In this document: positions 1 to 64,000 of the stretch, piece after piece
Layout of the letters: each line of letters begins with the position of its first letter
Numbering within the stretch: position 1 is the first letter of the stretch
The notes under the pieces: generated by a model
Seen by the model: only the letters and a program-made list of their open reading frames with translations
Told to the model about the DNA's origin: nothing
The model's database searches: none
Program-made: the position numbers and the translations under genes
DNA from: Myxococcota bacterium
GTDB taxonomy: Bacteria; Myxococcota_A; UBA9160; UBA6930
Direction: 5' to 3'
NCBI GenBank assembly: GCA_965223705.1
Contig: OZ245015.1
Location: forward strand, 704,001 to 768,000
Length of the DNA stretch: 64,000 bases

Positions 1-29
1 GGCCGAGCCACGCTACCTTCTTTGCGGAT

Positions 30-593
30 GTGGAGGTGAGACGGATGCCGGCTCACAATCGAGGCAGGGTATGGCTGCTTGTCGCCATCGCCGGAGTCAT
101 GCTCTTCGGCGGCACGCCCTCCGTGCGTCCGCCGGCGCCCGAGCCCGTCGCCGTTTCGGCACGGGGCCTCGACGCCGCGACGATTTCGGCGCTCATCCTC
201 GACGTGAATCCGACGCTCTCTACTGTTGAAGCGGATCGAATCGGAAACTCGGTCGTGCGCTACAGCACGAAATACGGTCTCGACGCGGAAATTGTGACCG
301 CCGTGTTGTTGGTCGAGAGCACGGCGCGCCCTTGGGCGAAGAGTCCTAAGGGCGCCCGGGGGCTGATGCAGGTCATGCCCTATATGGCGCGGCCCCTTGG
401 AATGGTCGGCAACCTGAACACGATCGAGTCGAACATCGAAGCGGGCTGCGTGATCCTGGCCGGAAACATCCGCCGCCTGGGCGAACAGGATGGAATCTCC
501 GCCTATTTCTGGGGTTCCAACATTCGCGGCGTCGCCTACTTGAATCGTATTCAGGCGGCGCGTGAGAAAGTTCGACACTTCCTCGCTTCCTGA
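30..593 (+). CDS. Lytic transglycosylase (SLT domain) with N-terminal membrane anchor/signal
   Basis: Hydrophobic N-terminus; catalytic ES motif (LLVES), ARGLMQVMP, NIEAG and AY motifs of SLT domains. Start codon uncertain (30 or 45). Confidence 0.85.
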   Translation: MEVRRMPAHNRGRVWLLVAIAGVMLFGGTPSVRPPAPEPVAVSARGLDAATISALILDVNPTLSTVEADRIGNSVVRYSTKYGLDAEIVTAVLLVESTARPWAKSPKGARGLMQVMPYMARPLGMVGNLNTIESNIEAGCVILAGNIRRLGEQDGISAYFWGSNIRGVAYLNRIQAAREKVRHFLAS

Positions 594-610
594 GCCGAGC
601 CGCCGGCTCG

Positions 611-1495
611 ATGGGGTCGTGCGCGATGTCCGCCGCAGCCGATAACGCAAGGATTCGAAGTCACGACCCGATTCGGCGCACGGAGTCCTACGTCGGCTGC
701 GCCGGCGAACGGCTGTTCTTGCGAAGCTGGGTCGGAGCGAGGCCCGCGCGCACGGTCGTCTTCCACCACGATCTAGCGGATCACAGCGGCCGCTACGATC
801 GCTTTGCCATGTGGCTGGCCGAGCGTGAGACCGCGGTCTACGCGTTCGACGCCCGAGGTCACGGACTTTCCGGTGGTTCGCGCGGACACGTTACCTCCGC
901 CGGCGATTGGATCTCCGACCTCGACGTGGTGTTGTCCGAAGTCGGCCTGCGAAGTCCGGCGGCTCCGATCTATTTGGCGGGACATGGGCTCGGAGCCCTC
1001 GTCGTGCTCGAGCGCTTGTTGCGCGGCCGCATCGCCGCCCACGGCGGCATCCTGATCGACGTACCGTACGAGGCGGATTGGCCCGTCGAGGCGAGACGCA
1101 CGGCTCGAGGTTGGAGTGTCGTGTGGCCGCGCAAGCGCTTCCACCTGGCGATCGATCCTCGCACGCGCTGCAGCGACGACGACGTCTTGCGTCGTTACCT
1201 CGAGGACGAGCGCATCGATCCGACGGTGAGCGCCCGATTCGCCGACGCGTGCACAGGTCTGCGAAAGCGCGCTTTCGCCGCGGCCGAGAACGCGGACAAG
1301 CCGCTACTCGTGCTGCGGGGCGACGGGGCGCTCATCGGCGGCGGCGAGCTGTCTGAAAGCTCGTGGGCGAACAGCTCCGCGGCGGTGGTTCGGCACTACC
1401 CGGGAATGCGGCACGAGGTGCTTCAGGAGCCCGGGCGAGAGCGGGTCTTCGCCGACATTCTCGCCTGGCTCGAGGAAAGGAAGAGCGGGATATGA
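611..1495 (+). CDS. Alpha/beta hydrolase, lysophospholipase/Hydrolase_4-like, with degenerate active site
   Basis: DHSGRY, FDARGHGLS, RGHV and YPGMRHEVLQE motifs of the monoacylglycerol lipase family; nucleophile elbow reads GHGLG rather than GHSMG. Confidence 0.8.
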   Translation: MGSCAMSAAADNARIRSHDPIRRTESYVGCAGERLFLRSWVGARPARTVVFHHDLADHSGRYDRFAMWLAERETAVYAFDARGHGLSGGSRGHVTSAGDWISDLDVVLSEVGLRSPAAPIYLAGHGLGALVVLERLLRGRIAAHGGILIDVPYEADWPVEARRTARGWSVVWPRKRFHLAIDPRTRCSDDDVLRRYLEDERIDPTVSARFADACTGLRKRAFAAAENADKPLLVLRGDGALIGGGELSESSWANSSAAVVRHYPGMRHEVLQEPGRERVFADILAWLEERKSGI

Positions 1496-2010
1496 CGGAA
1501 CTGAGCCACCTGGACGCCGAGGGCCGAGCCCACATGGTGAACGTCGGGAGAAAACCCGTAACCCGACGGGTCTGCGTCGCTGCCGGGGAGGTTGAGATGA
1601 ACGTCGAGACGGTCCGCCGGATCGCCGAAGGCGACACCCCGAAAGGCGACGTGCTCGCCACGGCCCGCATCGCGGGGATCCAGGCGGCCAAGCGAACCGC
1701 GGAGTGGATCCCCCTCGCGCATCCGCTGCCTCTCGACGCGGTTCACATCGATCTGCGCCCCGAGGAGGTCGGAGGCGCCGGGTTCGTTCGGATCGAGGCA
1801 CGGGTGGAGGCCGAGGCCCGCACAGGCGTCGAGATGGAGGCCCTGGTGGCCGTCTCCGCGGCCGGCTTGACCATTTACGACATGTGCAAGGCCGTGGACC
1901 GGCGAATGTCCTTGAGCGCTGTGCGTCTCATCAGCAAGACCGGCGGTAAGAGTGGCACCTTCACACGCGAAGCAGGCGCCGAGCTAGACTCGGCGGGCCC
2001 TGAACGCTGA
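1492..2010 (+). CDS. moaC: Cyclic pyranopterin monophosphate synthase MoaC
   Basis: LSHLD...AHMVNV, KGDVL, IPLAHP, TGVEMEAL and YDMCKAVD motifs; ATG at 1492 overlaps the upstream stop (ATGA). Confidence 0.95.
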   Translation: MTELSHLDAEGRAHMVNVGRKPVTRRVCVAAGEVEMNVETVRRIAEGDTPKGDVLATARIAGIQAAKRTAEWIPLAHPLPLDAVHIDLRPEEVGGAGFVRIEARVEAEARTGVEMEALVAVSAAGLTIYDMCKAVDRRMSLSAVRLISKTGGKSGTFTREAGAELDSAGPER

Positions 2011-2019
2011 AACCGTTGC

Positions 2020-2046
2020 GGAACCGGCTACGTAGGGTCGGTGTCC
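2020..2046 (+). promoter_or_regulatory. Putative ECF (sigmaE-type) promoter, GGAACC-N17-GTCC
   Basis: GGAACC at 2020-2025 and GTCC at 2043-2046, directly at the 5' end of an ECF sigma gene. Confidence 0.6.
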
Positions 2047-2733
2047 TTTCCGAGCGTGACACTCCTTGCGACCACGCTCCAAGACCGAGGCGGAAAACTG
2101 GCCGACTTGCCTGCCGACGCCACTGTCGAAGAGATCGACCCCGATCTCGAGCTCGTCCGCCGCTGGCAAGCGGGCGACCTCGATGCTTTCTCGGATCTCG
2201 TCAAACGGCACGAGCAGCGGGTCTTCCGCCTGCTTCTCCGAATGCTGGGTTCGCGAGAAGAAGCCGAAGACGTCGCCCAAGAGACCTTCCTGAACCTCCA
2301 CCGCCACGGGCACCGCTTCCGCAGCGAGTCGCGTTTTTCCACGTTCGTCTACCGGGTCGCCGTCAACGCGGCGCTCAACCGCCGGCGAAGCCTCGGTCGA
2401 AAGCGGGCGCGGATGGAAGCGCTGGCCGAGCGCCAGGCCGCCGGAGACCATCTTCCCCAAGCACCGCGCGGACCCGAGGAAGCGGCCGGAGGCGGCGAGA
2501 TCCAGGTGCGCGTCCAGGACGCGATCACGAAGTTGCCGCCGAACCTGAGGGCGCCCCTCGTGCTGTATGACATCGAAGGTCAGCCCTACGCGGAGATCGC
2601 CAAGAGCCTGGGGGTCGCCGAAGGGACCGTGAAATCGAGAATCCACCGCGCTCGCGCTGCGCTGCGCGGCTTGTTGGGGGATCTCGCCCCCGGCCGAAAC
2701 GCCGATAGCGTGGCACACTCCGGAGAAAGCTGA
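2041..2733 (+). CDS. ECF RNA polymerase sigma factor (RpoE-like)
   Basis: Region 2 (AEDVAQETFL, FSTFVYRVAVN) and region 4 (YAEIAKSLGVAEGTVKSRIHRAR). The true start is probably downstream of 2041. Confidence 0.93.
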   Translation: MSFPSVTLLATTLQDRGGKLADLPADATVEEIDPDLELVRRWQAGDLDAFSDLVKRHEQRVFRLLLRMLGSREEAEDVAQETFLNLHRHGHRFRSESRFSTFVYRVAVNAALNRRRSLGRKRARMEALAERQAAGDHLPQAPRGPEEAAGGGEIQVRVQDAITKLPPNLRAPLVLYDIEGQPYAEIAKSLGVAEGTVKSRIHRARAALRGLLGDLAPGRNADSVAHSGES

Positions 2734-2736
2734 GCG

Positions 2737-3729
2737 ATGAACGAGACACTGAACTCCACCGATCTGTCGAGCCGCGTCGACGAGCTGAGCGCCTATCTAG
2801 AAGGCGATCTCAACCCGGGACGCGCCGCCGAACTCGAGCGAGAGCTCGAATCCAACGATGCGCTTCGAGACGAATTGACGGCGCTCAGGAGCCTGCGGCT
2901 AACGCTCCGGGAACTACCGGATCCCGAGGTGCCCTTCGGTCTTTCGACGCGGGTGATGGCGCGGGTGCGGGACGGCGAAGCGAACCCCGGTTGGTTTCAG
3001 TCCATGCGTTCGTGGTTCGGGGGCTCCGGTTTTTCTTCGCTGGGAACCGCGGCGTGCGGCTTTGCCGCCGCGGCGTTCCTTTTCGGTACGGACGCCGGAC
3101 AAGGGCTCCTCGGCAACACCGGCCCGGGTCTCACAGGGGCGCCGTCTCAACTACTGGATAGCGCCGAAGCCCCGCCTCGCCTCAAGCAGGGGTTCATCCC
3201 CGAAGTGGATCGAATTGATACCGTGTCTCGTCCCGGTTCGGGCAGCCTGACGCGGGCGCCGCGCATCGCGGATCCGGCGACGACGGCGCGCCCGCCCCAG
3301 TCGGCACCGCCGCTCCGTGCGGAGCGCGCCGCGAGCGACACGGCGCAGCGCGAGGTGTTTGCGGTGGTGCGGCCTCCCGAGCCGGTGGCAGAAGTCGAAC
3401 GCGTCGATGCGCAGGCCGCGGCGACGGTCGAAACCCGCGACCGACTCGATTTCCGAAGCTGCCTCGTCGCGAACCCGGTCGGAGACCCGGCCTGCGACAA
3501 GACCTATCAGCACTGGGTCGATCTCGCACAAAACAATCGCACAGCGTTTCAGCGAGAAATGGAGACGGTTCCCGGACCGGTTCGCGATGTCTGGCTCCAG
3601 CAGCTCGCCTCGTTTGCGCGGCGCAGCGGCCAGGTCTTCGCCGTCGCGCCGGCACCGCGCGTCGAAACGGGCCCGGGGCGATCCTTCCCGCCGCCGAGCG
3701 CTCTCGGGTTCGGTCCCAACTCGCGCTAG
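2737..3729 (+). CDS. Membrane-anchored anti-sigma factor
   Basis: Lies directly after the ECF sigma; N-terminal anti-sigma-like domain (ELSAYLEGDL), hydrophobic segment (~aa 97-117), Pro/Ala-rich linker and a C-terminal domain with two Cys. Confidence 0.75.
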   Translation: MNETLNSTDLSSRVDELSAYLEGDLNPGRAAELERELESNDALRDELTALRSLRLTLRELPDPEVPFGLSTRVMARVRDGEANPGWFQSMRSWFGGSGFSSLGTAACGFAAAAFLFGTDAGQGLLGNTGPGLTGAPSQLLDSAEAPPRLKQGFIPEVDRIDTVSRPGSGSLTRAPRIADPATTARPPQSAPPLRAERAASDTAQREVFAVVRPPEPVAEVERVDAQAAATVETRDRLDFRSCLVANPVGDPACDKTYQHWVDLAQNNRTAFQREMETVPGPVRDVWLQQLASFARRSGQVFAVAPAPRVETGPGRSFPPPSALGFGPNSR

Positions 3730-3769
3730 CTCATCCGCTTCTCACCCGCCGGTCCCGTCTTGAGGTCGC

Positions 3770-4474
3770 ATGGCCGAAAGACTCGTCCGCGATGCGGACA
3801 GAACGAATGGGCCGCGAGAGCGTCTTGCGGCTCTCGGGACCACTTCCCTTTCCGACGCTGAACTCCTGGCGGTGCTCCTGGGGAGCGGGAGCGCTGCGGC
3901 CAGCGCCGGGACCCTCGCAGCGCAACTCCTCGAGCGGTTCAGGGGGCTCCGGGGCGTCGGCTCGGCGCGCGAAGCGGAGTTGCAAACACTTCCCGGTGTC
4001 GGGTTGGCAAAAGCGGCGACCATCGCGGCGGCGTTCGAGGTGGGTCGGCGCGTCGCCGGAGAAACGTTGCCCGCCGGAACCCCGGTCACGGAACCGGAGC
4101 GCGTTTATCGCGCCTTCCACGCACGCGTCCGCGACGCTCGGCAAGAATCCTTTTGGACGTTGCTCCTCGATGGCCGCCACCGGCTCAAACGGGAGGTCGC
4201 CGTCACACGGGGGACCCTGACGGCCAGTCTCGTTCATCCGCGGGAAGTCTTTGGTCCCGCGGTTCGAGAATCCGCGGCAGCGGTGATCCTGGTGCACAAT
4301 CATCCGAGCGGCGATCCGCGACCGAGCCGGGAGGACATTGCGATCACGCGCCGGCTCGCGCGGGCGGGGCAGCTACTCGGAATTCCCGTCTTGGACCACG
4401 TCGTGGTCGCCGAGCGCGGGTGGGTGAGTCTGAACGAGTTCGGGGCCCTCCGGGGAGTCGGAGATCGCTCATGA
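3770..4474 (+). CDS. radC: RadC/UPF0758 JAB-domain protein
   Basis: PRERL...LSDAELLAVLL N-terminus, helix-hairpin-helix, VHPREVF and HNHPSGDPRPSRED JAB motif. Confidence 0.95.
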   Translation: MAERLVRDADRTNGPRERLAALGTTSLSDAELLAVLLGSGSAAASAGTLAAQLLERFRGLRGVGSAREAELQTLPGVGLAKAATIAAAFEVGRRVAGETLPAGTPVTEPERVYRAFHARVRDARQESFWTLLLDGRHRLKREVAVTRGTLTASLVHPREVFGPAVRESAAAVILVHNHPSGDPRPSREDIAITRRLARAGQLLGIPVLDHVVVAERGWVSLNEFGALRGVGDRS

Positions 4475-4872
4475 GCGATTCGAGGACCGCCGATAGCGAC
4501 CCTGTGAGCCAGGATCGCATCGACACGCCTCCCCTTGAAACGCAGGACGACCGCCGTCGCGCCGACCGGGCCGACCTCGCCGTGCGGGTCGAATACGAAA
4601 CCGTCGATGCGCTCTTCAGCGACTTTACGCGCAACGTGAATGAGGGCGGGCTGTTTATCGAGACCGACCAACCCGCGCCCCTCGATTCGACGATCGCTCT
4701 GCACTTCTGCCTGCCGGGGAGCGACGTGCCCATCAAGGCCAGCGGTCGCGTTGTCCGCTTGTCGGTTCCGCCCGAACCGGCGGGCATGGCGGTGATGTTC
4801 GAGGAACTCGACGCGGAAGCTCGCGAACAGATCAATGCGCTCGTTCGAGAGCTTCGCTCTCGACCCGCCTAG
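4471..4872 (+). CDS. Stand-alone PilZ-domain protein (myxobacterial-type paralog family)
   Basis: RRRADR and NVNEGGLFI motifs, GMAVMF end; ATG at 4471 overlaps the radC stop. Confidence 0.85.
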   Translation: MSDSRTADSDPVSQDRIDTPPLETQDDRRRADRADLAVRVEYETVDALFSDFTRNVNEGGLFIETDQPAPLDSTIALHFCLPGSDVPIKASGRVVRLSVPPEPAGMAVMFEELDAEAREQINALVRELRSRPA

Positions 4873-4878
4873 CCCCGA

Positions 4879-5310
4879 CTAGAACGGAATGTCGTCCCCG
4901 GACGGCGGAGGCGGCTCGCCGCCCCCGGACATGCCACCGCGGCCGCCGTCATCGGGCATGCCACCGCCACCACTACCGCCGCGGCCGCCCAAGAACTGGA
5001 CCGTTTGAGCCACGATCTCTGTGGTGTTGCGCTTCTGGCCCTCGCGGTCTTCCCACTCGCGGCTCTGGATCCGGCCCTCGATATAGACCGAACGCCCTTT
5101 CGAGAGGTACTGCGCGCAGAGCTCGGCGGTCTTGCCCCACGCGACGATGCGATGCCACTCCGTGCGCTCTTCGCGCTGACCCTCTTTAGAATTCCAGCGA
5201 TCGGTGGTTGCCACCGAAAAATTCGCCACCGCCTGACCGTTCTGCGTGTAGCGCAACTCGGGATCGCGCCCGAGATTGCCGACCAAGATGACTTTGTTGA
5301 CGCTCGCCAT
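4879..5310 (-). CDS. ssb: Single-stranded DNA-binding protein
   Basis: [22 protein letters not shown], Gly-rich tail and C-terminal DDIPF. Confidence 0.98.
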
Positions 5311-5439
5311 GAGGGGAATTCTCCGTCGGTGGGGATCGGTTTCGCGATCATTCCGCGGGTCGCCGAGCGCGTCAACCGATAACGCGAAGAATAAACGATT
5401 CCTCGCTTCCGTCGGTGAACTCCCGGTAGCATCCGATGT

Positions 5440-6171
5440 GTGATCTACGCCATTCGCTACTTGCTGATCGGGGTCTACACGGTTTTCTGGGCCACCCTCG
5501 CAATGCTTGCCGCGGTGCTGGATCGAAGCGGTCGCGGCGTCATTTGGATCGTCGAGACCTGGATCCGCTGGATTTTTTCAACCTGCGGGATCCGGGTGGA
5601 GACCCACGGCCTCGAGCACGTCGATTCTTCAGGCTCCTACGTGGTGATGTGCAACCACCAGAGCGTGATCGACATCGGCGCCTTGGTTGTGTCGTTGCCT
5701 GTCACGTGGCGGTTCGTAGCGAAACGGGAACTCACCCGGGTGCCGTTTTTCGGTTGGGCGCTGCGTCTGTCGGATCACATCATCATCGACCGCGGCGATC
5801 GCGAGCGGGCGGTCGAGAGCCTTCGGCAAGCGGCTGAGCGGATCCGGGCGGGGATCAGCGTCGTCATTTTCCCCGAAGGCACGCGAAGCGAAGATGGAGA
5901 ACTTCGATCGTTCAAGAGCGGCGGCTTTCACTTGGCCCTCGAAGCCGGGGTGCCGATCCTTCCCGTGACGGTTTCCGGGAGCCAGCAGATCACGCCCAAG
6001 GGCTCCCTTCGCGTCGAGAGCGGCCTGGTGGCGACCCGCTTCGGTCCGCCGATTCCAACGGAAGGCCTCACAACGGCGGACCGCGCGGCGCTGAAAGATC
6101 GGGTTCGCGAAGCCATCCTCGCCGGTTTTGATTCGACGCTGCAAAACCCCAACAGTTTTCCCGGAAAGTGA
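5440..6171 (+). CDS. plsC: 1-acyl-sn-glycerol-3-phosphate acyltransferase (PlsC family)
   Basis: NHQSVID, FVAKREL, IIIDR and IFPEGTRS acyltransferase blocks. Confidence 0.9.
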
Positions 6172-6245
6172 TAGAAACCCCTCCCTTGGCGCTTTCTCCG
6201 ACCCGCCGGTAAGTTCAGCCGCTTCGTCTCGCGGGGTGAGAGGCG

Positions 6246-8687
<2,442 letters not shown>

Positions 8688-8721
8688 CGAATCTTCGGAA
8701 TCCGCCTGCGTCGGAGAGTGC

Positions 8722-9435
8722 ATGCCCGCAAGAACCCGCGCCACTTCGCTCGCGGCCGCGTTGCTCGTCGGCCTGCTCCTCGGCATCGGTGCCCAGGGCG
8801 GCGGCGAGACGGATCGGGAGCACCCCGCACGCAACGGTTCGGGCTGCGCAGAATCGCTGTCGGTACGCGTCCAGGCGTACTACGACCGGATTCGCGGGCT
8901 CCGCGCAGATTTCGAACAAGTGAGCCGCAGCGTGGCGCTCGGCGCCGGAGAGGCCGCGACCCAATCCTCGAGGGGCAACGTCACGCTCGCCAAACCCGGG
9001 AGAATGCGGTGGGAATACACCGGGCCCGAGCCGAGTCTCGTCGTCAGCGACGGAACCACGTTGTGGATCTACGATCCGGAAGCCTCGGAAGTCCAGGTTC
9101 TTCCGATGACGGGAGACAGCCTGAGCGGGGCGGGACTTCAATTCCTCTTCGGCGAGGGCAAGCTCACGGACGCGTTTCAGATTGCGGCCCGGCGTTGCGA
9201 TACGGATCGGCCGGAGCTTGTACTGACGCCCAAGGACGAAGCGCTCTTCGAAAGGATCATCCTCGAGGTCGATCCCGAAACCGGAGTGGCCCGCGGGACC
9301 GAGATTCGAGACCTCTTCGGAAACCGCACGGAGCTCGTGCTTCACGACATCGAGACCGACGGCGACTTCGACGACGGAATGTTTCGGTTCGAGCCGCCCG
9401 AGGGCACCCGAGTCCACCGACTCGAAGGGCCGTAG
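8722..9435 (+). CDS. lolA: Outer-membrane lipoprotein carrier LolA
   Basis: Signal peptide; ADFEQ, KPGRMRWEY and VSDGTTLWIYDP motifs; conserved ftsK-lolA adjacency; GGAG RBS before ATG 8722. Confidence 0.9.
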   Translation: MPARTRATSLAAALLVGLLLGIGAQGGGETDREHPARNGSGCAESLSVRVQAYYDRIRGLRADFEQVSRSVALGAGEAATQSSRGNVTLAKPGRMRWEYTGPEPSLVVSDGTTLWIYDPEASEVQVLPMTGDSLSGAGLQFLFGEGKLTDAFQIAARRCDTDRPELVLTPKDEALFERIILEVDPETGVARGTEIRDLFGNRTELVLHDIETDGDFDDGMFRFEPPEGTRVHRLEGP

Positions 9436-9694
9436 GCCGACGCCTTTGCGCGCCCATTAAAGGGAACACCGCTTCCGGGATTGCGGTGGAACCGCGTACT
9501 CCACCCGAGAAAAGCGTCAAAATCGTGTCACGGCGTCGGCAGACTTGCATCTCGAAACGGCATGCGCGGCGCAATTGACGGTCCAACCCGGCGCTTTTTC
9601 AGGAAAGCGATTCCCCGCGCAGGGGCGCGGTGCGAAATCATCAAAAAGTGTTTTATTTTCGAATAGTTAGCTTGCCCGCGGGGGCCCCGTCCGG

Positions 9695-9722
9695 TTGACA
9701 GCCGGGGGGCGTCTGATATTCT
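9695..9722 (+). promoter_or_regulatory. Putative sigma70 promoter, TTGACA-N16-TATTCT with extended -10 TG
   Basis: Perfect TTGACA at 9695-9700, TG at 9714-9715 and TATTCT at 9717-9722, inside an AT-rich island of a GC-rich genome. Confidence 0.55.
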
Positions 9723-9738
9723 TAGTTTCCTAAAAGTA

Positions 9739-9770
9739 GAGAAAAAACAAGCACTTGCGAGTTTTTTCTC
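9739..9770. repeat. Perfect 10-bp inverted repeat overlapping an IHF-like site
   Basis: GAGAAAAAAC (9739-9748) and GTTTTTTCTC (9761-9770). AAACAAGCACTTG (9745-9757) is one mismatch from WATCAANNNNTTR. Confidence 0.7.
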
Positions 9771-10043
9771 GTGTCCGGGCACCCGACGGAGAGGGTAGGA
9801 CGTCGGAAGCGGCGAAGGAGGCGCGCAACGAGAGCCGCTTCGCGACCCGCTTTTGGCTCCTTTTGTCGAGAAATGGCCGGGTGTCGAAGGGAATTGTTTG
9901 TTAGACCGCCCGAACCAAGCCTGGATGGTCGGAAAACGGCACGCAACGGCCTCCGAAAGCCCGCGCGGTCGGTGCACTCTTGGTGAGGGTTATTTCGTCC
10001 GGTTGGAGCCGGCAGCCATAGAGCCCACCCTCTTCCGCTCACG

Positions 10044-10059
10044 CGGCACGGGCTTTGCA
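10044..10059 (+). promoter_or_regulatory. sigma54 (RpoN) -24/-12 promoter upstream of arc
   Basis: CGGCACG-GGCT-TTGCA matches TGGCACG-N4-TTGCW with exact GG-N10-GC spacing, about 60 bp before the arc ATG. Confidence 0.7.
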
Positions 10060-10117
10060 CTAGTGGGCTGCGGGAAACTCGTCCCAGGTGGCGGGTTCGA
10101 AAAGGGGAGAGGGCGCG

Positions 10118-11977
10118 ATGAGCGAGTTCGATTCGGATTCTTCAGACGGACGAGGAGGCCCCTCGGGCCGGAGATTTGGGCGCGGCGATCGCCGTCCCGT
10201 CCCGGTATCTCCCCGCGGCGAGCGGGGGGGCGACGGGGAGCGTGAGCGAGCCATGGCCCGGTCTTTCCAAGAAGAAATTGAAGACCTCCGGGAAGCGATG
10301 CGCTTCTTCGGGGGCGATTCAGTGGAGTTTCGCCGCCGCTTAGACCGCGTGCTGGCCGAGCACGAGGCGCTGCGCCGTCGCTTCCACGTGTCTCGCGAAC
10401 AGCTGACCGACGCCGAGCGGCAGAACGAGAAGCTCGTGCACACGTTGCAGGAAGCGAAGCAGCAGATCGAGCTGCTGAAAGAGGAAGTCGACAAGCTCTG
10501 CGCGCCGCCGAACACTTACGGCGTCTACCAGCGCTCGAACAAGAACGGAACGGTTGAAATCGTCGTGGACGGGCGCCACATGCGCGTCAATGCCCATCCC
10601 GATCTCGATGTCTCGACGCTCGAAGAGGGCCAACTGGTCGTCCTGAACGAAGCGTTCAACGTCGTCGAGTCGTCGGGCTTCACGCAACGCGGTGAGATCG
10701 CGGCGGTTGTCGAGTTGCTCGGCGACGGTCGGGCGATTGTCCTCGGGCACACGGACGACGAACGCGTCGTGACCCTCGCGTCACCTCTGCGAGCCGGCAA
10801 GTTGAAGGCCGGGGACAACATCCTGTTCGACCCGCGCACGCAGTACGCGTTCGAGAAGATGCCGAAGTCCGCGGCCGAAGAAGTCGCGCTGGAAGAGATT
10901 CCGGACGTGACGTATTCGAACATCGGCGGACTCGACGAGCAGGTCGAGATCCTGCGCGACGCGATCGAGCTTCCCTACATGCACCCGGAAGTGTTCCTCG
11001 AGCACAAGCTGTCGCCTCCGAAGGGCATCCTGCTCTACGGCCCTCCGGGCTGCGGCAAGACGCTCATCGCAAAGGCCGTCGCGAACAGTCTCGCGAAGAG
11101 CATCGAGAAGCGTACAGGGCGGGCCACGCCGGCTTACTTCCTCAACGTGAAGGGCCCGGAGCTTCTGAACAAGTACGTCGGCGAGACCGAGCACAAGATT
11201 CGCGAGGTCTTCCGACGCGCCCGCGAGAAAGCGAACGAAGACGTCCCGGTCGTGATCTTCTTCGACGAGATGGATTCGCTCTTCCGCATGCGCGGTTCGG
11301 GCATCTCCTCCGATATGGAGGCGACGGTTGTCGCACAGTTCCTGTCGGAGATCGACGGCGTCGAATCGCTGAAGAACGTGATCGTGATCGGCGCGAGCAA
11401 CAGGCAGGATCTCATCGATCCGGCGGTGCTCCGCCCGGGACGCCTCGACCTGAAGGTCAAGGTCAATCGCCCGGACGAAGCTGCCGCGCGCGACATCTTC
11501 TCGAAGTACCTGACGACGGATCTTCCGTTCCACGCGGATGCGGAGCGCCACTACGGCAGCGATCCGGCGAAGATCGTCGACGGCATGCTCGCCGAGGTCA
11601 TCGAGGGCATGTACTCGACCGGAGAAGAGAACAAGTTCCTCGAGGTGACCTACGCCAAGGGCGAGCGTGAGATCTTCTACTTCAAGGATTTCTCGAGCGG
11701 CGCAATGATCGAAAACATCGTGGCGCGCGCCAAGAAGAAGGCCGTGAAGCGGGCGATCGACCACGACGAGCGTGGTATCAAGGCCGACGATCTCCACGAA
11801 GCGGTGCGGGAAGAGTTCAAAGAGAACGAAGATCTTCCGAACACCACCAACCCCGACGATTGGGCGCGGATCTCCGGACGCAAGGGCGAGCGCATCATCA
11901 ACGTGCGCACGCTCATCACCGGGATCAGCCGCAAAGAGCGCTCGATCGAGAACATCGAGTCGGGGCAATACGTCTAG
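10118..11977 (+). CDS. arc: Proteasome-associated AAA ATPase ARC/Mpa
   Basis: N-terminal coiled coil, LCAPP plus OB-type interdomain, Walker A GPPGCGKT, ELLNKYVGETE, Walker B FFDEMD, ENEDLPNTTNPDDWARISG, C-terminal GQYV (GQYL-type); GGAGAGG RBS before ATG 10118. Confidence 0.97.
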   Translation: MSEFDSDSSDGRGGPSGRRFGRGDRRPVPVSPRGERGGDGERERAMARSFQEEIEDLREAMRFFGGDSVEFRRRLDRVLAEHEALRRRFHVSREQLTDAERQNEKLVHTLQEAKQQIELLKEEVDKLCAPPNTYGVYQRSNKNGTVEIVVDGRHMRVNAHPDLDVSTLEEGQLVVLNEAFNVVESSGFTQRGEIAAVVELLGDGRAIVLGHTDDERVVTLASPLRAGKLKAGDNILFDPRTQYAFEKMPKSAAEEVALEEIPDVTYSNIGGLDEQVEILRDAIELPYMHPEVFLEHKLSPPKGILLYGPPGCGKTLIAKAVANSLAKSIEKRTGRATPAYFLNVKGPELLNKYVGETEHKIREVFRRAREKANEDVPVVIFFDEMDSLFRMRGSGISSDMEATVVAQFLSEIDGVESLKNVIVIGASNRQDLIDPAVLRPGRLDLKVKVNRPDEAAARDIFSKYLTTDLPFHADAERHYGSDPAKIVDGMLAEVIEGMYSTGEENKFLEVTYAKGEREIFYFKDFSSGAMIENIVARAKKKAVKRAIDHDERGIKADDLHEAVREEFKENEDLPNTTNPDDWARISGRKGERIINVRTLITGISRKERSIENIESGQYV

Positions 11978-11980
11978 GGC

Positions 11981-12002
11981 CCCGGCCCTCCGGAGGGCCG
12001 GG
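11981..12002. repeat. Perfect 22-bp palindrome/stem-loop between arc and dop
   Basis: CCCGGCCCTCCGGAGGGCCGGG is its own reverse complement. Confidence 0.85.
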
Positions 12003-12031
12003 AGCTTTGCAACCGCGATTGAGGAGCCTGG

Positions 12032-13516
12032 ATGGCGATACCCAAAGTGATGGGTACGGAGATCGAATACGGAATCACCGTTCAAAACGACAGTGACTTC
12101 GATCCCATTTCCAGCTGCGTCCTTTTGGTCAACGCCTACCGCGAAGACCACGAAGGGCAGATCCTCTGGGATTACGATCAGGAAAATCCGCTAGCAGACG
12201 CCCGCGGTTTTCAGGTCGACGGCGAGAAGTACACGCCGAACCAGCAAGAGAACATCGCTCGCAACAAGACGCTGGTGAACGGCGCGCGCTACTACGTCGA
12301 CCACGCGCATCCGGAGTACTCCTGCCCGGAAGTGACGAACGCCCGGGATCTCGTGATCCACGAGAAGGCCGGCGAGCGCATCCTCGAGTTGTCTCGCCGC
12401 GAAGCGAACGCATTGCTCCCCGCCGGTACGCAGATGTTGATCTACAAGAACAACAGCGACCGGAAGGGCAACAGCTACGGGTCACACGAGAACTACTTGA
12501 TGGACCGTCGCACGTCCTTCAAGCAGATCGTCGAGTACCTGATGCCGTTCTTCGTAAGCCGTCAGGTCTACACCGGCGCGGGAAAGGTCGGCAGCGAAAA
12601 CCGCGCGCAGCCTTGCGACTACCAGACGAGCCAGCGATCGGATTTCTTCGAAACCGAAGTTGCGCTCGACACGATGGTGAAACGACCCATCATCAACACG
12701 CGCGACGAGCCGCACGCCGACCGCGAAAAGTATCGCCGCCTGCACGTCATCGTCGGCGACTCGAACATGAGCGAGTACACGATCTTCCTGCGCAACGGAG
12801 CGACGGCCCTGGTGCTCGAGATGATCGAAGACGGAGCGATCGACCGCGATTTCTCCCTGCGGGACCCCGTGCGCGCGATCAAGGAAGTGTCTCATGACAT
12901 CGCCTGCAAGCGCCCGCTGGAGTTGCAGAGCGGGCGCAAGCTCACCGCGGTTGAGATGCAAAAGGAGTATCTCGAGCTCGCCGAGCGCCACTTCGCGAGC
13001 CGGGAAATCTCCGAAGAGCAGCGCGACGTATTGAACAAATGGGCCTACGTGCTCGACACGCTATCGGGCGAGCCACGCGATCTGGCCCGTGAGATCGACT
13101 GGATCATCAAGCTCCAGATGATCGAAGGGTTCATGGACCGGAAGGGTCTCGACTGGGAATCGAGCCAGGTACAGATGCTCGACCTGCAATACCACGATCT
13201 CCGACCGAACAAGGGGCTGTACTACCTTCTCGAGAGGCAGGACAAGGTCGAGCGCATCGTGACGGACGACGAGATCACACGGGCGATCACACGTCCGCCC
13301 GAAGACACTCGGGCGTATTTCCGCGGAGAATGCCTGCGCAAATATGGAAGCGAGGTCTTCGGCGTGAACTGGGATTCGATTTCTTTCGGAATCGGCGACG
13401 ATCCCATCAAGCGCGTGCTGATGGCAGAACCCCTCAAGGGTTCGCGGCAACACGTCGAGGAACTATTGGCGACTTCGCCGACTGCGGCGGAGTTGGTCGT
13501 TAACCTCCGAGCCTAG
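12032..13516 (+). CDS. dop: Pup deamidase/depupylase Dop
   Basis: MGTEIEYG, Dop-loop WDY...PLADARGF, NGARYYVDHAHPEYS, YKNNSD.KG.SYGSHENYLM, PPEDTRAYFRG, NWDS; lies immediately upstream of pup. Confidence 0.95.
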   Translation: MAIPKVMGTEIEYGITVQNDSDFDPISSCVLLVNAYREDHEGQILWDYDQENPLADARGFQVDGEKYTPNQQENIARNKTLVNGARYYVDHAHPEYSCPEVTNARDLVIHEKAGERILELSRREANALLPAGTQMLIYKNNSDRKGNSYGSHENYLMDRRTSFKQIVEYLMPFFVSRQVYTGAGKVGSENRAQPCDYQTSQRSDFFETEVALDTMVKRPIINTRDEPHADREKYRRLHVIVGDSNMSEYTIFLRNGATALVLEMIEDGAIDRDFSLRDPVRAIKEVSHDIACKRPLELQSGRKLTAVEMQKEYLELAERHFASREISEEQRDVLNKWAYVLDTLSGEPRDLAREIDWIIKLQMIEGFMDRKGLDWESSQVQMLDLQYHDLRPNKGLYYLLERQDKVERIVTDDEITRAITRPPEDTRAYFRGECLRKYGSEVFGVNWDSISFGIGDDPIKRVLMAEPLKGSRQHVEELLATSPTAAELVVNLRA

Positions 13517-13543
13517 AACGATGGGTCCGGACGGGAGAGAGTG

Positions 13544-13816
13544 ATGAGTCGAAAATTCCGAGCGGAACACAGCGCCAACGCGAACGACGCAGCGTTTGGA
13601 TTCGTCCGCGCCGCCGAGAGCACCCAGAAGCAGAAACAAGGCGGCGGTGGCGAAGGCGGCGACGGTGAGAAGAGCGGCGATGGGGCCCAGAAGCTCGCCA
13701 AGAAGGGCGAAGAGCTCAAAGAAGAAATGGACGCGCTGGTAGACGAGATCGACGAAGTCCTCGAAGAAAACGCCGAGGAGTTCGTGAAGAACTACGTCCA
13801 GCGCGGCGGCGAATAA
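13544..13816 (+). CDS. pup: Prokaryotic ubiquitin-like protein Pup (GGE-terminated, N-terminally extended)
   Basis: C-terminal DALVDEIDEVLEENAEEFVKNYVQRGGE is the Pup signature; lies between dop and prcB; GGGAGA RBS before GTG 13541/ATG 13544. Confidence 0.95.
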   Translation: MSRKFRAEHSANANDAAFGFVRAAESTQKQKQGGGGEGGDGEKSGDGAQKLAKKGEELKEEMDALVDEIDEVLEENAEEFVKNYVQRGGE

Positions 13817-13838
13817 CAGCAACCAGCGAAGTACAGCG

Positions 13839-13865
13839 GCGGGGTTCGCGGAAGCGAAACCCCGC
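13839..13865 (+). other. GNRA-capped stem-loop between pup and prcB
   Basis: GCGGGGTTCGC-GGAA-GCGAAACCCCGC: 11-bp stem with one bulged A and no U-tract. Confidence 0.7.
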
Positions 13866-13900
13866 GACGGCGGTATCGCGCGACGGCGGAGGGGACGTCA

Positions 13901-14698
13901 GTGCGCTTCCGGTTTCACGATGGCTATTTCGGATCGAGCTTTTCCGAGCTCGTCGATTCGGAATGTCCCAATCTGCGACCCGATTTCGACAAATGGAAAG
14001 ACAACGCCGGGACGCTGAGTTCCGAGGGCACGACGGTGCTGGCGCTCCGGTACGAATCCGGCGTGCTGATGGCGGGCGATCGATTGGCGACCATGGGAAA
14101 CCTCGTCGCTTCCCGCGAGATCCAGAAAGTCTATGCAACCGATCCGCACTCGCTGATGGCGATCGCAGGCGCGGCAGGGCCCGCGATCGACATGGCGCGA
14201 CTCCTCCGGATTCAACTCGAACACTACGAAAAGATCGAAGGCGCCCCGCTCGAGCTCGAAGGTAAGGCCAACACGCTCGCAGGGCTGATCAAACAGCACC
14301 TGCCAATGGCGATGCAGGGTCTCGTGGTTGTTCCGCTCTTCGCGGGCTTCGACCACCGACGGCAACTGGGCCGCCTGTGGCGCTACGAGCCGACCGGCGG
14401 TCGCTACGAAGAGCGCAACTTTGACAGCGTCGGTTCCGGATCGATGTTCGCGCGCGAGTCGCTGAAGAAGTCGTATCACCAACAGCCGACGCGGGAGGAC
14501 GCGCTGCGGATGGCGGTCGAGGCGCTCACCGATGCCGCTGACGAAGATACGGCGACCGGCGGTGTCGATCCCATCCGCGGCATCTATCCGTTGATGAAAA
14601 TCTGTGATCGCGACGGCATCACGGATATCGCCGACGAGGAAGTCGGCGCGATTTACGAAACGATCGTCTCCGCGCGCCGGGACCGAGGAGTTCGCTAG
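13901..14698 (+). CDS. prcB: 20S proteasome beta subunit with 43-aa propeptide
   Basis: SSF propeptide motif, G|TTVLAL processing site (Thr1 codon at 14030), AGDR (Asp17), QKV (Lys33), GSGS, DxATGG; GGAGGGG RBS. Confidence 0.97.
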   Translation: MRFRFHDGYFGSSFSELVDSECPNLRPDFDKWKDNAGTLSSEGTTVLALRYESGVLMAGDRLATMGNLVASREIQKVYATDPHSLMAIAGAAGPAIDMARLLRIQLEHYEKIEGAPLELEGKANTLAGLIKQHLPMAMQGLVVVPLFAGFDHRRQLGRLWRYEPTGGRYEERNFDSVGSGSMFARESLKKSYHQQPTREDALRMAVEALTDAADEDTATGGVDPIRGIYPLMKICDRDGITDIADEEVGAIYETIVSARRDRGVR

Positions 14699-14700
14699 CC

Positions 14701-15399
14701 ATGTCGCTTCCGTTCTACGTCTCGCCGGAGCAGATGACGCAAGACAAGGCGGAGTTCGCGCGCAAAGGCATCGCGCGCGGGCGCTCCCTCGTTACGCTCG
14801 AATTCGCCGACGGCATTCTGCTCGTCGCGGAGAACCCGCTCAATCTCTCGAAGATCGGCGAAATCTACGATCGCATCGGGTTTGCCGGCGTCGGCAAGTA
14901 CAGCGAGTTCGATCGGCTCCGCCAGATGGGGATCCAGTACGCGGACATTCAGGGGTTCCGTTTCAGTCGGGAAGACGTGCGCGCGAAAGCCCTTGCGAAC
15001 CTGTATTCCCAGACCATCGGCGACGAGTTCAACCGCTCGATCAAACCGCTCGAGGTGGAAATCGTGGTCGCGGAAGTCGGCGACCCCGAAAGCCCCCACC
15101 ACGCCGCGAACTCGCTCTACAACGTCAATTTCGACGGCAGTATTCTCGAACTCGAAGGTCACTGTGTGATCGGTGGCGCGAACGAGAACGTCAAAAGGCA
15201 CGTAGAGACGAACTATCAGGAAAATATGCCCCTAGGGGAAGCTCTTCGTCTGGGCCGGGATGCACTACAGCGTGCAGAGAACGGCACCACGGACCTCCCC
15301 GCGGAGAGCCTCGAGGTTTGCTTGTTGGACCAGAACCGGCCCGGCCGAAAGTTTCGCCGACTTTCTGCCGATGAAGTTCGGGTTACGCTGGATCGGTAG
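14701..15399 (+). CDS. prcA: 20S proteasome alpha subunit
   Basis: MSLPFYVSPEQ...ARKGIARGRS N-terminus, KIGEIYDRIGFAGVGKYSEF, KPLEVEI, R.FRRL end, all typical of bacterial PrcA. Confidence 0.96.
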   Translation: MSLPFYVSPEQMTQDKAEFARKGIARGRSLVTLEFADGILLVAENPLNLSKIGEIYDRIGFAGVGKYSEFDRLRQMGIQYADIQGFRFSREDVRAKALANLYSQTIGDEFNRSIKPLEVEIVVAEVGDPESPHHAANSLYNVNFDGSILELEGHCVIGGANENVKRHVETNYQENMPLGEALRLGRDALQRAENGTTDLPAESLEVCLLDQNRPGRKFRRLSADEVRVTLDR

Positions 15400-15416
15400 G
15401 GAAGGCCGGGTCGGTC

Positions 15417-16823
15417 GTGCAGAAGCGCATTTTCGGAGTCGAAACCGAATACGGCATCATTTTCACGCCGGAGGGTCGTAAGACACTCCCGGTGGAGAAG
15501 GCGATCCGCTTCCTCTTCGAAAAGCTGATCACCACCGAGCACTTCCTCAACGTATTCCTCGAGAACGGCGCCAGGTTCTACCAGGACACCGGGTGCCACC
15601 CCGAATACGCGACGCCCGAGTGCGCGGCGCCGCGCCAGCTCATCGTCTACGACAAGGCCGGAGAGCGGATTCTCGAAGATCTTCAGAACTACGCCGAAGA
15701 GAAGATCCGGGAAGAGCGCATCGCCGGGAAGCTCTCCATCTTCAAGAACAACACGGATTTCGTGGGCAACAGCTACGGTTGCCACGAGAACTACCTGGTC
15801 GATCGCGACGTCGACTTCTACTACCTGGCCGAGCAGCTGATCCCGTTTCTCGTGACCCGGCAGGTGTACTCAGGCGCCGGCAAGGTCTTCCAGACGCAAG
15901 ACGGCGTTCATTACTGCGTCAGCCAGCGCGCGCAGCACATCTACCAGAAGATCTCCGGAACGACGACGAACGATCGTTCGATCATCAACACCCGGGACGA
16001 ACCTCACGCCGATCGCGAGAAGTATCGGCGCCTTCACGTGATCGTCGGCGACTCCAACATGTCGGAGTACACGAACTTCCTGAAGATCGGCGCTTGCGCC
16101 GTTGTCCTCCAGATGATCGAGGACAACTACATCAACAAGGACTTCACCCTGCGCAACCCGGTGAAGGCCATCAAAGACATCTCCCACGACACGACGTGCA
16201 AGCGGAAGCTGCGCCTCGACAACGGTCGCGAGTACTCACCCATCGAGATTCAGCGCGAATACTGTGAGATGGCGCTCAAGTACATCGAGGACTACCCGGT
16301 CAGCGATGAGCTCCGACAGTCCGTGTCGATGTGGGAGCACGTGCTCGATTGTCTCGAGGACGATCCCGACAAGCTCGATCGCAAGGTCGATTGGGTCATC
16401 AAGCGCAAGATGATTCAGTCTGTGATCGACAAGCGCGGCATGCGCTGGTCCGATCCTCGCATCTTCATGCTCGATCTTCAGTACCACGACATTCGCGTGA
16501 ATCGAGGCCTCTACTACCTCCTCGAGCGACGCGGCGCCGTGGACCGCATTCTGAACGACGACGAGATCATCAAAGCGAAGACCGAGCCGCCGCCGGACAC
16601 ACGCGCGAGGATGCGCGGCGAGTTCATCAAGCTCGCTCGCCAGAACGGAATTCAGTACGACCTCGACTGGTCGAATATCCGGCTCGGAAACTTGTTGAAC
16701 GTACGCGTGATTTGCAACAACCCCTTCGAGACCGACACGGAAAAAGTGGCCGAGCTCGTGAAGACGATCCAGAAGACCAACCTGCGCAAGACGAGCCTTT
16801 CGAAGCTCGTCATTCAATCGTAG
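15417..16823 (+). CDS. pafA: Pup-protein ligase PafA
   Basis: RIFGVETEYG, FLENGARFYQD.GCHPEYATPEC, FKNNTD.VGNSYGCHENYL, DLQYHDI, PPPDTRARMRGEFI and DW motifs; lacks the Dop loop. Confidence 0.95.
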   Translation: MQKRIFGVETEYGIIFTPEGRKTLPVEKAIRFLFEKLITTEHFLNVFLENGARFYQDTGCHPEYATPECAAPRQLIVYDKAGERILEDLQNYAEEKIREERIAGKLSIFKNNTDFVGNSYGCHENYLVDRDVDFYYLAEQLIPFLVTRQVYSGAGKVFQTQDGVHYCVSQRAQHIYQKISGTTTNDRSIINTRDEPHADREKYRRLHVIVGDSNMSEYTNFLKIGACAVVLQMIEDNYINKDFTLRNPVKAIKDISHDTTCKRKLRLDNGREYSPIEIQREYCEMALKYIEDYPVSDELRQSVSMWEHVLDCLEDDPDKLDRKVDWVIKRKMIQSVIDKRGMRWSDPRIFMLDLQYHDIRVNRGLYYLLERRGAVDRILNDDEIIKAKTEPPPDTRARMRGEFIKLARQNGIQYDLDWSNIRLGNLLNVRVICNNPFETDTEKVAELVKTIQKTNLRKTSLSKLVIQS

Positions 16824-16835
16824 GGCGCACCGACC

Positions 16836-17213
16836 ATGCCGGTGAGTGACGGTGGCGGGCATCTGCGGGCGGTTCCGGAAGGCGACGGTCCCGCCGAGGC
16901 TCCGTCGGCTCCTCCTCGCGCGTCCGGTTCCGGTGGCCGCGCGCGTATCGTGTTGCTGTCCGCCCTCGCCTTGGGACTCCTCGTCGCAGGCTTCGGTTGG
17001 TTTACCTCGCAGCAGCGCGCCACCGCCCTTCAGGCCAAGCTCGACGCGGTGAGCGGGCAGCTCCGCGACAGCGAGAACGCGCTCCGTGCGACGACTGAGG
17101 AGCTCGCGGCTCGTAGGTCTCACTTCGCGCGGGTGAAGAGCTCGGTCGACGCGTTGGCCGTCGAGCTCGACGGGCTCCGATCGGTCATCCGAGAAGAGCC
17201 GAAACGTCCGTAG
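16836..17213 (+). CDS. Hypothetical bitopic membrane protein with C-terminal coiled coil
   Basis: Starts 12 bp after pafA; one TM helix (IVLLSALALGLLVAGFGWF) followed by ~65 aa of heptad-like helix. Confidence 0.7.
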   Translation: MPVSDGGGHLRAVPEGDGPAEAPSAPPRASGSGGRARIVLLSALALGLLVAGFGWFTSQQRATALQAKLDAVSGQLRDSENALRATTEELAARRSHFARVKSSVDALAVELDGLRSVIREEPKRP

Positions 17214-17416
17214 CTCCCGCGTTCTCGGCCTCTCTAAGCGCAACCCCTGCGCAGTCTCTCATCAGAAACACGCAGTTGTAACGCTCTCGCGAGAGTCTTC
17301 CACGCTCACGCAAGAATTCGTCTAGGCACTGCAAATTGCTACTCAGCACAATGCGAAGCACGGCCGATACATCCTCCGGAGTCTAAGCCCCCATCTCCGT
17401 GCGGAGGATGACTGCG

Positions 17417-18451
17417 ATGTTGTTCGACCCGATCGCAGGAAGAATGTCGAGCGATCTAGCGATCGATCTAGGGACCGCGAATACGTTGGTCTACGTTCGC
17501 GGCAAAGGGCTCATTTGTTCAGAGCCTTCGGTTGTCGCCGTCACCGACGATGAATCGGGCCGCCAGAAGGTGCTCGCCGTCGGTCACGAGGCGAAGGAAA
17601 TGCTCGGGCGAACGCCCGGGGGCATCCAGGCGATCCGCCCGATCAAAGACGGTGTGATCGCGGACTTCGAAATTACCGAGGCGATGCTCCGCTACTTCAT
17701 CCAGCGAGCGCACAATCGTCGCAAGCTGGTCCGCCCCCGAATCGTTATCTGCGTGCCGCCGTGTATCACGAGCGTCGAGAAGCGCGCTGTTCGCGAATCG
17801 GCGTTGTCCGCGGGAGCGCGCGAGGTGTTTCTCATCGAAGAGCCCATGGCCGCGGCGATCGGAGCCGGGCTCGACGTGACGGCTCCGACGGGCAACATGG
17901 TCGTCGATATCGGTGGCGGCACCACGGATGTCGCCGTGATCTCGTTGTCGGGAATCGTGACGTCACGATCGATCCGCTGCGGCGGCGACTCGATGGACGA
18001 AGCGATCATCAACTACGTGAAGCGCAAGTACAACATGCTGATCGGCGAACGGACCGCCGAGAACATCAAGATGACCATCGCGACGGCCTCCGCCACGTCG
18101 AAGACCGAGACGATGGAGATCAAAGGCCGCGATCTGGTGGCCGGCATCCCGAAAGTCGTTGTCACGACGAGCGACGAGATTCGAGAATCTCTCGTCGAGC
18201 CGATCAGCGCCATCGTAGAGACCGTGCATCTGGCGCTCGAACGAACGCCGCCCGAGCTCGCCGCCGACATCGTCGATCGCGGGATCATGTTGGTCGGTGG
18301 TGGCTCGCTCCTGCGCGACCTCGATCAGGTGCTGCGCCAAGAGACGAAGCTACCGATCCTGCGCAGCGAGGATCCTTTCACCGCCGTAGTCCACGGTGCC
18401 GGTGTGGCCCTCGATAACCTCGAGCTGCTCCGAGACGTCGCGATCCGCTAG
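17417..18451 (+). CDS. mreB: Actin-like rod shape-determining protein MreB
   Basis: DLAIDLGTANTL, DGVIADF, IEEPMAAAIGAG, DIGGGTT, TPPELAADI; GGAGG RBS before ATG 17417. Confidence 0.97.
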   Translation: MLFDPIAGRMSSDLAIDLGTANTLVYVRGKGLICSEPSVVAVTDDESGRQKVLAVGHEAKEMLGRTPGGIQAIRPIKDGVIADFEITEAMLRYFIQRAHNRRKLVRPRIVICVPPCITSVEKRAVRESALSAGAREVFLIEEPMAAAIGAGLDVTAPTGNMVVDIGGGTTDVAVISLSGIVTSRSIRCGGDSMDEAIINYVKRKYNMLIGERTAENIKMTIATASATSKTETMEIKGRDLVAGIPKVVVTTSDEIRESLVEPISAIVETVHLALERTPPELAADIVDRGIMLVGGGSLLRDLDQVLRQETKLPILRSEDPFTAVVHGAGVALDNLELLRDVAIR

Positions 18452-18469
18452 GCGCTAGCGTTCGCCGAT

Positions 18470-19465
18470 CTATCGGCCGCGCTGAAAGCGGTCGACGGCT
18501 CGCGCGTGCTCGCTGTACGTCTTCGAGAAGACGTGGCTTCCGTCTCCGCGGGACACAAAGAAGAGGAACTCCGAGTCCTCCGGCTCGACGACCGCGCGCA
18601 ACGCGGCGGCGCCCGGGTTCGCGATCGGACCCGGCGGCAGCCCTTTGATCTGGTAGGTGTTGTAGGGGTTCGTGTCGTCGTTTAGATGCGCTCGCGTCAA
18701 GTTCCCGTCGAAGTTCTCGACGCCGTAGATGACCGTCGGATCCGTCTGTAGACGCATTCCCTTGGCGAGACGATTGAGGAACACCGAGGCGATGCGCGGT
18801 CTCTCGTGCGCGACACCGGTTTCTTTTTCGATAATCGAGGCGAGCGTCACGACGTCGTGCATCGAAAGGCCGGCTTTCTCAGACGCGTCTTCGATCGTTC
18901 GCCACGTGGCGAGGAACTGCTCCCCGAACGCCTCGAGGACGGCGCGCGTGCCGAGGCCACGCGCGAGGCGATAGGTCTCGGGGAACAAGTAACCCTCGAA
19001 ACTGTCGCCCTCGAGACCCAGCTCGTTCAGCCAGGTCGTGTTGGCAACGCCTTCGAGGAAGTCGTCGCGATCGGCCAACCCGGCTTCGTCCAGGCGAACG
19101 GCAATTTCGGTCGCGCGCAAGCCTTCGGGGATGCTGACGGTGCGCATGCGCACCCAGCCCTCGGTGAGCCGTTCGAGAATTTGGTGCGCCGATTCGCGCG
19201 GAGATAGCTCGTACTCGCCGGCCCGCAGTTCGCTGCCGAGACCCCGGTAGCGGGCGAGCCATTCAAACGCGAATGCGTCGACGAGCCCGGCGCTTTCGAG
19301 CTGCGCAGCCACTGCGCCGAGGGTGACGCCTTCCGCCACCTCGAAGTCGACCGACGGGCCGTCGGGATCGCGGGGGCCGAGCGCGATCTTGACCCAAAGG
19401 GCTGCAGCCGCTGCGCCGAAGACCGCAACGGTCGAGATGCCCAGTACGAACCAACGCCACTTCAT
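18470..19465 (-). CDS. mltG: Endolytic transglycosylase MltG
   Basis: N-terminal TM, IPEG, EGYLFPETY, LASIIEKET, LQTDPTV, YNTY...GLPPGPIANPG; start overlaps the ruvX stop. Confidence 0.95.
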   Translation of the reverse strand: MKWRWFVLGISTVAVFGAAAAALWVKIALGPRDPDGPSVDFEVAEGVTLGAVAAQLESAGLVDAFAFEWLARYRGLGSELRAGEYELSPRESAHQILERLTEGWVRMRTVSIPEGLRATEIAVRLDEAGLADRDDFLEGVANTTWLNELGLEGDSFEGYLFPETYRLARGLGTRAVLEAFGEQFLATWRTIEDASEKAGLSMHDVVTLASIIEKETGVAHERPRIASVFLNRLAKGMRLQTDPTVIYGVENFDGNLTRAHLNDDTNPYNTYQIKGLPPGPIANPGAAALRAVVEPEDSEFLFFVSRGDGSHVFSKTYSEHARAVDRFQRGR

Positions 19466-19890
19466 CGCTGATGACGCTCGAGCCAGGTGCGCAGGATGAG
19501 CGCCGCCGCCGCTTCGTCGAGTTGACCGCGGGCCCGGCGACGCTGTCTGCGCGAGCGCTTCGGTTGTAGCGAATCGAGATCCCGCGCGGCTTGTTGCGAC
19601 GTCATGCGCTCGTCGACGGTGTCGACGGTCAACGAGGTCGCGTTCCGAAGCGCCTCGGCGAAGGCGAGCGCCGCTTCGGCTTCGGGGCCTTTTCGGCCGT
19701 CCATATGAAGGGGTAAGCCGATCACGATGTGCTCGATTTCGCGTTCTCGTACCCAAACCGAAAGAGCCCCGAGGTCGGCGCGCAAGTTCTTTCGCTCGAG
19801 GTGTCCCGCCGGCAGTGCGAGTACACCGTCCGGATCCGATACTGCGAGGCCGATTCTCCGAGCGCCATAATCGATCCCCAGCACGCGCAT
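19462..19890 (-). CDS. ruvX: Holliday-junction-resolvase-like/pre-16S rRNA nuclease YqgF
   Basis: LGIDYGARRIGLAVSD, IGLP, VDERMTS and D..AAALIL motifs. Confidence 0.95.
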   Translation of the reverse strand: MRVLGIDYGARRIGLAVSDPDGVLALPAGHLERKNLRADLGALSVWVREREIEHIVIGLPLHMDGRKGPEAEAALAFAEALRNATSLTVDTVDERMTSQQAARDLDSLQPKRSRRQRRRARGQLDEAAAALILRTWLERHQR

Positions 19891-19900
19891 GGGTGTTGAC

Positions 19901-22141
19901 TCAGCGAGATTCTTCCGCGGAGGACGCGTCTTCTTTCAACCACGCCTCGCGTCGACTGAGTGCGAGCTCCGCGGCCCGCTTGAGCTGTGCGTCTCGACTT
20001 TCACCGACCCGCGACAACGCGGCCGCGGCGTCGTCTCCGGGGATCTTGGCCAAAGCGCCGATCGCCGTGAGCTTGAGCTCCCGCAACTTGCGGCGGCCGA
20101 AGCGTTTCTTTCTTTGCAGGAGCTCCGCCAAGATCGGCGCGCACTCGGGCTGGCCCTGTTTGCCGAGCGCAAAAATCACTTCTTTCGCGCTCTCGTTGTC
20201 GTCTTCCGCAAGGCAAGAAGCGAGGGCTTGCGCCAAGGTCTCGCGCACTCCGGGGCCCTGGCAGCGGCCGAGCGCCACCGCGGCTTGGCGTCGCAGCTCG
20301 TCGCGTCCGTGAAGCAGGGCTCCGCGCAAGGCGTTGACAGCTTCGGCGTCGTCGCGGTTTGCGAGCGCACCCGCCGCTTCTTCGCGGATCGCGCCCTGTT
20401 CGTGGTTCAGCAATTTCGCGAGGGGCCCAACCGGAGCGGGTAAGTTGAACTCTCGCAGCAACCGAGCCGTAGAGAGCAGCGACGCCGGGTCGGAGTTCAT
20501 GAGCTGGGCCAAGACCGCATCGCGCGCGGGCTCACCCAAGCTCGCAAAGAGCTTCGCGCCGGCTTGCCGGCGATCTTCGTCGCGCTCTTTGACGAGGTCC
20601 CGAAGGAGGACGGGCGCCGTACGCTCCGGGAGGGCCTGCAGGATCTTCGCCGCTGGGCCTTCCGAGTCGCCGTCCTCGAGACTCCGTTCGAGCCAGTTCT
20701 CGAGTCCTCCGTCGTGCGCGAGAGAATTGAGGCCCCGCAGTGCGTGTTCGCCGCGCGGCGTACCGTCGAACTCCTCTGCGTGGCCGGCGAGGAGCAGCGC
20801 GAGGTCGAAGGACACTTCTGAACGATCCGTCGGGAGCGCGTACAACACGGCTTCGAGGGTAGGCTCGTAGGCGGTCTCGTCGGCCGCTCCCAGCTGGACA
20901 AGCAATTCGTCGTAGTCGGTGGTGTTCTCGCCGAGAGGTGCGTCTCTCGGCGCGGGCGGTTCCGCGACCACCGGCGCCGACGGCGCGACCGTTCCGTCGT
21001 CGGTTTCCAGCTGCGGCAGAGCGGACGCTTCGCCGTCGTCACGCTCGTCGATCTCGAGTTGCGGTAGCTCCGTATCGTCGGAGAAATCGGCGACTGTCTG
21101 TGCGTTCGCGTCGAGCTCGCTCCCGGTATCGAGGTCGGTGATTTCCGCACCTTCGTCGGTTTCGAGAACGTCGGCGTCGGTTTCGCCGGGATCGAGCGGC
21201 TGCGTGTCTCCCGCCGCGAGCGGCTGCGTGTCGCTCGCCCGGTTCGTCGAGGTCTCGGAGGTCGGCGGGAGCGCGCGCGCGAAACGTTCGCTCGTCAGAT
21301 CGGAGAGTGTGTCGAAGAGGCTCGACATCTCGCTGTCCGCGAGGGGAATCGGTGCCGGCCGGTACGGGTTCGTGTGTCGCTCCGGAGGAGCTGCGTCGGA
21401 CACGGGCTCGTCGAGCTCCATGGGGCTCGGTTCCGGCGTTGCATTCGTCAAGATCGAATCGTCTTCCGCCACGGGTTCGGACTCGATGGAATCAGTTTCC
21501 GCCACGGAACCGGTTCCGGCGACGGTGTTGTACCCGGCGGAATCGGCTTCCCCGATGGTGTCGTACCCGGCGGAATCGGCTTCCCCGATGGTGTCATCCG
21601 CGACGTCGGGAAGCGGGATGAGCTGGTCGAGGGCGCGAAGCGAAGGCTGCTCCTCGGGCTTTTCCTCTTCGACCACGTCGCGCAATGGCGGGGGCGCGGA
21701 GGGCGCGACACCGTTGATCAGCAGGCCGCTCGGCGCCCGCCGGTAGACCGACCAGGCAAAGCCACCTTCGCGCTCGATATCTTCGTTTCTCATCACGAGC
21801 GCTTCGAAGAACGCCGCGAAGGCATCGGCCTCGAGGTCGCTCGAAAAACGCAGTTCGCAGGCTCCCCGGTCCAGCAGGGCGTTGTGGAACTTCCCGAGTT
21901 CGCGTTGCATCGCCGGCGGCTCGCCACAGCCGGTGTGCATGCCGTCGGCGTCGATCGCAACGGACAGGTCACCGTGGCGATCCAGATCCGCTCGCCACAG
22001 TTTGAAGGCGCGGTCGAACATGGAAACCAGGCGCCGATCACCGGGGCCATAGTGGGCCCGCGCACGATGTACGCGCGCCGCTTCGAGTAGTAGAGCCGAG
22101 GTGTCCGAAGACACCCGGTTGGCACGGGACATTTCCGTCAT
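19901..22141 (-). CDS. HEAT-repeat protein with long acidic disordered linker
   Basis: C-terminal HEAT/PBS-like repeats (IREEAAGALA, LRRQAAVALG, IFALG, IGALA); Asp/Glu/Thr-rich low-complexity middle; globular N-terminal domain. Confidence 0.75.
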   Translation of the reverse strand: MTEMSRANRVSSDTSALLLEAARVHRARAHYGPGDRRLVSMFDRAFKLWRADLDRHGDLSVAIDADGMHTGCGEPPAMQRELGKFHNALLDRGACELRFSSDLEADAFAAFFEALVMRNEDIEREGGFAWSVYRRAPSGLLINGVAPSAPPPLRDVVEEEKPEEQPSLRALDQLIPLPDVADDTIGEADSAGYDTIGEADSAGYNTVAGTGSVAETDSIESEPVAEDDSILTNATPEPSPMELDEPVSDAAPPERHTNPYRPAPIPLADSEMSSLFDTLSDLTSERFARALPPTSETSTNRASDTQPLAAGDTQPLDPGETDADVLETDEGAEITDLDTGSELDANAQTVADFSDDTELPQLEIDERDDGEASALPQLETDDGTVAPSAPVVAEPPAPRDAPLGENTTDYDELLVQLGAADETAYEPTLEAVLYALPTDRSEVSFDLALLLAGHAEEFDGTPRGEHALRGLNSLAHDGGLENWLERSLEDGDSEGPAAKILQALPERTAPVLLRDLVKERDEDRRQAGAKLFASLGEPARDAVLAQLMNSDPASLLSTARLLREFNLPAPVGPLAKLLNHEQGAIREEAAGALANRDDAEAVNALRGALLHGRDELRRQAAVALGRCQGPGVRETLAQALASCLAEDDNESAKEVIFALGKQGQPECAPILAELLQRKKRFGRRKLRELKLTAIGALAKIPGDDAAAALSRVGESRDAQLKRAAELALSRREAWLKEDASSAEESR
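21530..21595. repeat. Perfect 33-bp tandem duplication (in-frame DTIGEADSAGY x2)
   Basis: GTACCCGGCGGAATCGGCTTCCCCGATGGTGTC at 21530-21562 and 21563-21595. Confidence 0.95.
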
Positions 22142-22321
22142 TCGGATTTCCGAGACGTTCCTTCGGAGTTATACCGACTCATCGTCCCGTTTCCCGGGCC
22201 GCTTGACCGGGCACCGAGACGCGGTGCTTTTCCCCGTCGGTGACCCGCGATAAATTCTTCATGAGAGAGCCCCCCCGGTCTCTCAGCATCGGACGGCCTC
22301 ATCCCAGTCGGCCTGAAGCGG

Positions 22322-22900
22322 TTGCACACACCGCTCTCGGGCGGCGAGGGTATCGTTTCAGAATCCACACTCACAGAGCGGGCCGCGGTGATCCTCGCCA
22401 CTTGGGGGGGTGTAGGATTTTTGCCGCGCGCGCCCGGTACCTGGGCTTCGTTGTGTGCGGTCGGCATTTTCGTGTTATTTTCGCCGTCGAGGGTTTGGGG
22501 TTGGCTCATCGCGTGCACCGCTGCCAGCGCGCTCGGTGTCTGGGCTTCCGCAATCGCCGAACGGGTGTTCGAACGCGCCGACGACGGCCGCATTGTAATC
22601 GACGAGATCGCGGGTCAATGGATCGCCTTGTTGCCCTTGGCGGCTCTGGCCACACCTCCCTTGGGAGAGGGGGCCGCGATGCGGGAGGGCGTTTTTTGGG
22701 GAGGGGCTGTGACCGCATTCGTCGCTTTCCGGTGCTTTGATATCTGGAAGCCGGGCCCGATTCGGCGCGCCGACAGTGGCGCCTGGGTCGGAAAACGCGG
22801 CGGAGTGTCGGTCATGCTCGACGATGTTTTGGCTGGTGTTGCGGCGGCCTTGGTTGTCACGGCATACCTGGGACTGGCGGGCGCACTGGGGACGATGTGA
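22322..22900 (+). CDS. pgpA: Phosphatidylglycerophosphatase A
   Basis: PRAPGTWAS, IVIDEIAG, FRCFDIWKPGPI and MLDDVLAG motifs. Start uncertain. Confidence 0.92.
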   Translation: MHTPLSGGEGIVSESTLTERAAVILATWGGVGFLPRAPGTWASLCAVGIFVLFSPSRVWGWLIACTAASALGVWASAIAERVFERADDGRIVIDEIAGQWIALLPLAALATPPLGEGAAMREGVFWGGAVTAFVAFRCFDIWKPGPIRRADSGAWVGKRGGVSVMLDDVLAGVAAALVVTAYLGLAGALGTM

Positions 22901-24186
22901 TGAAAGCGGAAGTGCTGACCATCGGCGACGAACTCCTCCGCGGTGAGATCGTCGATTCGAACAAGAGCTTTTTGTCCGATCGTCTGCTGCAGCTCGACAT
23001 CGAGACCCGCTTCCACACTACTGTCGCCGACGACCGGGAGGATATCGAGCGCGCCTTTCGACAGGCCGCAGAACGCTCCGACGTCGTCCTTGTTTCGGGC
23101 GGCTTAGGGCCCACCCGCGACGACATCACCGTCGCGGTTCTAGCGGAGACCTTCGGGCTCGAGCTCGTCCTCGACGAGGCAGCCCTCGCCGAACTCGAGG
23201 CGTTTTTCGAGCGGCTGGGGCGCAAAATGGCCGAGCTCAACCGCAAACAAGTGTATTTCCCCGAAGGCGCCGAGATCCTCGCGAATCCGATCGGCACGGC
23301 TCCGGGCTGCATGGTCGAGCAGGGTCGAGCTCTGATTTTCTGCATGCCCGGCGTCCCCCGAGAGCTCTACCGCATGATGGACGAGCAAGTCCTCCCCCGC
23401 ATCGCCTCGCGGATGTCCCAAGGCATGGTCGTCCGCGCTCGTCTGCTGCGAACGTTCGGCATCGGAGAATCGAACCTCGACGAAGAGCTCGGCGACATCG
23501 CGCGCGACGATCCGAACGTGAGCCTCGGGTTTCGGACCTCGTTTCCCGACAATTACTTGCGCCCCGTCGTGCGCGCACCGAACGAGGCCGAGGCCGAGGC
23601 CAAGCTCTCGGCTGTTTGTGAGGCGATCCGGTCGCGCCTGGGCTTTTTGGTCTACGGGGAGGGGGAAACCTCTCTTCCCGAGGTCGTTGGCGAAGGGCTC
23701 GTCGAGGCCGGCAAAACCCTGGCGACGGCCGAATCGTGTACCGGCGGTCTCATCGCTCAGCGGATTACCGACATCCCGGGATCCTCTCGCTACTTCCTCG
23801 GCGGCGTGGCCGCTTATGCGAATGAGGCGAAGCGCGAGCTCCTCGGAGTGGACGAACTGCTTTTGAAAGAACACGGAGCGGTCTCCGAGCCCGTCGCTCG
23901 GGCGATGGCCGAAGGCGCCCGCGCGCGGTTCGGCGCGGATATCGCCGTGTCGACTACCGGAATCTCCGGGCCCGGCGGAGGCAGCGAGGAAAAGCCCGTC
24001 GGCTTGGTATGGATGGCGCTTGCCGACGCTTCGGGCACTGAATCTCACGACTACGTCATACGGCTCGATCGGAGCCGCCACCGGGAACTCACGGCGCAGC
24101 TGGCGCTCGATTGGGTGCGCCGTCGGTTGATGGGTGTGCCGCGAGCGGCGCCGCGTTTTCTGGCGCGACCGGGTTCTTCGACATGA
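22900..24186 (+). CDS. cinA: Competence/damage-inducible protein CinA (MoCF domain plus NMN deamidase)
   Basis: IGDELLRG, SGGLGPTRDD, GTAPG, AESCTGG, HGAVS, TGISGPGGG. Confidence 0.95.
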   Translation: MKAEVLTIGDELLRGEIVDSNKSFLSDRLLQLDIETRFHTTVADDREDIERAFRQAAERSDVVLVSGGLGPTRDDITVAVLAETFGLELVLDEAALAELEAFFERLGRKMAELNRKQVYFPEGAEILANPIGTAPGCMVEQGRALIFCMPGVPRELYRMMDEQVLPRIASRMSQGMVVRARLLRTFGIGESNLDEELGDIARDDPNVSLGFRTSFPDNYLRPVVRAPNEAEAEAKLSAVCEAIRSRLGFLVYGEGETSLPEVVGEGLVEAGKTLATAESCTGGLIAQRITDIPGSSRYFLGGVAAYANEAKRELLGVDELLLKEHGAVSEPVARAMAEGARARFGADIAVSTTGISGPGGGSEEKPVGLVWMALADASGTESHDYVIRLDRSRHRELTAQLALDWVRRRLMGVPRAAPRFLARPGSST

Positions 24187-24830
24187 GTATCCACAAGGGT
24201 GTGTCCTCGCCGCTGCGCGCATTCGTCGGGGTTTCGGTCCCGGCCTCGGTTCGTCGCGAGCTCGCCGCGCGGGTGGCCGGCTTGCGGCGTGCGTCCGAGG
24301 GCAGCTCCGATCAACGCGGGTGGGTTCGCACGGCGAACTATCACGTGACGTTGCGTTTTCTCGGCAACGTGGCGCGAGATGACGTCGCTGAAATCGAGCG
24401 CCGTCTCGAGGCGGCGCTTGCGGAGCATCCACCGTTTCTCGTCGAAACCGGCGAAATGTTCTGGCTGCGCGCTCATCGCAACCGCTCGGTCTTGGCTCTG
24501 TCGCTCCTGCCCGAAGGTTCGCTGCAAGAACTCGCCTCTCGCGTTGCGACGGCGTTTTCCGCAAACCGCGGGGACGATCGTCCTTTTGTTCCGCACTTGA
24601 CCCTGGCGCGGCTCCCGCGAGCTGTGCGCCGGACGCTTCGCATGGGCGCGCTCAGCTCCGACTCGATGTCGTGCTCTTGGGAAGTACGCGAAGTGACACT
24701 GTTCGAAAGCCGACAGACGGCGAAGGGTGTTTCCTACGAAACGCTTGCTTCGATACCGCTAAGCGTCCCGAACCTCACACCCCGCATTGTCCACCAAGGA
24801 GAACCATATGGCCCGCAACGATTCCAGTGA
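24183..24830 (+). CDS. thpR: RNA 2',3'-cyclic phosphodiesterase (2H family)
   Basis: Two HxT motifs ([16 protein letters not shown]); conserved cinA-thpR-recA order. Confidence 0.9.
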
Positions 24831-25914
24831 CCGCAAGTCTGCAAGTGTGTCCGATATCAAACCAGGCGGTGCACGCGACAAAGCGATCGCACTGGCCCTT
24901 TCAACCATCGAAAAGCAATTCGGTAAAGGCGCCATCCTCACGATGAACGAGGATGCGGTCGACCCCGAAGCCGAAGCTTTCTCAAGTGGTTCGCCGAGCC
25001 TCGATTTCGCGCTCGGCATCGGCGGGTATCCGCGCGGTCGGGTGATCGAGATCTTCGGCCCGGAGTCGAGCGGCAAGACGACGCTCACGCTCCACGCGGT
25101 GGCCGAAGTGCAACGAACCGGTGGTGTCGCGGCGTTTATCGACGCAGAGCACGCGCTCGATGTGCACTATGCGCGCCGACTCGGGGTGAACGTCGAAGAT
25201 CTCCTCGTGTCGCAACCCGACACCGGTGAGCAGGCGCTCGAAATCGCCGACGTGCTCTTGCGGTCCGGCGCTGTCGATCTCGTGGTCATCGACTCGGTGG
25301 CCGCGCTGGTGCCTCGGGCGGAAATCGAAGGCGAAATGGGTGATACCCACGTCGGCCTTCAGGCGCGCCTGATGAGTCAAGCACTTCGGAAGCTCACCGG
25401 GACCGTCTCGAAATCGAACGCAACCGTCATGTTCATCAACCAGATCCGCATGAAGATCGGCGTGATGTTCGGAAACCCCGAGACAACGAGCGGCGGAAAC
25501 GCACTGAAATTCTACTCGTCGGTGCGCCTCGACGTGCGACGCATCGCCGCTTTGAAAGACGGCGACGAAGTGGTGGGCAACCGCACACGGGTCAAAGTCG
25601 TCAAGAACAAAGTCGCTCCTCCCTTCCGCCAAGCGGAGTTCGACATTTTGTACAACCAGGGAATTTCCCTCGAAGGGGATCTCATCGATCTAGGTGTGGA
25701 CGCGGGCCAGATCGAAAAGAGCGGCTCGTGGTACTCCTATGATGGGGAGCGCATCGGTCAAGGTCGCGAGAACGCGCGGCGCTTCTTGCGGGAGAACGTC
25801 GATATTCGCGAACGCATCGCTGAGGCGGTGTATCTGGCCAAGGGCCTGAAGCGGAGAGTGCGCGCTCGGGAGGAGGAACAAGAGCCGGCGGAGGCCGAAG
25901 CGAAGGAGGCCTAG
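24808..25914 (+). CDS. recA: Recombinase RecA
   Basis: [45 protein letters not shown] before ATG 24808. Confidence 0.99.
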
Positions 25915-27518
25915 TCGACGAGCGCGGGCAGTCGGTGCAGGCCGAGTGTGGAAACCCCGATCACGCGAAGCGGCGTTTCCATCGGGAAGGGCGGAGCATC
26001 GAGGATCTCGGTACGGCCCGTTTCGGTTGGCACCTCAAGTCTCGCCGCCCGGCCCGGCCCCAAGACCAGGCGGAACGCGGCTTTGGGGTCGAGCTTCGAG
26101 CGCTCGAGTGCGGTCTGCAGCGTCTCCGCGTAGTCTGGAAAACCGGCGCGCAGTTGCGACGCGGGGATGTCGCGGCTCGTTTGACAGGTACTGGGCCCCG
26201 CCGCCGTGGCGAGGGACTCCCACGTCCCCGCGCGGAGGTCGATGCTCACCAGCTGACAGCCGCCGTCGACATAGCGGAGGTCCACGGCCCGGTCCCCGCG
26301 CTGCGTCAGAGCGAATTCAGGGCGTCCGAAGCGCCCGGTGCGTCCACAGGCTTCGCCGGGAAGACGCGCTTCCACCGTTGCGCCGCCCGGGCGGGTCACG
26401 CGCAGGACGGTGGTCGGAAGACCGGTGTTCGGGTCGACCCGTTGGTGTCGGGTGAAGGTCCGGTCGCGCCAGCGAAGTGCGGCGCGGTCGTGTCGGTCCT
26501 CGTCGCCGGCGACCACGGGGTCGATCCGCGTCGCCGCGTTCGCAGGGGCGGCGGGGTCGACGGGCTTCGGAGTAGCCGTCCAGCGCACTCCCTGTGGCGT
26601 GGGGCTCGGCGGTCGTGAGGCCGGCAGTGCAGCGGAGTCTCGCGCGGTGCGGTCAAACAACACGCGGGCGAAGCGACCCATGCCCGGTGGAGTCCGAGAC
26701 GTGCTCGGGCGGTCTGGATCGCGCCACTGAAGGCTTTCTTCGAGCCAGGCGAGTTCTCCGTCGGAGATCCAGGCCAGCCGACCCACTTCGGGCCGCAGGC
26801 GGACCGGCGCCGCATGGGCGATGACCGGGGGGCCATGTTCTCCCAGCTCGAGGATCTGGAGACGGAGCGTCGTCGTCGCATCCCTCTGGCGCGTCACCAT
26901 ACGAGCGAGGTGAACGCCGTCGGGCGCAAGCGCTGCGTCGAGGACGGGGCCCCGACAATTCATCCCGAAACCGAAGGGACGCTTGGCCGCTATCGATCCC
27001 GAATCGCGCGGTTCATCCCGAGCGATCGCGACCTCCTGCAACGCGTTCCAGGCCTTCCAGAAGCCGGGCGCCTCGCGGGGCGCCGCCGGGACCGGTCGAC
27101 AAGAGTCGCGGCGAGCTTCGGCGGTTACGCCGTCGCGTAGCACCACTCGGACAGAGCCGTCATCGAGGGCCGCTGCGCGGTCGGCGCACGAGAAACCGTC
27201 TCGGATCACGCCGACGACCGCGCTCCTCGCTTCAAACCAGGGCCAGGCGGAGAATCCATCCTTGTGGAGATTTCCGAAGCGAAAGCGGCCGTTCTCGTCG
27301 GTCGTGGCTTCACGGTGACCCAGAAGATCCCATTCTCCGAGGATCTCGTCGTAGCTCCCGTCGAATCGGACGACCACGTGAGCTCCGGCTATGGGTTCGC
27401 CACGGGTGTCGACGACCGCGCCGTGAAGTCCGGGCGCACGCTTGAGGGGTAGGGGGATGCACCCGGTTGCTCCTGCGAGCAAGCCGGTTGCGAGGATCGC
27501 GGCGGCCCAGACGCGCAT
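25911..27518 (-). CDS. Hypothetical lipoprotein with N-terminal carboxypeptidase-regulatory-like beta-sandwich
   Basis: Signal with lipobox-like ATG-C, followed by [14 protein letters not shown]...[10 protein letters not shown] pattern; several Cys. Confidence 0.65.
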
Positions 27519-27751
27519 GGGTTCGGGATCGGCGGTCGATCCTTCCAACTTGAGATGCGTTTCCCCGAGGGTTCACGAGGATTTCTGGATTCCGATGCCT
27601 ACGGGCTGCAGCTCGGCGAACCGCTCGGCCCGCCCGCCGTAGGCCAGTGCCATCTCAAGGCAAATGAGCCGCATGTCGAAAGGAATTCCTGGAGTCAACT
27701 CGATTCAACATGGACCCGCGGGTGCGGGGTTCCGGAGACCTTTGAATGCCG

Positions 27752-28936
27752 ATGGAGCTCAACGAGATTCTCAAGATCGCCCTCAAGGGCGGCGCGTCGG
27801 ACATTCACCTCAAGTCCGGATTGCCCCCGATGTTCCGTCTCGATGGGGCGCTCGTTCCGCTGAAGAACGCCGAGCGGCTCTTGCCCGAAGAGCTTCAGAA
27901 AATGGCGTATTCCATCATGAATCCGGTCCAGAAAGCCCGCTTCGAAGAAGCGCGCGACGCCGACTTGGCCTACGGAATCGCCGGCCTCGGACGTTTTCGC
28001 GTCAACGTCTTCCAGCAGCGCGGCACGATCGGGATCGTCTTCCGCGTGATTCCCTTCGGCGTGAAGTCGATCGAGCAACTGCACCTGCCGAAAGTGATCG
28101 AGAAAGTCGCGATGGAAAGCCGCGGACTGATTCTCGTCACGGGGACCACGGGTTCGGGTAAGTCGACGTCTCTCGCCGCAATGATCGACTACATCAACAC
28201 CCACAAGACTTCGCACATCATGACGTGCGAGGACCCCATCGAATTCCTGATTCGGGACCGACGCTCGATCGTGAATCAGCGCGAGATCGGCGTCGACACC
28301 CAGAGCTTCTCGGCCTCCCTGCGCGCCGCTCTGCGGCAGGACCCGGACGTCATCCTGGTCGGCGAGATGCGCGATTTCGAGACGATCGAAACGGCACTCA
28401 CAGCTGCTGAGACCGGACACCTGGTCCTCAGCACGCTTCACACCCTCGATGCCGTCGAGACCGTCAACCGCATTGTCTCGGTGTTTCCCCCGTACCAGCA
28501 GAAGCAGGTAAGGCTGCAGCTGAGCGCCATTCTCAAGGCGGTCATCTCCCAGCGCCTGGTGCCTCGCGCCGACGGCAAGGGTCGCGTCCCCGCCCTCGAA
28601 GTCATGCGCTCGACGGCGCGCGTTCGCGAGTGCATTTCCGACAAGGACCGGACGAAAGAACTCCACGACGCAATTGCGAAGGGCTTCACCACCTACGGAA
28701 TGCAGACCTTCGATCAGTCGCTGATGCACCTCGTCAAAGGCGAGCTCGTGACCTACGACGAGGCCTTGAAGCACGTGTCGAACCCGGACGATTTCGCCCT
28801 GCGGTTCCGCGGAATCGCTTCCACATCCGACGGGACCTGGGACGACTTCGAAGGCGACGACGAGGACAAGGTCGAAGAGACTCTCGAAGAAGAGGTCTCG
28901 GAAGACGGCGCCGCCGACTTCATCGAACGGTTCTAG
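27752..28936 (+). CDS. pilT: PilT/PilU-family type IV pilus ATPase
   Basis: ASDIHL, GRFRVNVF, TGTTGSGKST, EDPIEF, LRQDPDVILVGEMRD, GMQTFDQ; acidic C-tail. Lacks the AIRNLIRE motif, so it may be a paralog. Confidence 0.9.
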   Translation: MELNEILKIALKGGASDIHLKSGLPPMFRLDGALVPLKNAERLLPEELQKMAYSIMNPVQKARFEEARDADLAYGIAGLGRFRVNVFQQRGTIGIVFRVIPFGVKSIEQLHLPKVIEKVAMESRGLILVTGTTGSGKSTSLAAMIDYINTHKTSHIMTCEDPIEFLIRDRRSIVNQREIGVDTQSFSASLRAALRQDPDVILVGEMRDFETIETALTAAETGHLVLSTLHTLDAVETVNRIVSVFPPYQQKQVRLQLSAILKAVISQRLVPRADGKGRVPALEVMRSTARVRECISDKDRTKELHDAIAKGFTTYGMQTFDQSLMHLVKGELVTYDEALKHVSNPDDFALRFRGIASTSDGTWDDFEGDDEDKVEETLEEEVSEDGAADFIERF

Positions 28937-28982
28937 GCCCCTTACCCGCAGGCAGCTATCCTCCGCTCGAGGAGGTCGCCGT

Positions 28983-31634
28983 TTGTCCCGTTCGTCCGCG
29001 AAGCAACCAACCGCTAAGGAAATTCGCGAGCTCTTTCTCCATTTCTTCGAGGAGAAGGGGCACCGGCGGGTTGCCAGCGCGCCGCTCCTACCCGACTCCG
29101 ATCCGACGCTGATGTTCGTCAACGCCGGGATGGTCCCGTTCAAGCGCGTCTTCCTGGGCGAGGAGACCCGGGACTATCGGCGGGCGACCACGTCGCAGAA
29201 ATGCATGCGGGTCTCCGGGAAGCACAACGATCTCGAGAATGTCGGGCGCACACCGCGCCACCACACGTTTTTCGAGATGCTGGGAAATTTTTCCTTCGGC
29301 GACTACTTCAAGGAAGACGCCATCGCCTACGCGTGGGAGCTCGTCACCGAAACCCTGGGCATTCCCGACGATCATCTCGTGGTCAGCGTGTTCCGGGAGG
29401 ACGACGAGGCCGCCGACATCTGGGAGAACCGGGTCGGTCTTCCGCGAGAACGAATCTATCGCCTGGACGAAGACGAGAATTTCTGGTCGATGGGAGACAC
29501 GGGGCCATGCGGCCCTTGTTCGGAGATTCACTACGACTACCAGCCGGGAGGCGCGTACGACGAAGACGATCCGTCCTCCGAGACCGGTCGTTTCCTCGAA
29601 ATCTGGAACCTCGTCTTCATGCAGTTCGACCGGGACGCGGCGGGCACCCTGACACCGCTGCCCGCTCCGTGTGTCGACACGGGGGCGGGGCTCGAACGAC
29701 TCGCGGCGGTGCTCCAGGGCGCGCCCTCAAACTACGACACGGATCTGTTTCGCGGCATCATCGCGCGCGCTTCGGAGCTCTCTGGGAAGTCGCCGGGGGA
29801 AAGTTCCGAGACGGACGTCTCGCTCCGCGTGATCGCCGATCACGCTCGGGCGGTTTCGTTTCTGGTAGGCGACGGCGTGCTCCCGAGCAACGAAGGGCGC
29901 GGTTACGTCCTTCGACGCATTTTGCGGCGCGCGGCCCGGCACGGTGTCTTGCTCGGAATGGATCGCCCGTTCCTACACGAGGTGACCGGAGCGGTCGTCG
30001 ACGAGATGGGCGAGGCGTATCCCGAGCTGGTCGATCGAAAGGCGTACATCGCCGATCGCGTCCGCCGCGAAGAAGAGCGGTTTCTCGAGACACTCTCCAA
30101 AGGGCTGTCCCTTTTGGAAGACGAGATCAAGGCGGTCAAAGAAAGCGGTCGTCGCGAGTTACCGGGCGCCGTCGTGTTCAAGCTCTACGACACGTATGGC
30201 TTCCCGACGGATCTCACAGAAGACATCTTGCGCGGGCACGACGTCACCCTCGACGAAGCGGGTTTTCAGCGCGAAATGGAAGCGCAGCGCGAGCGATCTC
30301 GAGAAGCGTGGAAGGGCAGCGGAGACGCTCTGGTCTCCGAAATCTACGGACGCATCGCATCGGATATCACCTGCGCGTTTCACGGTCACGGCGAGCTCGA
30401 AGGCCGTTCGGAAATCCGAGTGGTCATCCGCGACGGTGAGCCCGTCGCGGAAGCGGGTGAAGGCGATGCCGTCGAAATCGTGGTCGAGGCCACACCGTTC
30501 TACCCGGAAGGGGGCGGTCAAGTCGGTGATCGCGGCACGATTTCGACGGACGACGGAGAAGTTTCGATCGACGAGACCGCAAAGCCTGTCGACGGCCTCA
30601 TCGTGCATCGCGGTCGGGTCGAGCGGGGAACCCTTCGGGTCGGCGCCGACGCGCGGCTTTCTGTCGATGCCGTCGCTCGCGCCGCAACGGTGCGCAACCA
30701 CTCGGGGACGCATTTGCTCCATGCGGCGCTGCGACGCGTTCTGGGCGAACAGGCGATGCAAAAGGGTTCGCTCGTCTCCCCCGAGCGCCTGCGCTTCGAC
30801 TTCACTCATGACGCGCCGCTCACGCCGGAGGAGCGCGACCGGATCGAGGATTTCGTCAACACCTGGATCGAAGAAAATGCCGGGGCACAGATCCGCGAGC
30901 TGCCTTACAAGGAAGCGATCGAGGCCGGTGCGATCGCGATCTTCGAAGAAAAATACGGGGACAAGGTGCGCGTCGTTTCCTTCGGCGACGTTTCAACGGA
31001 GCTTTGCGGTGGGACCCACGCGGGGGCGACCGGCGATATCGGAGTCCTGAAGATCGTGTCGGAAACCGGGATCGCCGCAGGTGTTCGACGCGTCGAGGCG
31101 CTGACGGGACTCTCGGCCTTGTCCTACTTGCGCGATCAGGAGACCGGCCTTCGCGAGATCGGCGAGCTACTCCGGGTTCCGGCCAACGAAGCTGCGGCGC
31201 GTGTCGAGAAGCTCTTGGAAGAACGAAAGGCCCTGGAGCGCACCATCGCCGAGCTGCGTTCCGAGCAGCGCGGGGCGACATCGGCAGATCTTCTCGACGA
31301 TGCGCGGGAAGTGAACGGGATTCGCGTTCTCGCCGCTAAGGTGGAAGGCGCGAGTGGCAAAGAGTTGCGCGGCATGGTCGACGATCTCCGCGCTCGACTG
31401 GGGAGCGGCGTCGTGCTGCTCGCCGCGGAAAGCGACGGACGCGCGAGCCTCGCCCTCGGTGTGACACCCGATCTGACGGAGCGCCTGCGTGCCGGCGATC
31501 TCGTCCGAGAAGTCGCCCAGGTCTTGGGCGGCAAAGGCGGAGGGCGACCCGACTTCGCCCAGGCCGGCGGTCCCGATGCGGCGAAGCTCGGCGAGGCGTT
31601 CGAAAAGCTCGACCAACTCGTCTCCGCGGCATGA
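28983..31634 (+). CDS. alaS: Alanine-tRNA ligase
   Basis: FVNAGM, HHTFFEMLGNFSFGDYFK, EIWNLVFMQ, editing domain HSGTH/ELCGGTH, GGKGGGRPDFAQAGG. Confidence 0.99.
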   Translation: MSRSSAKQPTAKEIRELFLHFFEEKGHRRVASAPLLPDSDPTLMFVNAGMVPFKRVFLGEETRDYRRATTSQKCMRVSGKHNDLENVGRTPRHHTFFEMLGNFSFGDYFKEDAIAYAWELVTETLGIPDDHLVVSVFREDDEAADIWENRVGLPRERIYRLDEDENFWSMGDTGPCGPCSEIHYDYQPGGAYDEDDPSSETGRFLEIWNLVFMQFDRDAAGTLTPLPAPCVDTGAGLERLAAVLQGAPSNYDTDLFRGIIARASELSGKSPGESSETDVSLRVIADHARAVSFLVGDGVLPSNEGRGYVLRRILRRAARHGVLLGMDRPFLHEVTGAVVDEMGEAYPELVDRKAYIADRVRREEERFLETLSKGLSLLEDEIKAVKESGRRELPGAVVFKLYDTYGFPTDLTEDILRGHDVTLDEAGFQREMEAQRERSREAWKGSGDALVSEIYGRIASDITCAFHGHGELEGRSEIRVVIRDGEPVAEAGEGDAVEIVVEATPFYPEGGGQVGDRGTISTDDGEVSIDETAKPVDGLIVHRGRVERGTLRVGADARLSVDAVARAATVRNHSGTHLLHAALRRVLGEQAMQKGSLVSPERLRFDFTHDAPLTPEERDRIEDFVNTWIEENAGAQIRELPYKEAIEAGAIAIFEEKYGDKVRVVSFGDVSTELCGGTHAGATGDIGVLKIVSETGIAAGVRRVEALTGLSALSYLRDQETGLREIGELLRVPANEAAARVEKLLEERKALERTIAELRSEQRGATSADLLDDAREVNGIRVLAAKVEGASGKELRGMVDDLRARLGSGVVLLAAESDGRASLALGVTPDLTERLRAGDLVREVAQVLGGKGGGRPDFAQAGGPDAAKLGEAFEKLDQLVSAA

Positions 31635-33577
31635 GTCCGGCTGAACGCGTCCGCGAGGTACGCGTCGGCGACTGCACGATCGGGGGGTCGCACCCGATCC
31701 GCGTGCAGTCGATGACGACCACCGACACGAAAGACGTCCGGGCTACGGCGGACCAAGCGGAAGCGCTCGCCGCCGCCGGATGTGAAATCGTTCGCGTGAC
31801 GGCTCCGTCGCAACGAGATGCAGAAGCCCTCGCGGAAATCCGCGCCGAGCTCGATCGCCGCGGCGTCCACGTGCCGCTCGTGGCCGACATTCACTTCACG
31901 CCAAACGCCGCTCTCCTCGCCGCGGAAGCCGTCGAAAAAGTTCGCGTCAACCCCGGAAATTTCGCAGACAAAAAGCGCTTCGAGGTGCGCGAATACACCG
32001 ACGCGGAGTACGCCGATGAGGTGGCGCGGGTGGCGGACCGCTTTCGGCCGCTCGTCCGCCGTTGCCGCGAGCTGGGACGCGCCCTTCGCATTGGAACGAA
32101 CCACGGTTCGTTGTCCGACCGCATTCTCAACCGCTACGGCGACACCCCCCGCGGCATGGTCGAAAGCGCGATCGAGTTTCTCGAGGTGTGCGAGGACGAA
32201 GGCTTCTACGACGTCGTCTTCAGCATGAAGGCGAGCAACCCGCTGGTGGCGGTCCACGCGTACCGCGCACTCGCCGCGAGGCTCGAAGAGCGCGCTCCCG
32301 GCGCGCCTCGGTATCCCTTCCACGTCGGTGTCACCGAAGCCGGAGACGGCGAAGACGGGCGCGTGAAGAGCGCCATCGGCATCGGTGCGCTGCTTCAGGA
32401 CGGCCTCGGCGAGACGGTGCGAGTGTCCCTGACCGAGGATCCCGTTCGCGAAATTCCGGTCGCGCGGGCCCTGGCGGACCTCTATCCGCTGCCGAACGCG
32501 GGTTCGTCGGTTCCCGTTTGCGACTACGTCGCCGACCGCACCGAGTATCGCAGGCGCGTCTCCGACGTGACGCGACCGTCCCTGCCGGTCGGGGGTGACG
32601 CTCCGGTGCGCGTCGAGCTCGCCTCGGGCCTTTTTCCCGCGGACCCGGACACGTTCGCTCGCGAGCTCGAGCGCGCGGTATACACGACGGGCCTTTCCGC
32701 AGAGGGCGTGTTGTTCGAGGCGCCCGCGCCCGGCCAGAAACGCGACGTCGAACGCGCGGAGGCTCGTCTTGCGGAACTCCCCGCTCCGGTTCCGCTGGCC
32801 CTACGCGGACGCCCCGAAGAACTCATCGCCTTCGCGGGCGCGGTGCAGCGCTTCGTCGTGCGACTGCGCGGAGCTTCCGACTTGCCCGCGGCGCGGAAAC
32901 TCGTCGAAAGCGCCGGCGACGCCGTCGTCGAGTGGTCGTGCGACGATCCCGCGGATCCCGGCACCGAGGTGCTGGCTGCCTTCTCGCCCGCGGGCGCGAC
33001 CTGGATCTCGGCGGCGGGTGTTTCTCCGGTCGGCCCGACGCGTTCCCTCGTCGCCGCGCAACGAGAATCGGGCCTTCGGTGGCCCGTCGTGTTGCGCTGC
33101 GAGCTACCCGCGACGCAACCTTTTGAAAAAGCGCTCCTCGAGGCCTCGGCTCGAGCGGGAAGCCTTCTCTGCGACGGGATCGGAGATCTGCTTTCGCTCG
33201 GAGGCTTCGGCCCTCCGGCGGACGCGTTGCGCGTGGCTTACCGGATCCTCCAGGGCGCGCGACAGCGCACGTCGTGGACGGAGTTTATTTCGTGCCCGTC
33301 CTGCGGGCGGACGCTGTTCGATCTTGAGGAGACGACGGCGAGAGTCAAAGAGAGAACGTCCCACTTACCGGGACTCAAGATCGCCGTCATGGGTTGCGTC
33401 GTGAATGGGCCGGGCGAAATGGCCGACGCGGATTTCGGCTATGTCGGTTCGGGTCACGACAAGGTGAGTCTCTACGTCGGGCAGAACTGCGTGGTGCGCA
33501 ACGTCCCCCAAGCCGAAGCACCCGATCGGCTCGTCGATCTCATCCGAGAAGAGGGTCGCTGGGAAGATCCGAGTTGA
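31631..33577 (+). CDS. ispG: HMB-PP synthase IspG (GcpE), long three-domain form
   Basis: QSMTTTDT, PLVADIHF, RVNPGN, RIGTNHGSL, GVTEAG, SCPSCGRT and MGCVVNGPGEM; 648 aa with a central insert. Confidence 0.95.
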   Translation: MSPAERVREVRVGDCTIGGSHPIRVQSMTTTDTKDVRATADQAEALAAAGCEIVRVTAPSQRDAEALAEIRAELDRRGVHVPLVADIHFTPNAALLAAEAVEKVRVNPGNFADKKRFEVREYTDAEYADEVARVADRFRPLVRRCRELGRALRIGTNHGSLSDRILNRYGDTPRGMVESAIEFLEVCEDEGFYDVVFSMKASNPLVAVHAYRALAARLEERAPGAPRYPFHVGVTEAGDGEDGRVKSAIGIGALLQDGLGETVRVSLTEDPVREIPVARALADLYPLPNAGSSVPVCDYVADRTEYRRRVSDVTRPSLPVGGDAPVRVELASGLFPADPDTFARELERAVYTTGLSAEGVLFEAPAPGQKRDVERAEARLAELPAPVPLALRGRPEELIAFAGAVQRFVVRLRGASDLPAARKLVESAGDAVVEWSCDDPADPGTEVLAAFSPAGATWISAAGVSPVGPTRSLVAAQRESGLRWPVVLRCELPATQPFEKALLEASARAGSLLCDGIGDLLSLGGFGPPADALRVAYRILQGARQRTSWTEFISCPSCGRTLFDLEETTARVKERTSHLPGLKIAVMGCVVNGPGEMADADFGYVGSGHDKVSLYVGQNCVVRNVPQAEAPDRLVDLIREEGRWEDPS

Positions 33578-33590
33578 TGCTCCGCCGGAG

Positions 33591-34097
33591 CTAGCGCCGC
33601 GGCGGGGCCGCCACGTCGGAGCGCTCGTCGCCGAGTTCGCCGCTCGCGATGCGCTGCCCTTCGCGGAGCCAGTCGAGTGCCCGCGAATTCTGCAACCACG
33701 GATGTTCCGGTCCGACCGCCGAGAGCGCGAGCCACAACGCGAGGCCGGCGACCAGGGTTCCTTCCGTCGCGCCCAAGATTCCACCGGCGACGCGGTCGGC
33801 GCCGCCGAGACCAGCGGCGTGAAGGGTTCGCTTGAGCGCTCGTCCCGAGAACCCGATGATGAGCGCCGCGCCAATACCGATGACGAAGCCCGCGCCGATC
33901 ACGCTCAGGCCTTCGCCGGGTCCACCGGGAAATTGGTCGGCAATCGCGCGGCCGACCGGTACACCGAGAAACCGCGCCGCGAAAATGCCGCCGACCAAGG
34001 CGGCGACGGAGAAGACTTCGCGGACCACGCCGATGAATACGCCGCGCATAAGGGCGAGCCCGACGATGAACAGGGCGGCGAGATCGATGGTCTCCAA
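33591..34097 (-). CDS. cvpA: CvpA (colicin V production) family membrane protein
   Basis: ID...RGVF.G.VREVFS and DRVAGGILG motifs, four TM segments; TTG start at 34097 after GGGGGA. Confidence 0.85.
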   Translation of the reverse strand: METIDLAALFIVGLALMRGVFIGVVREVFSVAALVGGIFAARFLGVPVGRAIADQFPGGPGEGLSVIGAGFVIGIGAALIIGFSGRALKRTLHAAGLGGADRVAGGILGATEGTLVAGLALWLALSAVGPEHPWLQNSRALDWLREGQRIASGELGDERSDVAAPPRR

Positions 34098-34152
34098 TGC
34101 ATTCCCCCAAAATGACCGGCGCGAAATCGTCGAGACGATAACTTCCGCGGGG

Positions 34153-35736
34153 ATGCCCGACATCGCCATCATCGGAGGCGGCCACAACGCGCTCGTGGCG
34201 GCGGGACTGCTCGCGCGGGCCGGCTTCTCGGTCAGCGTGTATGAGCGCCGCGAGCTCGTGGGAGGCGCCTGCGTCACGGAGGAGTGCTGGCCGGGGTTCC
34301 GCGTTTCGCGCGCCGCTTACGTGGCCGGGCTGTTGCGGCCGGCGGTCATCCGAGAGCTCGAACTCGAACGGCACGGGCTTTCCATGCTGGCCCGCCGCCC
34401 CTCGTCGTTTACGCCCCTCGCTGACGGTCGGGCGCTCGTGCTCTCGCCGGAGCCGGGTGTCTCCGAACGCTCCATCGCGCAGTTCTCGCCGGAAGACGCC
34501 CGACGCTACGCCGCCTACGAAAAGCTTCTCGAAGTGTGCGCTTCCCTGGTGGAGCCGCTGCTCGACGCGCCGCCCCCCGATCCGGGGAACCTGAAGCTCG
34601 GCGACACGGCAGCGCTGTTCCGCGTCGCGCGCCGACTCTTCCCCGAGCGCAAACGTCTGTCCGAGGCGCTCGGCGTTTTCCTCGCGCCCGCTTCGGATAC
34701 GCTGCGGCGGTTTTTCGAAAGCGAGCCCCTCCGTTCGACGCTCGCAACCGACGCCGTCATCGGCGCTTTCACGAGCCCTGGAACGCCGGGGAGCGGATAC
34801 GTGCTGCTCCACCACGTGATGGGTGAGACCCATGGTGAGCGGGGGGTGTGGGCTTACGTCCGGGGGGGCATGGGTGGTCTGTCGGAGGCGATCGCCGCAT
34901 CGGCCCGCTCGGCGGGAGCGGAAATCCGAATCGGCACTTCCGTCGACGCAGTGATCGTTCGCGATGGACGCGCGCGCGGCGTAAGGCTCGACACGGGCGA
35001 GGAAGTCGCCGCGCGTTTCGTCCTCTCGGGAACCGATCCCTTTCACACGTTTTGCGAGCTCGTGCCTTCCGAAGCGTTGCCCGAAGATTTCTTGCGCGAG
35101 ATCCACACCCTCGATTTCCGAAGCCCCGTGGCGAAAATCAATCTCGCTCTCGATCGTCTCCCGCGCTTTCTCGCCTCGTCGTCGGACGGCCTGTGCGCGG
35201 AACACGCTGCGACGATTCACCTGGGTGCTTCCGACTTGGAGGATCTTGAGACGAGCTTCGCAGCGGCACAGGCCGGGCGTTTGCCCGACCGTCCGATGAT
35301 TGAAATGACGATTCCGTCATCGGTCGATGATTCGCTGGCGCCGCCGGGAAAACACGTGGCGAGTCTCTTCGTGCAGCACGTGCCGCCGGGTGAGGCGGCT
35401 TGGACCGGCGATCTGCGCGACGTGCTCGCGCAAAAGGTGTTTCGTCTTATCGACGAAGCAGCACCGGGTTTTTCCGACAGCGTGCTGCACCACGAAGTGC
35501 TGGCGCCGCCCGATGTCGCGCGGATCTTTGGTTTGCGCGGCGGCAACATCTTTCAAGGAGCGATGTCCCTCGACCGTTTGCTCTACGCGCGGCCGGTAGC
35601 CGGGTACGCGCGCTACCGGACTCCGGTGGAAGGCCTGTACTTGTGCGGCTCCGCGGCGCATCCGGGCGGCGGCGTGATGGGCGCTTGCGGAAGGAACGCG
35701 GCCCGGGAAGTCATCGCCGACGCCAAGCGCGCTTAG
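34153..35736 (+). CDS. FAD-dependent oxidoreductase, phytoene desaturase/PYROXD2-like
   Basis: IIGGGHNALVAA, VGGAC, GGMG, DDSLAPPGKH, LYLCGSAAHPGGGVMGACGRNAA. Confidence 0.88.
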   Translation: MPDIAIIGGGHNALVAAGLLARAGFSVSVYERRELVGGACVTEECWPGFRVSRAAYVAGLLRPAVIRELELERHGLSMLARRPSSFTPLADGRALVLSPEPGVSERSIAQFSPEDARRYAAYEKLLEVCASLVEPLLDAPPPDPGNLKLGDTAALFRVARRLFPERKRLSEALGVFLAPASDTLRRFFESEPLRSTLATDAVIGAFTSPGTPGSGYVLLHHVMGETHGERGVWAYVRGGMGGLSEAIAASARSAGAEIRIGTSVDAVIVRDGRARGVRLDTGEEVAARFVLSGTDPFHTFCELVPSEALPEDFLREIHTLDFRSPVAKINLALDRLPRFLASSSDGLCAEHAATIHLGASDLEDLETSFAAAQAGRLPDRPMIEMTIPSSVDDSLAPPGKHVASLFVQHVPPGEAAWTGDLRDVLAQKVFRLIDEAAPGFSDSVLHHEVLAPPDVARIFGLRGGNIFQGAMSLDRLLYARPVAGYARYRTPVEGLYLCGSAAHPGGGVMGACGRNAAREVIADAKRA

Positions 35737-35738
35737 GT

Positions 35739-36491
35739 TCAGACGGCCCGCGTTTCGCCCTCTTGCTTCACCATGCGTAGGTACATGCGGGCGTCGTCTC
35801 GCGCGGGCTCCGCTTCCGCCACCTGTCGCCAAGCTTCGATCGCTTCGGGCAGTCGGCCCAGGGTGTAGTAGGTGAGGCCGAGCTGAACACGAGCCTCGGC
35901 GTACTGTTCATTGTCTCGGAGGATGCGCGAAAGCTCGGCGATCGCCTGGGTGGGCAAACCGTGCTCGCGCAACGTGACGGCGAGTCGGTAGCGGATATCG
36001 TGAAACTTCGGGCAGCGATCGAGGGCTTTTCGGTAGGCCATGATCGCTTCGCGCAAGTCGCCGACTTCGCGATACGCGTCGCCCACCGCTGCCTGCAAAT
36101 TCGCGAGCTTGCCGCGAGTCGTCGCTTCGAGCGCTCCCGTCGCCGCTTCCTCGGCGAGAAATTCCGAGAGCTCGCGCGAGCGTTCGAAATCCCCCCGTCG
36201 CTCACACAGAGCCGACAGTGCGACCGTCGCTTCGACGTAGCGCGGGTTGATGTCCACGGCGCGTTCCAAGCACGCTGCGGCCGCGTCGAGATCGCCGAGG
36301 CGCTCGTGTACGAGACCGACCATGTAGTGGACATCGGCGTAGCGCGGACACGCTTCGAGGACGCGCCCGAGGCTTTCGAGCGCGCGTTGGTTGTCGCCTT
36401 GGGAGAACGCGAGGCTGCCCGCTTGAAAGGACTCGCGCTCGAGACGGCTCATGCGCGCCGTGGCTCGGGACTGCGGTTGCGTGTCCGCCAC
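35739..36491 (-). CDS. Tetratricopeptide-repeat protein
   Basis: Multiple TPR-like 34-aa units (YADVHYMVG, FHDIRYRLA, YAEARVQLG). Confidence 0.85.
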   Translation of the reverse strand: MADTQPQSRATARMSRLERESFQAGSLAFSQGDNQRALESLGRVLEACPRYADVHYMVGLVHERLGDLDAAAACLERAVDINPRYVEATVALSALCERRGDFERSRELSEFLAEEAATGALEATTRGKLANLQAAVGDAYREVGDLREAIMAYRKALDRCPKFHDIRYRLAVTLREHGLPTQAIAELSRILRDNEQYAEARVQLGLTYYTLGRLPEAIEAWRQVAEAEPARDDARMYLRMVKQEGETRAV

Positions 36492-36494
36492 GCG

Positions 36495-37283
36495 CTAGTT
36501 CGCCGCGGGGATCGCTTCTTCTGCAGCTTGTGCGACTTCGGTTCCTTCGAAGTTGCGCAGGATGACCTCGAAGATTTCCGTCGCTTCGTCGTCGCGGTTC
36601 ATGCGCTGGTAGCAGACACCGAGTTTGTAGAGGGCGTCGCCATCGAGCCCGAGGCCGGGGTAAGCGTCGAGCACGCGCCGAAAGCGATCGGCGGCGCTTT
36701 GGAATTCCTCGCGCTCCATATAGAAATCGCCGACCTGCATCTCCCGCGTGGCCAACCGCTCGCGGAGCTCCTTCCATAGAGCCTCGGCTTCGACGGATTC
36801 CGGAGCGTCCGGGTAGTGCCGCATCATCACTTCGAGCTGGTTGATCGCTTGCCGTGTCGGGTCTTGATCGCGGCTCGCCTCATAGGTCTGCTCGTATAGA
36901 CAGAGCGCCGAGCGCCAGATCGTGTACGGAACTTTCGGGTGGTCCGGGTGGAGATCCGCGAAATCTCGGTAGTACGACAGGGCCTCCTCGAAGCGGTCGC
37001 GTTCGAAGTAGGAATCCGCGATCTGAAGCTCCGCCAGGATCGCGTAGTCGCTGAAGGGATAGTTGTCGATGATCTCCTGGTACACGTCGATGGCGTCGAG
37101 ATAATCCGCTTCCTTGAAGATCCACGACCGGCGACCCTCTTCGAGAATCGCCGTCGCTTCCTCGTAGAGTTCTTCGGCGGAGAGGACGACGTCTTCGTAC
37201 ACCTCGGCCTCGGGCGGAGAGAGGCACCCGGACAAGAGCCCAACGGCCGCTAACGGTACGAGAATTCTACGGATTTCGTGCAT
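36495..37283 (-). CDS. bamD: Outer-membrane protein assembly factor BamD
   Basis: Lipobox LSGC, YPFSDYA...ADSYF, HPDHP, RDQ, VGDFY; TPR lipoprotein. Confidence 0.9.
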   Translation of the reverse strand: MHEIRRILVPLAAVGLLSGCLSPPEAEVYEDVVLSAEELYEEATAILEEGRRSWIFKEADYLDAIDVYQEIIDNYPFSDYAILAELQIADSYFERDRFEEALSYYRDFADLHPDHPKVPYTIWRSALCLYEQTYEASRDQDPTRQAINQLEVMMRHYPDAPESVEAEALWKELRERLATREMQVGDFYMEREEFQSAADRFRRVLDAYPGLGLDGDALYKLGVCYQRMNRDDEATEIFEVILRNFEGTEVAQAAEEAIPAAN

Positions 37284-37421
37284 CATCGAAGGACCCCAGC
37301 CGGAGGTAGGAACGCCGGAATGATGTCGTACCCCAGCTCGATCCGCGACCCTAACGGATCCTCGAGAAGCGTGTCAATTTGCTACGTTGCGCCGCCGCGT
37401 CCCCTTGATGGAGGTGTCCCC

Positions 37422-37583
37422 ATGACAGATCCCGGTACCGAACAAGAAGCCCCGGTTGAGGAGCAGATGCGCTTCGATCGCCGCCTGGCGCATCGCCCGG
37501 GCTGGCTCCCGAAAGAGAGCCTCGATCAGTACCTGGCCTCCTTGCCCGACGTGGCGGACAAGGCCGCCGAGCCCGAGGAATAG
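37422..37583 (+). CDS. Small hypothetical protein (53 aa)
   Basis: Strong GGAGGT RBS at 37410-37415; sequence MTDPG...FDRRL...YLASLPDVADKA; 15 bp before the next gene. Confidence 0.65.
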   Translation: MTDPGTEQEAPVEEQMRFDRRLAHRPGWLPKESLDQYLASLPDVADKAAEPEE

Positions 37584-37598
37584 CTTCGCCTCCTCTCG

Positions 37599-38216
37599 AT
37601 GATTAAAGAGCGCTGGACCGACCGCGCGGAGGAGCGCCTGAAGAGAACGCCCCTTTTCTCCGCGATGTCGGGAATTTCACCCGATATTCTCACCGGGTTG
37701 GGCGTTCTCGTGTCGCTCGTCGGGGCCTGGGCCTTCGCGATCGGCTGGTTTCTCACCGGCGGCCTGCTCGTCATGTTCGGAGGTTTTTTCGATCTCTTCG
37801 ACGGCGTCGTCGCCCGGCATCGCGGTGAGACCACGACTTTCGGCGGCCTCCTCGATTCCGTCGCCGATCGCCTGGTCGATATCGCGGTCTTCTCGGCCAT
37901 TGGCTTCCACTACGCGACGAGGTCCGAGTTTTTCTGGCTCGCAATCGCGGGGATCGGGCTCGCCGGCAGCGTCCTGGTCTCCTACATCAAAGCGCGTGGG
38001 GAGAACGACGTCCCGGAGCTGGGTGTCGGCTGGTTCGAACGGGGCGAACGCATCGGATTGCTCGTCGCAGGGGGTATCCTGGGGGCGATGCCCGTTGCGC
38101 TTTCCGTTGTCGCCTTGGGATCCTGGTGGACGGCGGGGCAACGGCTGATGCTGGCGAGAGACAAGATGCGCGAACTCGACCGAGCGCGCGAAGGGACGGG
38201 AGGCGACCGGCCATGA
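37599..38216 (+). CDS. CDP-alcohol phosphatidyltransferase (PIP-synthase-like)
   Basis: DLFDGVVAR...GGLLDSVADRLVD signature, plus PDILTGLG, SYIKAR and ERGERI. Confidence 0.88.
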   Translation: MIKERWTDRAEERLKRTPLFSAMSGISPDILTGLGVLVSLVGAWAFAIGWFLTGGLLVMFGGFFDLFDGVVARHRGETTTFGGLLDSVADRLVDIAVFSAIGFHYATRSEFFWLAIAGIGLAGSVLVSYIKARGENDVPELGVGWFERGERIGLLVAGGILGAMPVALSVVALGSWWTAGQRLMLARDKMRELDRAREGTGGDRP

Positions 38217-38584
38217 GCGACGAGAGAAAGGACGACCCGGGCTTCACCATCGTCGACAAGCGAGGGCGTGAGGACGAACCCGCCGAGCCCGAAGCGGGGG
38301 CGACACCGGAACCCCCGTCCGGGGCGGGCGCCGAACTCCCGAAACCCGAATTCGGGACGTTCCTGCTGTCTTTGGGCACGTCTGCCTTCTACCACATGGG
38401 CTTGGTGCAAGACCCGGAGACCGGAGAGACCGCCACGCCGAACCTGCCCGTCGCCCGACAGACGATCGATACCCTCGAGCTTCTCCAGGTGAAGACCCAG
38501 GGCAATCTCGATGACGACGAGTCCAAGCTCCTGCAGAACCTCCTGACGGAGCTCCGCATGAGGTTCGTCGACGCGAGCAAGTAG
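38213..38584 (+). CDS. DUF1844-family protein
   Basis: GFTIVDKR, F.TFLLSL, ARQTIDTLELLQ.KTQGNL..DE...L.ELRMRFV pattern. Confidence 0.8.
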   Translation: MSDERKDDPGFTIVDKRGREDEPAEPEAGATPEPPSGAGAELPKPEFGTFLLSLGTSAFYHMGLVQDPETGETATPNLPVARQTIDTLELLQVKTQGNLDDDESKLLQNLLTELRMRFVDASK

Positions 38585-39499
38585 ATGGGGCGAGGCGGGC
38601 GGACCTTCACGGCCAGGCAACGAGCGCCCGCCAAGCTCAACTTGGGGCTGCGCGTCACCGGGCGCCGACCCGACGGCTACCACAATCTCGACAGCGTTTT
38701 TGCGCCGATCGCTTTGGCCGACGAGCTCGCGATCGCGGCAGCGCCCGGCACCGGCGTTTCGCTCGCCGTGGAAGCCGGCGGGAATGGCGTTCCGGGAGAC
38801 GAGACGAATCTCGCGGTCCGCGCGGCGCAGGCGTATCTCGGCGAGCGGGGCGAGACGCTCCGATTGCGCATCTCGCTGCGAAAGCGCATTCCCGCGGCAG
38901 CAGGCCTTGGCGGCGGCTCCAGCGACGCTGCGGCCGTCCTGCGCGCCCTGCGGGACGAGTTGGGAGAGCCCGGGGAGCCAGGCCTTCCCACCATCGCGTT
39001 GCGCCTGGGCGCCGACGTCCCGTTTTTCCTACGCCCGGCCCCCGCGCGGGTTCGCGGCATCGGCGAGCGAATCGAGCCCCTGAAGGACTTCCCGCGCCTC
39101 TACGCCGTGTTGGCTCACCCGGGGCAGGCGCTGTCGACGGCCGCCGTGTTCGACGCCTACCGAGGCCGTCCCGGAGCGGGGGAGCCGCCGGGGATCGCTC
39201 CTCTGCGTCGCTTCGCCGTCGACGGCCGCCGCTCGCCCGAGCTCGATGACGCGTTGCGGAACGACCTCGAGCCCATCGCTGAGGACCTGTGCCCAGCGAT
39301 TGCAGCGCTTCGGGCATCGCTGCGTCGCGCCGGCGCTCCGGTCGTCGCGATGTCGGGAAGTGGGCCCACCCTTTACGCGCTATTCAACGGGCTCGATGAA
39401 GCCCGAGGGGTGTTCCGCCGGCTTTCACCGCTTTTGCGCGGTTCCCAGCGCAGTTGGCTCACAGAGACCGTGAGTCCACCGGCCGAGTGCGTTACATAA
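38585..39499 (+). CDS. ispE: 4-diphosphocytidyl-2-C-methyl-D-erythritol kinase
   Basis: [47 protein letters not shown]. Confidence 0.95.
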
Positions 39500-39520
39500 C
39501 ACTCTCGGGATCAGGGTCGT

Positions 39521-39595
39521 TGGGGCGTCGCCAAATGGTAAGGCAGCGGCCTTTGGAGCCGCCATCTGCAGGTTCGAGTCCTGCCGCCCCAGCCA
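39521..39595 (+). tRNA. tRNA-Gln(TTG)
   Basis: Cloverleaf with acceptor TGGGGCG/CGCCCCA, anticodon arm GCGGC-CT-TTG-GA-GCCGC, T-loop GGTTCGAGTCC and encoded CCA; conserved ispE-tRNA-Gln-prs position. Confidence 0.97.
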
Positions 39596-39623
39596 ATTCT
39601 CGAGCGGTTTTCCGGAGACGGTC

Positions 39624-40562
39624 ATGCAACAAATGAAGCTCTTCACGGGCAATTCGAATCCCGAGCTCGCCGAGCGCGTTTCGGCCTACCTCGATATCGA
39701 AGTGGGAAAGGCCGAAGTCGGCACGTTCAGCGACGGCGAAGTGTGTGTCGAGATCCGCGAAAACGTGCGCGGAATGGATTGTTTCGTCCTGCAGTCGACG
39801 TCGGCGCCGGCAAATACGCACCTGATGGAGCTGCTCATCATGATCGACGCGCTCAGGCGCTCTTCGGCGCGTCGGATCACCGCGGTCATGCCGTACTACG
39901 GGTATGCGAGGCAAGACCGGAAGGTTCAACCGAGGGCGCCGATTACCGCGAAGCTCGTGGCGGATCTCATTTCGGCGGCCGGGACCGATCGCCTCCTGTG
40001 CGTGGATCTCCACGCGGGGCAGATCCAGGGCTTCTTCAACATCCCCGTGGACAATATGTACGCGATGCCGGTTCTGCTTCAGGGCATCCGCGAGCGGGTC
40101 GGCCGCCAAGTCACCGTAATTTCTCCAGACGCCGGAGGCGTCGAGCGCGCCCGGGCCTTCGCGAAGCGCTTGGGAGCTCCGATGGCGATCATCGACAAGC
40201 GACGCGAGCAAGCGAACGTCGCGAAAGTGATGAACATCATCGGCGAAGTGCGCGGCAAGGTCTGCGTGATGGTCGACGACATGGCCGACACGGCTGGAAC
40301 CCTGGCCGAAGGTGCCCGGGGCTTGGTCGAGGCGGGGGCGTCGGAAATTCACGCCGTGTTCACGCATCCGGTATTGTCCGGGCCCGCGGTGAAGCGCATC
40401 GAGGAAGGTCCGTTCGACCAGGTCGTCGTCTGCGACACGATTCCGCTCAGCGAAGAAGCGCAAGCCTGCGACAAGATCAAAGTCGTCTCGATTTCCGCCC
40501 TCTTGGGCGAGGCGATCCGACGTATCAACAACGAAGAGAGCGTGAGCTCTCTGTTCGTTTAG
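39624..40562 (+). CDS. prs: Ribose-phosphate pyrophosphokinase
   Basis: [53 protein letters not shown] end. Confidence 0.98.
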
Positions 40563-40574
40563 GAAGGCGATCCC

Positions 40575-41240
40575 TTGGGCGAGCACATACTGCAGGCCGA
40601 AACGCGAAACGAAGTCGGGAAGGGCATCGCGCGCCGTTTGCGCCGCGCCGGCAAGATTCCGGCGGTGTTCTACGGACGCGGGCGGGACTCGCGCGCCATT
40701 GCGGTGGATCCGCGCGCGCTCGAGCGCGTGCTCCACTCGAGTGGATCCGGCATGAATACCCTGATCGATCTGTCGATGTCGGGGGATGAGAGCGTCGTGC
40801 TGGTGAAAGACCTGCAACGGGATCCCGTGCGCGGCTCCTACTTGCACGCGGATTTTTACGAAGTAGATCTCAACAAGACGGTCGAAGTCATGGTGCCGAT
40901 CCACTTTACGGGGCGCGCCGTGGGCGTCGAGTACGGCGGTATCGTCGACCACCCGCTGCGCGAGCTCGAGATCACATGCCTCCCCCGCGCGATCCCCGAT
41001 TCCGTCGAGATCGACATCACCGAGCTTCAGATCGGGGATTCCCTACACGTGCGCGATCTCACGGTACCCGACGGCGTGACCATCATGACGGACCTGGATT
41101 TGGCTGTCGCGAACGTCATGGCGCCGGTCGCCGAAGAGGAACCCGAGGTCGAAGAAGAAGTGGCCGAGGGTGCCGAGGCCGCGCCGGCAGCCGCCGACGA
41201 GGGAGAGGACGGCGACAAATCGGAAGGGGCTTCCGACTAG
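40575..41240 (+). CDS. rplY: 50S ribosomal protein L25/Ctc
   Basis: GKGIARRLRR.GKIPAVFYG, HADF, IGDSLHVRDL; TTG start after AGGAAGG. Confidence 0.95.
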   Translation: MGEHILQAETRNEVGKGIARRLRRAGKIPAVFYGRGRDSRAIAVDPRALERVLHSSGSGMNTLIDLSMSGDESVVLVKDLQRDPVRGSYLHADFYEVDLNKTVEVMVPIHFTGRAVGVEYGGIVDHPLRELEITCLPRAIPDSVEIDITELQIGDSLHVRDLTVPDGVTIMTDLDLAVANVMAPVAEEEPEVEEEVAEGAEAAPAAADEGEDGDKSEGASD

Positions 41241-41249
41241 GCGGCCCCC

Positions 41250-42632
41250 ATGTCGCATTCACCGGGACCGTCTCTTCCGAGCAACAACCTGCTCGCCGAT
41301 CGGCTGGCGCGACCCTTTGTGCGCTTCATGGAGCTCGAGATCTCGAGCGCCCTGTTGCTGCTGGCGATGACCGTCCTGGCACTCGTGTGGGCGAACTCGC
41401 CTTGGGGCGAGACGTACGAGCACTTCTGGCACATTCCATTCGGGATCTCGCTGGGAAGTCTCTTTTCCCTCGAACTCTCCCTCGGCCACTGGGTGAACGA
41501 CGGGTTGATGGCCGTCTTCTTCTTCGTGGTCGGCATGGAGATCAAGCGCGAACTCGTTCTCGGCGAACTGTCGTCTCTCCGTCGCGCCACACTCCCGGTC
41601 GCGGGCGCCCTCGGCGGAATGATCATCCCGGCGGGCATCTACTATTCCATGCACGCGGGCCTTGAGACCGTGCGTGGTTGGGGCGTCCCGATGGCGACCG
41701 ACATCGCGTTCGCGGTGGCGGCACTATCGCTTCTCGGAAAGCGCGTTCCCTCCGGCCTCCGGATCTTCCTCCTCGCACTCGCTATTGCCGACGACCTTGG
41801 CGCGGTTGCCGTGATCGCGGTGTTCTACACCGCCGAGCTCCATCTCGATGCACTCGCTTGGGCGGGGGTCGGCTGCGCCGCTTGTCTGGCGCTCAATCTG
41901 ATGGGTGTGCGCTCTCTCGCCGTGTACGCGATTGTCGGCCTGTTCATCTGGTACGAGACCCACCATTCCGGCGTCCACGCGACCGTGGCCGGGGTGATGC
42001 TGGGTTTCCTGACGCCGACGCGGGCGGATTTCGACAACCGCCGCGAGACCCTCGTCGACGTGGCCCGCCACGCGCTCGAAGAGCTCCACGAGGCGTTGGT
42101 CGGCCGCGGCCAGGACGGGCCGCTCCACGACCCGGGCGGGCACCAGCGCCACTTGGTCGCGCGCAAGCTCGAAGTGGTGGGTCGGAACGCGCTGTCCCCC
42201 CTCGATTTCCTGGTGAATCGGCTCGAACGGTGGGTCGCGTTCTTCATCATGCCGGTGTTCGCTCTCGCAAATGCCGGTGTGGTCTTCGAGGCGAGCACGT
42301 TGGGTGATCCCGTCGCGCGGAACGTCGCCATCGGGGTCGGCCTCGGGCTCGTCGTGGGGAAACCCATCGGCATCACGCTGCTGTCCTGGATCGCTGTGAA
42401 GCTCAACATCGCGGCGATGCCGTCCGGGGTGAACTGGGCGAGCTTGTTCGGCACGGGCATGCTCGCCGGAATCGGATTTACGGTCGCTCTCTTCATCACG
42501 GTGTTGGCGTTCCAGGAGCCCGCGCATGTGGCCGGCTCGAAATCCGGCATTTTGTTGGGCTCGCTGATCGCAACCGTGGTTGGATTGACCGTCCTCTCCA
42601 AAGCGTTGCCGTCGCCTCGCGAGGAAGCCTAA
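41250..42632 (+). CDS. nhaA: Na+/H+ antiporter NhaA
   Basis: WVNDGLMAVFFF, EIKRE, GWGVPMATDIAF, LAIADDLGA, SGVHAT, GKPIGI, GIGFT. Confidence 0.95.
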   Translation: MSHSPGPSLPSNNLLADRLARPFVRFMELEISSALLLLAMTVLALVWANSPWGETYEHFWHIPFGISLGSLFSLELSLGHWVNDGLMAVFFFVVGMEIKRELVLGELSSLRRATLPVAGALGGMIIPAGIYYSMHAGLETVRGWGVPMATDIAFAVAALSLLGKRVPSGLRIFLLALAIADDLGAVAVIAVFYTAELHLDALAWAGVGCAACLALNLMGVRSLAVYAIVGLFIWYETHHSGVHATVAGVMLGFLTPTRADFDNRRETLVDVARHALEELHEALVGRGQDGPLHDPGGHQRHLVARKLEVVGRNALSPLDFLVNRLERWVAFFIMPVFALANAGVVFEASTLGDPVARNVAIGVGLGLVVGKPIGITLLSWIAVKLNIAAMPSGVNWASLFGTGMLAGIGFTVALFITVLAFQEPAHVAGSKSGILLGSLIATVVGLTVLSKALPSPREEA

Positions 42633-42699
42633 TGTCCGGTGATATTCCGGGAAAGTCGCGCTAGATCGGCCGGACAATCGAGGATTGCCCGGCTAAGAT
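42633..42699 (+). promoter_or_regulatory. Putative MocR/PdxR operator (two direct plus one inverted TCCGG motif) overlapping a promoter
   Basis: TGTCCGG 42633-42639, ATTCCGG 42644-42650, inverted CCGGACA 42670-42676; -35-like CGGACA 42671-42676, 17 bp, then -10 TAAGAT 42694-42699. Confidence 0.55.
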
Positions 42700-42706
42700 T
42701 CTTTTC

Positions 42707-44188
42707 GTGAACCTCCCCATCGCGCCCCCGGATGGTCGCCGCGGCACACCCCTCTACCGCCAAATCGCGGACCAGATCCGCGACGCCGTGCTGCGGCAGG
42801 AGATCCCGGCCGGAGCGAGGTTGCCGGCCATCCGCGATCTCGCGGCAAGGCTCGCGGTCCACCGCGACACCGTCGGCTTGGCCTACGAGAACCTGGCTTC
42901 CGACGGATGGGTCGAGACGCGGGTCGGTCGCGGGACGTTCGTGTCGCGGCCCGGACCCACCCCCACCACCGAACCGGCGCTGTCTTCGCTCGTCACGCGT
43001 TTGCTCGACCACAGTGGCGCGGAGCCGGCGCCGAATGTGCCGAAGGATACGATCGCGTTTCACGCGTTGGTTCCCGATCCCAGTCTCTTTCCGGTCGACG
43101 CGTTTCGCCGGGCGATGAACGAAAACCTTTCGGCGAGCGGTGCCGATCTCCTCGGCTATGGCGCGGTCGGCGGCGAGGCGGGGCTTCGCGAGGTGGTCGC
43201 CGAACACCTGAGGGAGCACGGGATCGCTGCGGCGCCGGACGACGTGGTTCCCTGTCAGGGCGCCAGTCAGGGGCTCTCGCTCGTCGTGCGCGCGTTCGCT
43301 GAGCCTGGAGAGGCCGTCGCAGTCGAAGAGCCGACGTACCAGGCGGCGCTCGGAATCCTCATGGGTCTCGGTCTGCGACCCGAACCGGTCCCGACCCGGG
43401 TGGCGGGTCCGGACCCCGGCGTCGATCTCGACGCGCTCGCACGGGCCTTGGCTCAACCGTCGGTGAAGGCGTTCTATACGATGCCGACCTTCCACAACCC
43501 GCTCGGGATCACGACGAATCGCGAGCACCGGAGGCGTCTGCTCGAGATTGCGGCGACGGCGGGGAAGCCCGTGGTGGAAGACGCCTGCGCGATCGATTTG
43601 CGGTTTCGGGGGAAAGCCGTGCCTCCGCTCGCCGCACTGGACGAATCGGGTCTGGTCCTGCCGCTCTTCTCCTTCTCGAAGTCGCTGTTCCCCGGGGTGC
43701 GCTGCGGGGCGGTGCTGGCGCGAGGACAAGCCGGGGAGGCGCTCCGCGCTCTCAAGCGCGCCACCGATCTCGGCGACGCCGGCGCGCTTCAGGCCGCGGT
43801 GGCGACCTTCGTCCGCGCCGGACACTACCGCCGTCATCTACAGCAGTGGCGAAAGACCCTCTCCGAACGTTGTGAAGCGATGCAAAAGGCGATCGAAGAG
43901 TTCTTCCCCGCCGCCCTCGAATGGACCGTGCCCGAGGGCGGCTACCAGTTTTGGGTCGCTACCCCGCCCGAGCTCGAAGTGCGGTCGATCTATACGGCGG
44001 CCCTGCGCGCCGGCGTACTCATCGCGCCCGGGGACCTGTTCCACGTCTCCGGTCGGCGGGCCCAGGGATTCCGACTGGTGTTCGCGCAGACCGCAACCGA
44101 CGAAATTCGCGAGGGCGTGGCCCGCCTCGCGCAAGTGATTCACGAACAGCTCGAGCAATCCACGGCGACGAAGAGCGCCGCTTGGTGA
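42707..44188 (+). CDS. MocR/GabR-family PLP-dependent transcription regulator (PdxR-like)
   Basis: GntR wHTH ([24 protein letters not shown]) plus aminotransferase-like domain ([21 protein letters not shown]); directly upstream of pdxST. Confidence 0.9.
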
Positions 44189-44202
44189 TTTTGGAGGAGA
44201 GC

Positions 44203-45108
44203 ATGGCGAATCAATCCAACGGCAAACGCGGCGCGGAAACGTTCGAGGTCAAAGTCGGACTCGCTGAGATGTTGAAGGGGGGCGTCATCATGGACGTCAC
44301 GAACCCCGAGCAAGCGAAGATCGCGGAGGAGGCGGGGGCGGCCGCTGTGATGGCTCTCGAGCGGGTGCCGGCCGATATCCGCAAGGACGGCGGCGTCGCG
44401 CGGATGTGCAGCATCGAGGTCATCGAGGGCATCCAACGCGCCGTGTCGATCCCCGTGATGGCGAAAGTCCGGATCGGTCACTTCAGCGAAGCGCGCGTAC
44501 TCGAGGCCCTGGGCGTCGATTTCATCGATGAAAGCGAAGTCCTGACGCCCGCCGATGAAGAGCACCACGTCGACAAGCAACCGTTTCGCTCGCCGTTCGT
44601 CTGCGGGGCGCGCAACTTGGGAGAGGCCTTGCGCAGGATCGGCGAAGGCGCCGCGATGATTCGAACGAAAGGGGAGGCCGGCAGTGGGAACATCGTCGAG
44701 GCCGTCCGGCACTTGCGTCAAGTGACCGGCGACATCCGCGCCTTGTCGTCCCTGCGCGGCGAGGAGCTACCGACGCGAGCGAAGGAGCTCGGAGCACCCG
44801 TCGAACTCGTCCGCCAAGTCGCCGAAGCCGGGAAGCTGCCGGTGCCGAATTTCGCGGCGGGCGGGATCGCGACGCCAGCGGATGCGGCGCTCTGCATGTC
44901 GCTCGGCGCGGAAGCCGTGTTCGTCGGTTCGGGCATCTTCAAGAGCAACGATCCGGCGGCGCGAGCCAAAGCGGTCGTCCACGCGACGACCCATTGGGAC
45001 GAACCCGAAGAAGTGCTCAATGCGTCGCGAGGCCTGGGCGAGGCGATGCCGGGCATCGAACTCGACACGTTGACCGACGCCGAGCGTCTCGCCAACCGGG
45101 GTTGGTAG
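44203..45108 (+). CDS. pdxS: Pyridoxal 5'-phosphate synthase subunit PdxS
   Basis: [51 protein letters not shown] end; GGAGGAG RBS. Confidence 0.98.
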
Positions 45109-45136
45109 GGCCGGCGAAGCGACGGGGCGAAGCATC

Positions 45137-45727
45137 GTGAAAGTCGGGATCCTCGCTCTGCAGGGCGACGTCGCCGCTCATCGCGCCGCGATCGAGCGCA
45201 TCGGTGGCGACGCCGTCCCTGTGCGCTGGCCCCGGGATCTGGCGGGCTGCGACGCGCTTATCCTTCCGGGCGGCGAGAGCACCACCATGGCAAAGGGCTT
45301 GGCTCGGCAAGGGCTCTACGAACCGATCCGCGCGTTCGCGCACGCCGGCGGGTCCGTGCTCGGAACCTGCGCCGGGGCGATTCTGCTGGCGGAGAAGGCC
45401 TGCGCCCCCGAACGGGTGCGCGTCGGCCATCACCCGGTCGAGACCTTGGGCCTCCTCAACGTGACGGCGCGCCGAAACGCATACGGCACGCAGGTCGACT
45501 CGTTTATCGCGCATGGGAAAGCCGACGGCCCCCTCGACGGCTTTCGATGCGTCTTTATCCGAGCGCCACAGCTCGTCGATCCCGGCCCGGATATCGAAGT
45601 GCACCTGCGGGTGGAAGGCCTCCCGGTGCTCCTTCGGCAGGGGCGCGTCTGGGCGTCGACGTTCCATCCGGAGCTGACCGAAGACTCCCGCGTCCATCAG
45701 CTCCTGGTGGACTCCGCCGGCCTGTGA
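45137..45727 (+). CDS. pdxT: PLP synthase glutaminase subunit PdxT
   Basis: GILALQG, PGGESTT, GTCAG, RNAYG.QVDSF, FIRAP, FHPELT. Confidence 0.97.
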   Translation: MKVGILALQGDVAAHRAAIERIGGDAVPVRWPRDLAGCDALILPGGESTTMAKGLARQGLYEPIRAFAHAGGSVLGTCAGAILLAEKACAPERVRVGHHPVETLGLLNVTARRNAYGTQVDSFIAHGKADGPLDGFRCVFIRAPQLVDPGPDIEVHLRVEGLPVLLRQGRVWASTFHPELTEDSRVHQLLVDSAGL

Positions 45728-45779
45728 TAACCCTCCGGCCTTCTCGTCGCGAAAGCGGCACAACCTCGGCCCCGAATGC

Positions 45780-45848
45780 CCCTCCCGCACCCGCGCGGAA
45801 GCGGCGCAGCACGCGGGCCCTGAGTGCTCGGCACTCTGTCCAGGAGGG
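45780..45848 (+). promoter_or_regulatory. Putative rpsF leader (S6:S18-binding autoregulatory RNA)
   Basis: CCCTCC (45780-45785) can pair with the SD GGAGGG (45843-45848); apical stem CCCGCG/CGCGGG is followed by unpaired CCC (45818-45820). Confidence 0.55.
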
Positions 45849-45851
45849 ATG

Positions 45852-46388
45852 ATGCGGGAATACGAAACGACATTCATCGTTCAGCCCGAAATCTCCGACG
45901 AGGGATGTCAGGCGATTTGCGAGCGCCTCGACGGGATGCTCGAAAAGCATGGCGCCGTCCGTCTGCTCTACGACGACGACGGCAAGCGAAAGCTGGCCTA
46001 CGAGATCGACGACTTTCAGAAGGGCCGGTACCTGTGTCTCCATTACTTCGATCAGGGTGGCGTCGTGCCGGAGCTCGAGCAGATGCTGCGGCTCGACGAA
46101 TCGGTGCTTCGCTTCTTGACCGTCCGCGTCGCAGACCGGGTGGACAACATCGAGGAGCGTCGGCAAGCCGCCGCGATCGAAGAGCGGGAGCGCGCCGAGC
46201 GGGCGGCTGAACGCGCCGCGCGCGAAGCGGAAGAGCGCGCCGCGCGCGAGGAGGAGGAGCGCCTCGCGCGAGAAGCTGCCGAAGCCCGCGCCGAAGCCGA
46301 CGCTTCGGAAGCCTCGGCGGAAGGAACCGAAGACGGAGAGGAAGAGGCGGGCGAGGCTCCGGCGCCTGCGGAAGGTGATTCGGAATGA
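45852..46388 (+). CDS. rpsF: 30S ribosomal protein S6 with long charged C-terminal tail
   Basis: [28 protein letters not shown]. Confidence 0.96.
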
Positions 46389-46705
46389 ACCGAGAAGAGC
46401 GAGAACGCCGTGGCCCCATGTCGCCGAAGGCGCGGCTGCGCGCCAAGGCGCGCAAGCGAGCGCGCAAAGCGGCCAAGGCCAAGGGCACGTTTGGGCGCAA
46501 GAAAGTCTGTCGCTTCTGTGCCGACACCAATGTCCGAATCGATTACAAAGATCCGAAGACGCTGCGTTACTTCGTCACCGAGGTCGGCAAGGTGATCCCG
46601 CGGCGAATTTCGGGCAATTGCGCGAAGCACCAACGCGAAGTGACCACGGCGCTCAAGCGAGCACGCCAGCTCGCGCTGCTCCCGTACGCACCGAGCCACG
46701 TCTAG
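46385..46705 (+). CDS. rpsR: 30S ribosomal protein S18 (Zn-binding form)
   Basis: [32 protein letters not shown]. Confidence 0.97.
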
Positions 46706-46715
46706 CGGAGGCTTT

Positions 46716-47168
46716 ATGGGCAATATCCGACTGATTCTCTCGGAAGACGTGCCGAATCTGGGTGAGGCGGGCGAACTCGTCACGGTGAAGCCCGGCTACG
46801 CGCGGAACTACCTGCTGCCTTCGAAGAAAGCGCTTCCGGCGACCGAGGCGCGCGTCAAGGAGCTCGAGCACCATCGCCAGGTGATCGCGGCGAAAGTGGC
46901 GCGGGAACAGAAGGTGATGCGTGCGGAGCGCTCTCGCATCGAAGGCACCGAGCTTTCGATCGAAGTTCAGGCGGGCGAGGAAGGCAAGCTGTTCGGGTCG
47001 GTGACCGCGGCGAACGTCGCCGAGCTCCTCGCCGCGAAGGGAGTCGAAGTCGACCGTCGCAAGATCGCCCTCGAGCCGATCAAGGAAATCGGCGACTACG
47101 AAGTCGAGATCAAGTTGCACCGCGAGGTCTCAGCGACGGTAAAGCTCAGCGTCACCGCCGCTTCCTGA
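46716..47168 (+). CDS. rplI: 50S ribosomal protein L9
   Basis: VKPGYARNYLLP, GKLFGSVT, IKEIG, LHREV. Confidence 0.98.
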   Translation: MGNIRLILSEDVPNLGEAGELVTVKPGYARNYLLPSKKALPATEARVKELEHHRQVIAAKVAREQKVMRAERSRIEGTELSIEVQAGEEGKLFGSVTAANVAELLAAKGVEVDRRKIALEPIKEIGDYEVEIKLHREVSATVKLSVTAAS

Positions 47169-47225
47169 TCGCGTAGTGCCGACAACGACGGCGCGGATGT
47201 GATACCACCCCAGCTGGGGGACATC

Positions 47226-48755
47226 ATGGCCATGGATCCGCCCAGGATGGATCCGCAGAGAGCGGATCCGCCCAGAAGGGGCACGACGAGCGGCGCTTCA
47301 CCGGGCTCGGGAGAGTCCGGTGCCCACCGCGTGCCGCCGCACGACCTCGACGCCGAGCGCTCCGTTCTCTCGTCGCTTCTTCTCGACAACCGCGCCATGC
47401 ACGAAGTGGTACTCGAGCTCACCGCGAAAGAGTTCTACCACCCCGCGCACCAGGCGATCTTTCGCGCCATGATCGCGGTGCACGAAGAACAAAAACCCGT
47501 CGACTTGATCACGCTCTCCGAATATTTGAACGCGCACAAGATGCTCGACGCGATCGGAGGGCCCGTGTTCCTCGCCGAGATCGCCGATTTCGAAGTGACC
47601 GCGGCGAATGTGACGCACCACGCGCGGATCGTTCGCGACAAAGCTGTAAAACGCGCTCTCATCGGAGTGGCCACCGAAATCGCCGAAGAGGGCTACTCGG
47701 AACCCGGAGACGCAGACCGCCTCCTCGACAGTGCCGAGTCGAAGATTTTCGATCTCTCGAAAGCCCAGAGCCGATCGACTTTCGTGACGCTCCGAGATGA
47801 GATGCCCGCGACCTTCGACTACGTCGAAGCAATCATGAACCGCGGCGGCGGTCTGACCGGCATCTCGTCGGGTTACCAGGATCTCGATCAAATGACCGGC
47901 GGGTTGCAGGGCGGAGAACTCATCATCATCGCGGCGCGCCCGAGTATGGGAAAGACGGCACTCGCGTTGAACATCGCCCGCAACGCCGCGATCGACGGCA
48001 ATCAGAAAGTGGCGGTCTTCTCGCTCGAAATGACGACGCGGTCGCTCATCCTCCGCCTCTTGTCCGCCGAGGCGCAAGTCGATTTCTCGGCGTTCCGTTC
48101 TTCGTACTTGCCGACCCGCGACTACACGAAGTTGACGCGCGCCGGTGACGAACTCGCCCGCGCCGATCTGTGGATCGACGACAGTGGCGACCTTTCGCTC
48201 CTCGAAATCAAATCGAAATGCCGCCGCTTGCACGCCGATCGCGGTCTCGACCTCGTGTTCGTCGACTACCTGCAGCTCGCCCATTCCGACGGTCCCCGCC
48301 GCGACCGGAAAGACCTCGAAATCGCCGAGATCAGCAAAGGCTTGAAGGCGATGGCGAAGGAGCTCGATATTCCGGTCGTCGCATTGTCCCAGCTCAATCG
48401 CGGGCCGGAGCAGCGCGATCCGGACAAGCGCCGTCCGCGACTCGGCGATTTGCGGGAGTCCGGGGCGATCGAGCAGGACGCGGACCTGATCGCGTTCATC
48501 TACCGCGACTACGTCTACAACAAAGACGCGGATCCGAGCTTGGCGGAGCTCATCATCGAAAAGCAGCGCAACGGGCCCACCGGCACGGTGAAGCTGCATT
48601 TCGAGGGGCGCTACGCCCGCTTCGGAAACTGGTCAGACCGCGATGGCGACGCGCCCGGAGACACGCCGGGCTTCGTCGGGGCAGCGGAGCCGGCGCCCGG
48701 ATCGTTGTCCGGCGATCCCGCGGCCGATCCGTTCGGGGACGAGCCTCCTTTCTGA
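47226..48755 (+). CDS. dnaB: Replicative DNA helicase DnaB
   Basis: PPHDLDAE, AARPSMGKT, FSLEM, VDYLQL, LSQLNR, DLRESGAIEQDAD, KQRNGPTG; no intein. Start 47226 or 47232. Confidence 0.97.
   Translation: MAMDPPRMDPQRADPPRRGTTSGASPGSGESGAHRVPPHDLDAERSVLSSLLLDNRAMHEVVLELTAKEFYHPAHQAIFRAMIAVHEEQKPVDLITLSEYLNAHKMLDAIGGPVFLAEIADFEVTAANVTHHARIVRDKAVKRALIGVATEIAEEGYSEPGDADRLLDSAESKIFDLSKAQSRSTFVTLRDEMPATFDYVEAIMNRGGGLTGISSGYQDLDQMTGGLQGGELIIIAARPSMGKTALALNIARNAAIDGNQKVAVFSLEMTTRSLILRLLSAEAQVDFSAFRSSYLPTRDYTKLTRAGDELARADLWIDDSGDLSLLEIKSKCRRLHADRGLDLVFVDYLQLAHSDGPRRDRKDLEIAEISKGLKAMAKELDIPVVALSQLNRGPEQRDPDKRRPRLGDLRESGAIEQDADLIAFIYRDYVYNKDADPSLAELIIEKQRNGPTGTVKLHFEGRYARFGNWSDRDGDAPGDTPGFVGAAEPAPGSLSGDPAADPFGDEPPF
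47232..47276 (+). repeat. Three imperfect 15-bp tandem repeats at the dnaB 5' end
   Basis: ATGGATCCGCCCAGG / ATGGATCCGCAGAGA / GCGGATCCGCCCAGA, encoding MDPPR-MDPQR-ADPPR. Confidence 0.85.
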
Positions 48756-48758
48756 CGC

Positions 48759-49724
48759 ATGGCGCAACCCAAGCGCAAACCCTACGCCCTCTCCGGGGAC
48801 GCGACCGTCGCGGTGGTCGCACCGGCCTTCGCCGTCGAGCCCGGGCGCCTCGAGCGCGGAGAATCGCAACTCGCCGCGTGTGGTGTCCGCGTCGTGCGCC
48901 GCGAGGATCTCTTCGACCGTTGCGACTACTTTGCGGGCGACGACGCCCGCAGGCGCCACGAACTGATGGATTCGATCAGCGATCCGGCCGTCGACGGGAT
49001 CCTGTGCGCGCGGGGCGGCTACGGCTGCTCGCGCATCCTTCCGGATCTCGACGCCGCCGAAGTGCGCGCGGCCGCAAAACCGCTGGCGGGCTACAGCGAC
49101 ATCACGGCGCTCCTCCTCTGGCAGTGGGAGCAAGCCGGTCTCGTCGGTTTTCACGGGCCCATGCTCGACCGCGAAGGCGGCTTGAGCGACGAAGAGCTGA
49201 CGGCGTTGGTCCGCATGCTTCGCGGGCAAGACGAGGAAATCGTTTTTCACGGAGAAGGAGCGATTCCCGGCGCCGCCGGCGGCTTCCTGATCGGGGGATC
49301 GTTGACGCTTCTCGCGGGGAGCCTGGGAACACCCTGGGAGCCCGACCTCACGGGCGCCATTCTCCTGTTCGAAGAAGTCGGCGAGAAGCCCTACGCGATC
49401 GACCGCATGCTCGCCCAATTGCGCGCAGCCGGTAAGCTCGCCGGGTTGGTGGGGGTTGGCGTGGGGCATCTGGTCGAATGCACCGATCCGAAACGGGATC
49501 GGCCGACGGCGCGAGAAGTGATCGAAGCGGCGATCGCACCGCTCGAGATTCCGTTGGTGTTCGGACTGCCCTTCGGTCACGCGAGCCCGAATTTGCCCTG
49601 GCCGATCGGTGTGTCGGCGCGGATCGACGGAACCCGGGGCGAACTGCACATCCTCGAGTCCGGCGTGACGACGCGGGCGGATCGAAGGGACGACGACGTG
49701 ACGGAAGAATCGGCGGAACGATGA
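48759..49724 (+). CDS. ldcA: Muramoyltetrapeptide LD-carboxypeptidase (S66)
   Basis: RGGYG, GYSDIT (Ser), FHGPM, LFEEVGE (Glu), PFGH (His). Confidence 0.92.
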   Translation: MAQPKRKPYALSGDATVAVVAPAFAVEPGRLERGESQLAACGVRVVRREDLFDRCDYFAGDDARRRHELMDSISDPAVDGILCARGGYGCSRILPDLDAAEVRAAAKPLAGYSDITALLLWQWEQAGLVGFHGPMLDREGGLSDEELTALVRMLRGQDEEIVFHGEGAIPGAAGGFLIGGSLTLLAGSLGTPWEPDLTGAILLFEEVGEKPYAIDRMLAQLRAAGKLAGLVGVGVGHLVECTDPKRDRPTAREVIEAAIAPLEIPLVFGLPFGHASPNLPWPIGVSARIDGTRGELHILESGVTTRADRRDDDVTEESAER

Positions 49725-50875
49725 AGCGCAGCCTGATCGATCGGAAGCTCGGCAAAGTGGACCGCGCTCTGGCGAAGGCCATCGAAGGAGCGGAAACCGC
49801 CGGTGCGGTCCTCCTCGCACGGAAGCGTCGCGACGGGGAGTGGCTCGAGCACGAGGCGGTGGCCGGAATGGCGGTTGCGAAACCGGAGCGCCTGCCCATG
49901 CAACGGGACACGATCTTCGATCTGGCCTCGTTGACGAAGCCTCTGGCAACGACCACCGCCATCATGCTGCTCGTCGCGGACGGCCGACTCGTTCTCGACG
50001 ATCCCGTGGCGAAGCACCTGCCCGCCTTCGCGGAGCGCGGCAAAGAAGACGTAACCCTTCGCCATTTGCTCACGCACTCCTCCGGGATGCGCCCATGGCG
50101 CGGCTATCACGAAGTGCTGATCGAGAAGGAAAAGAAACGCGGTGAGCGTTGGCTCTGCACCGAGCAGGGCCGAGAGACGATTCTCGATCGCATCGTGAGA
50201 AGTTCACTCGTGCACGAGCCCGGAACCGCGGCGGTCTACGGAGACCTCGATTTTATTGCGCTCGGCGCGGTGATCGAGGCGGTCAGTGGCCAACGACTCG
50301 ACGCGTTCTGTCGCGAGCGCGTGTTCGAACCACTGGGCATGCTCGAGACGGAGTTCCGCCCCATCGCACCCGACGGATCGATTGCGAGCGAGTTTCCGCG
50401 TTCCCGCGTCGCAGCCACCGAGGAATGCCCGTTCCGGGAGCGCGTCGTCTGGGGTGAAGTGCACGACCCGAACGCCTACGCCATGGGAGGGGTCGCGGGA
50501 CACGCCGGTCTCTTTGCCCCCGCCACGGACGTTCTGCGCTTCGCCGAGATCGTGCTCGACACGTGGCACGGTCGGAGCGAGCTCCTGCCGCGTGACCTTC
50601 TGCGGAGCTTCGCGACGCGCCAGAAGATTCCGGCTGAATCGGATTGGGCCCTGGGGTGGGATACGCCGACCGAGGGTGTCTCTTCCTCGGGGCAGTACTT
50701 TTCGACCGCGAGCATCGGACATTTGGGATTCACGGGAACGTCCCTCTGGATCGATCTCGAAGGCGAGGCGATCGTGGTGTTTCTCACCAATCGGATCCAT
50801 CTCGTGGCGAAACGGAGTCGCTACGAGCTCCGTCCGCGCGTCCACGATCTGTTGATGGAGGCCTTCGCAGCCTAA
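49721..50875 (+). CDS. Cytoplasmic beta-lactamase-fold serine hydrolase (AmiE/EstB-like)
   Basis: FDLASLTK (SxxK), LLTHSSG, YGD, GEVHDPNA, AGHAGLF, GHLGFTGT; no signal peptide. Confidence 0.88.
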   Translation: MKRSLIDRKLGKVDRALAKAIEGAETAGAVLLARKRRDGEWLEHEAVAGMAVAKPERLPMQRDTIFDLASLTKPLATTTAIMLLVADGRLVLDDPVAKHLPAFAERGKEDVTLRHLLTHSSGMRPWRGYHEVLIEKEKKRGERWLCTEQGRETILDRIVRSSLVHEPGTAAVYGDLDFIALGAVIEAVSGQRLDAFCRERVFEPLGMLETEFRPIAPDGSIASEFPRSRVAATEECPFRERVVWGEVHDPNAYAMGGVAGHAGLFAPATDVLRFAEIVLDTWHGRSELLPRDLLRSFATRQKIPAESDWALGWDTPTEGVSSSGQYFSTASIGHLGFTGTSLWIDLEGEAIVVFLTNRIHLVAKRSRYELRPRVHDLLMEAFAA

Positions 50876-50907
50876 GTCCCGAGGGCGTCCCTTCCGATCA
50901 GAGGGTT

Positions 50908-52332
50908 ATGGAACACATCCACTTCATCGCCATCGGGGGCACCGGGATGGGATCGCTGGCGGGGCTACTCCGCGCCCGCGGCCACCACATCACCGGTTCG
51001 GATCGCGAGCTCTACCCTCCGATGAGCGAGGCGCTCGAGCGCTGGGACATTCCGGTGACGATCGGCTTCCGTCCCGAAAACCTCGACTTCGATTCGCCGC
51101 CCGACGTCGTGGTGATCGGCAACGCGGTTCGCCCCGACAACCCGGAAGCACAGGCCGCGATCGAGCGCGGTTTTCGCGTCACCTCGTTCCCCGATGCGCT
51201 CTACGAGTACGCCATGGCGGACAAGCACCGCATCGTCGTTTCGGGAACCCACGGGAAGACGACGACCACGAGCATGCTGGGCACACTTCTCTTGGAGACC
51301 GACCGCGATCCCTCGCTCCTCGTCGGAGGCATCGCCAATAACTTCGACGGGAGCTTTCGGGAAGGTCGCGGGGAGCACTTCATCGTCGAAGGTGACGAGT
51401 ACGACACCGTATTTTTCGACAAGACGCCCAAATTTCTCCACTACCACGCGAATACCGCGATCCTGACATCCGTCGAGTTCGATCACGCCGATATCTACCG
51501 AGATCTCTCTGCCGTCCAGGCGGCGTTCCGCCAGCTCGTCGATGCGATGGAAAGCGACGGGGTTCTGGTGGCGGCGACGGAAAGTGCCGGGGTCGCCGAC
51601 GTGGTGGCCGATGCTCCGTGCTCGGTCGTCCGGTACGGAGTCGAGACCGACGGGGCGACGGAGCACGACGCGACCCGCCTCAAGGTTCTGCCCGAGGGCA
51701 CGTCTTTCGACTGGTTGTACCGCGGTGAGCGCCTCGCGCGGCCACTGCTACCGACCTTCGGCCGCCACAATGTGGCGAACGCGTTGTCGGCACTCGCCGT
51801 GACCCACGCATTGGGCGTCCCGCCCCAGGAAGCCGCGGATGCCCTCGCTCGGTACCGCGGGGTGAAACGTCGTCAGGAACTGCGCGGTGAAGTCGCCGGC
51901 GTGACCGTGATCGACGACTTCGCGCATCACCCGACGGCCGTGCGCGTGACGCTCGACGGGTTGGCGGAACGTTTTCCCGGGCGACGGATCGTCGCCGTGT
52001 TCGAACCGCGTTCGAATACGAGTCGACGCGATGTCTTTCAAGAGCAGTACGCCGATGCTTTTGGCTCGGCTGGGCGCGTGATCGTCGCGGAAGTACCCGA
52101 TCAGCCGATCTACAGCGCAACCGGCGACGTCACGGCGTTGTTCTCCTCCGAGCGCCTCGCGAAGGACCTCGACAAACGCGGGATCCCGGCGCTCTCCCTC
52201 GACGGCGTCGACAGCATCGTCGACGAACTCGTGCAGGGGCGCGAAGACGGCGACGTGATCGTGACGCTCTCGAACGGAAGTTTCGGGGGTATCTGGGACG
52301 CGCTGCTCGCTCGGTTGGCACGCGCGCGCTAG
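50908..52332 (+). CDS. mpl: UDP-MurNAc:tripeptide ligase Mpl (MurC-like)
   Basis: IHFIAIGGTGMG, YPPMS, GTHGKTTT, EGDEYD, EFDHADIY, DDFAHHPT, EPRSNT, SNGSFGG (Mpl-type motifs). Confidence 0.9.
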   Translation: MEHIHFIAIGGTGMGSLAGLLRARGHHITGSDRELYPPMSEALERWDIPVTIGFRPENLDFDSPPDVVVIGNAVRPDNPEAQAAIERGFRVTSFPDALYEYAMADKHRIVVSGTHGKTTTTSMLGTLLLETDRDPSLLVGGIANNFDGSFREGRGEHFIVEGDEYDTVFFDKTPKFLHYHANTAILTSVEFDHADIYRDLSAVQAAFRQLVDAMESDGVLVAATESAGVADVVADAPCSVVRYGVETDGATEHDATRLKVLPEGTSFDWLYRGERLARPLLPTFGRHNVANALSALAVTHALGVPPQEAADALARYRGVKRRQELRGEVAGVTVIDDFAHHPTAVRVTLDGLAERFPGRRIVAVFEPRSNTSRRDVFQEQYADAFGSAGRVIVAEVPDQPIYSATGDVTALFSSERLAKDLDKRGIPALSLDGVDSIVDELVQGREDGDVIVTLSNGSFGGIWDALLARLARAR

Positions 52333-52341
52333 CGACGGCCG

Positions 52342-53145
52342 CTAGCCCAGAGAATCTCCGAAATCGAGGAGCCGCGGTTCATCCGGCCCGCGAGAAACCG
52401 CGCGCTCGAGTGCCGCGCGCACGAATTCTCGCGCTTTCTCGACGGCGATGACGAGCGGTGCGCCGCGCGCGAGGTGCGCGGTGATTGCGGCGGAAAGCGC
52501 GCAACCCGTTCCGTGCGTCTGCGGTGCGTCGATCCGCGCACCGGAGAACGCGCGCGTCAACCGTTCGCCGTTCTCGCGGTACACCAAGAAGTCGTCCGCC
52601 GGGCCGTCGCGATGGCCGCCTTTGATGAGCGCCCCTTGGGCGCCGAATTCCTCGACGAGCATTTCCGCAGCCCGCCGAACGCCCGCGGCCTCGTCGACGG
52701 GTTCTCCGGTGAGGCGCGCAGCCTCCGCGAGGTTCGGCGTTACGAGCGTCGCGCCGCGGATCAAAGCTTCGAGTGTCGAGCGAGCCCGGTTCTCGAGCAG
52801 TTCCGTGCCGTCGCTCGCGGCGAGGACTGGGTCGATCACAAGAGCGGGGGGCGGAGCTCCCAGGCTCGTCAGCGCCAGCATGACGGAGCGGGCGACGTCG
52901 TCCGTGGCGAGCATGCCGAGTTTCACGGCGGCGGGGCGAATTTCGGCGAGGAGCACTCGAAGCTGATCCAGCATCACCGACGGGAAGGTGGGCAGAACGC
53001 TGTGGACGCGGCGGGTGTCTTGAATGGTCAACGCCGTCGGGACGCCCGCGCCGTGGACGCCGTGCAGCCTGAAGACTTGAAGGTCGAGTTGGAGGCCAGC
53101 ACCCCCGGTGGGATCCGAGCCGGCGATACTGAGGGCGGTCCGCAT
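52342..53145 (-). CDS. thiD: Hydroxymethylpyrimidine/phosphomethylpyrimidine kinase
   Basis: SIAGSDPTGGAGLQ, VKLGML, IDPV, TPNLAEA, KGGH, THGTGC. Confidence 0.93.
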   Translation of the reverse strand: MRTALSIAGSDPTGGAGLQLDLQVFRLHGVHGAGVPTALTIQDTRRVHSVLPTFPSVMLDQLRVLLAEIRPAAVKLGMLATDDVARSVMLALTSLGAPPPALVIDPVLAASDGTELLENRARSTLEALIRGATLVTPNLAEAARLTGEPVDEAAGVRRAAEMLVEEFGAQGALIKGGHRDGPADDFLVYRENGERLTRAFSGARIDAPQTHGTGCALSAAITAHLARGAPLVIAVEKAREFVRAALERAVSRGPDEPRLLDFGDSLG

Positions 53146-53182
53146 CGGTGCTAACAGTACAGGACCCCCTGTGGAGGATCCC

Positions 53183-53863
53183 ATGCCCCGGCTGATCTCG
53201 CCCGTGCTGCTGCTGCTCGTTCTCGCCTTCCCCACGCCTTCGGGTGCCGAGGAACCATCGACCTGGTACGTCGAGCGGGTCGCCTCGGGCGACGTGCCCT
53301 TCCAACTCGAACACTACTGGTCGAAAGGACGGTTGCTACGGACAGAGACCGTGATCGGAGGGTTGCCCGTCATCACCATCGTCAACGCCAAGGAGTACAT
53401 CATGATCGATGTGCTCAGCGCCCGGGGCGTAGCCATCGCACGAAACCCCTCGTCGATCGCGGAAGACAAAGGACGAACGCGTCCGTTCGCGATGGAAGGA
53501 AAGGAGCTCGTCGACGTCGGAGCGGAGAAAGTGTCGACTGAGAAGTATGGCGTCGGTGAGTGCGACCTGTACCGCGCGACGAACCGAGACGGTCGGCGAG
53601 AAGTGTGTGTCACAGGGGGGGACGACTACCTGCCCCTCTACGTACGTACCTGGCACCGGGAGTCCAACAAGCACGTCAGTATGCGCTACTTGAACTGGAC
53701 GCGAGACCTCAACATCCCTGAGAAATTCTTCGAGCCGGATCCTCGGGTGGAACTTGAGAGAATCTCTTACGAGAACTACATCGAGCGTGCCGACAAAGAG
53801 CCGGTAACACCGTTTCCAGTGTTTTACCACGACCTACTGCACGGCTCGCGCAAGCAGTCCTAG
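53183..53863 (+). CDS. Secreted hypothetical protein (beta-rich; LolA/DUF4412-like guess)
   Basis: GGAGG RBS, signal peptide, ECDLY motif, IPEKFFEP near the C-terminus. Confidence 0.65.
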   Translation: MPRLISPVLLLLVLAFPTPSGAEEPSTWYVERVASGDVPFQLEHYWSKGRLLRTETVIGGLPVITIVNAKEYIMIDVLSARGVAIARNPSSIAEDKGRTRPFAMEGKELVDVGAEKVSTEKYGVGECDLYRATNRDGRREVCVTGGDDYLPLYVRTWHRESNKHVSMRYLNWTRDLNIPEKFFEPDPRVELERISYENYIERADKEPVTPFPVFYHDLLHGSRKQS

Positions 53864-53871
53864 GGCTCGGT

Positions 53872-54978
53872 CTAGTTCGTCACCCACGTGATGTTCGCGT
53901 CGGCGATCTTCGGCGCGGATTCCGCCAGTACGGCGACCTTGCGCGCCACCGTGCCCGCGAGGCTTCGAAAGCAGCCCGCTGCCTCGCTGTCCGGGGCGTC
54001 GACGAGAATCGGTCGCCCCGCGTCGCCTCCGCTCACGATCCGCGGATCGATCGGGACTTCTCCGAGGAACGGGACAGAGAGCTCGTCGGCGATGCGCTTT
54101 CCGCCCCCTTCGCCGAAGATGTGGTAGCGGCGATCGGGGAGGTCCGGCGGGACGAAGTAGGACATGTTCTCGATCACCCCGAGGACGGGCACGTCGACTT
54201 TCTCGAACATGACAAGCCCCTTGCGCGCGTCGGCAAGGGAGAGATCGTTGGCCGTCGTCACGATCACCGCGCCCGCGAGCGGCGCCATTTGGGTCAGGGT
54301 GAGCGCTGCGTCCCCGGTGCCGGGGGGTAGATCGATGACTAAGTAGTCGAGTTCTCCCCACACCACGTCGGTGAGAAATTGCCGGATGAGTCCGTGCACC
54401 ATCGGGCCCCGCCAGATCACGGGGCTGTTGTCGGTTACGAAGAAACCCATCGACATGACCCGAAGGCCGTGCGCTTCGAGTGGAAGAATCGCTTTTTGTC
54501 CGTCTCGTTCCTCGGTCCTGGGTCGGCCGTCGACGCCCAAGAGAAGGGGGAGGGACGGACCGTAGACATCGGCGTCGAGAATGCCGACGGTCGCGCCGGT
54601 CTCTGCCAGCGCGAGGGCCAAGTTGACGGCGGTCGTGCTCTTCCCCACGCCGCCCTTGCCCGAAGCGACCGCGATCGTGTTGCGGACGCCGGGCAAAACT
54701 TCCGCGCTATCCGCCTCCACGCGGCCGCGGGTTTGCGCCGTCATGCGCACGTCGACTTCCGCGACGCCGACCAGTGCGGAGACCCGGTTCTTCGCATCGC
54801 GTTGGAACTCTTCTTTCACCGGACACGCCGGCGTCGTCAGCTCGATGTCGAAGGACACGCGGTCCCCGTCGATCGCGATGTTTTTGACAAAACCCAAGTC
54901 GACGATGCTGCGGCCAAAGTCGGGGTCGATGATCGGATGTAGGGCGTTTCGGATATCGGCTTCGGTTATTTCGGACAC
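53872..54978 (-). CDS. apbC: Mrp/ApbC/NBP35 iron-sulfur cluster carrier ATPase
   Basis: N-terminal DUF59 (LTTPACP), ASGKGGVGKST, DADVYGPS, WRGPM, DLPPGTGD, IENMS. Confidence 0.93.
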   Translation of the reverse strand: MSEITEADIRNALHPIIDPDFGRSIVDLGFVKNIAIDGDRVSFDIELTTPACPVKEEFQRDAKNRVSALVGVAEVDVRMTAQTRGRVEADSAEVLPGVRNTIAVASGKGGVGKSTTAVNLALALAETGATVGILDADVYGPSLPLLLGVDGRPRTEERDGQKAILPLEAHGLRVMSMGFFVTDNSPVIWRGPMVHGLIRQFLTDVVWGELDYLVIDLPPGTGDAALTLTQMAPLAGAVIVTTANDLSLADARKGLVMFEKVDVPVLGVIENMSYFVPPDLPDRRYHIFGEGGGKRIADELSVPFLGEVPIDPRIVSGGDAGRPILVDAPDSEAAGCFRSLAGTVARKVAVLAESAPKIADANITWVTN

Positions 54979-55064
54979 GGTACGAGGTTACCGCGCACGC
55001 CGGGCTCGTGCCTCGAACCACGTTGCGGCCGGCGCTCCCAGGGTGGGGATGGCACACTGGCCCT

Positions 55065-56144
55065 GTGGACGAACTCGACGATGCATACGCCCGGTTCGCG
55101 TCGACGGCGCCGGAATGGGGCGCCGGCTTCTCGAATCACGGACCGATGGCGTGTGAGGCGCTGGTCCAGTTGGGACATTCCGCACTCGTCCCGGGCTGCG
55201 TCGACATTTATGCCCCGAGGCTTCCGGAGCTTCCGCCCGGGAAGGAGTTGTCGGCACCCGAGCGAGCCCGCGCGCGCGGAGACATGGGGCGAGTCGCCGA
55301 CTGGATCGCGAGCTACCGGGCTGAAGTCGAGCGCGGCGACTGGCAGCCCGTGCTGCGGAGCTCCGTGCTGGAACTTTCACCCGGCTTGTTCGGCGCGGCC
55401 GGACACGGTTTCTTGCGGACCGCCCATGCCGCGCGGGCTCTCGCCGCGGCCGACAACCCGGTCCGCCGGACGGAGCTCGCGCACGGGCTCGGCTACTGGG
55501 CGGCTGCGTACACGCCGCTCCCGGAGGCCAGGGAAAACGGGCAATCGACGTTTGACGACGCTCTTTCCGCACTCGATCGCGCCGAGTCGCCGCCACTTCT
55601 GGGCGAAGGCGAGATGCTCTCGGACGTCACGCCGCGTCTGTCGGATCACCCGGGCCTGCGAAACGCAATTTCCGGGGCGGATACGCTGAGTGGACCGCTT
55701 TCCGACCGCATCTCCGCTCTTTGTGGCGCGGTCGCGCGTCGCTACTTGGGCTCGGAACCTTGGCGGATTGCGCACACCCACGCGATCACGGTCCCATCGG
55801 CGGTTCGGCTCCTGCTCCCCGTGGTAGGCGAGGCCGCCGCCGAAGAAGCGTTTCGCTACGCGTGGCAAACGAGCGCGGTCCTGTGTGCGGTCGGCGTTTC
55901 GTCGCGACCGATCGACGCGAACGCCGAAAAGACAGCGCTCGCGCGCAATCGCCCCGAACTGCGCTACCGGGCCGCCTGCAGTCTCGAGGAGCACGCGATC
56001 AAACTCACCGAGGCGTGCCTGCGCGAGGCTGCAGAGCTCGAGAGAGACGCTACGCCATCGAACGGCCCTGACGTCGACGCTTTGTTGACCGTGGCCGCGG
56101 ACGCGGCGCTCTGCATGGGAGAACCCGGGCGGCGGAACTGTTGA
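55065..56144 (+). CDS. Questin-oxidase-family (DUF4243-like) protein
   Basis: SNHGPMA.EAL, GAAGHGFLRTAHA, ELAHGLGYWAA, HAIT, EHAIKLTEAC motifs. Start uncertain. Confidence 0.7.
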   Translation: MDELDDAYARFASTAPEWGAGFSNHGPMACEALVQLGHSALVPGCVDIYAPRLPELPPGKELSAPERARARGDMGRVADWIASYRAEVERGDWQPVLRSSVLELSPGLFGAAGHGFLRTAHAARALAAADNPVRRTELAHGLGYWAAAYTPLPEARENGQSTFDDALSALDRAESPPLLGEGEMLSDVTPRLSDHPGLRNAISGADTLSGPLSDRISALCGAVARRYLGSEPWRIAHTHAITVPSAVRLLLPVVGEAAAEEAFRYAWQTSAVLCAVGVSSRPIDANAEKTALARNRPELRYRAACSLEEHAIKLTEACLREAAELERDATPSNGPDVDALLTVAADAALCMGEPGRRNC

Positions 56145-56148
56145 GTCC

Positions 56149-57138
56149 TCAGAAGGGAGGGACCCGCGCGGGGAGCACCCCTTCCCGTCGGTCGGGGGGC
56201 GCCCCCGCCGCGCTTGCGCGCCGCAAAATGTCGAAGTACCCGCGCTCGACGCACGCGTTTTCGAGTGCGCCTCGATCTCGCAGCAGCCGGTGGAGTTCCG
56301 GCAAGCGGTAGTGCGGCACTGTCATCAACAAGTGGTGCTCGAGGTGATAGTTCACGCGGTTGGGGGCGAGAAAGAGGCGTTCCCACCAACGCGCGATCAT
56401 GGTGCGTGTGTTGCGCAGGGGATCGTCCGCGTCGTCGGTCAGAGCGTGTTCGGCAATCGAGCGAATGCGTGTGACGAGGGTGTTTGTCGTGAGCCAACTC
56501 GCGACCCAAACCAGATAGACGGCTGGGTGGAATAGGAAAGACACTATCGCGAAGAGAACTACGTTCGTGACGAGCATTCCCCGGAGCGCGCGCCGGCCCT
56601 CCGCGTCCTTTGCCCGGAACGTCCGGCGCCAGGAAGCGGCGGCGAACTTGACACCCGTCTGCCCGGTCAGGTCCCGAATGATCTTGCGACGCAAGCTACT
56701 GCGCGTCGTGGGGAACGGCGCGATCAGGGCGAGGTCCGGGTCTTCGAGACTTCCGGTTTTCGCGTGATGCTTCAAGTGGTAGCGACGGTAGCCGGCCAAA
56801 TTGCTCCACACGGGGAAGGCGCACAGCCAGTCGCCGGTCCAGTCGTTTAAGCTTTTGGGATGGAACAAGACGCGGTGCGCCGCGTCGTGCATCAGAATGG
56901 CCAGGCCCAGTTGACGAGCTCCGATGAGAAGAAGCGCGAGGAGGATCGTGAGCGGGTTCGGCCAACGCCACACCATACCGAGCGCGGCAAAGATGATTCC
57001 CCAGTTGAGAACCAGAGACGCCGAGGAGCGCGCGTTCGATACGCGGAGAAGCGCTGCGATTTCTTCTCGAGACACGGCCCCGCGCCACCCTTCGCGGGTG
57101 GTGGCGAAACTGCCGGCATTCGTCGCACTGGCCGTCAC
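56149..57138 (-). CDS. Membrane fatty-acid desaturase family protein
   Basis: Three His boxes (HDAAH, HLKHH, HLEHH) plus TM segments. Confidence 0.9.
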   Translation of the reverse strand: MTASATNAGSFATTREGWRGAVSREEIAALLRVSNARSSASLVLNWGIIFAALGMVWRWPNPLTILLALLLIGARQLGLAILMHDAAHRVLFHPKSLNDWTGDWLCAFPVWSNLAGYRRYHLKHHAKTGSLEDPDLALIAPFPTTRSSLRRKIIRDLTGQTGVKFAAASWRRTFRAKDAEGRRALRGMLVTNVVLFAIVSFLFHPAVYLVWVASWLTTNTLVTRIRSIAEHALTDDADDPLRNTRTMIARWWERLFLAPNRVNYHLEHHLLMTVPHYRLPELHRLLRDRGALENACVERGYFDILRRASAAGAPPDRREGVLPARVPPF

Positions 57139-57162
57139 AAGGGCAAGGTAGCGAAGCCGCGC

Positions 57163-58395
57163 TCAGAGGAGCACGCCGGCTACACAACCTGTCATCAGCG
57201 TCGCAAGGGTTCCGGCGACGATCGCGCGCGGCCCGAGCTCGGCGAGTTCTCCGCGGCGCGCGGGAACCATGCCGCCCATGCCTCCGAGGAGAATCGCAAG
57301 CGAGCCCAGATTGGCGAACCCACACAAGGCGTAGGCTGCGAGGATGCGAGTTCGTTGCGAGAGAACTTCCGGCTCTAGCGCGGCGAGTTCTCCAAACGCG
57401 AGAAACTCGTTGAGGACGGTCTTTACTCCCAGCAACTCGCCGACCGTGCGAGCCTCGCTCCAGGGAATGCCCAGCAACCAGGCGACCGGCGCAAAGATCG
57501 CGCCCAGGCCCCGTTCGAGGGAACCGTTCTCGACGCCGACCCAGCTGCTGACCGCGCTGATTCCGGCGTTTGCCAACGCGACCAGCGAAACGAACACGAC
57601 CAGCAGTGCGCCGACGTAAACCGCCAAGCGAAGCGCGGCGAGGGCTCCTTGCGAAGCGGCGTCGATCACATTGCGTGTCTCTCGGGGTGGGAGCGCGGTG
57701 GGCGAACTCGCTCCGCCGGAGTTCCCGTCATCGGGAATCATGATCTTGGCGACGACAATGCCGGCTGGTGCCGAAATCAGGCTCGCCGCGACGAGATGTC
57801 CCGCGAATTCCCCTCCACCTAGCATTTGGGAGTACGCGACCAGCACGGAGCCTGCGACCGTTGCCATCCCGGTCGTCATGACACAAAACAACTCCGACCG
57901 GCTCATGTTGGCGAGGTAGGGACGGATGAGGAGCGGCGCCTCGGTCATGCCGAGGAAGACGTTGGCGGCCGCTGCCAGGCTCTCTGCGCCCGACAACCGC
58001 ATCGGCCCAGACAGGAGTTTCGCAAAGCCGTGAACCGCGAGCTGCACCAGGCCGAAGTGGTAGAGCACGCCGATCAAACTGCCGCTAAAGACGATGACCG
58101 GAAGCACGTGAAGCGCGATGGAGAAACCACCTTCGGCCAACGGACCGAACACAAACGCGACGCCTTCCTCGGTGTAGGCCAGCAAGCGTACGAACGCCGC
58201 GTTCGCGCCGACAAAGAACGCGCGACCCGGCGGTGTGCGGAGCAGCAGGAGAGCCATGGCCAACTGCAGTCCGACACCCCACAACACCAAGCGCTTCGGG
58301 AACGAACGTCGAGATGAAGAGCAGGACCACGCGAGGCCGATCAGCACGAGCAGTCCGAATGCCGAGTGCAAGCGCTCGAGCAGCTCGCCACTCAC
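57163..58395 (-). CDS. nupC: NupC/CNT concentrative nucleoside transporter
   Basis: SGAESLAAAANVFLGMTEAPL, GMATVAGSV, K...NEF, ALCGFAN; GTG start overlaps the thiE stop. Confidence 0.9.
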   Translation of the reverse strand: MSGELLERLHSAFGLLVLIGLAWSCSSSRRSFPKRLVLWGVGLQLAMALLLLRTPPGRAFFVGANAAFVRLLAYTEEGVAFVFGPLAEGGFSIALHVLPVIVFSGSLIGVLYHFGLVQLAVHGFAKLLSGPMRLSGAESLAAAANVFLGMTEAPLLIRPYLANMSRSELFCVMTTGMATVAGSVLVAYSQMLGGGEFAGHLVAASLISAPAGIVVAKIMIPDDGNSGGASSPTALPPRETRNVIDAASQGALAALRLAVYVGALLVVFVSLVALANAGISAVSSWVGVENGSLERGLGAIFAPVAWLLGIPWSEARTVGELLGVKTVLNEFLAFGELAALEPEVLSQRTRILAAYALCGFANLGSLAILLGGMGGMVPARRGELAELGPRAIVAGTLATLMTGCVAGVLL

Positions 58396-59030
58396 GCGTT
58401 GTCCCAAGCGCTCGCCAGGGCGCGCACCGCGGCCCCGGGGTCGTCGGCTCCGGCGACGGCGGATATCACGGCGAAGCCCGATGCACCGGCCTCGCGGACC
58501 GCGGCGACCCGGTTGAGGTCCACGCCGCCGATCGCGATCACGGGAATCCCGGCCGCGGCGCCGACCGCTTCCCGCAAGGCCGCAACCCCGCGCTCGTCGT
58601 ACGCCGAATGCTTCGATCGGGTCCCAAACACCGGACCGAAACCGAGGTAGTCGACGCACTCCTTCACCGACCGCGCAACGTGCGAGATCAAGTGGGTCGA
58701 ACGCCCGACGGCGAGTGATTTCCGCGCTTCCGGGGGGATGGCCTCCGGGGACAGGTCATCCTGACCGAGGTGGACCGCGTCGGCCTGGGCGGCCAAAGCG
58801 ATATCGAAGCGGTCGTTGACGACAAATCGTGCGTCGTGTGCTCGCGCGGCCCTTTGAATCGATCTCGCCCAGTCGAGTACTTCGGCGTCGCGCGCATGTT
58901 TCGCGCGCAGCTGAACGACCCGGGCTCCGTTCTCGAGCGCGATCTCCGCTTGCAAGGCGGGGCCCATCGACCAACGCGGATTGTCATCCACGAGGACGTG
59001 AAGGCCTTCGAAGCCCGTCCCGGTTCTCAC
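58392..59030 (-). CDS. thiE: Thiamine phosphate synthase
   Basis: VQLRAK, VNDRFD, VHLGQDD, GRSTH, GPVFGT.SK, AIGG; GTG start overlaps the ntrC stop. Confidence 0.93.
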   Translation of the reverse strand: MRTGTGFEGLHVLVDDNPRWSMGPALQAEIALENGARVVQLRAKHARDAEVLDWARSIQRAARAHDARFVVNDRFDIALAAQADAVHLGQDDLSPEAIPPEARKSLAVGRSTHLISHVARSVKECVDYLGFGPVFGTRSKHSAYDERGVAALREAVGAAAGIPVIAIGGVDLNRVAAVREAGASGFAVISAVAGADDPGAAVRALASAWDNA

Positions 59031-60445
59031 GATGCGTCGGATCGGTCGATGCCGAGCGCCAGGATCTTCTTGCGCAACGTGTTGCGATTGATGCCCAGCA
59101 GCGCCGCCGCCTGGATCTGGTTCCCCTCGGTTCGCGCGAGCGCGCACTCGATCATCGGCTTTTCGACGCGCGAAAGAAGCTCACGATAAATGTCTTCGGG
59201 GTGTTCATCTCTCAACGCCCGCTCGGTTTCTTCAGTCACGAGCGCCTCCAGTGTCGCGGCCTGGGCGGGTTCGCGTTCGTTCGTCAGGAACGCGAAGTCG
59301 TCGGGCGCGAGAACGTCCGTCGAGGCGAGCACGACGGCACGCTTGATGGCGTTTTCCAGCTCGCGCACGTTTCCGGGCCACGGGAGCTCCCGCAGGAACG
59401 CAATCGATTCGTCTGACAGGTGCTTTTCGCGAGACGAAAACTCCGCGCCATAACGCGTGACGAAGTAGTTCGCGAGGTTCTCGATGTCTTCGCGCCGTTG
59501 TCGCAGCGGCGGGAGGCCGATGGGAACTACGCGAAGTCGATACAAGAGATCTTCGCGAAAACTGCCGTCGCGTACTGCGGCGTCGAGGTCGCGGTGAGTT
59601 GCCGCGATAATTCTGACGTCGACATGCGCTGCCATCTTCCCGCCGACCGGCGTGACCTCGCCGCTCTGGAGGACACGCAACAATTTCGCTTGGAGCTCAA
59701 GGGGCATATCGCCGATCTCGTCGAGAAACAGCGTGCCTCCGGACGCCTCGCGAAAGCGCCCCTCTCGCCGGTCCACCGCTCCGGTGAATGCACCGCGTTC
59801 GTGGCCGAACAGTTCGCTCTCGAGCAGCTCACTGGGAATCGCCGCGGCATTGATCGCGACGAACGGTCGATCGTGCCGCTCGCCCGCGGCGTGGATGGCG
59901 CGCGCGACGAGTTCTTTGCCCGTGCCGCTTTCGCCGGTGACGAGCACTGAGACGTCTGAGCGCGCGACGCGCCCGATCGTCTTGAAGACCTCGAGTAGCG
60001 CCGGACTGCGGCCGACGATCCGTTCGCCGCTCTTCTCGCTGACTTCCCGGCGAAGGGAGCGAACTTCGTTGTTCAAGTCCCGAGCGCGAAGGACCTTGCC
60101 GACCAGCAGGGAAACTTCGTCCATGCCGAAGGGCTTGACGAGGTAGTCAAAGGCTCCTCGTTTCATCGCCTCAACGGCGTTCTCGAAGGTATTTTGGGCG
60201 GTGATCACAACGATCGGAAACGTCCCGCCGGCCGAGCGCACCCGCTCCAAGACCTCGAGGCCCGAGAGCCCCGGCATGCGGATATCGAGAAACGCCATGT
60301 CGAAATCCTGCGAGGAAAGTACTTCGAGCGCGGACTCGCCGTCGGACGCTTCGACGACGTCCATCGCCTGGGCCTCGAGAATTTCGCGGAGCACGAAGCG
60401 GATACTGTCTTCATCGTCGGCGATGAGAACACGACCGGAGGCCAT
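59027..60445 (-). CDS. ntrC: NtrC-family sigma54-dependent response regulator
   Basis: Receiver domain, GESGTGKE, GAFTGA, FLDEIGD, WPGNVREL, HTH GNQIQAAALLGINRNTLRKK; dusB-ntrB-ntrC synteny. Confidence 0.85.
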   Translation of the reverse strand: MASGRVLIADDEDSIRFVLREILEAQAMDVVEASDGESALEVLSSQDFDMAFLDIRMPGLSGLEVLERVRSAGGTFPIVVITAQNTFENAVEAMKRGAFDYLVKPFGMDEVSLLVGKVLRARDLNNEVRSLRREVSEKSGERIVGRSPALLEVFKTIGRVARSDVSVLVTGESGTGKELVARAIHAAGERHDRPFVAINAAAIPSELLESELFGHERGAFTGAVDRREGRFREASGGTLFLDEIGDMPLELQAKLLRVLQSGEVTPVGGKMAAHVDVRIIAATHRDLDAAVRDGSFREDLLYRLRVVPIGLPPLRQRREDIENLANYFVTRYGAEFSSREKHLSDESIAFLRELPWPGNVRELENAIKRAVVLASTDVLAPDDFAFLTNEREPAQAATLEALVTEETERALRDEHPEDIYRELLSRVEKPMIECALARTEGNQIQAAALLGINRNTLRKKILALGIDRSDAS

Positions 60446-60447
60446 AA

Positions 60448-61521
60448 CTAGATTCTCCTCAGAGGCAGGATGACGTGTACTTCCGCGCCGCCGCCGGGTC
60501 GGTTCCCGACCTGGAGAAAACCGTCGTGCAGGTTGACCCAGTGTTGCGCTACGGCGAGTCCGAGCCCCGTGCCCCCCTCTCGGTTCGTCACAAACGGCGT
60601 CGTGGCGTCGGGAAGGATGGTGGGCGAAAACCCGGGTCCGCTATCGCAAATGCGCACGCGCAACCTGGGGGTCCGAGGCTCGCCGGGCTTCGCGGATTGG
60701 TGGTCGAGGGTCAGGCGTGTCTCGATCTCGACGCGGCGGCTCGGCCAATCGCTCACCGCTTGGTACGCATTGCGCAGGAGGTTGAAGAACACTTGCGTCA
60801 ATCGGTTCGAATCGCAGAGGAATTCCGGTAGCGAAGGATCGTACGCGCGCTGGGTCGAGACGCCCGTCGCCACGGGGTCGTGTTCGAGTACGTCGATGAC
60901 ACCGTCGAGGATTTCGTGGATGTTCGCCAACCGCACTTCGATTCCGTCCGATGCACTGAAAACCATGAGTTCGTCGACGAGCGCGGCGATGCGGGTCGCT
61001 TCGCGGACCACCAACTGAGCCGTCTCCCGCGTCTTGTCGTCGGTCGCGCGATGCGAGAGGAGCTCGCCGGCGCCGCGAATCCCAGCCAGAGGATTCTTGA
61101 TCTCGTGCGCCAACCCGGCCGCGATGTGCCCGAACGACTCGTTGCGGTCGCGTTCCTCTTCGAGTTGACTCAAGCGCTTCTGGAGCTCGCGGTTGCGCAG
61201 TACGACGAGGGCTCCGTTCACTCGCTCGTCGCGATCGCGCAGCGGCGAGACGTTGACGTCGAGTTGCCAACTGCCGCGCGAACGCGAGTCGATGGCGACG
61301 TCTCCTTCGGACGCCGAGAGCCCCTCGTCGAGGACACGTCGCGCGAGCCGGGCGACGGTGTGCTCGGCGCCGAAGATTTTTTCCACCGGCAATCCCGAGG
61401 CGTTCGTCACTTCGAGGTAGCGATAGGCTGCGGGGTTCACTTCTTCGACCTCGCCCTTCTCGCCGAGAACAACAACGCCCGCCAGGATCGCGTCGAGGAT
61501 GTCGGATAGATCGCGCGTCAC
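60448..61521 (-). CDS. ntrB: NtrB-like cytoplasmic PAS histidine kinase
   Basis: PAS domain, LAHEIKNPLAGIRGA H-box, YDPSLPE, NLLRNA, DSGPG, GTGLGL. Confidence 0.85.
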   Translation of the reverse strand: MTRDLSDILDAILAGVVVLGEKGEVEEVNPAAYRYLEVTNASGLPVEKIFGAEHTVARLARRVLDEGLSASEGDVAIDSRSRGSWQLDVNVSPLRDRDERVNGALVVLRNRELQKRLSQLEEERDRNESFGHIAAGLAHEIKNPLAGIRGAGELLSHRATDDKTRETAQLVVREATRIAALVDELMVFSASDGIEVRLANIHEILDGVIDVLEHDPVATGVSTQRAYDPSLPEFLCDSNRLTQVFFNLLRNAYQAVSDWPSRRVEIETRLTLDHQSAKPGEPRTPRLRVRICDSGPGFSPTILPDATTPFVTNREGGTGLGLAVAQHWVNLHDGFLQVGNRPGGGAEVHVILPLRRI

Positions 61522-62534
61522 GCCGCAGCCCTTTCCCGCGCTTTTTCGTCGATCGTTTCGAGGTATTCCACCGCGCGTTCCGCCAGGGCTGTCGCGGAAT
61601 CGATTCCCGCTGCGCTGCTTCGGAACCGCCGCGCGTTGGGAAGTCCGCGGACGAGCGAAGCCACGGCGCGGCGCAGTGGGTGAAGGCGGCTCGCCGGGTC
61701 GGGAAACTCGAGTTCGAATAACGGCAGGCTCTCTCGGAAAGCACTCCGTCGATCCGCCGGTGAGCGGTCATCCCCGAGGAGTTCCGCGAAGAGCCAAGGG
61801 TACGCGCTCGCGGCTCGGCCGATCATCAGTCCGGAGGCGCCGCTGTCGCGAAGCGCCCGTCGCGCACTCTTCGCATCGACGACGTCGCCGTTGGCGAGGA
61901 CCGGGACCGAGACCGCGTCGACGACGGCTCGGACCGCGGCATAGTCCGCGGTGCCCCGATAGCGCTGCACGCGGGTTCGGCCGTGGACGGTGATGAGGTC
62001 GGCGCCCGCGGCGGCGCAGCGTCGCGCGAGTTCCGGCGCGCTGCGGTCCGACGCGTCCCAACCCGAGCGCATCTTGACCGACAGGGAGCCGGGAAAAACC
62101 GCGCGCATCGCCGCGACGCAGGCGGACAGACGCTCCGGGGTGCGCAGCAGGGCGGCTCCAGCCCCGCCGCGGATGAACTTGTCCACCGGGCAGCCCGCGT
62201 TCAGATCGATCCACGACACCCGGTGCTCCGACAGCCAGGCGCCGGCGTCGGCGAGCTCGGCCGGATCGCCGCCGAACAGCTGCACGGCGGTTCCGGGCTC
62301 GAGGGTGAAGGCCGGTAGGCGCGCCGGGGTTCTGCGCTCGCGGCTGGGATCGGCGAGCCACCGGAGCAGGCCGCGCGCCGAGAGGGTCTCGGTAAACACA
62401 CGCGCCGCGCCGCCCCGACGGGCCAACACACGGAATCCCGCGTTCGATACCCCCGACATGGGCGCCATCACCAGTCGATGGCGAATTCCCAACGCCGCGA
62501 GCTCCCGAGGTGTCTGCCTAAATAATGAGCACAT
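61518..62534 (-). CDS. dusB: tRNA-dihydrouridine synthase (DusB/NifR3)
   Basis: MAPMSG, VQLFG, IDLNAGCP, SVKMRSGWD, HGRT, NGDV, MIGRA. Start uncertain. Confidence 0.88.
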   Translation of the reverse strand: MCSLFRQTPRELAALGIRHRLVMAPMSGVSNAGFRVLARRGGAARVFTETLSARGLLRWLADPSRERRTPARLPAFTLEPGTAVQLFGGDPAELADAGAWLSEHRVSWIDLNAGCPVDKFIRGGAGAALLRTPERLSACVAAMRAVFPGSLSVKMRSGWDASDRSAPELARRCAAAGADLITVHGRTRVQRYRGTADYAAVRAVVDAVSVPVLANGDVVDAKSARRALRDSGASGLMIGRAASAYPWLFAELLGDDRSPADRRSAFRESLPLFELEFPDPASRLHPLRRAVASLVRGLPNARRFRSSAAGIDSATALAERAVEYLETIDEKARERAAA

Positions 62535-62611
62535 CGACCCGAAGCTAGCAGGCCCATCGCCCGCTCGCGCCGCTCCGCCAGGAACCGTCGTCCCCGCTAC
62601 TCTCGGGCGCG

Positions 62612-63853
62612 ATGCTCCGCGGAATCTCCGTCGCCGACGCGCGCAAGATCGTGCTCTCCGACGTCACTGCGTTGCCCGCAGAGACGGTGGCGAGCAGTGA
62701 GGCGTCGGGCCGTGTCCTCGCCGAGTCCGTGGCCGCCCGCTTCACGCATCCGCCCGCCGATTGCTCGGCGATGGACGGCTACGCCGTAGCGGCGTCCGAT
62801 CTCGCGGGCGCCTCGGGGGCCTCCCCTGTGGTGCTTTCCCAGGCGTATGAGATCGCCGCCGGAAACCTCACACCGCCCCCGCTCCCGGCGGGCCAGGTCG
62901 CACGGATCTTCACCGGAGCACCGCTTCCCGCGGGTGCCGACAGCGTCGTTCGCCAGGAGGACACCCGATCGGATGGGGCCGACATCGCGTTCGAGATTGC
63001 TCCCGAAGTCGGCGATCACGTGCGCCGCGCGGGGGAAGACGTCCGCGCGGGCGATTTGGTGCTCGCCGCCGGAACCCTGCTGCGGTCCCCGCAGATCGGC
63101 ATGCTCGCAGGGCTGGCGCGCACCCTCGTGCGGGTCCACCGGCGACCGCGCGTGACGCTCATCTCGGGAGGAGACGAGCTCGTCGAACCCGACCGCGCGG
63201 TCGGGGACGGGCGCATCGTGTCGTCGAACGCGTACGCGCTCGAAGCGGAGTGCCGCGCACTCGGCGCGGTGCCTTCGAACTTGGGGATCGCCGGCGATTC
63301 GCCCGGGGCGCTCGAGGCGATTCTGCGCGAGGGGCTCGCAACCGACGTCATCGTCAGCAGCGCGGGTGTGTCCGTGGGAGATCACGATCACGTACGCCCG
63401 GTACTCGAGCAGCTCGGGTGCGAAGTCGCATTCTGGGGCGTGAACATGAAACCCGGCTTCCCGGTCGTGTTCGGGCGGTTCGCGTCCGGACCGCTGGTGT
63501 TCGGGCTGCCGGGGAATCCGGTGTCCGCGTTCGTCACGTTCCTGCTGTTTGTCGCACCCACACTCCGCAAGCTGCTCGGCTACCGACGATTGTTTCTCCC
63601 CAAGGTCACGGCGCGGGTGGCGGAGACGCTCACCAAGACCGCGGGTCGCACGCACTTCGTCCGGGTTTGCCTCGACGAGGGGGTCGGCGGGTATGAGGCG
63701 CGGACGACGGGAAACCAGAGTTCCGGCGTGTTTCGTTCCCTCGCGACGGCGGACGGCCTGCTCGAATTTCCGGCAGAAGCGACGGAGATTCGAGTGGGAG
63801 ACGAAGCCGTCGTACATCTGATCGATCCCGTGCGACTGGGAAGCGAAGCCTAG
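62612..63853 (+). CDS. moeA: Molybdopterin molybdotransferase MoeA
   Basis: SAMDGYA, IFTGAPLP.GAD, GDEL, GVSVGD.D, KPG, GLPGNPVS. Confidence 0.95.
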   Translation: MLRGISVADARKIVLSDVTALPAETVASSEASGRVLAESVAARFTHPPADCSAMDGYAVAASDLAGASGASPVVLSQAYEIAAGNLTPPPLPAGQVARIFTGAPLPAGADSVVRQEDTRSDGADIAFEIAPEVGDHVRRAGEDVRAGDLVLAAGTLLRSPQIGMLAGLARTLVRVHRRPRVTLISGGDELVEPDRAVGDGRIVSSNAYALEAECRALGAVPSNLGIAGDSPGALEAILREGLATDVIVSSAGVSVGDHDHVRPVLEQLGCEVAFWGVNMKPGFPVVFGRFASGPLVFGLPGNPVSAFVTFLLFVAPTLRKLLGYRRLFLPKVTARVAETLTKTAGRTHFVRVCLDEGVGGYEARTTGNQSSGVFRSLATADGLLEFPAEATEIRVGDEAVVHLIDPVRLGSEA

Positions 63854-64000
63854 GAACGGAAACCGATGTCACTACCGGTCACGTCTCTAACGGTGCCTTT
63901 CGATGGCACGTTTGATCTCGCAGCCGCCCCTACGGCGTTCCCCGGAGAGCGCCTTTCGAAGAAACACGCGCGCAAGGCGCTGCGCCGCGAGGTAGCGCGG

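Follow-up and report, generated by a model that had tools for sequence, protein, structure and literature searches.

A conserved sigma54-type promoter sequence downstream of a sigma70-type promoter before the Pup-proteasome operon in a class of Myxococcota

In this work we analysed a window of 64,000 nucleotides from a Myxococcota genome, which carries a complete set of Pup-proteasome genes. The first gene of this operon, arc, is preceded by a conserved sigma54-type promoter sequence, named P2 here, and the sequence comparisons indicate that it is very probably a genuine promoter that is in use. A sigma70-type promoter, P1, lies 349 nt upstream of P2 and had been overlooked in an earlier note on this DNA. 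Both promoter motifs, the IHF-like sites, an upstream block, the conservation of all of these and the motifs that arc has in common with fliA are direct observations. We propose, with a probability of roughly 55%, that P2, positioned downstream of P1, is activated from the block by a FleQ/FlrA-like activator encoded beside the fliA/whiG sigma gene, which would co-induce the proteasome and the sigma factor.

The bacterial proteasome has been studied as a stress-survival system in Actinomycetota, which are effectively devoid of sigma54 (RpoN) (PMC12316311). A sigma54 promoter present throughout a class, together with its candidate activator and a sigma factor under joint control, would give a testable account of when a diderm uses its proteasome. 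They would describe an acquired machine wired into host circuitry, with a promoter and an enhancer added around an older promoter and lost again in reduced genomes, and they draw attention to a module of an activator and a FliA/WhiG-family sigma factor that is uncharacterised and belongs to an abundant class without cultured members.

The Pup-proteasome operon and its sigma54-type promoter

The genes arc, dop, pup, prcB, prcA and pafA are contiguous, and all six score above their NCBIfam cut-offs (Table 1). The arc ATG at 10118 begins a conserved N-terminus, and the lolA-arc order is kept across both orders. We found arc in 117 of 121 genomes of the class and in none of the 123 sampled genomes of the phylum outside it. 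A 125-aa open reading frame (16836-17213), with no Pfam match and a weak anti-sigma match (E 0.0016), starts 12 nt after pafA and may be a seventh gene of the operon; it is followed by mreB at 17408-18451. Elsewhere in the window, dusB-like, PAS histidine kinase and NtrC-like genes lie in a row on the - strand (59027-62534).

Table 1. Coordinates of genes and regulatory elements in the window
Feature	Positions	Strand	Basis
lolA, conserved upstream neighbour	8722..9435	+	PF03548
Candidate enhancer block	9514..9575	+	conservation; matrix built without this genome
FleQ/FlrA-type box within the block	9515-9530	+	
TGC-N11-GCA site within the block	9546-9562	+	
Second IHF-like site, upstream of the P1 -35 element	9657..9669	+	
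P1, sigma70-type: TTGACA-16-TATTCT with extended -10 TG; predicted start near 9729	9695..9722	+	
IHF-like core site with upstream A-tract, 22-24 nt after the P1 -10 element	9745..9757	+	
P2, sigma54 -24/-12 promoter element; predicted start near 10070	10044..10059	+	motif; conservation
arc ribosome binding site, GGAGAGG	10106..10112	+	sequence
arc/mpa, proteasomal ATPase	10118..11977	+	TIGR03689, 735.7 bits (cut-off 504.75)
dop	12032..13516	+	TIGR03688, 572.4 (cut-off 492.3)
pup, ending in GGE	13544..13816	+	TIGR03687, PF05639
prcB	13901..14698	+	TIGR03690
prcA	14701..15399	+	TIGR03691
pafA	15417..16823	+	TIGR03686, 557.2 (cut-off 551.3)

The gap between lolA and arc measures 682 bp, in agreement with the approximately 680 bp given before. 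P2 reads CGGCACGGGCTTTGCA, exactly as the earlier note had located it, with GG at 10045-46 and GC at 10057-58 separated by 10 nt, and its predicted start leaves the 48-nt leader that had been claimed. It agrees with the sigma54 consensus printed in section 29 of PMC12754779 at 11 of the 12 informative positions. The bare GG-N10-GC spacing is no evidence for a sigma54 promoter, because it occurs six times in the lolA-arc gap and in 2999 of 3000 shuffles of it; the full pattern, whose degenerate positions were fixed after the first matches had been seen, appears in 6 of 3000 shuffles. The sequence itself is reproduced by contigs from four runs of one study, which may be the source sample itself.

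Conservation of the motif in relatives, a check proposed in the earlier note, was analysed in 150 de-duplicated arc-upstream regions of the class, after leaving out 6 loci without upstream DNA or already included, 11 without a start found and 45 duplicates. The strict motif is present in 143 of these loci, 54-161 nt before the ATG, and two others carry a variant -12 element (TCGC), which gives 145 under a relaxed definition and leaves five loci without the motif. The conserved motifs comprise 78 distinct 16-mers, to be read with the provisos that the motif seeds were picked after the alignments were seen and that related genomes are not independent. In the second order 19 of 21 loci have GGTA, with GG, TTGC and the spacing retained. 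That P2 is a chance match in GC-rich DNA, as the commonness of the bare spacing could suggest, has a negligible probability and is refuted by this conservation, 143 of 150 orthologous loci set against 4 of 1900 shuffles and none of the 150 loci at other spacings.

A scan of contig C1 of this genome with the pattern resulted in 53 matches, 48 of them intergenic, including 45 that precede a co-oriented gene; intergenic DNA makes up 7.9% of the contig (4276 gene calls of our own). When the spacer was changed by 1 or 2 nucleotides, 16-21 matches were obtained, of which 0-1 were intergenic and upstream of a co-oriented gene. The narrower pattern GGCACG-N4-TTGCW gave 21 sites including P2, every one intergenic and upstream of a co-oriented gene. 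Among the genes marked in this genome are amtB, two pilins, pilY1, a flagellar rod gene and two flagellins, both flagellin genes of this genome having sigma54 sites; amtB, pilin and flagellar genes are typical sigma54 targets. In relatives, a TGCYY-N7-RRGCA motif is found at the amtB promoters. The search for rpoN was positive in this genome (TIGR02395, 433 bits) and in 57 of 61 relatives. Two of the three conditions that the earlier note had named as refuting, an unconserved motif and a missing rpoN, thus do not apply. The genome also encodes 20 strong matches to the PF00158 activator domain and two IHF/HU genes, one of which scores at the himA cut-off.

Sigma54 sites form dense clusters on C1 of this genome (G000) at approximately 1.82-1.83, 3.34-3.35, 3.65-3.69 and 4.51-4.54 Mb. 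The clustered sites precede Usp, BON, Hsp20, PRC-barrel and DUF1328 genes, an arrangement that suggests a sigma54 general-stress island with local activators.

P1, IHF-like sites and an upstream conserved block

The search for sigma70-type promoters found P1 as a single hit, compared with a mean of 0.2 in shuffles, and P1 with its IHF-like module is present in 140 of the 150 arc loci. The earlier statement that the operon is driven by a sigma54 promoter thus holds for the existence of a conserved sigma54-type promoter, but the operon is not simply sigma54-driven, because P1 occurs in these 140 loci and remains where P2 has been lost.

The IHF-like core lies 22-24 nt from the -10 element in 74 of 88 loci and ends in TT in all 88, with a seed that favoured TT; the second IHF-like site was found in 38 of 104 loci, while a control window gave 4 of 104. 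The IHF-like sites announced in the earlier note therefore exist, but they flank P1, at 300-390 nt from P2. They are near the midpoint between the block and P2 but about 300 nt from P2, with a himA match at the cut-off; at orp promoters IHF sites are located at -40 to -80 (PMC3897727). A structured RNA in the lolA-arc gap was rejected, Rfam giving two weak matches (E 0.3 and 2.2), and so was a conserved hairpin at about 9738-9769 (consensus energy 0, median z 0.07 and 0.39). An inverted repeat at 9738-9769 surrounds the IHF-like site; by eye it is also present in G001, and it is not kept across the class.

The candidate enhancer block lies about 530 nt upstream of P2 and, across loci, 110-260 nt upstream of P1. 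Its matrix, built with this genome left out, ranks the block of this window first on C1 (43.5 versus 19.4 bits); it exceeds 20 bits in 64 of 90 loci with P2 and gives -6 to -10 in four first-order losses of P2. An enhancer-like conserved block, as a predicted binding site, and 20 activator genes are thus present, as a sigma54-dependent promoter would need. The matrices of site A and site C alone pick out no regulon genome-wide.

Among the 104 loci in which all parts were found, the median distances from block to IHF site and from IHF site to P2 are 244 and 265 nt, and the two arms are correlated after clustering (Spearman 0.45-0.53). The block-to-IHF distances fall at steps of about 10.9 bp at three dereplication levels (R 0.37-0.44, null fraction at most 0.0125), with a null fraction of 0.087 at the strictest clustering. 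Nearest-neighbour differences close to whole turns number 15 of 26 for IHF to P2; the upstream arm gives 11 of 23 and a control distance 7 of 26, about 46% being expected by chance. A DNA loop from the block to P2 is suggested only, because the IHF-to-P2 phasing loses its significance beyond the loosest clustering (R from 0.35 to 0.19, null fraction from 0.004 to 0.85). The phasing of block to P1 holds, so that action of the block on P1 would fit equally well. No phasing was found for the whole block-to-P2 span, for lolA to block or for P2 to ATG.

Several genomes of the class are reduced (G001, G002, G004, G007, G016 and G079; 2.1-3.4 Mb) and have kept arc together with 2-4 activators, with a lolA-arc gap of about 170-490 bp where assembled. 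Five small genomes without P2 also lack, with the queries used, the candidate activator described below and fliA; the fliA query matched 9 of 10 other genomes. An orthologue of the candidate activator is present in five of five small genomes with P2 and in none of six others (five without P2, one with the region unassembled), and the PilR-like and C1:2616537 activators in four of five and none of six. This co-loss is weakly specific, because the P2-less genomes are small and left with 2-4 activators. The NtrC-like gene is present in all 11 small genomes checked. Loss of P2 through loss of rpoN was rejected, as four first-order genomes without P2 keep rpoN. P1 remains in G001, G007 and G016, in which P2 was lost, a similar sequence is seen by eye in G079, and none was found in G004.

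The view of the earlier note that the proteasome system was rewired fits these data, because the sister Arc lineage, the nearest outside the class (SH-aLRT 99; one cluster member labelled Tectomicrobia), has only a sigma70-type promoter: this stands just before arc in 11 of 11 loci, 10 of which are in the Arc tree, and the sigma54 motif in none. Actinobacteria-like arc loci gave no strict sigma54 motif among 39, with 2 loose matches. Since the sister lineage is of the sigma70 type only and P1 remains after loss of P2, the sigma54 module was likely added later, downstream of the ancestral promoter in the ancestor of the class, and lost in some small genomes. In a separate Arc clade (L419, L423, L425, L429 and L430), five of the seven loci with upstream DNA have the sigma54 motif, which in four of them precedes a sigma70-type promoter by about 130 nt, the order opposite to that of the class. 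Two independent gains of sigma54 control are unproven, because the Arc tree is a quick, midpoint-drawn one of 93 rows with the second order left out and no one-clade test.

A candidate activator and competing explanations

The candidate activator (G000:C1:2658179-2659537) consists of a receiver, an AAA domain with the loop GAFTNA, which differs from GAFTGA, and a Fis-type HTH, and its gene is located directly upstream of a FliA/WhiG-family sigma gene. The N-terminus matches Pfam Response_reg, the best PDB match of the HTH is FleQ (E 3.6e-5), and among the 20 activators of this genome it alone has the RTTLxEK helix. From its sequence it is FleQ-like in DNA recognition, although it is not filed as FleQ. 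It was detected in 103 of 121 class genomes and, at the same cut-off, in none of 123 outside the class. The activator-fliA module, as judged from gene content, is not tied to flagella, because of this wide occurrence and because FlhA was found in 20 of 61 relatives, compared with 46 of 61 for the activator. A flagellar reading is weakened by the same FlhA count and by the flagellin and flgF promoters of this genome, which score below 1 bit for the motif termed box C. The surrounding region (G000:C1:2657025-2660625; L164) contains a conserved receiver-less activator gene, the divergent GAFTNA activator gene and the FliA/WhiG-family sigma gene with its sigma54 site.

In 33 of 34 regions the fliA/whiG sigma gene is itself preceded by a sigma54-like site. 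When matrices were trained solely on fliA regions, with this genome left out, they recognised two motif types upstream of arc. Box C reaches at least 10 bits in 40% of 121 first-order loci, 60% of first-order arc loci thus lying below 10 bits, in 20 of 20 second-order loci and in 1-4% of controls. Site D is found in 42% of 121 loci against 0-3% of controls; in the second order it occurs in 1 of 20 arc loci, and four of five fliA regions there show it only weakly. In the window itself these matrices give 9.4 bits (box C) and 4.9 bits (site D). Of the 63 candidate sigma54 promoters in this genome, that of fliA scores highest for box C and that of arc third highest; the composite fliA score places arc at rank five among 801 intergenic regions, with regions that lack a sigma54 motif ahead of it. 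The box reaches at least 7 bits in 87 of 104 genomes with the activator and in 7 of 18 first called lacking it, 5 of the 18 being later found to have a truncated or sub-cut-off one. The geometry of the arc box, yGTCA-N6-TGACr, is the one given for the FleQ/FlrA-like DVU2894 (PMC4641369); in Pseudomonas, FleQ consensus motifs were reported to be unreliable genome-wide (PMC6120874).

In genus g36 a GTTC-N6-GAAC box occurs at arc in 15 of 15 loci and at fliA exactly in 8 of 14, or in 13 of 14 with one mismatch; in other lineages it was found at none of 127 arc and none of 44 fliA loci. It represents one event, and the HTH of the FleQ-like activator is unchanged in g36. The g36 box (L230-L262, L376-L390) precedes the arc -35 element by about 68 nt and the fliA sigma54 site by about 244 nt.

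According to the mechanism that we propose, P1 would give basal transcription of the arc operon, and a phosphorylation signal would cause the candidate activator to bind the block. IHF beside P1, near mid-span, would bend the DNA so that the activator reaches the sigma54 holoenzyme at P2, and IHF bound shortly after the P1 start would in addition dampen P1. The programme would be a motility or lifestyle switch for which flagella are not required. Since the motifs upstream of arc are common to the promoter of the FliA/WhiG-family sigma gene, the proteasome is likely switched on by the FleQ-like activator in a lifestyle change rather than by nitrogen starvation. Of the stress or developmental regulon suggested in the earlier note, co-regulation with a FliA/WhiG-family sigma gene is therefore the favoured form, and an NtrC nitrogen regulon is argued against.

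It is rather unlikely, though still to be reckoned with, that another activator (the receiver-less divergent one, the PilR-like one or C1:2616537) acts on P2 from the same block, the likeness to fliA then reflecting a second common factor. Two motif types, not one, are common to arc and fliA, the orthologues of the PilR-like and C1:2616537 activators show the same pattern of loss, and four genomes (G057, G072, G103 and G133) keep the sigma54 site at arc without such an activator beside fliA, G072 and G133 keeping site D there. However, box C is the only element shared in the second order, a FleQ-type helix agrees with a FleQ-type box, and the pilin promoter of this genome reaches 4.6 bits for box C. 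The block and the IHF sites may instead regulate P1, the sigma54 holoenzyme at P2 serving mainly as a roadblock or being activated from elsewhere. This we consider improbable, although FleQ acts at some sigma70 promoters, the candidate activator has GAFTNA, the IHF-like sites are fixed relative to P1 and not to P2, and the block is phased to P1/IHF at three dereplication levels with no robust phasing to P2. It would have to account for the joint disappearance of block and P2 in four first-order genomes while P1 stays, and for the same motifs preceding the conserved sigma54 site of fliA. No conserved motif was found between P1 and P2 in the arc loci of the class, and the leader from P2 is short and fairly constant (median of 78 nt from motif start to ATG), as for a promoter that fires.

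Membership of P2 in an NtrC nitrogen-starvation regulon, which would match the mycobacterial role of the proteasome under nitrogen starvation, is very improbable. The window contains an NtrC-like gene (59027-60445; TIGR01818, 544.3 against a cut-off of 558.6), sites A and D have the TGC-N11-GCA geometry of the amtB motif, and nitrogen starvation is among the stresses named for Mpa/ARC (PMC6466877). The NtrC-like gene is nevertheless kept in all genomes that lost P2, and NtrC was rejected as the activator, as a matrix trained on amtB regions, which matched 25 of 25 in this its training set, matches upstream of arc in 3% of 121 loci and in 0 of 20, which is background.

A bolder version of the FleQ-like mechanism has a modest probability: one FleQ-like activator, as a class-wide master switch, would turn on both the FliA/WhiG-family sigma factor and the proteasome through an IHF-bent loop of about 500 bp whose apex holds and silences the ancestral promoter, and sigma54 control would have arisen twice in diderms with opposite promoter order. 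If true, remodelling by the proteasome would belong to the programme of a differentiation or lifestyle change not yet described.

Relation to known systems

In Escherichia coli, glnAp1 and glnAp2 combine a sigma70 promoter upstream with a sigma54 promoter downstream; unlike that system, the NtrC-type motif is not enriched at arc, and the span is longer here. The operon resembles the actinobacterial Pup-proteasome in having all six genes (PMC8223512, PMC6466877, PMC2588565), but differs in that the six form one contiguous run, the C-terminus of Pup is GGE and pafA is not followed by a pafBC-like gene. Pupylation is known to occur sporadically outside Actinobacteria (PMC2588565). Among titles and the beginnings of abstracts, most subscription journals being outside the search, we found no description linking pupylation or the Pup-proteasome with sigma54, RpoN, Myxococcota, FliA/WhiG or FleQ, nor, in such titles and abstract beginnings, a proteasome target of FleQ/FlrA-type activators. 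A class-by-class list of gene families linked to sigma54 is given in the supplements of PMC12316311 and may be relevant to novelty.

A close likeness in a Myxococcota genome is the ahpC promoter of Myxococcus xanthus under PexR, with tandem housekeeping and sigma54 promoters and activator sites of 5-N6-5 dyad geometry (PMC12754779). There the repeats CACCG-n6-CGGTG overlap the housekeeping promoter, whereas the block described here stands clear of and upstream of P1, IHF-like sites are found around P1, and the candidate activator has a receiver domain and not GAF. With Pseudomonas FleQ, Vibrio FlrA and Desulfovibrio DVU2894 the candidate activator shares the box GTCA-N6-TGAC/TGGC, the RTTLxEK helix and the link to a sigma28-family factor (PMC4641369, PMC6120874); unlike them it has a Response_reg N-terminus and a GAFTNA loop and is kept in many genomes in which FlhA was not found. 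The parts and the dual-promoter logic are thus of known kinds, and what is new is that the proteasome is the target, that the layout is long and that a FliA/WhiG module is linked to it.

Follow-up and report, generated by a model that had tools for sequence, protein, structure and literature searches.

A complete Pup-proteasome operon conserved in a class of uncultured diderm Myxococcota

Introduction

Pupylation is textbook biology of Actinobacteria, and the system with which the locus described here has to be compared in the first place is the Pup-proteasome of Mycobacterium tuberculosis and Rhodococcus. Diderm bacteria are said to possess another tagging system, UBact (a report ascribed to Lehmann et al., 2017), in which a small tag with a C-terminal Glu or Gln reportedly lies beside PafA/Dop-like and proteasome genes. 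The membrane-anchored Pup ligase of the Plesiocystis/Rhodopirellula type carries, according to Iyer, Burroughs and Aravind (2008, PMC2588565), an insert of four transmembrane segments and has no linked proteasome genes. That paper also notes Pup in deltaproteobacteria without proteasome genes, and homologues of Dop/PafA were pointed out for Proteobacteria in 2020 (PMC7947786). Both sources regard pupylation as belonging to Actinobacteria and Nitrospirae, with sporadic outliers only. Our literature search found no published account of a Pup-proteasome system in the lineage considered here, and in this sense the view of a first-pass annotation of the DNA, that the system is uncharacterised there, holds, but its novelty is narrowed by these earlier notices of Pup and of Dop/PafA homologues.

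Results and discussion

Gene content and catalytic residues of the operon

Profile searches of the window (the whole stretch of 64,000 nucleotides that was analysed) confirmed six adjoining genes on the + strand at positions 10118-16823 in the order arc-dop-pup-prcB-prcA-pafA, as the first-pass annotation had proposed. All six proteins passed the NCBIfam equivalog cut-offs, and six matches at this level in the canonical order exclude chance, so that the Pup-proteasome operon at this position is real. The source genome comprises 4.56 Mb in 2 contigs. For comparison, the 80 closest pafA loci were used, all of them from uncultured bacteria; 68 bear the label Myxococcota, Myxococcales or Deltaproteobacteria.

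The first gene, arc/mpa (10118..11977, + strand), codes for a proteasomal AAA+ ATPase with a low-complexity N-terminus, a coiled coil, two OB domains, an AAA module and a C-terminal GQYV. Its longest open reading frame covers 10088-11977 and its conserved start is the ATG at 10118, where the ribosome-binding site and ATGAGCGAGTTCGA are common to the relatives; the purine-rich ribosome-binding site was read from the sequence at 10104..10112 (+ strand), and a GAGGAGAGG-like block stands at the same distance 5' of ATGAGCGAG in most anchored relatives. ARC reached 735.6 bits against TIGR03689 (cut-off 504.75), matched PF17758, PF16450 and PF00004 as well, and aligned through residues 77-623 with the 'Proteasome-associated ATPase' of PDB 7px9 (647 bits). 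Walker A (GPPGCGKT) and Walker B (DE) are present in the sequence, and 62/63 loci retain the Lys of the former and the Asp-Glu of the latter. The docking tail motif of Mpa is GQYL, with which the GQYV of ARC was compared; a GQY[LV] tail was present in all 60 loci in which the ARC C-terminus was found.

Two members of the Pup_ligase family frame the tag and core genes, and neither is unusual in length (468 and 494 aa). The depupylase/deamidase gene dop (12032..13516, + strand) yielded 572.4 bits against TIGR03688 (cut-off 492.3) and 577.6 bits against PF03136, scored below the PafA equivalog cut-off, and aligned end to end with 'Deamidase-depupylase Dop' of PDB 4b0r (525 bits). The N-terminal insert known as the Dop loop (residues 30-75) aligned to 4b0r and was absent from the PafA matches, and the conserved Asp is present as residue 90. 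The Pup ligase gene pafA (15417..16823, + strand) gave 508.5 bits against PF03136 and 557.2 bits against TIGR03686 (cut-off 551.3), a narrow pass by about 6 bits; on the Dop model it obtained 419 bits, below the cut-off of 492, and it aligned over residues 2-450 with 'Pup--protein ligase' of PDB 4b0t (361 bits). The conserved Asp57 of PafA is kept in 79/80 loci, and in trees the two proteins of the window group with the Dop and the PafA representatives, respectively.

The tag gene pup (13541..13816, + strand) codes for 90-91 aa ending in YVQRGGE, with an alternative ATG start at 13544. The product matched PF05639 with 66.8 bits (cut-off 27) and TIGR03687 with 55.6 bits (cut-off 41.45), and no families other than the Pup models matched it in the profile search at E up to 0.001. 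About 30 C-terminal residues are nearly invariant in 71 of the 80 loci, where Pup ends in GGE in 48 and in GGQ in 23.

The 20S beta subunit gene prcB (13901..14698, + strand; TIGR03690 297 bits, cut-off 191.9) codes for a 43-residue propeptide followed by Thr1, which is residue 44 (codon 14030-14032), stands after a Gly and is accompanied by Asp at +16 and Lys at +32. The protein matched PDB 1q5r with 227 bits, and mature chains, e.g., 2fhg, align from query residue 44. Thr1, Asp17 and Lys33 are kept in 71/71 loci and Gly-1 in 70/71. The alpha subunit gene prcA (14701..15399, + strand) starts 2 nt past the prcB stop codon, and its product matched PF00227 and TIGR03691 (278.3 bits, cut-off 139.05). 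The key motifs listed by the first-pass annotation for ARC, Dop, Pup, PrcB and PafA were recovered in the sequence or in the alignments. Transcription of the six genes as one unit is suggested by the short gene spacing and by the lack of a terminator signal exceeding that of shuffled controls.

Comparison with described systems

The components and the gene order of the window operon are those of the actinobacterial Pup-proteasome, of which the catalytic residues, the Pup C-terminus and the ARC tail are all kept. Alignments of the window proteins with solved chains of PafA, Dop, PrcB and Mpa extend over their length, and the entries 7px9, 4b0r, 1q5r and 4b0t are presumably all proteins of the actinobacterial system. 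In contrast to that system, the host belongs to a diderm class of Myxococcota, the six genes form an unbroken run with pafA directly after prcA, neither pafBC nor tat genes adjoin (none were found in the window, in agreement with the first-pass annotation), and a sigma-54-type promoter lies in front of the operon. A search for the BPA family gave no match, but as its control genomes were equally silent it carries no information.

The locus resembles UBact in its small tag with a C-terminal Glu/Gln, in its PafA/Dop-like and proteasome neighbours and in its diderm host. Identity with UBact was nevertheless rejected, since the tag ends in QRGGE and not in R[ST]G[EQ], the UBact motif given by the first-pass annotation, and since Pup models alone match it; the distinction drawn by the first-pass annotation is upheld. 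The membrane-anchored ligase of the Plesiocystis type likewise shares with the window the Pup_ligase family and a myxobacterial lineage (PMC2588565). It was ruled out by the ordinary length of the ligase-family genes, by their position in a proteasome operon and by their number, as only 2 matches to this family occur in the source genome. A 642-aa Pup_ligase paralogue with an insert was observed in some of the relatives (e.g., L090:4007-5935) and is absent from the source genome.

The known system is hence extended to a new host group, with no new system or mechanism added, and annotation models already recognise all six genes automatically. What the locus brings is a whole class of Gram-negative Myxococcota in which the full system is a core trait, with a PafA as conserved as MreB, with its own promoter type and with a co-distributed PAC2 gene. 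It offers a diderm setting in which to study the purpose of pupylation beyond Actinobacteria, its regulation and the origin of the system.

A conserved sigma-54-type element in front of arc

A sigma-54-type -24/-12 element, CGGCACGGGCTTTGCA, was located at 10044..10059 (+ strand), about 60 nt 5' of the arc start codon. It is the sole match in the window and differs by 1 mismatch from the -24/-12 GG/GC consensus; at least one match occurred in 44/100 shuffles, which makes the window match taken alone not significant, and the case therefore rests on conservation. Among 58 loci, the core GGCAC-N5-TTGC before arc was exact in 37 and within one mismatch in 53, the other 5 having no match at this tolerance. 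The 141-nt zones preceding arc (8.2 kb) contained 35 matches to the core versus 4 in the remaining 1.85 Mb, an enrichment of about 2000-fold over the 58 loci, and the element is the only conserved block of the spacer. The source genome carries rpoN and 21 genes of the enhancer-binding activator family; the family search of the window ORFs found no activator gene adjoining the operon. A conserved -24/-12 element at fixed spacing together with rpoN is what the sequence of a sigma-54-dependent operon would be expected to display.

Distribution and conservation in the class

Of the 78 genomes sampled from the class, 76 gave matches to PafA and Dop, and the Pup_ligase family was found in 40 of the 41 genomes of the order. 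The two class genomes in which PafA was not found, G023 and G228, are 91% and 92% complete, respectively. Outside the class, the 323 other genomes of the phylum sample gave only 10 weak hits to the PafA family (E 1e-21 to 1e-42). Among the 80 related loci, PafA identity ranges from 80 to 92%, similar to that of MreB (70-91%), and this conservation, along with the catalytic residues kept in the window and in its relatives, supports the proposal of the first-pass annotation that the system is probably functional.

An unlinked PAC2-family gene was detected in 58/78 genomes of the class versus 0/323 elsewhere in the phylum sample, a class-restricted distribution like that of the operon; it was not found in 20/78 class genomes. 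The role of PAC2 in bacteria is one that Iyer et al. (2008, PMC2588565) inferred.

Proposed function

Observed here are the gene set with its intact catalytic residues, its conservation across the class, the fixed synteny and a conserved promoter element, and we consider it highly probable that a working Pup-proteasome system is native to this class of uncultured diderm Myxococcota. Its biochemical steps are predicted from homology. A sigma-54-dependent promoter, which would require an enhancer-binding activator, would drive all six genes as a single transcription unit. In an ATP-consuming reaction, PafA would couple the C-terminal Glu of Pup through its side-chain carboxylate to substrate lysines, and deamidation would not be needed for a Pup that already ends in Glu. 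The N-terminal coiled coil of an ARC hexamer would bind Pup, the substrate would be unfolded, and the GQYV tail would dock onto the alpha ring of the 20S core, where PrcB, having cleaved off its own propeptide and exposed Thr1, would degrade it. Dop is expected to take Pup off and, in the relatives with a GGQ-ending Pup, to deamidate it as well, whereas the unlinked PAC2-family protein may aid 20S assembly.

The same genes could serve mainly a reversible regulatory pupylation and depupylation rather than degradation, or the 20S core could work mostly independently of Pup. Pupylation occurs in some actinobacteria that have no 20S core, and the control genome of Corynebacterium glutamicum, which matched Pup_ligase and not the Proteasome family, fits this. 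The pairs of Pup and ligase that Iyer et al. (2008, PMC2588565) describe from Plesiocystis and Rhodopirellula, where proteasome genes are lacking, point in the same direction, as does a third Proteasome-family gene, HslV-like, in the source genome. We regard both variants as unlikely, because ARC, PrcB and PrcA lie in the same operon and retain intact active sites and a conserved docking tail throughout the class, which argues for cooperation of Pup with the 20S core and is hard to explain otherwise.

Phylogeny and origin

In the reading that we favour, the class acquired the operon through a single entry into its ancestor, with vertical inheritance since. In three quick trees, with few labelled tips and a deep order without resolution, the PafA clade of the class does not fall into the group with the labelled Actinomycetota and is sister to a Candidatus Moduliflexus flocculans cluster (P0002, 63% identical; SH-aLRT 99, 92 and 98); trees of this kind had been proposed in the first-pass annotation. 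The nearest Dop outside the class belongs to a Candidatus Entotheonellia cluster (P0012; SH-aLRT of the sister relation 93, 91 and 87), and the PafA and Dop subtrees show the same branching order. The Moduliflexus PafA and Entotheonellia Dop clusters consist of annotated, uncharacterised sequences of other phyla, and are the closest outside the class.

With Tectomicrobia, Gemmatimonadota and Nitrospinota nearby, these diderm candidate phyla and the weak PafA-family hits in 10 genomes elsewhere in the phylum sample could mean that the whole phylum, or a wider diderm group, had the system from its ancestor and that other classes lost it, in place of a single gain by the class ancestor. The weakness and small number of these hits among 323 genomes, the lack of PAC2 matches in these same genomes and the tree backbone, without resolution at few labelled tips, render such an ancestry improbable. 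A further and rather unlikely reading is a separate old diderm branch of the Pup-proteasome that would unite the class with Moduliflexus, Entotheonellia/Tectomicrobia, Gemmatimonadota and Nitrospinota, the system being then not an invention of Actinobacteria with occasional export; in the class it would have become core, come under the control of sigma-54 and an enhancer-binding protein and brought along a PAC2-type assembly factor. If so, proteasomal degradation in a Gram-negative cell would be tied to a specific signal, e.g., starvation or development.

Chromosomal context

Directly upstream of the operon lie FtsK and LolA, and downstream a 125-aa ORF without family match is followed by MreB and YceG. 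The first-pass annotation had placed the operon between outer-membrane genes, which is correct for lolA; bamD (YfiO, PF13525; 36495-37286, - strand) is 19.7 kb away and not a flank. LolA and BamD, along with the labels of the relatives, agree with the Myxococcota-like diderm host that it had suggested. Contigs of an independent assembler (Logan) from four runs of one sample span 8034-10429 and 16145-17704 and thereby cross the two borders of the operon, with even depth; a check of coverage had been proposed in the first-pass annotation.

The operon is the part of the window with the lowest GC (0.597-0.631 versus up to 0.697 elsewhere), which, like the textbook link of pupylation with Actinobacteria, might indicate a foreign origin. 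Transfer from Actinobacteria to other phyla has been proposed (PMC7947786). A chimeric assembly, faulty binning or recent acquisition from an actinobacterium is nonetheless so improbable that it can be set aside, being contradicted by the two-contig genome with its bridged borders, by the presence of the system throughout the class, by a third-position GC (0.75-0.84) equal to that of the flanks, by the absence of transposase and integrase families among the 51 window ORFs in a Pfam scan, as the first-pass annotation had noted, by the 41-48% identity of PafA to the labelled Actinomycetota representatives compared, lower than that to the Moduliflexus cluster, and by synteny. The operon is native to the host chromosome and, as had been supposed, old and integrated. 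The survey of related genomes showed that the order FtsK-LolA-operon-MreB-YceG recurs, with the place of the operon between lolA and mreB fixed; at one locus, L080, pafA stands apart from the other operon genes.

Pup-proteasome operon and its gene products

The six-gene Pup-proteasome operon claimed by the first-pass annotation was confirmed, with all six genes above their equivalog cut-offs and the key residues in place. The genes lie back to back on the + strand (open reading frames spanning 10088-16823) and each passes its NCBIfam equivalog model: the proteasome ATPase gene arc/mpa (10118-11977, +; TIGR03689, 735.6 bits, cut-off 504.75), dop (12032-13516, +; TIGR03688, 572.4 bits, cut-off 492.3), pup (13541-13816, +; TIGR03687, 55.6 bits, cut-off 41.45), the 20S beta gene prcB (13901-14698, +; TIGR03690, 297 bits, cut-off 191.9), the 20S alpha gene prcA (14701-15399, +; TIGR03691, 278.3 bits, cut-off 139.05) and pafA (15417-16823, +; TIGR03686, 557.2 bits, a narrow pass over the cut-off of 551.3). 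A Pfam search was concordant for all six and found both proteasomal-ATPase OB domains in ARC. The paralogues PafA and Dop were separated by reciprocal model scores and by their tree positions, and an N-terminal insert of the window's Dop, which aligns with solved Dop only, serves as a further discriminator. Among solved chains, alignments over the length of the protein were obtained for PafA with 4b0t ('Pup--protein ligase', 361 bits), Dop with 4b0r ('Deamidase-depupylase Dop', 525 bits), PrcB with 1q5r ('proteasome beta-type subunit 1', 227 bits) and ARC with 7px9 ('Proteasome-associated ATPase', 647 bits).

Reading of the sequence revealed GPPGCGKT, the Walker B Asp-Glu and a terminal GQYV in ARC, the C-terminus YVQRGGE in Pup, Gly43/Thr44 followed by Asp at +16 and Lys at +32 in PrcB, and the active-site Asp in both PafA and Dop. 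ATG 10118 is the right start of arc, as had been proposed; a GAGGAGAGG-like ribosome-binding site and the opening codons ATGAGCGAGTTCGA recur in relatives. By function and membership, the predicted products constitute a Pup-proteasome system. In contrast to the UBact variant, which we rejected, the tag of the window is matched by Pup models only and ends in RGGE.

A membrane-anchored Pup ligase without a proteasome has been described in the myxobacterium Plesiocystis by Iyer et al. 2008 (PMC2588565). This type is not what the window encodes, and its genome holds no third Pup_ligase paralogue. Similar third matches occur in about 10 relatives. In G014, a sampled genome of the same family, one of these paralogues (L090:4007-5935) has 642 aa, with a stretch of 578 residues that spans Pup_ligase positions 1-440; its SHESYW block is followed by a hydrophobic insertion of some 140 aa. 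The neighbouring genes on either side encode a rhomboid-family protein and a peptidase C26, and the paralogue is similar to the Plesiocystis ligase of Iyer et al. 2008 (PMC2588565).

Assembly and host

The source genome comprises 4.56 Mb on 2 contigs and is 95% complete and 0.6% contaminated. A second assembler had produced contigs from four runs of a single sample, probably the one from which the genome came. These contigs cover 30/30 bins of 8000-19000 and bridge both operon borders (8034-10429 and 16145-17704) with an even depth, about 11-14 for the two runs of highest depth. Coverage across the borders, based on these independently assembled contigs, was contiguous and even, with no chimera seen. 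In the sequencing runs X1 and X2, the summed depth of contigs is 2- to 4-fold higher at 10936-11669, 15707-16073 and 17909-18275; arc, pafA and mreB are most conserved at these places, and contigs from related organisms in the sample probably align to them. Among the 23 runs listed for 9900-16900, none was an RNA run.

The best 80 pafA loci in a species-representative collection encode PafA proteins 80-92% identical to that of the window. Their taxon labels are Myxococcota (28), Myxococcales/Myxococcaceae (9), Deltaproteobacteria (31), Spirochaet-labelled (8, one with an isolate name containing 'MYXO') and other (4), and the organisms behind them all appear to be uncultured. For the class UBA9160 (Myxococcota_A) the name Vahlivitia is proposed in a 2026 preprint (10.64898/2026.07.10.737566), the main text of which makes no mention of the proteasome or Pup.

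Distribution and conservation in the class

Pup_ligase matches were present in 40/41 genomes sampled from the order, representing 12 families and 26 genera. The phylum was sampled evenly with 401 genomes; at a PafA threshold of E up to 1e-20, PafA was found in 86 of them, including 76 of the 78 genomes of the window's class, which typically carry PafA and Dop as a pair. The two class genomes without a PafA match, G023 and G228, are 91% and 92% complete, respectively, and outside the class only 10 weak single matches (E 1e-21 to 1e-42) occurred among 323 genomes. The overall interpretation of the first-pass annotation is supported by this distribution, the operon being native to, and conserved in, a class of Myxococcota.

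The survey of relatives revealed the same gene order, with the operon between lolA and mreB: ftsK-lolA-arc-dop-pup-prcB-prcA-pafA-(variable)-mreB-yceG recurs across the 80 loci. Counting matches that cover at least half of the query, PafA was detected in 80/80 loci, PrcA in 78/80, PrcB in 73/80, MreB in 65/80, ARC in 62/80, and LolA and YceG in 57/80 each; for Dop, some 12 of the 80 loci counted are cross-matches to pafA in loci ended by a contig boundary. Absences were mostly due to loci ended in this way. Identity among the loci ranges over 80-92% for PafA, 68-84% for ARC, 65-82% for Dop, 50-73% for PrcB, 47-84% for PrcA, 70-91% for MreB and 34-52% for LolA.

The functional residues are as well retained: Thr1/Asp17/Lys33 of PrcB in 71/71 loci, the PafA Asp in 79/80, the ARC tail GQY[LV] in 60/60 and the ARC Walker residues in 62/63, the exception being L011, a locus from a long-read MAG with several frameshifts in arc and dop that are probably sequencing errors. 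Pup is present in 71/80 loci, the nine without it being eight loci on incomplete contigs and L080, where a lone pafA (83% identical) stands beside yceG and 6.9 kb of upstream sequence is devoid of the other five genes. The last ~30 residues of Pup are almost invariant, ending in GGE in 48 loci and in GGQ in 23 (L009-L088). Given this split, the deamidase role of Dop would be needed in part of the class and not in the organism of the window; the need for deamidation is thereby predicted to differ between close relatives.

No description of a class-wide Pup-proteasome system, and no literature on pupylation or the 20S proteasome in Myxococcota, was found in the freely available main texts searched. 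What is new is the host group, the system itself being well known; modest new detail lies in the predicted sigma-54 promoter, the co-distribution of PAC2 and the nearest relatives, which are other diderm candidate phyla.

Origin of PafA and Dop

PafA was searched exhaustively against 1.84 billion cluster representatives, which gave 6462 relatives. The best full-length relative outside the query's own cluster, P0002, is 63% identical, followed by proteins 44-48% identical. Source names were looked up for 30 representatives, and 10 clusters carried an organism name. Among the PafA representatives these were Candidatus Moduliflexus flocculans (P0002), Ilumatobacteraceae / Actinomycetota (P0004), Candidatus Tectomicrobia (P0010), Dermatophilus (P0023), Gemmatimonadota (P0048) and Nitrospinota (P0054), and among the Dops Candidatus Entotheonellia (P0012) and Lawsonella (P0114). 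One Dop tip is labelled Woesearchaeota archaeon, probably as a result of a binning error.

Three quick maximum-likelihood trees were built (111 rows, LG+G4; 59 rows, LG+C20+F+G4; 59 rows, LG+G4). Each of the three recovers the Myxococcota PafAs as a single clade (SH-aLRT 99, 100, 99) that is sister to P0002 (99, 92, 98), and likewise the Myxococcota Dops (99, 97, 98), with P0012 as their sister (93, 91, 87). The PafA and Dop subtrees share their branching order in the 111-row tree. An AU test did not reject a tree uniting the Myxococcota clade, Moduliflexus and a 51-row actinobacterial-type clade (p-AU 0.75); the constrained tree was 35 log-likelihood units above the quick free tree, and the backbone of the first quick tree is therefore unreliable. 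Within this limit on the deep order, the trees bore out the placement of the Myxococcota genes in single clades, and in all three the PafA clade falls outside the group with the two labelled Actinomycetota PafAs. The safe conclusion is that the operon of the class had a single origin and was inherited vertically thereafter, and that it is no recent import from Actinobacteria.

Neighbourhood and composition

Upstream of the operon lie ftsK (6246-8687) and lolA (8656-9435), the latter separated from arc by a spacer of 682 nt. Downstream, mreB (17399-18451) is followed by yceG (-), a HEAT-repeat gene, cinA, recA and alaS. The gene bamD (YfiO; 36495-37286, -), named as a flank of the operon by the first-pass annotation, proved to be 19.7 kb distant and on the opposite strand; it supports a diderm envelope. 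No transposase or integrase was matched among the 51 ORFs scanned in the window, in agreement with the earlier reading. The operon is the window's lowest-GC stretch (0.597-0.631), with a third-position GC of 0.75-0.84 equal to that of the flanks; the low GC at its second positions is explained by amino-acid content.

Directly after pafA and before mreB, an ORF of 125 aa (16836-17213, +) has no family match in Pfam and is poorly conserved (2/80 loci), and was not counted as a member of the system. Its third-position GC of 0.78 is coding-like, and weak tblastx similarity is seen at the same place in few relatives only. Among the loci, the length of the pafA-mreB spacer lies between about 0.2 and 4.6 kb. 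The genome has a single WYL-domain gene, far from the operon, and there is therefore no pafBC-like tandem pair nearby. Rfam gave no match at E up to 0.1 across 8500-18000.

Predicted sigma-54 promoter

The lolA-arc spacer contains at 10044-10059 the element CGGCACGGGCTTTGCA, with one mismatch to the sigma-54 consensus TGGCAC-N5-TTGCW. The match is not significant within the window alone. Among relatives, the core GGCAC-N5-TTGC is exact in 37/58 loci and present with at most 1 mismatch in 53/58, variants being mostly GGCAT or GGTAC, and the element usually lies 50-80 nt upstream of arc. In the same loci, both strands considered, the 141-nt zones upstream of arc, together 8.2 kb, hold 35 exact cores vs 4 in the other 1.85 Mb, an enrichment of roughly 2000-fold. 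This conservation across loci points to a predicted sigma-54 promoter of the operon. The genome encodes rpoN and 21 genes of the sigma-54 activator family, none of which adjoins the operon; the nearest, of NtrC type (receiver, Sigma54_activat, HTH_8), lies 42 kb downstream (59027-60445, -).

Comparison of the spacer with the 80 loci by blastn and tblastx found nothing conserved except the sigma-54 element, the remainder of the 500-900 nt spacer being not conserved among relatives. In the spacer of this 65% GC genome, a sigma-70-like site, TTGACA-16-TATTCT (9695-9722), precedes an AT-rich inverted repeat, GAGAAAAAAC...GTTTTTTCTC (9739-9770); the lolA-arc spacers of relatives showed neither, and both are window-specific. 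A terminator scan yielded 6 sites vs 8.5 expected from shuffles.

Unlinked companion genes

A PAC2-family gene (258 aa, 177.7 bits) is located outside the window at G000:C1:854166-854942 of the same genome (L089:5167-5943), directly after genes for a histidine kinase and an OmpR-type regulator. PAC2 occurs in 58/78 class genomes vs 0/323 others in the phylum sample, a distribution that mirrors that of the Pup-proteasome operon. PAC2 orthologues near actinobacterial Pup-proteasome loci have been inferred to be proteasome assembly chaperones by Iyer et al. 2008 (PMC2588565), and the shared distribution fits such a role without proving it. BPA (PF10759) had no match in the genome, but as it matched none of the control genomes either, this does not speak for its absence. 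A third Proteasome-family match (G000:C1:1077736-1078251) is an ORF of 182 aa, an HslV-like size, so that HslV and a 20S core probably coexist in this genome.
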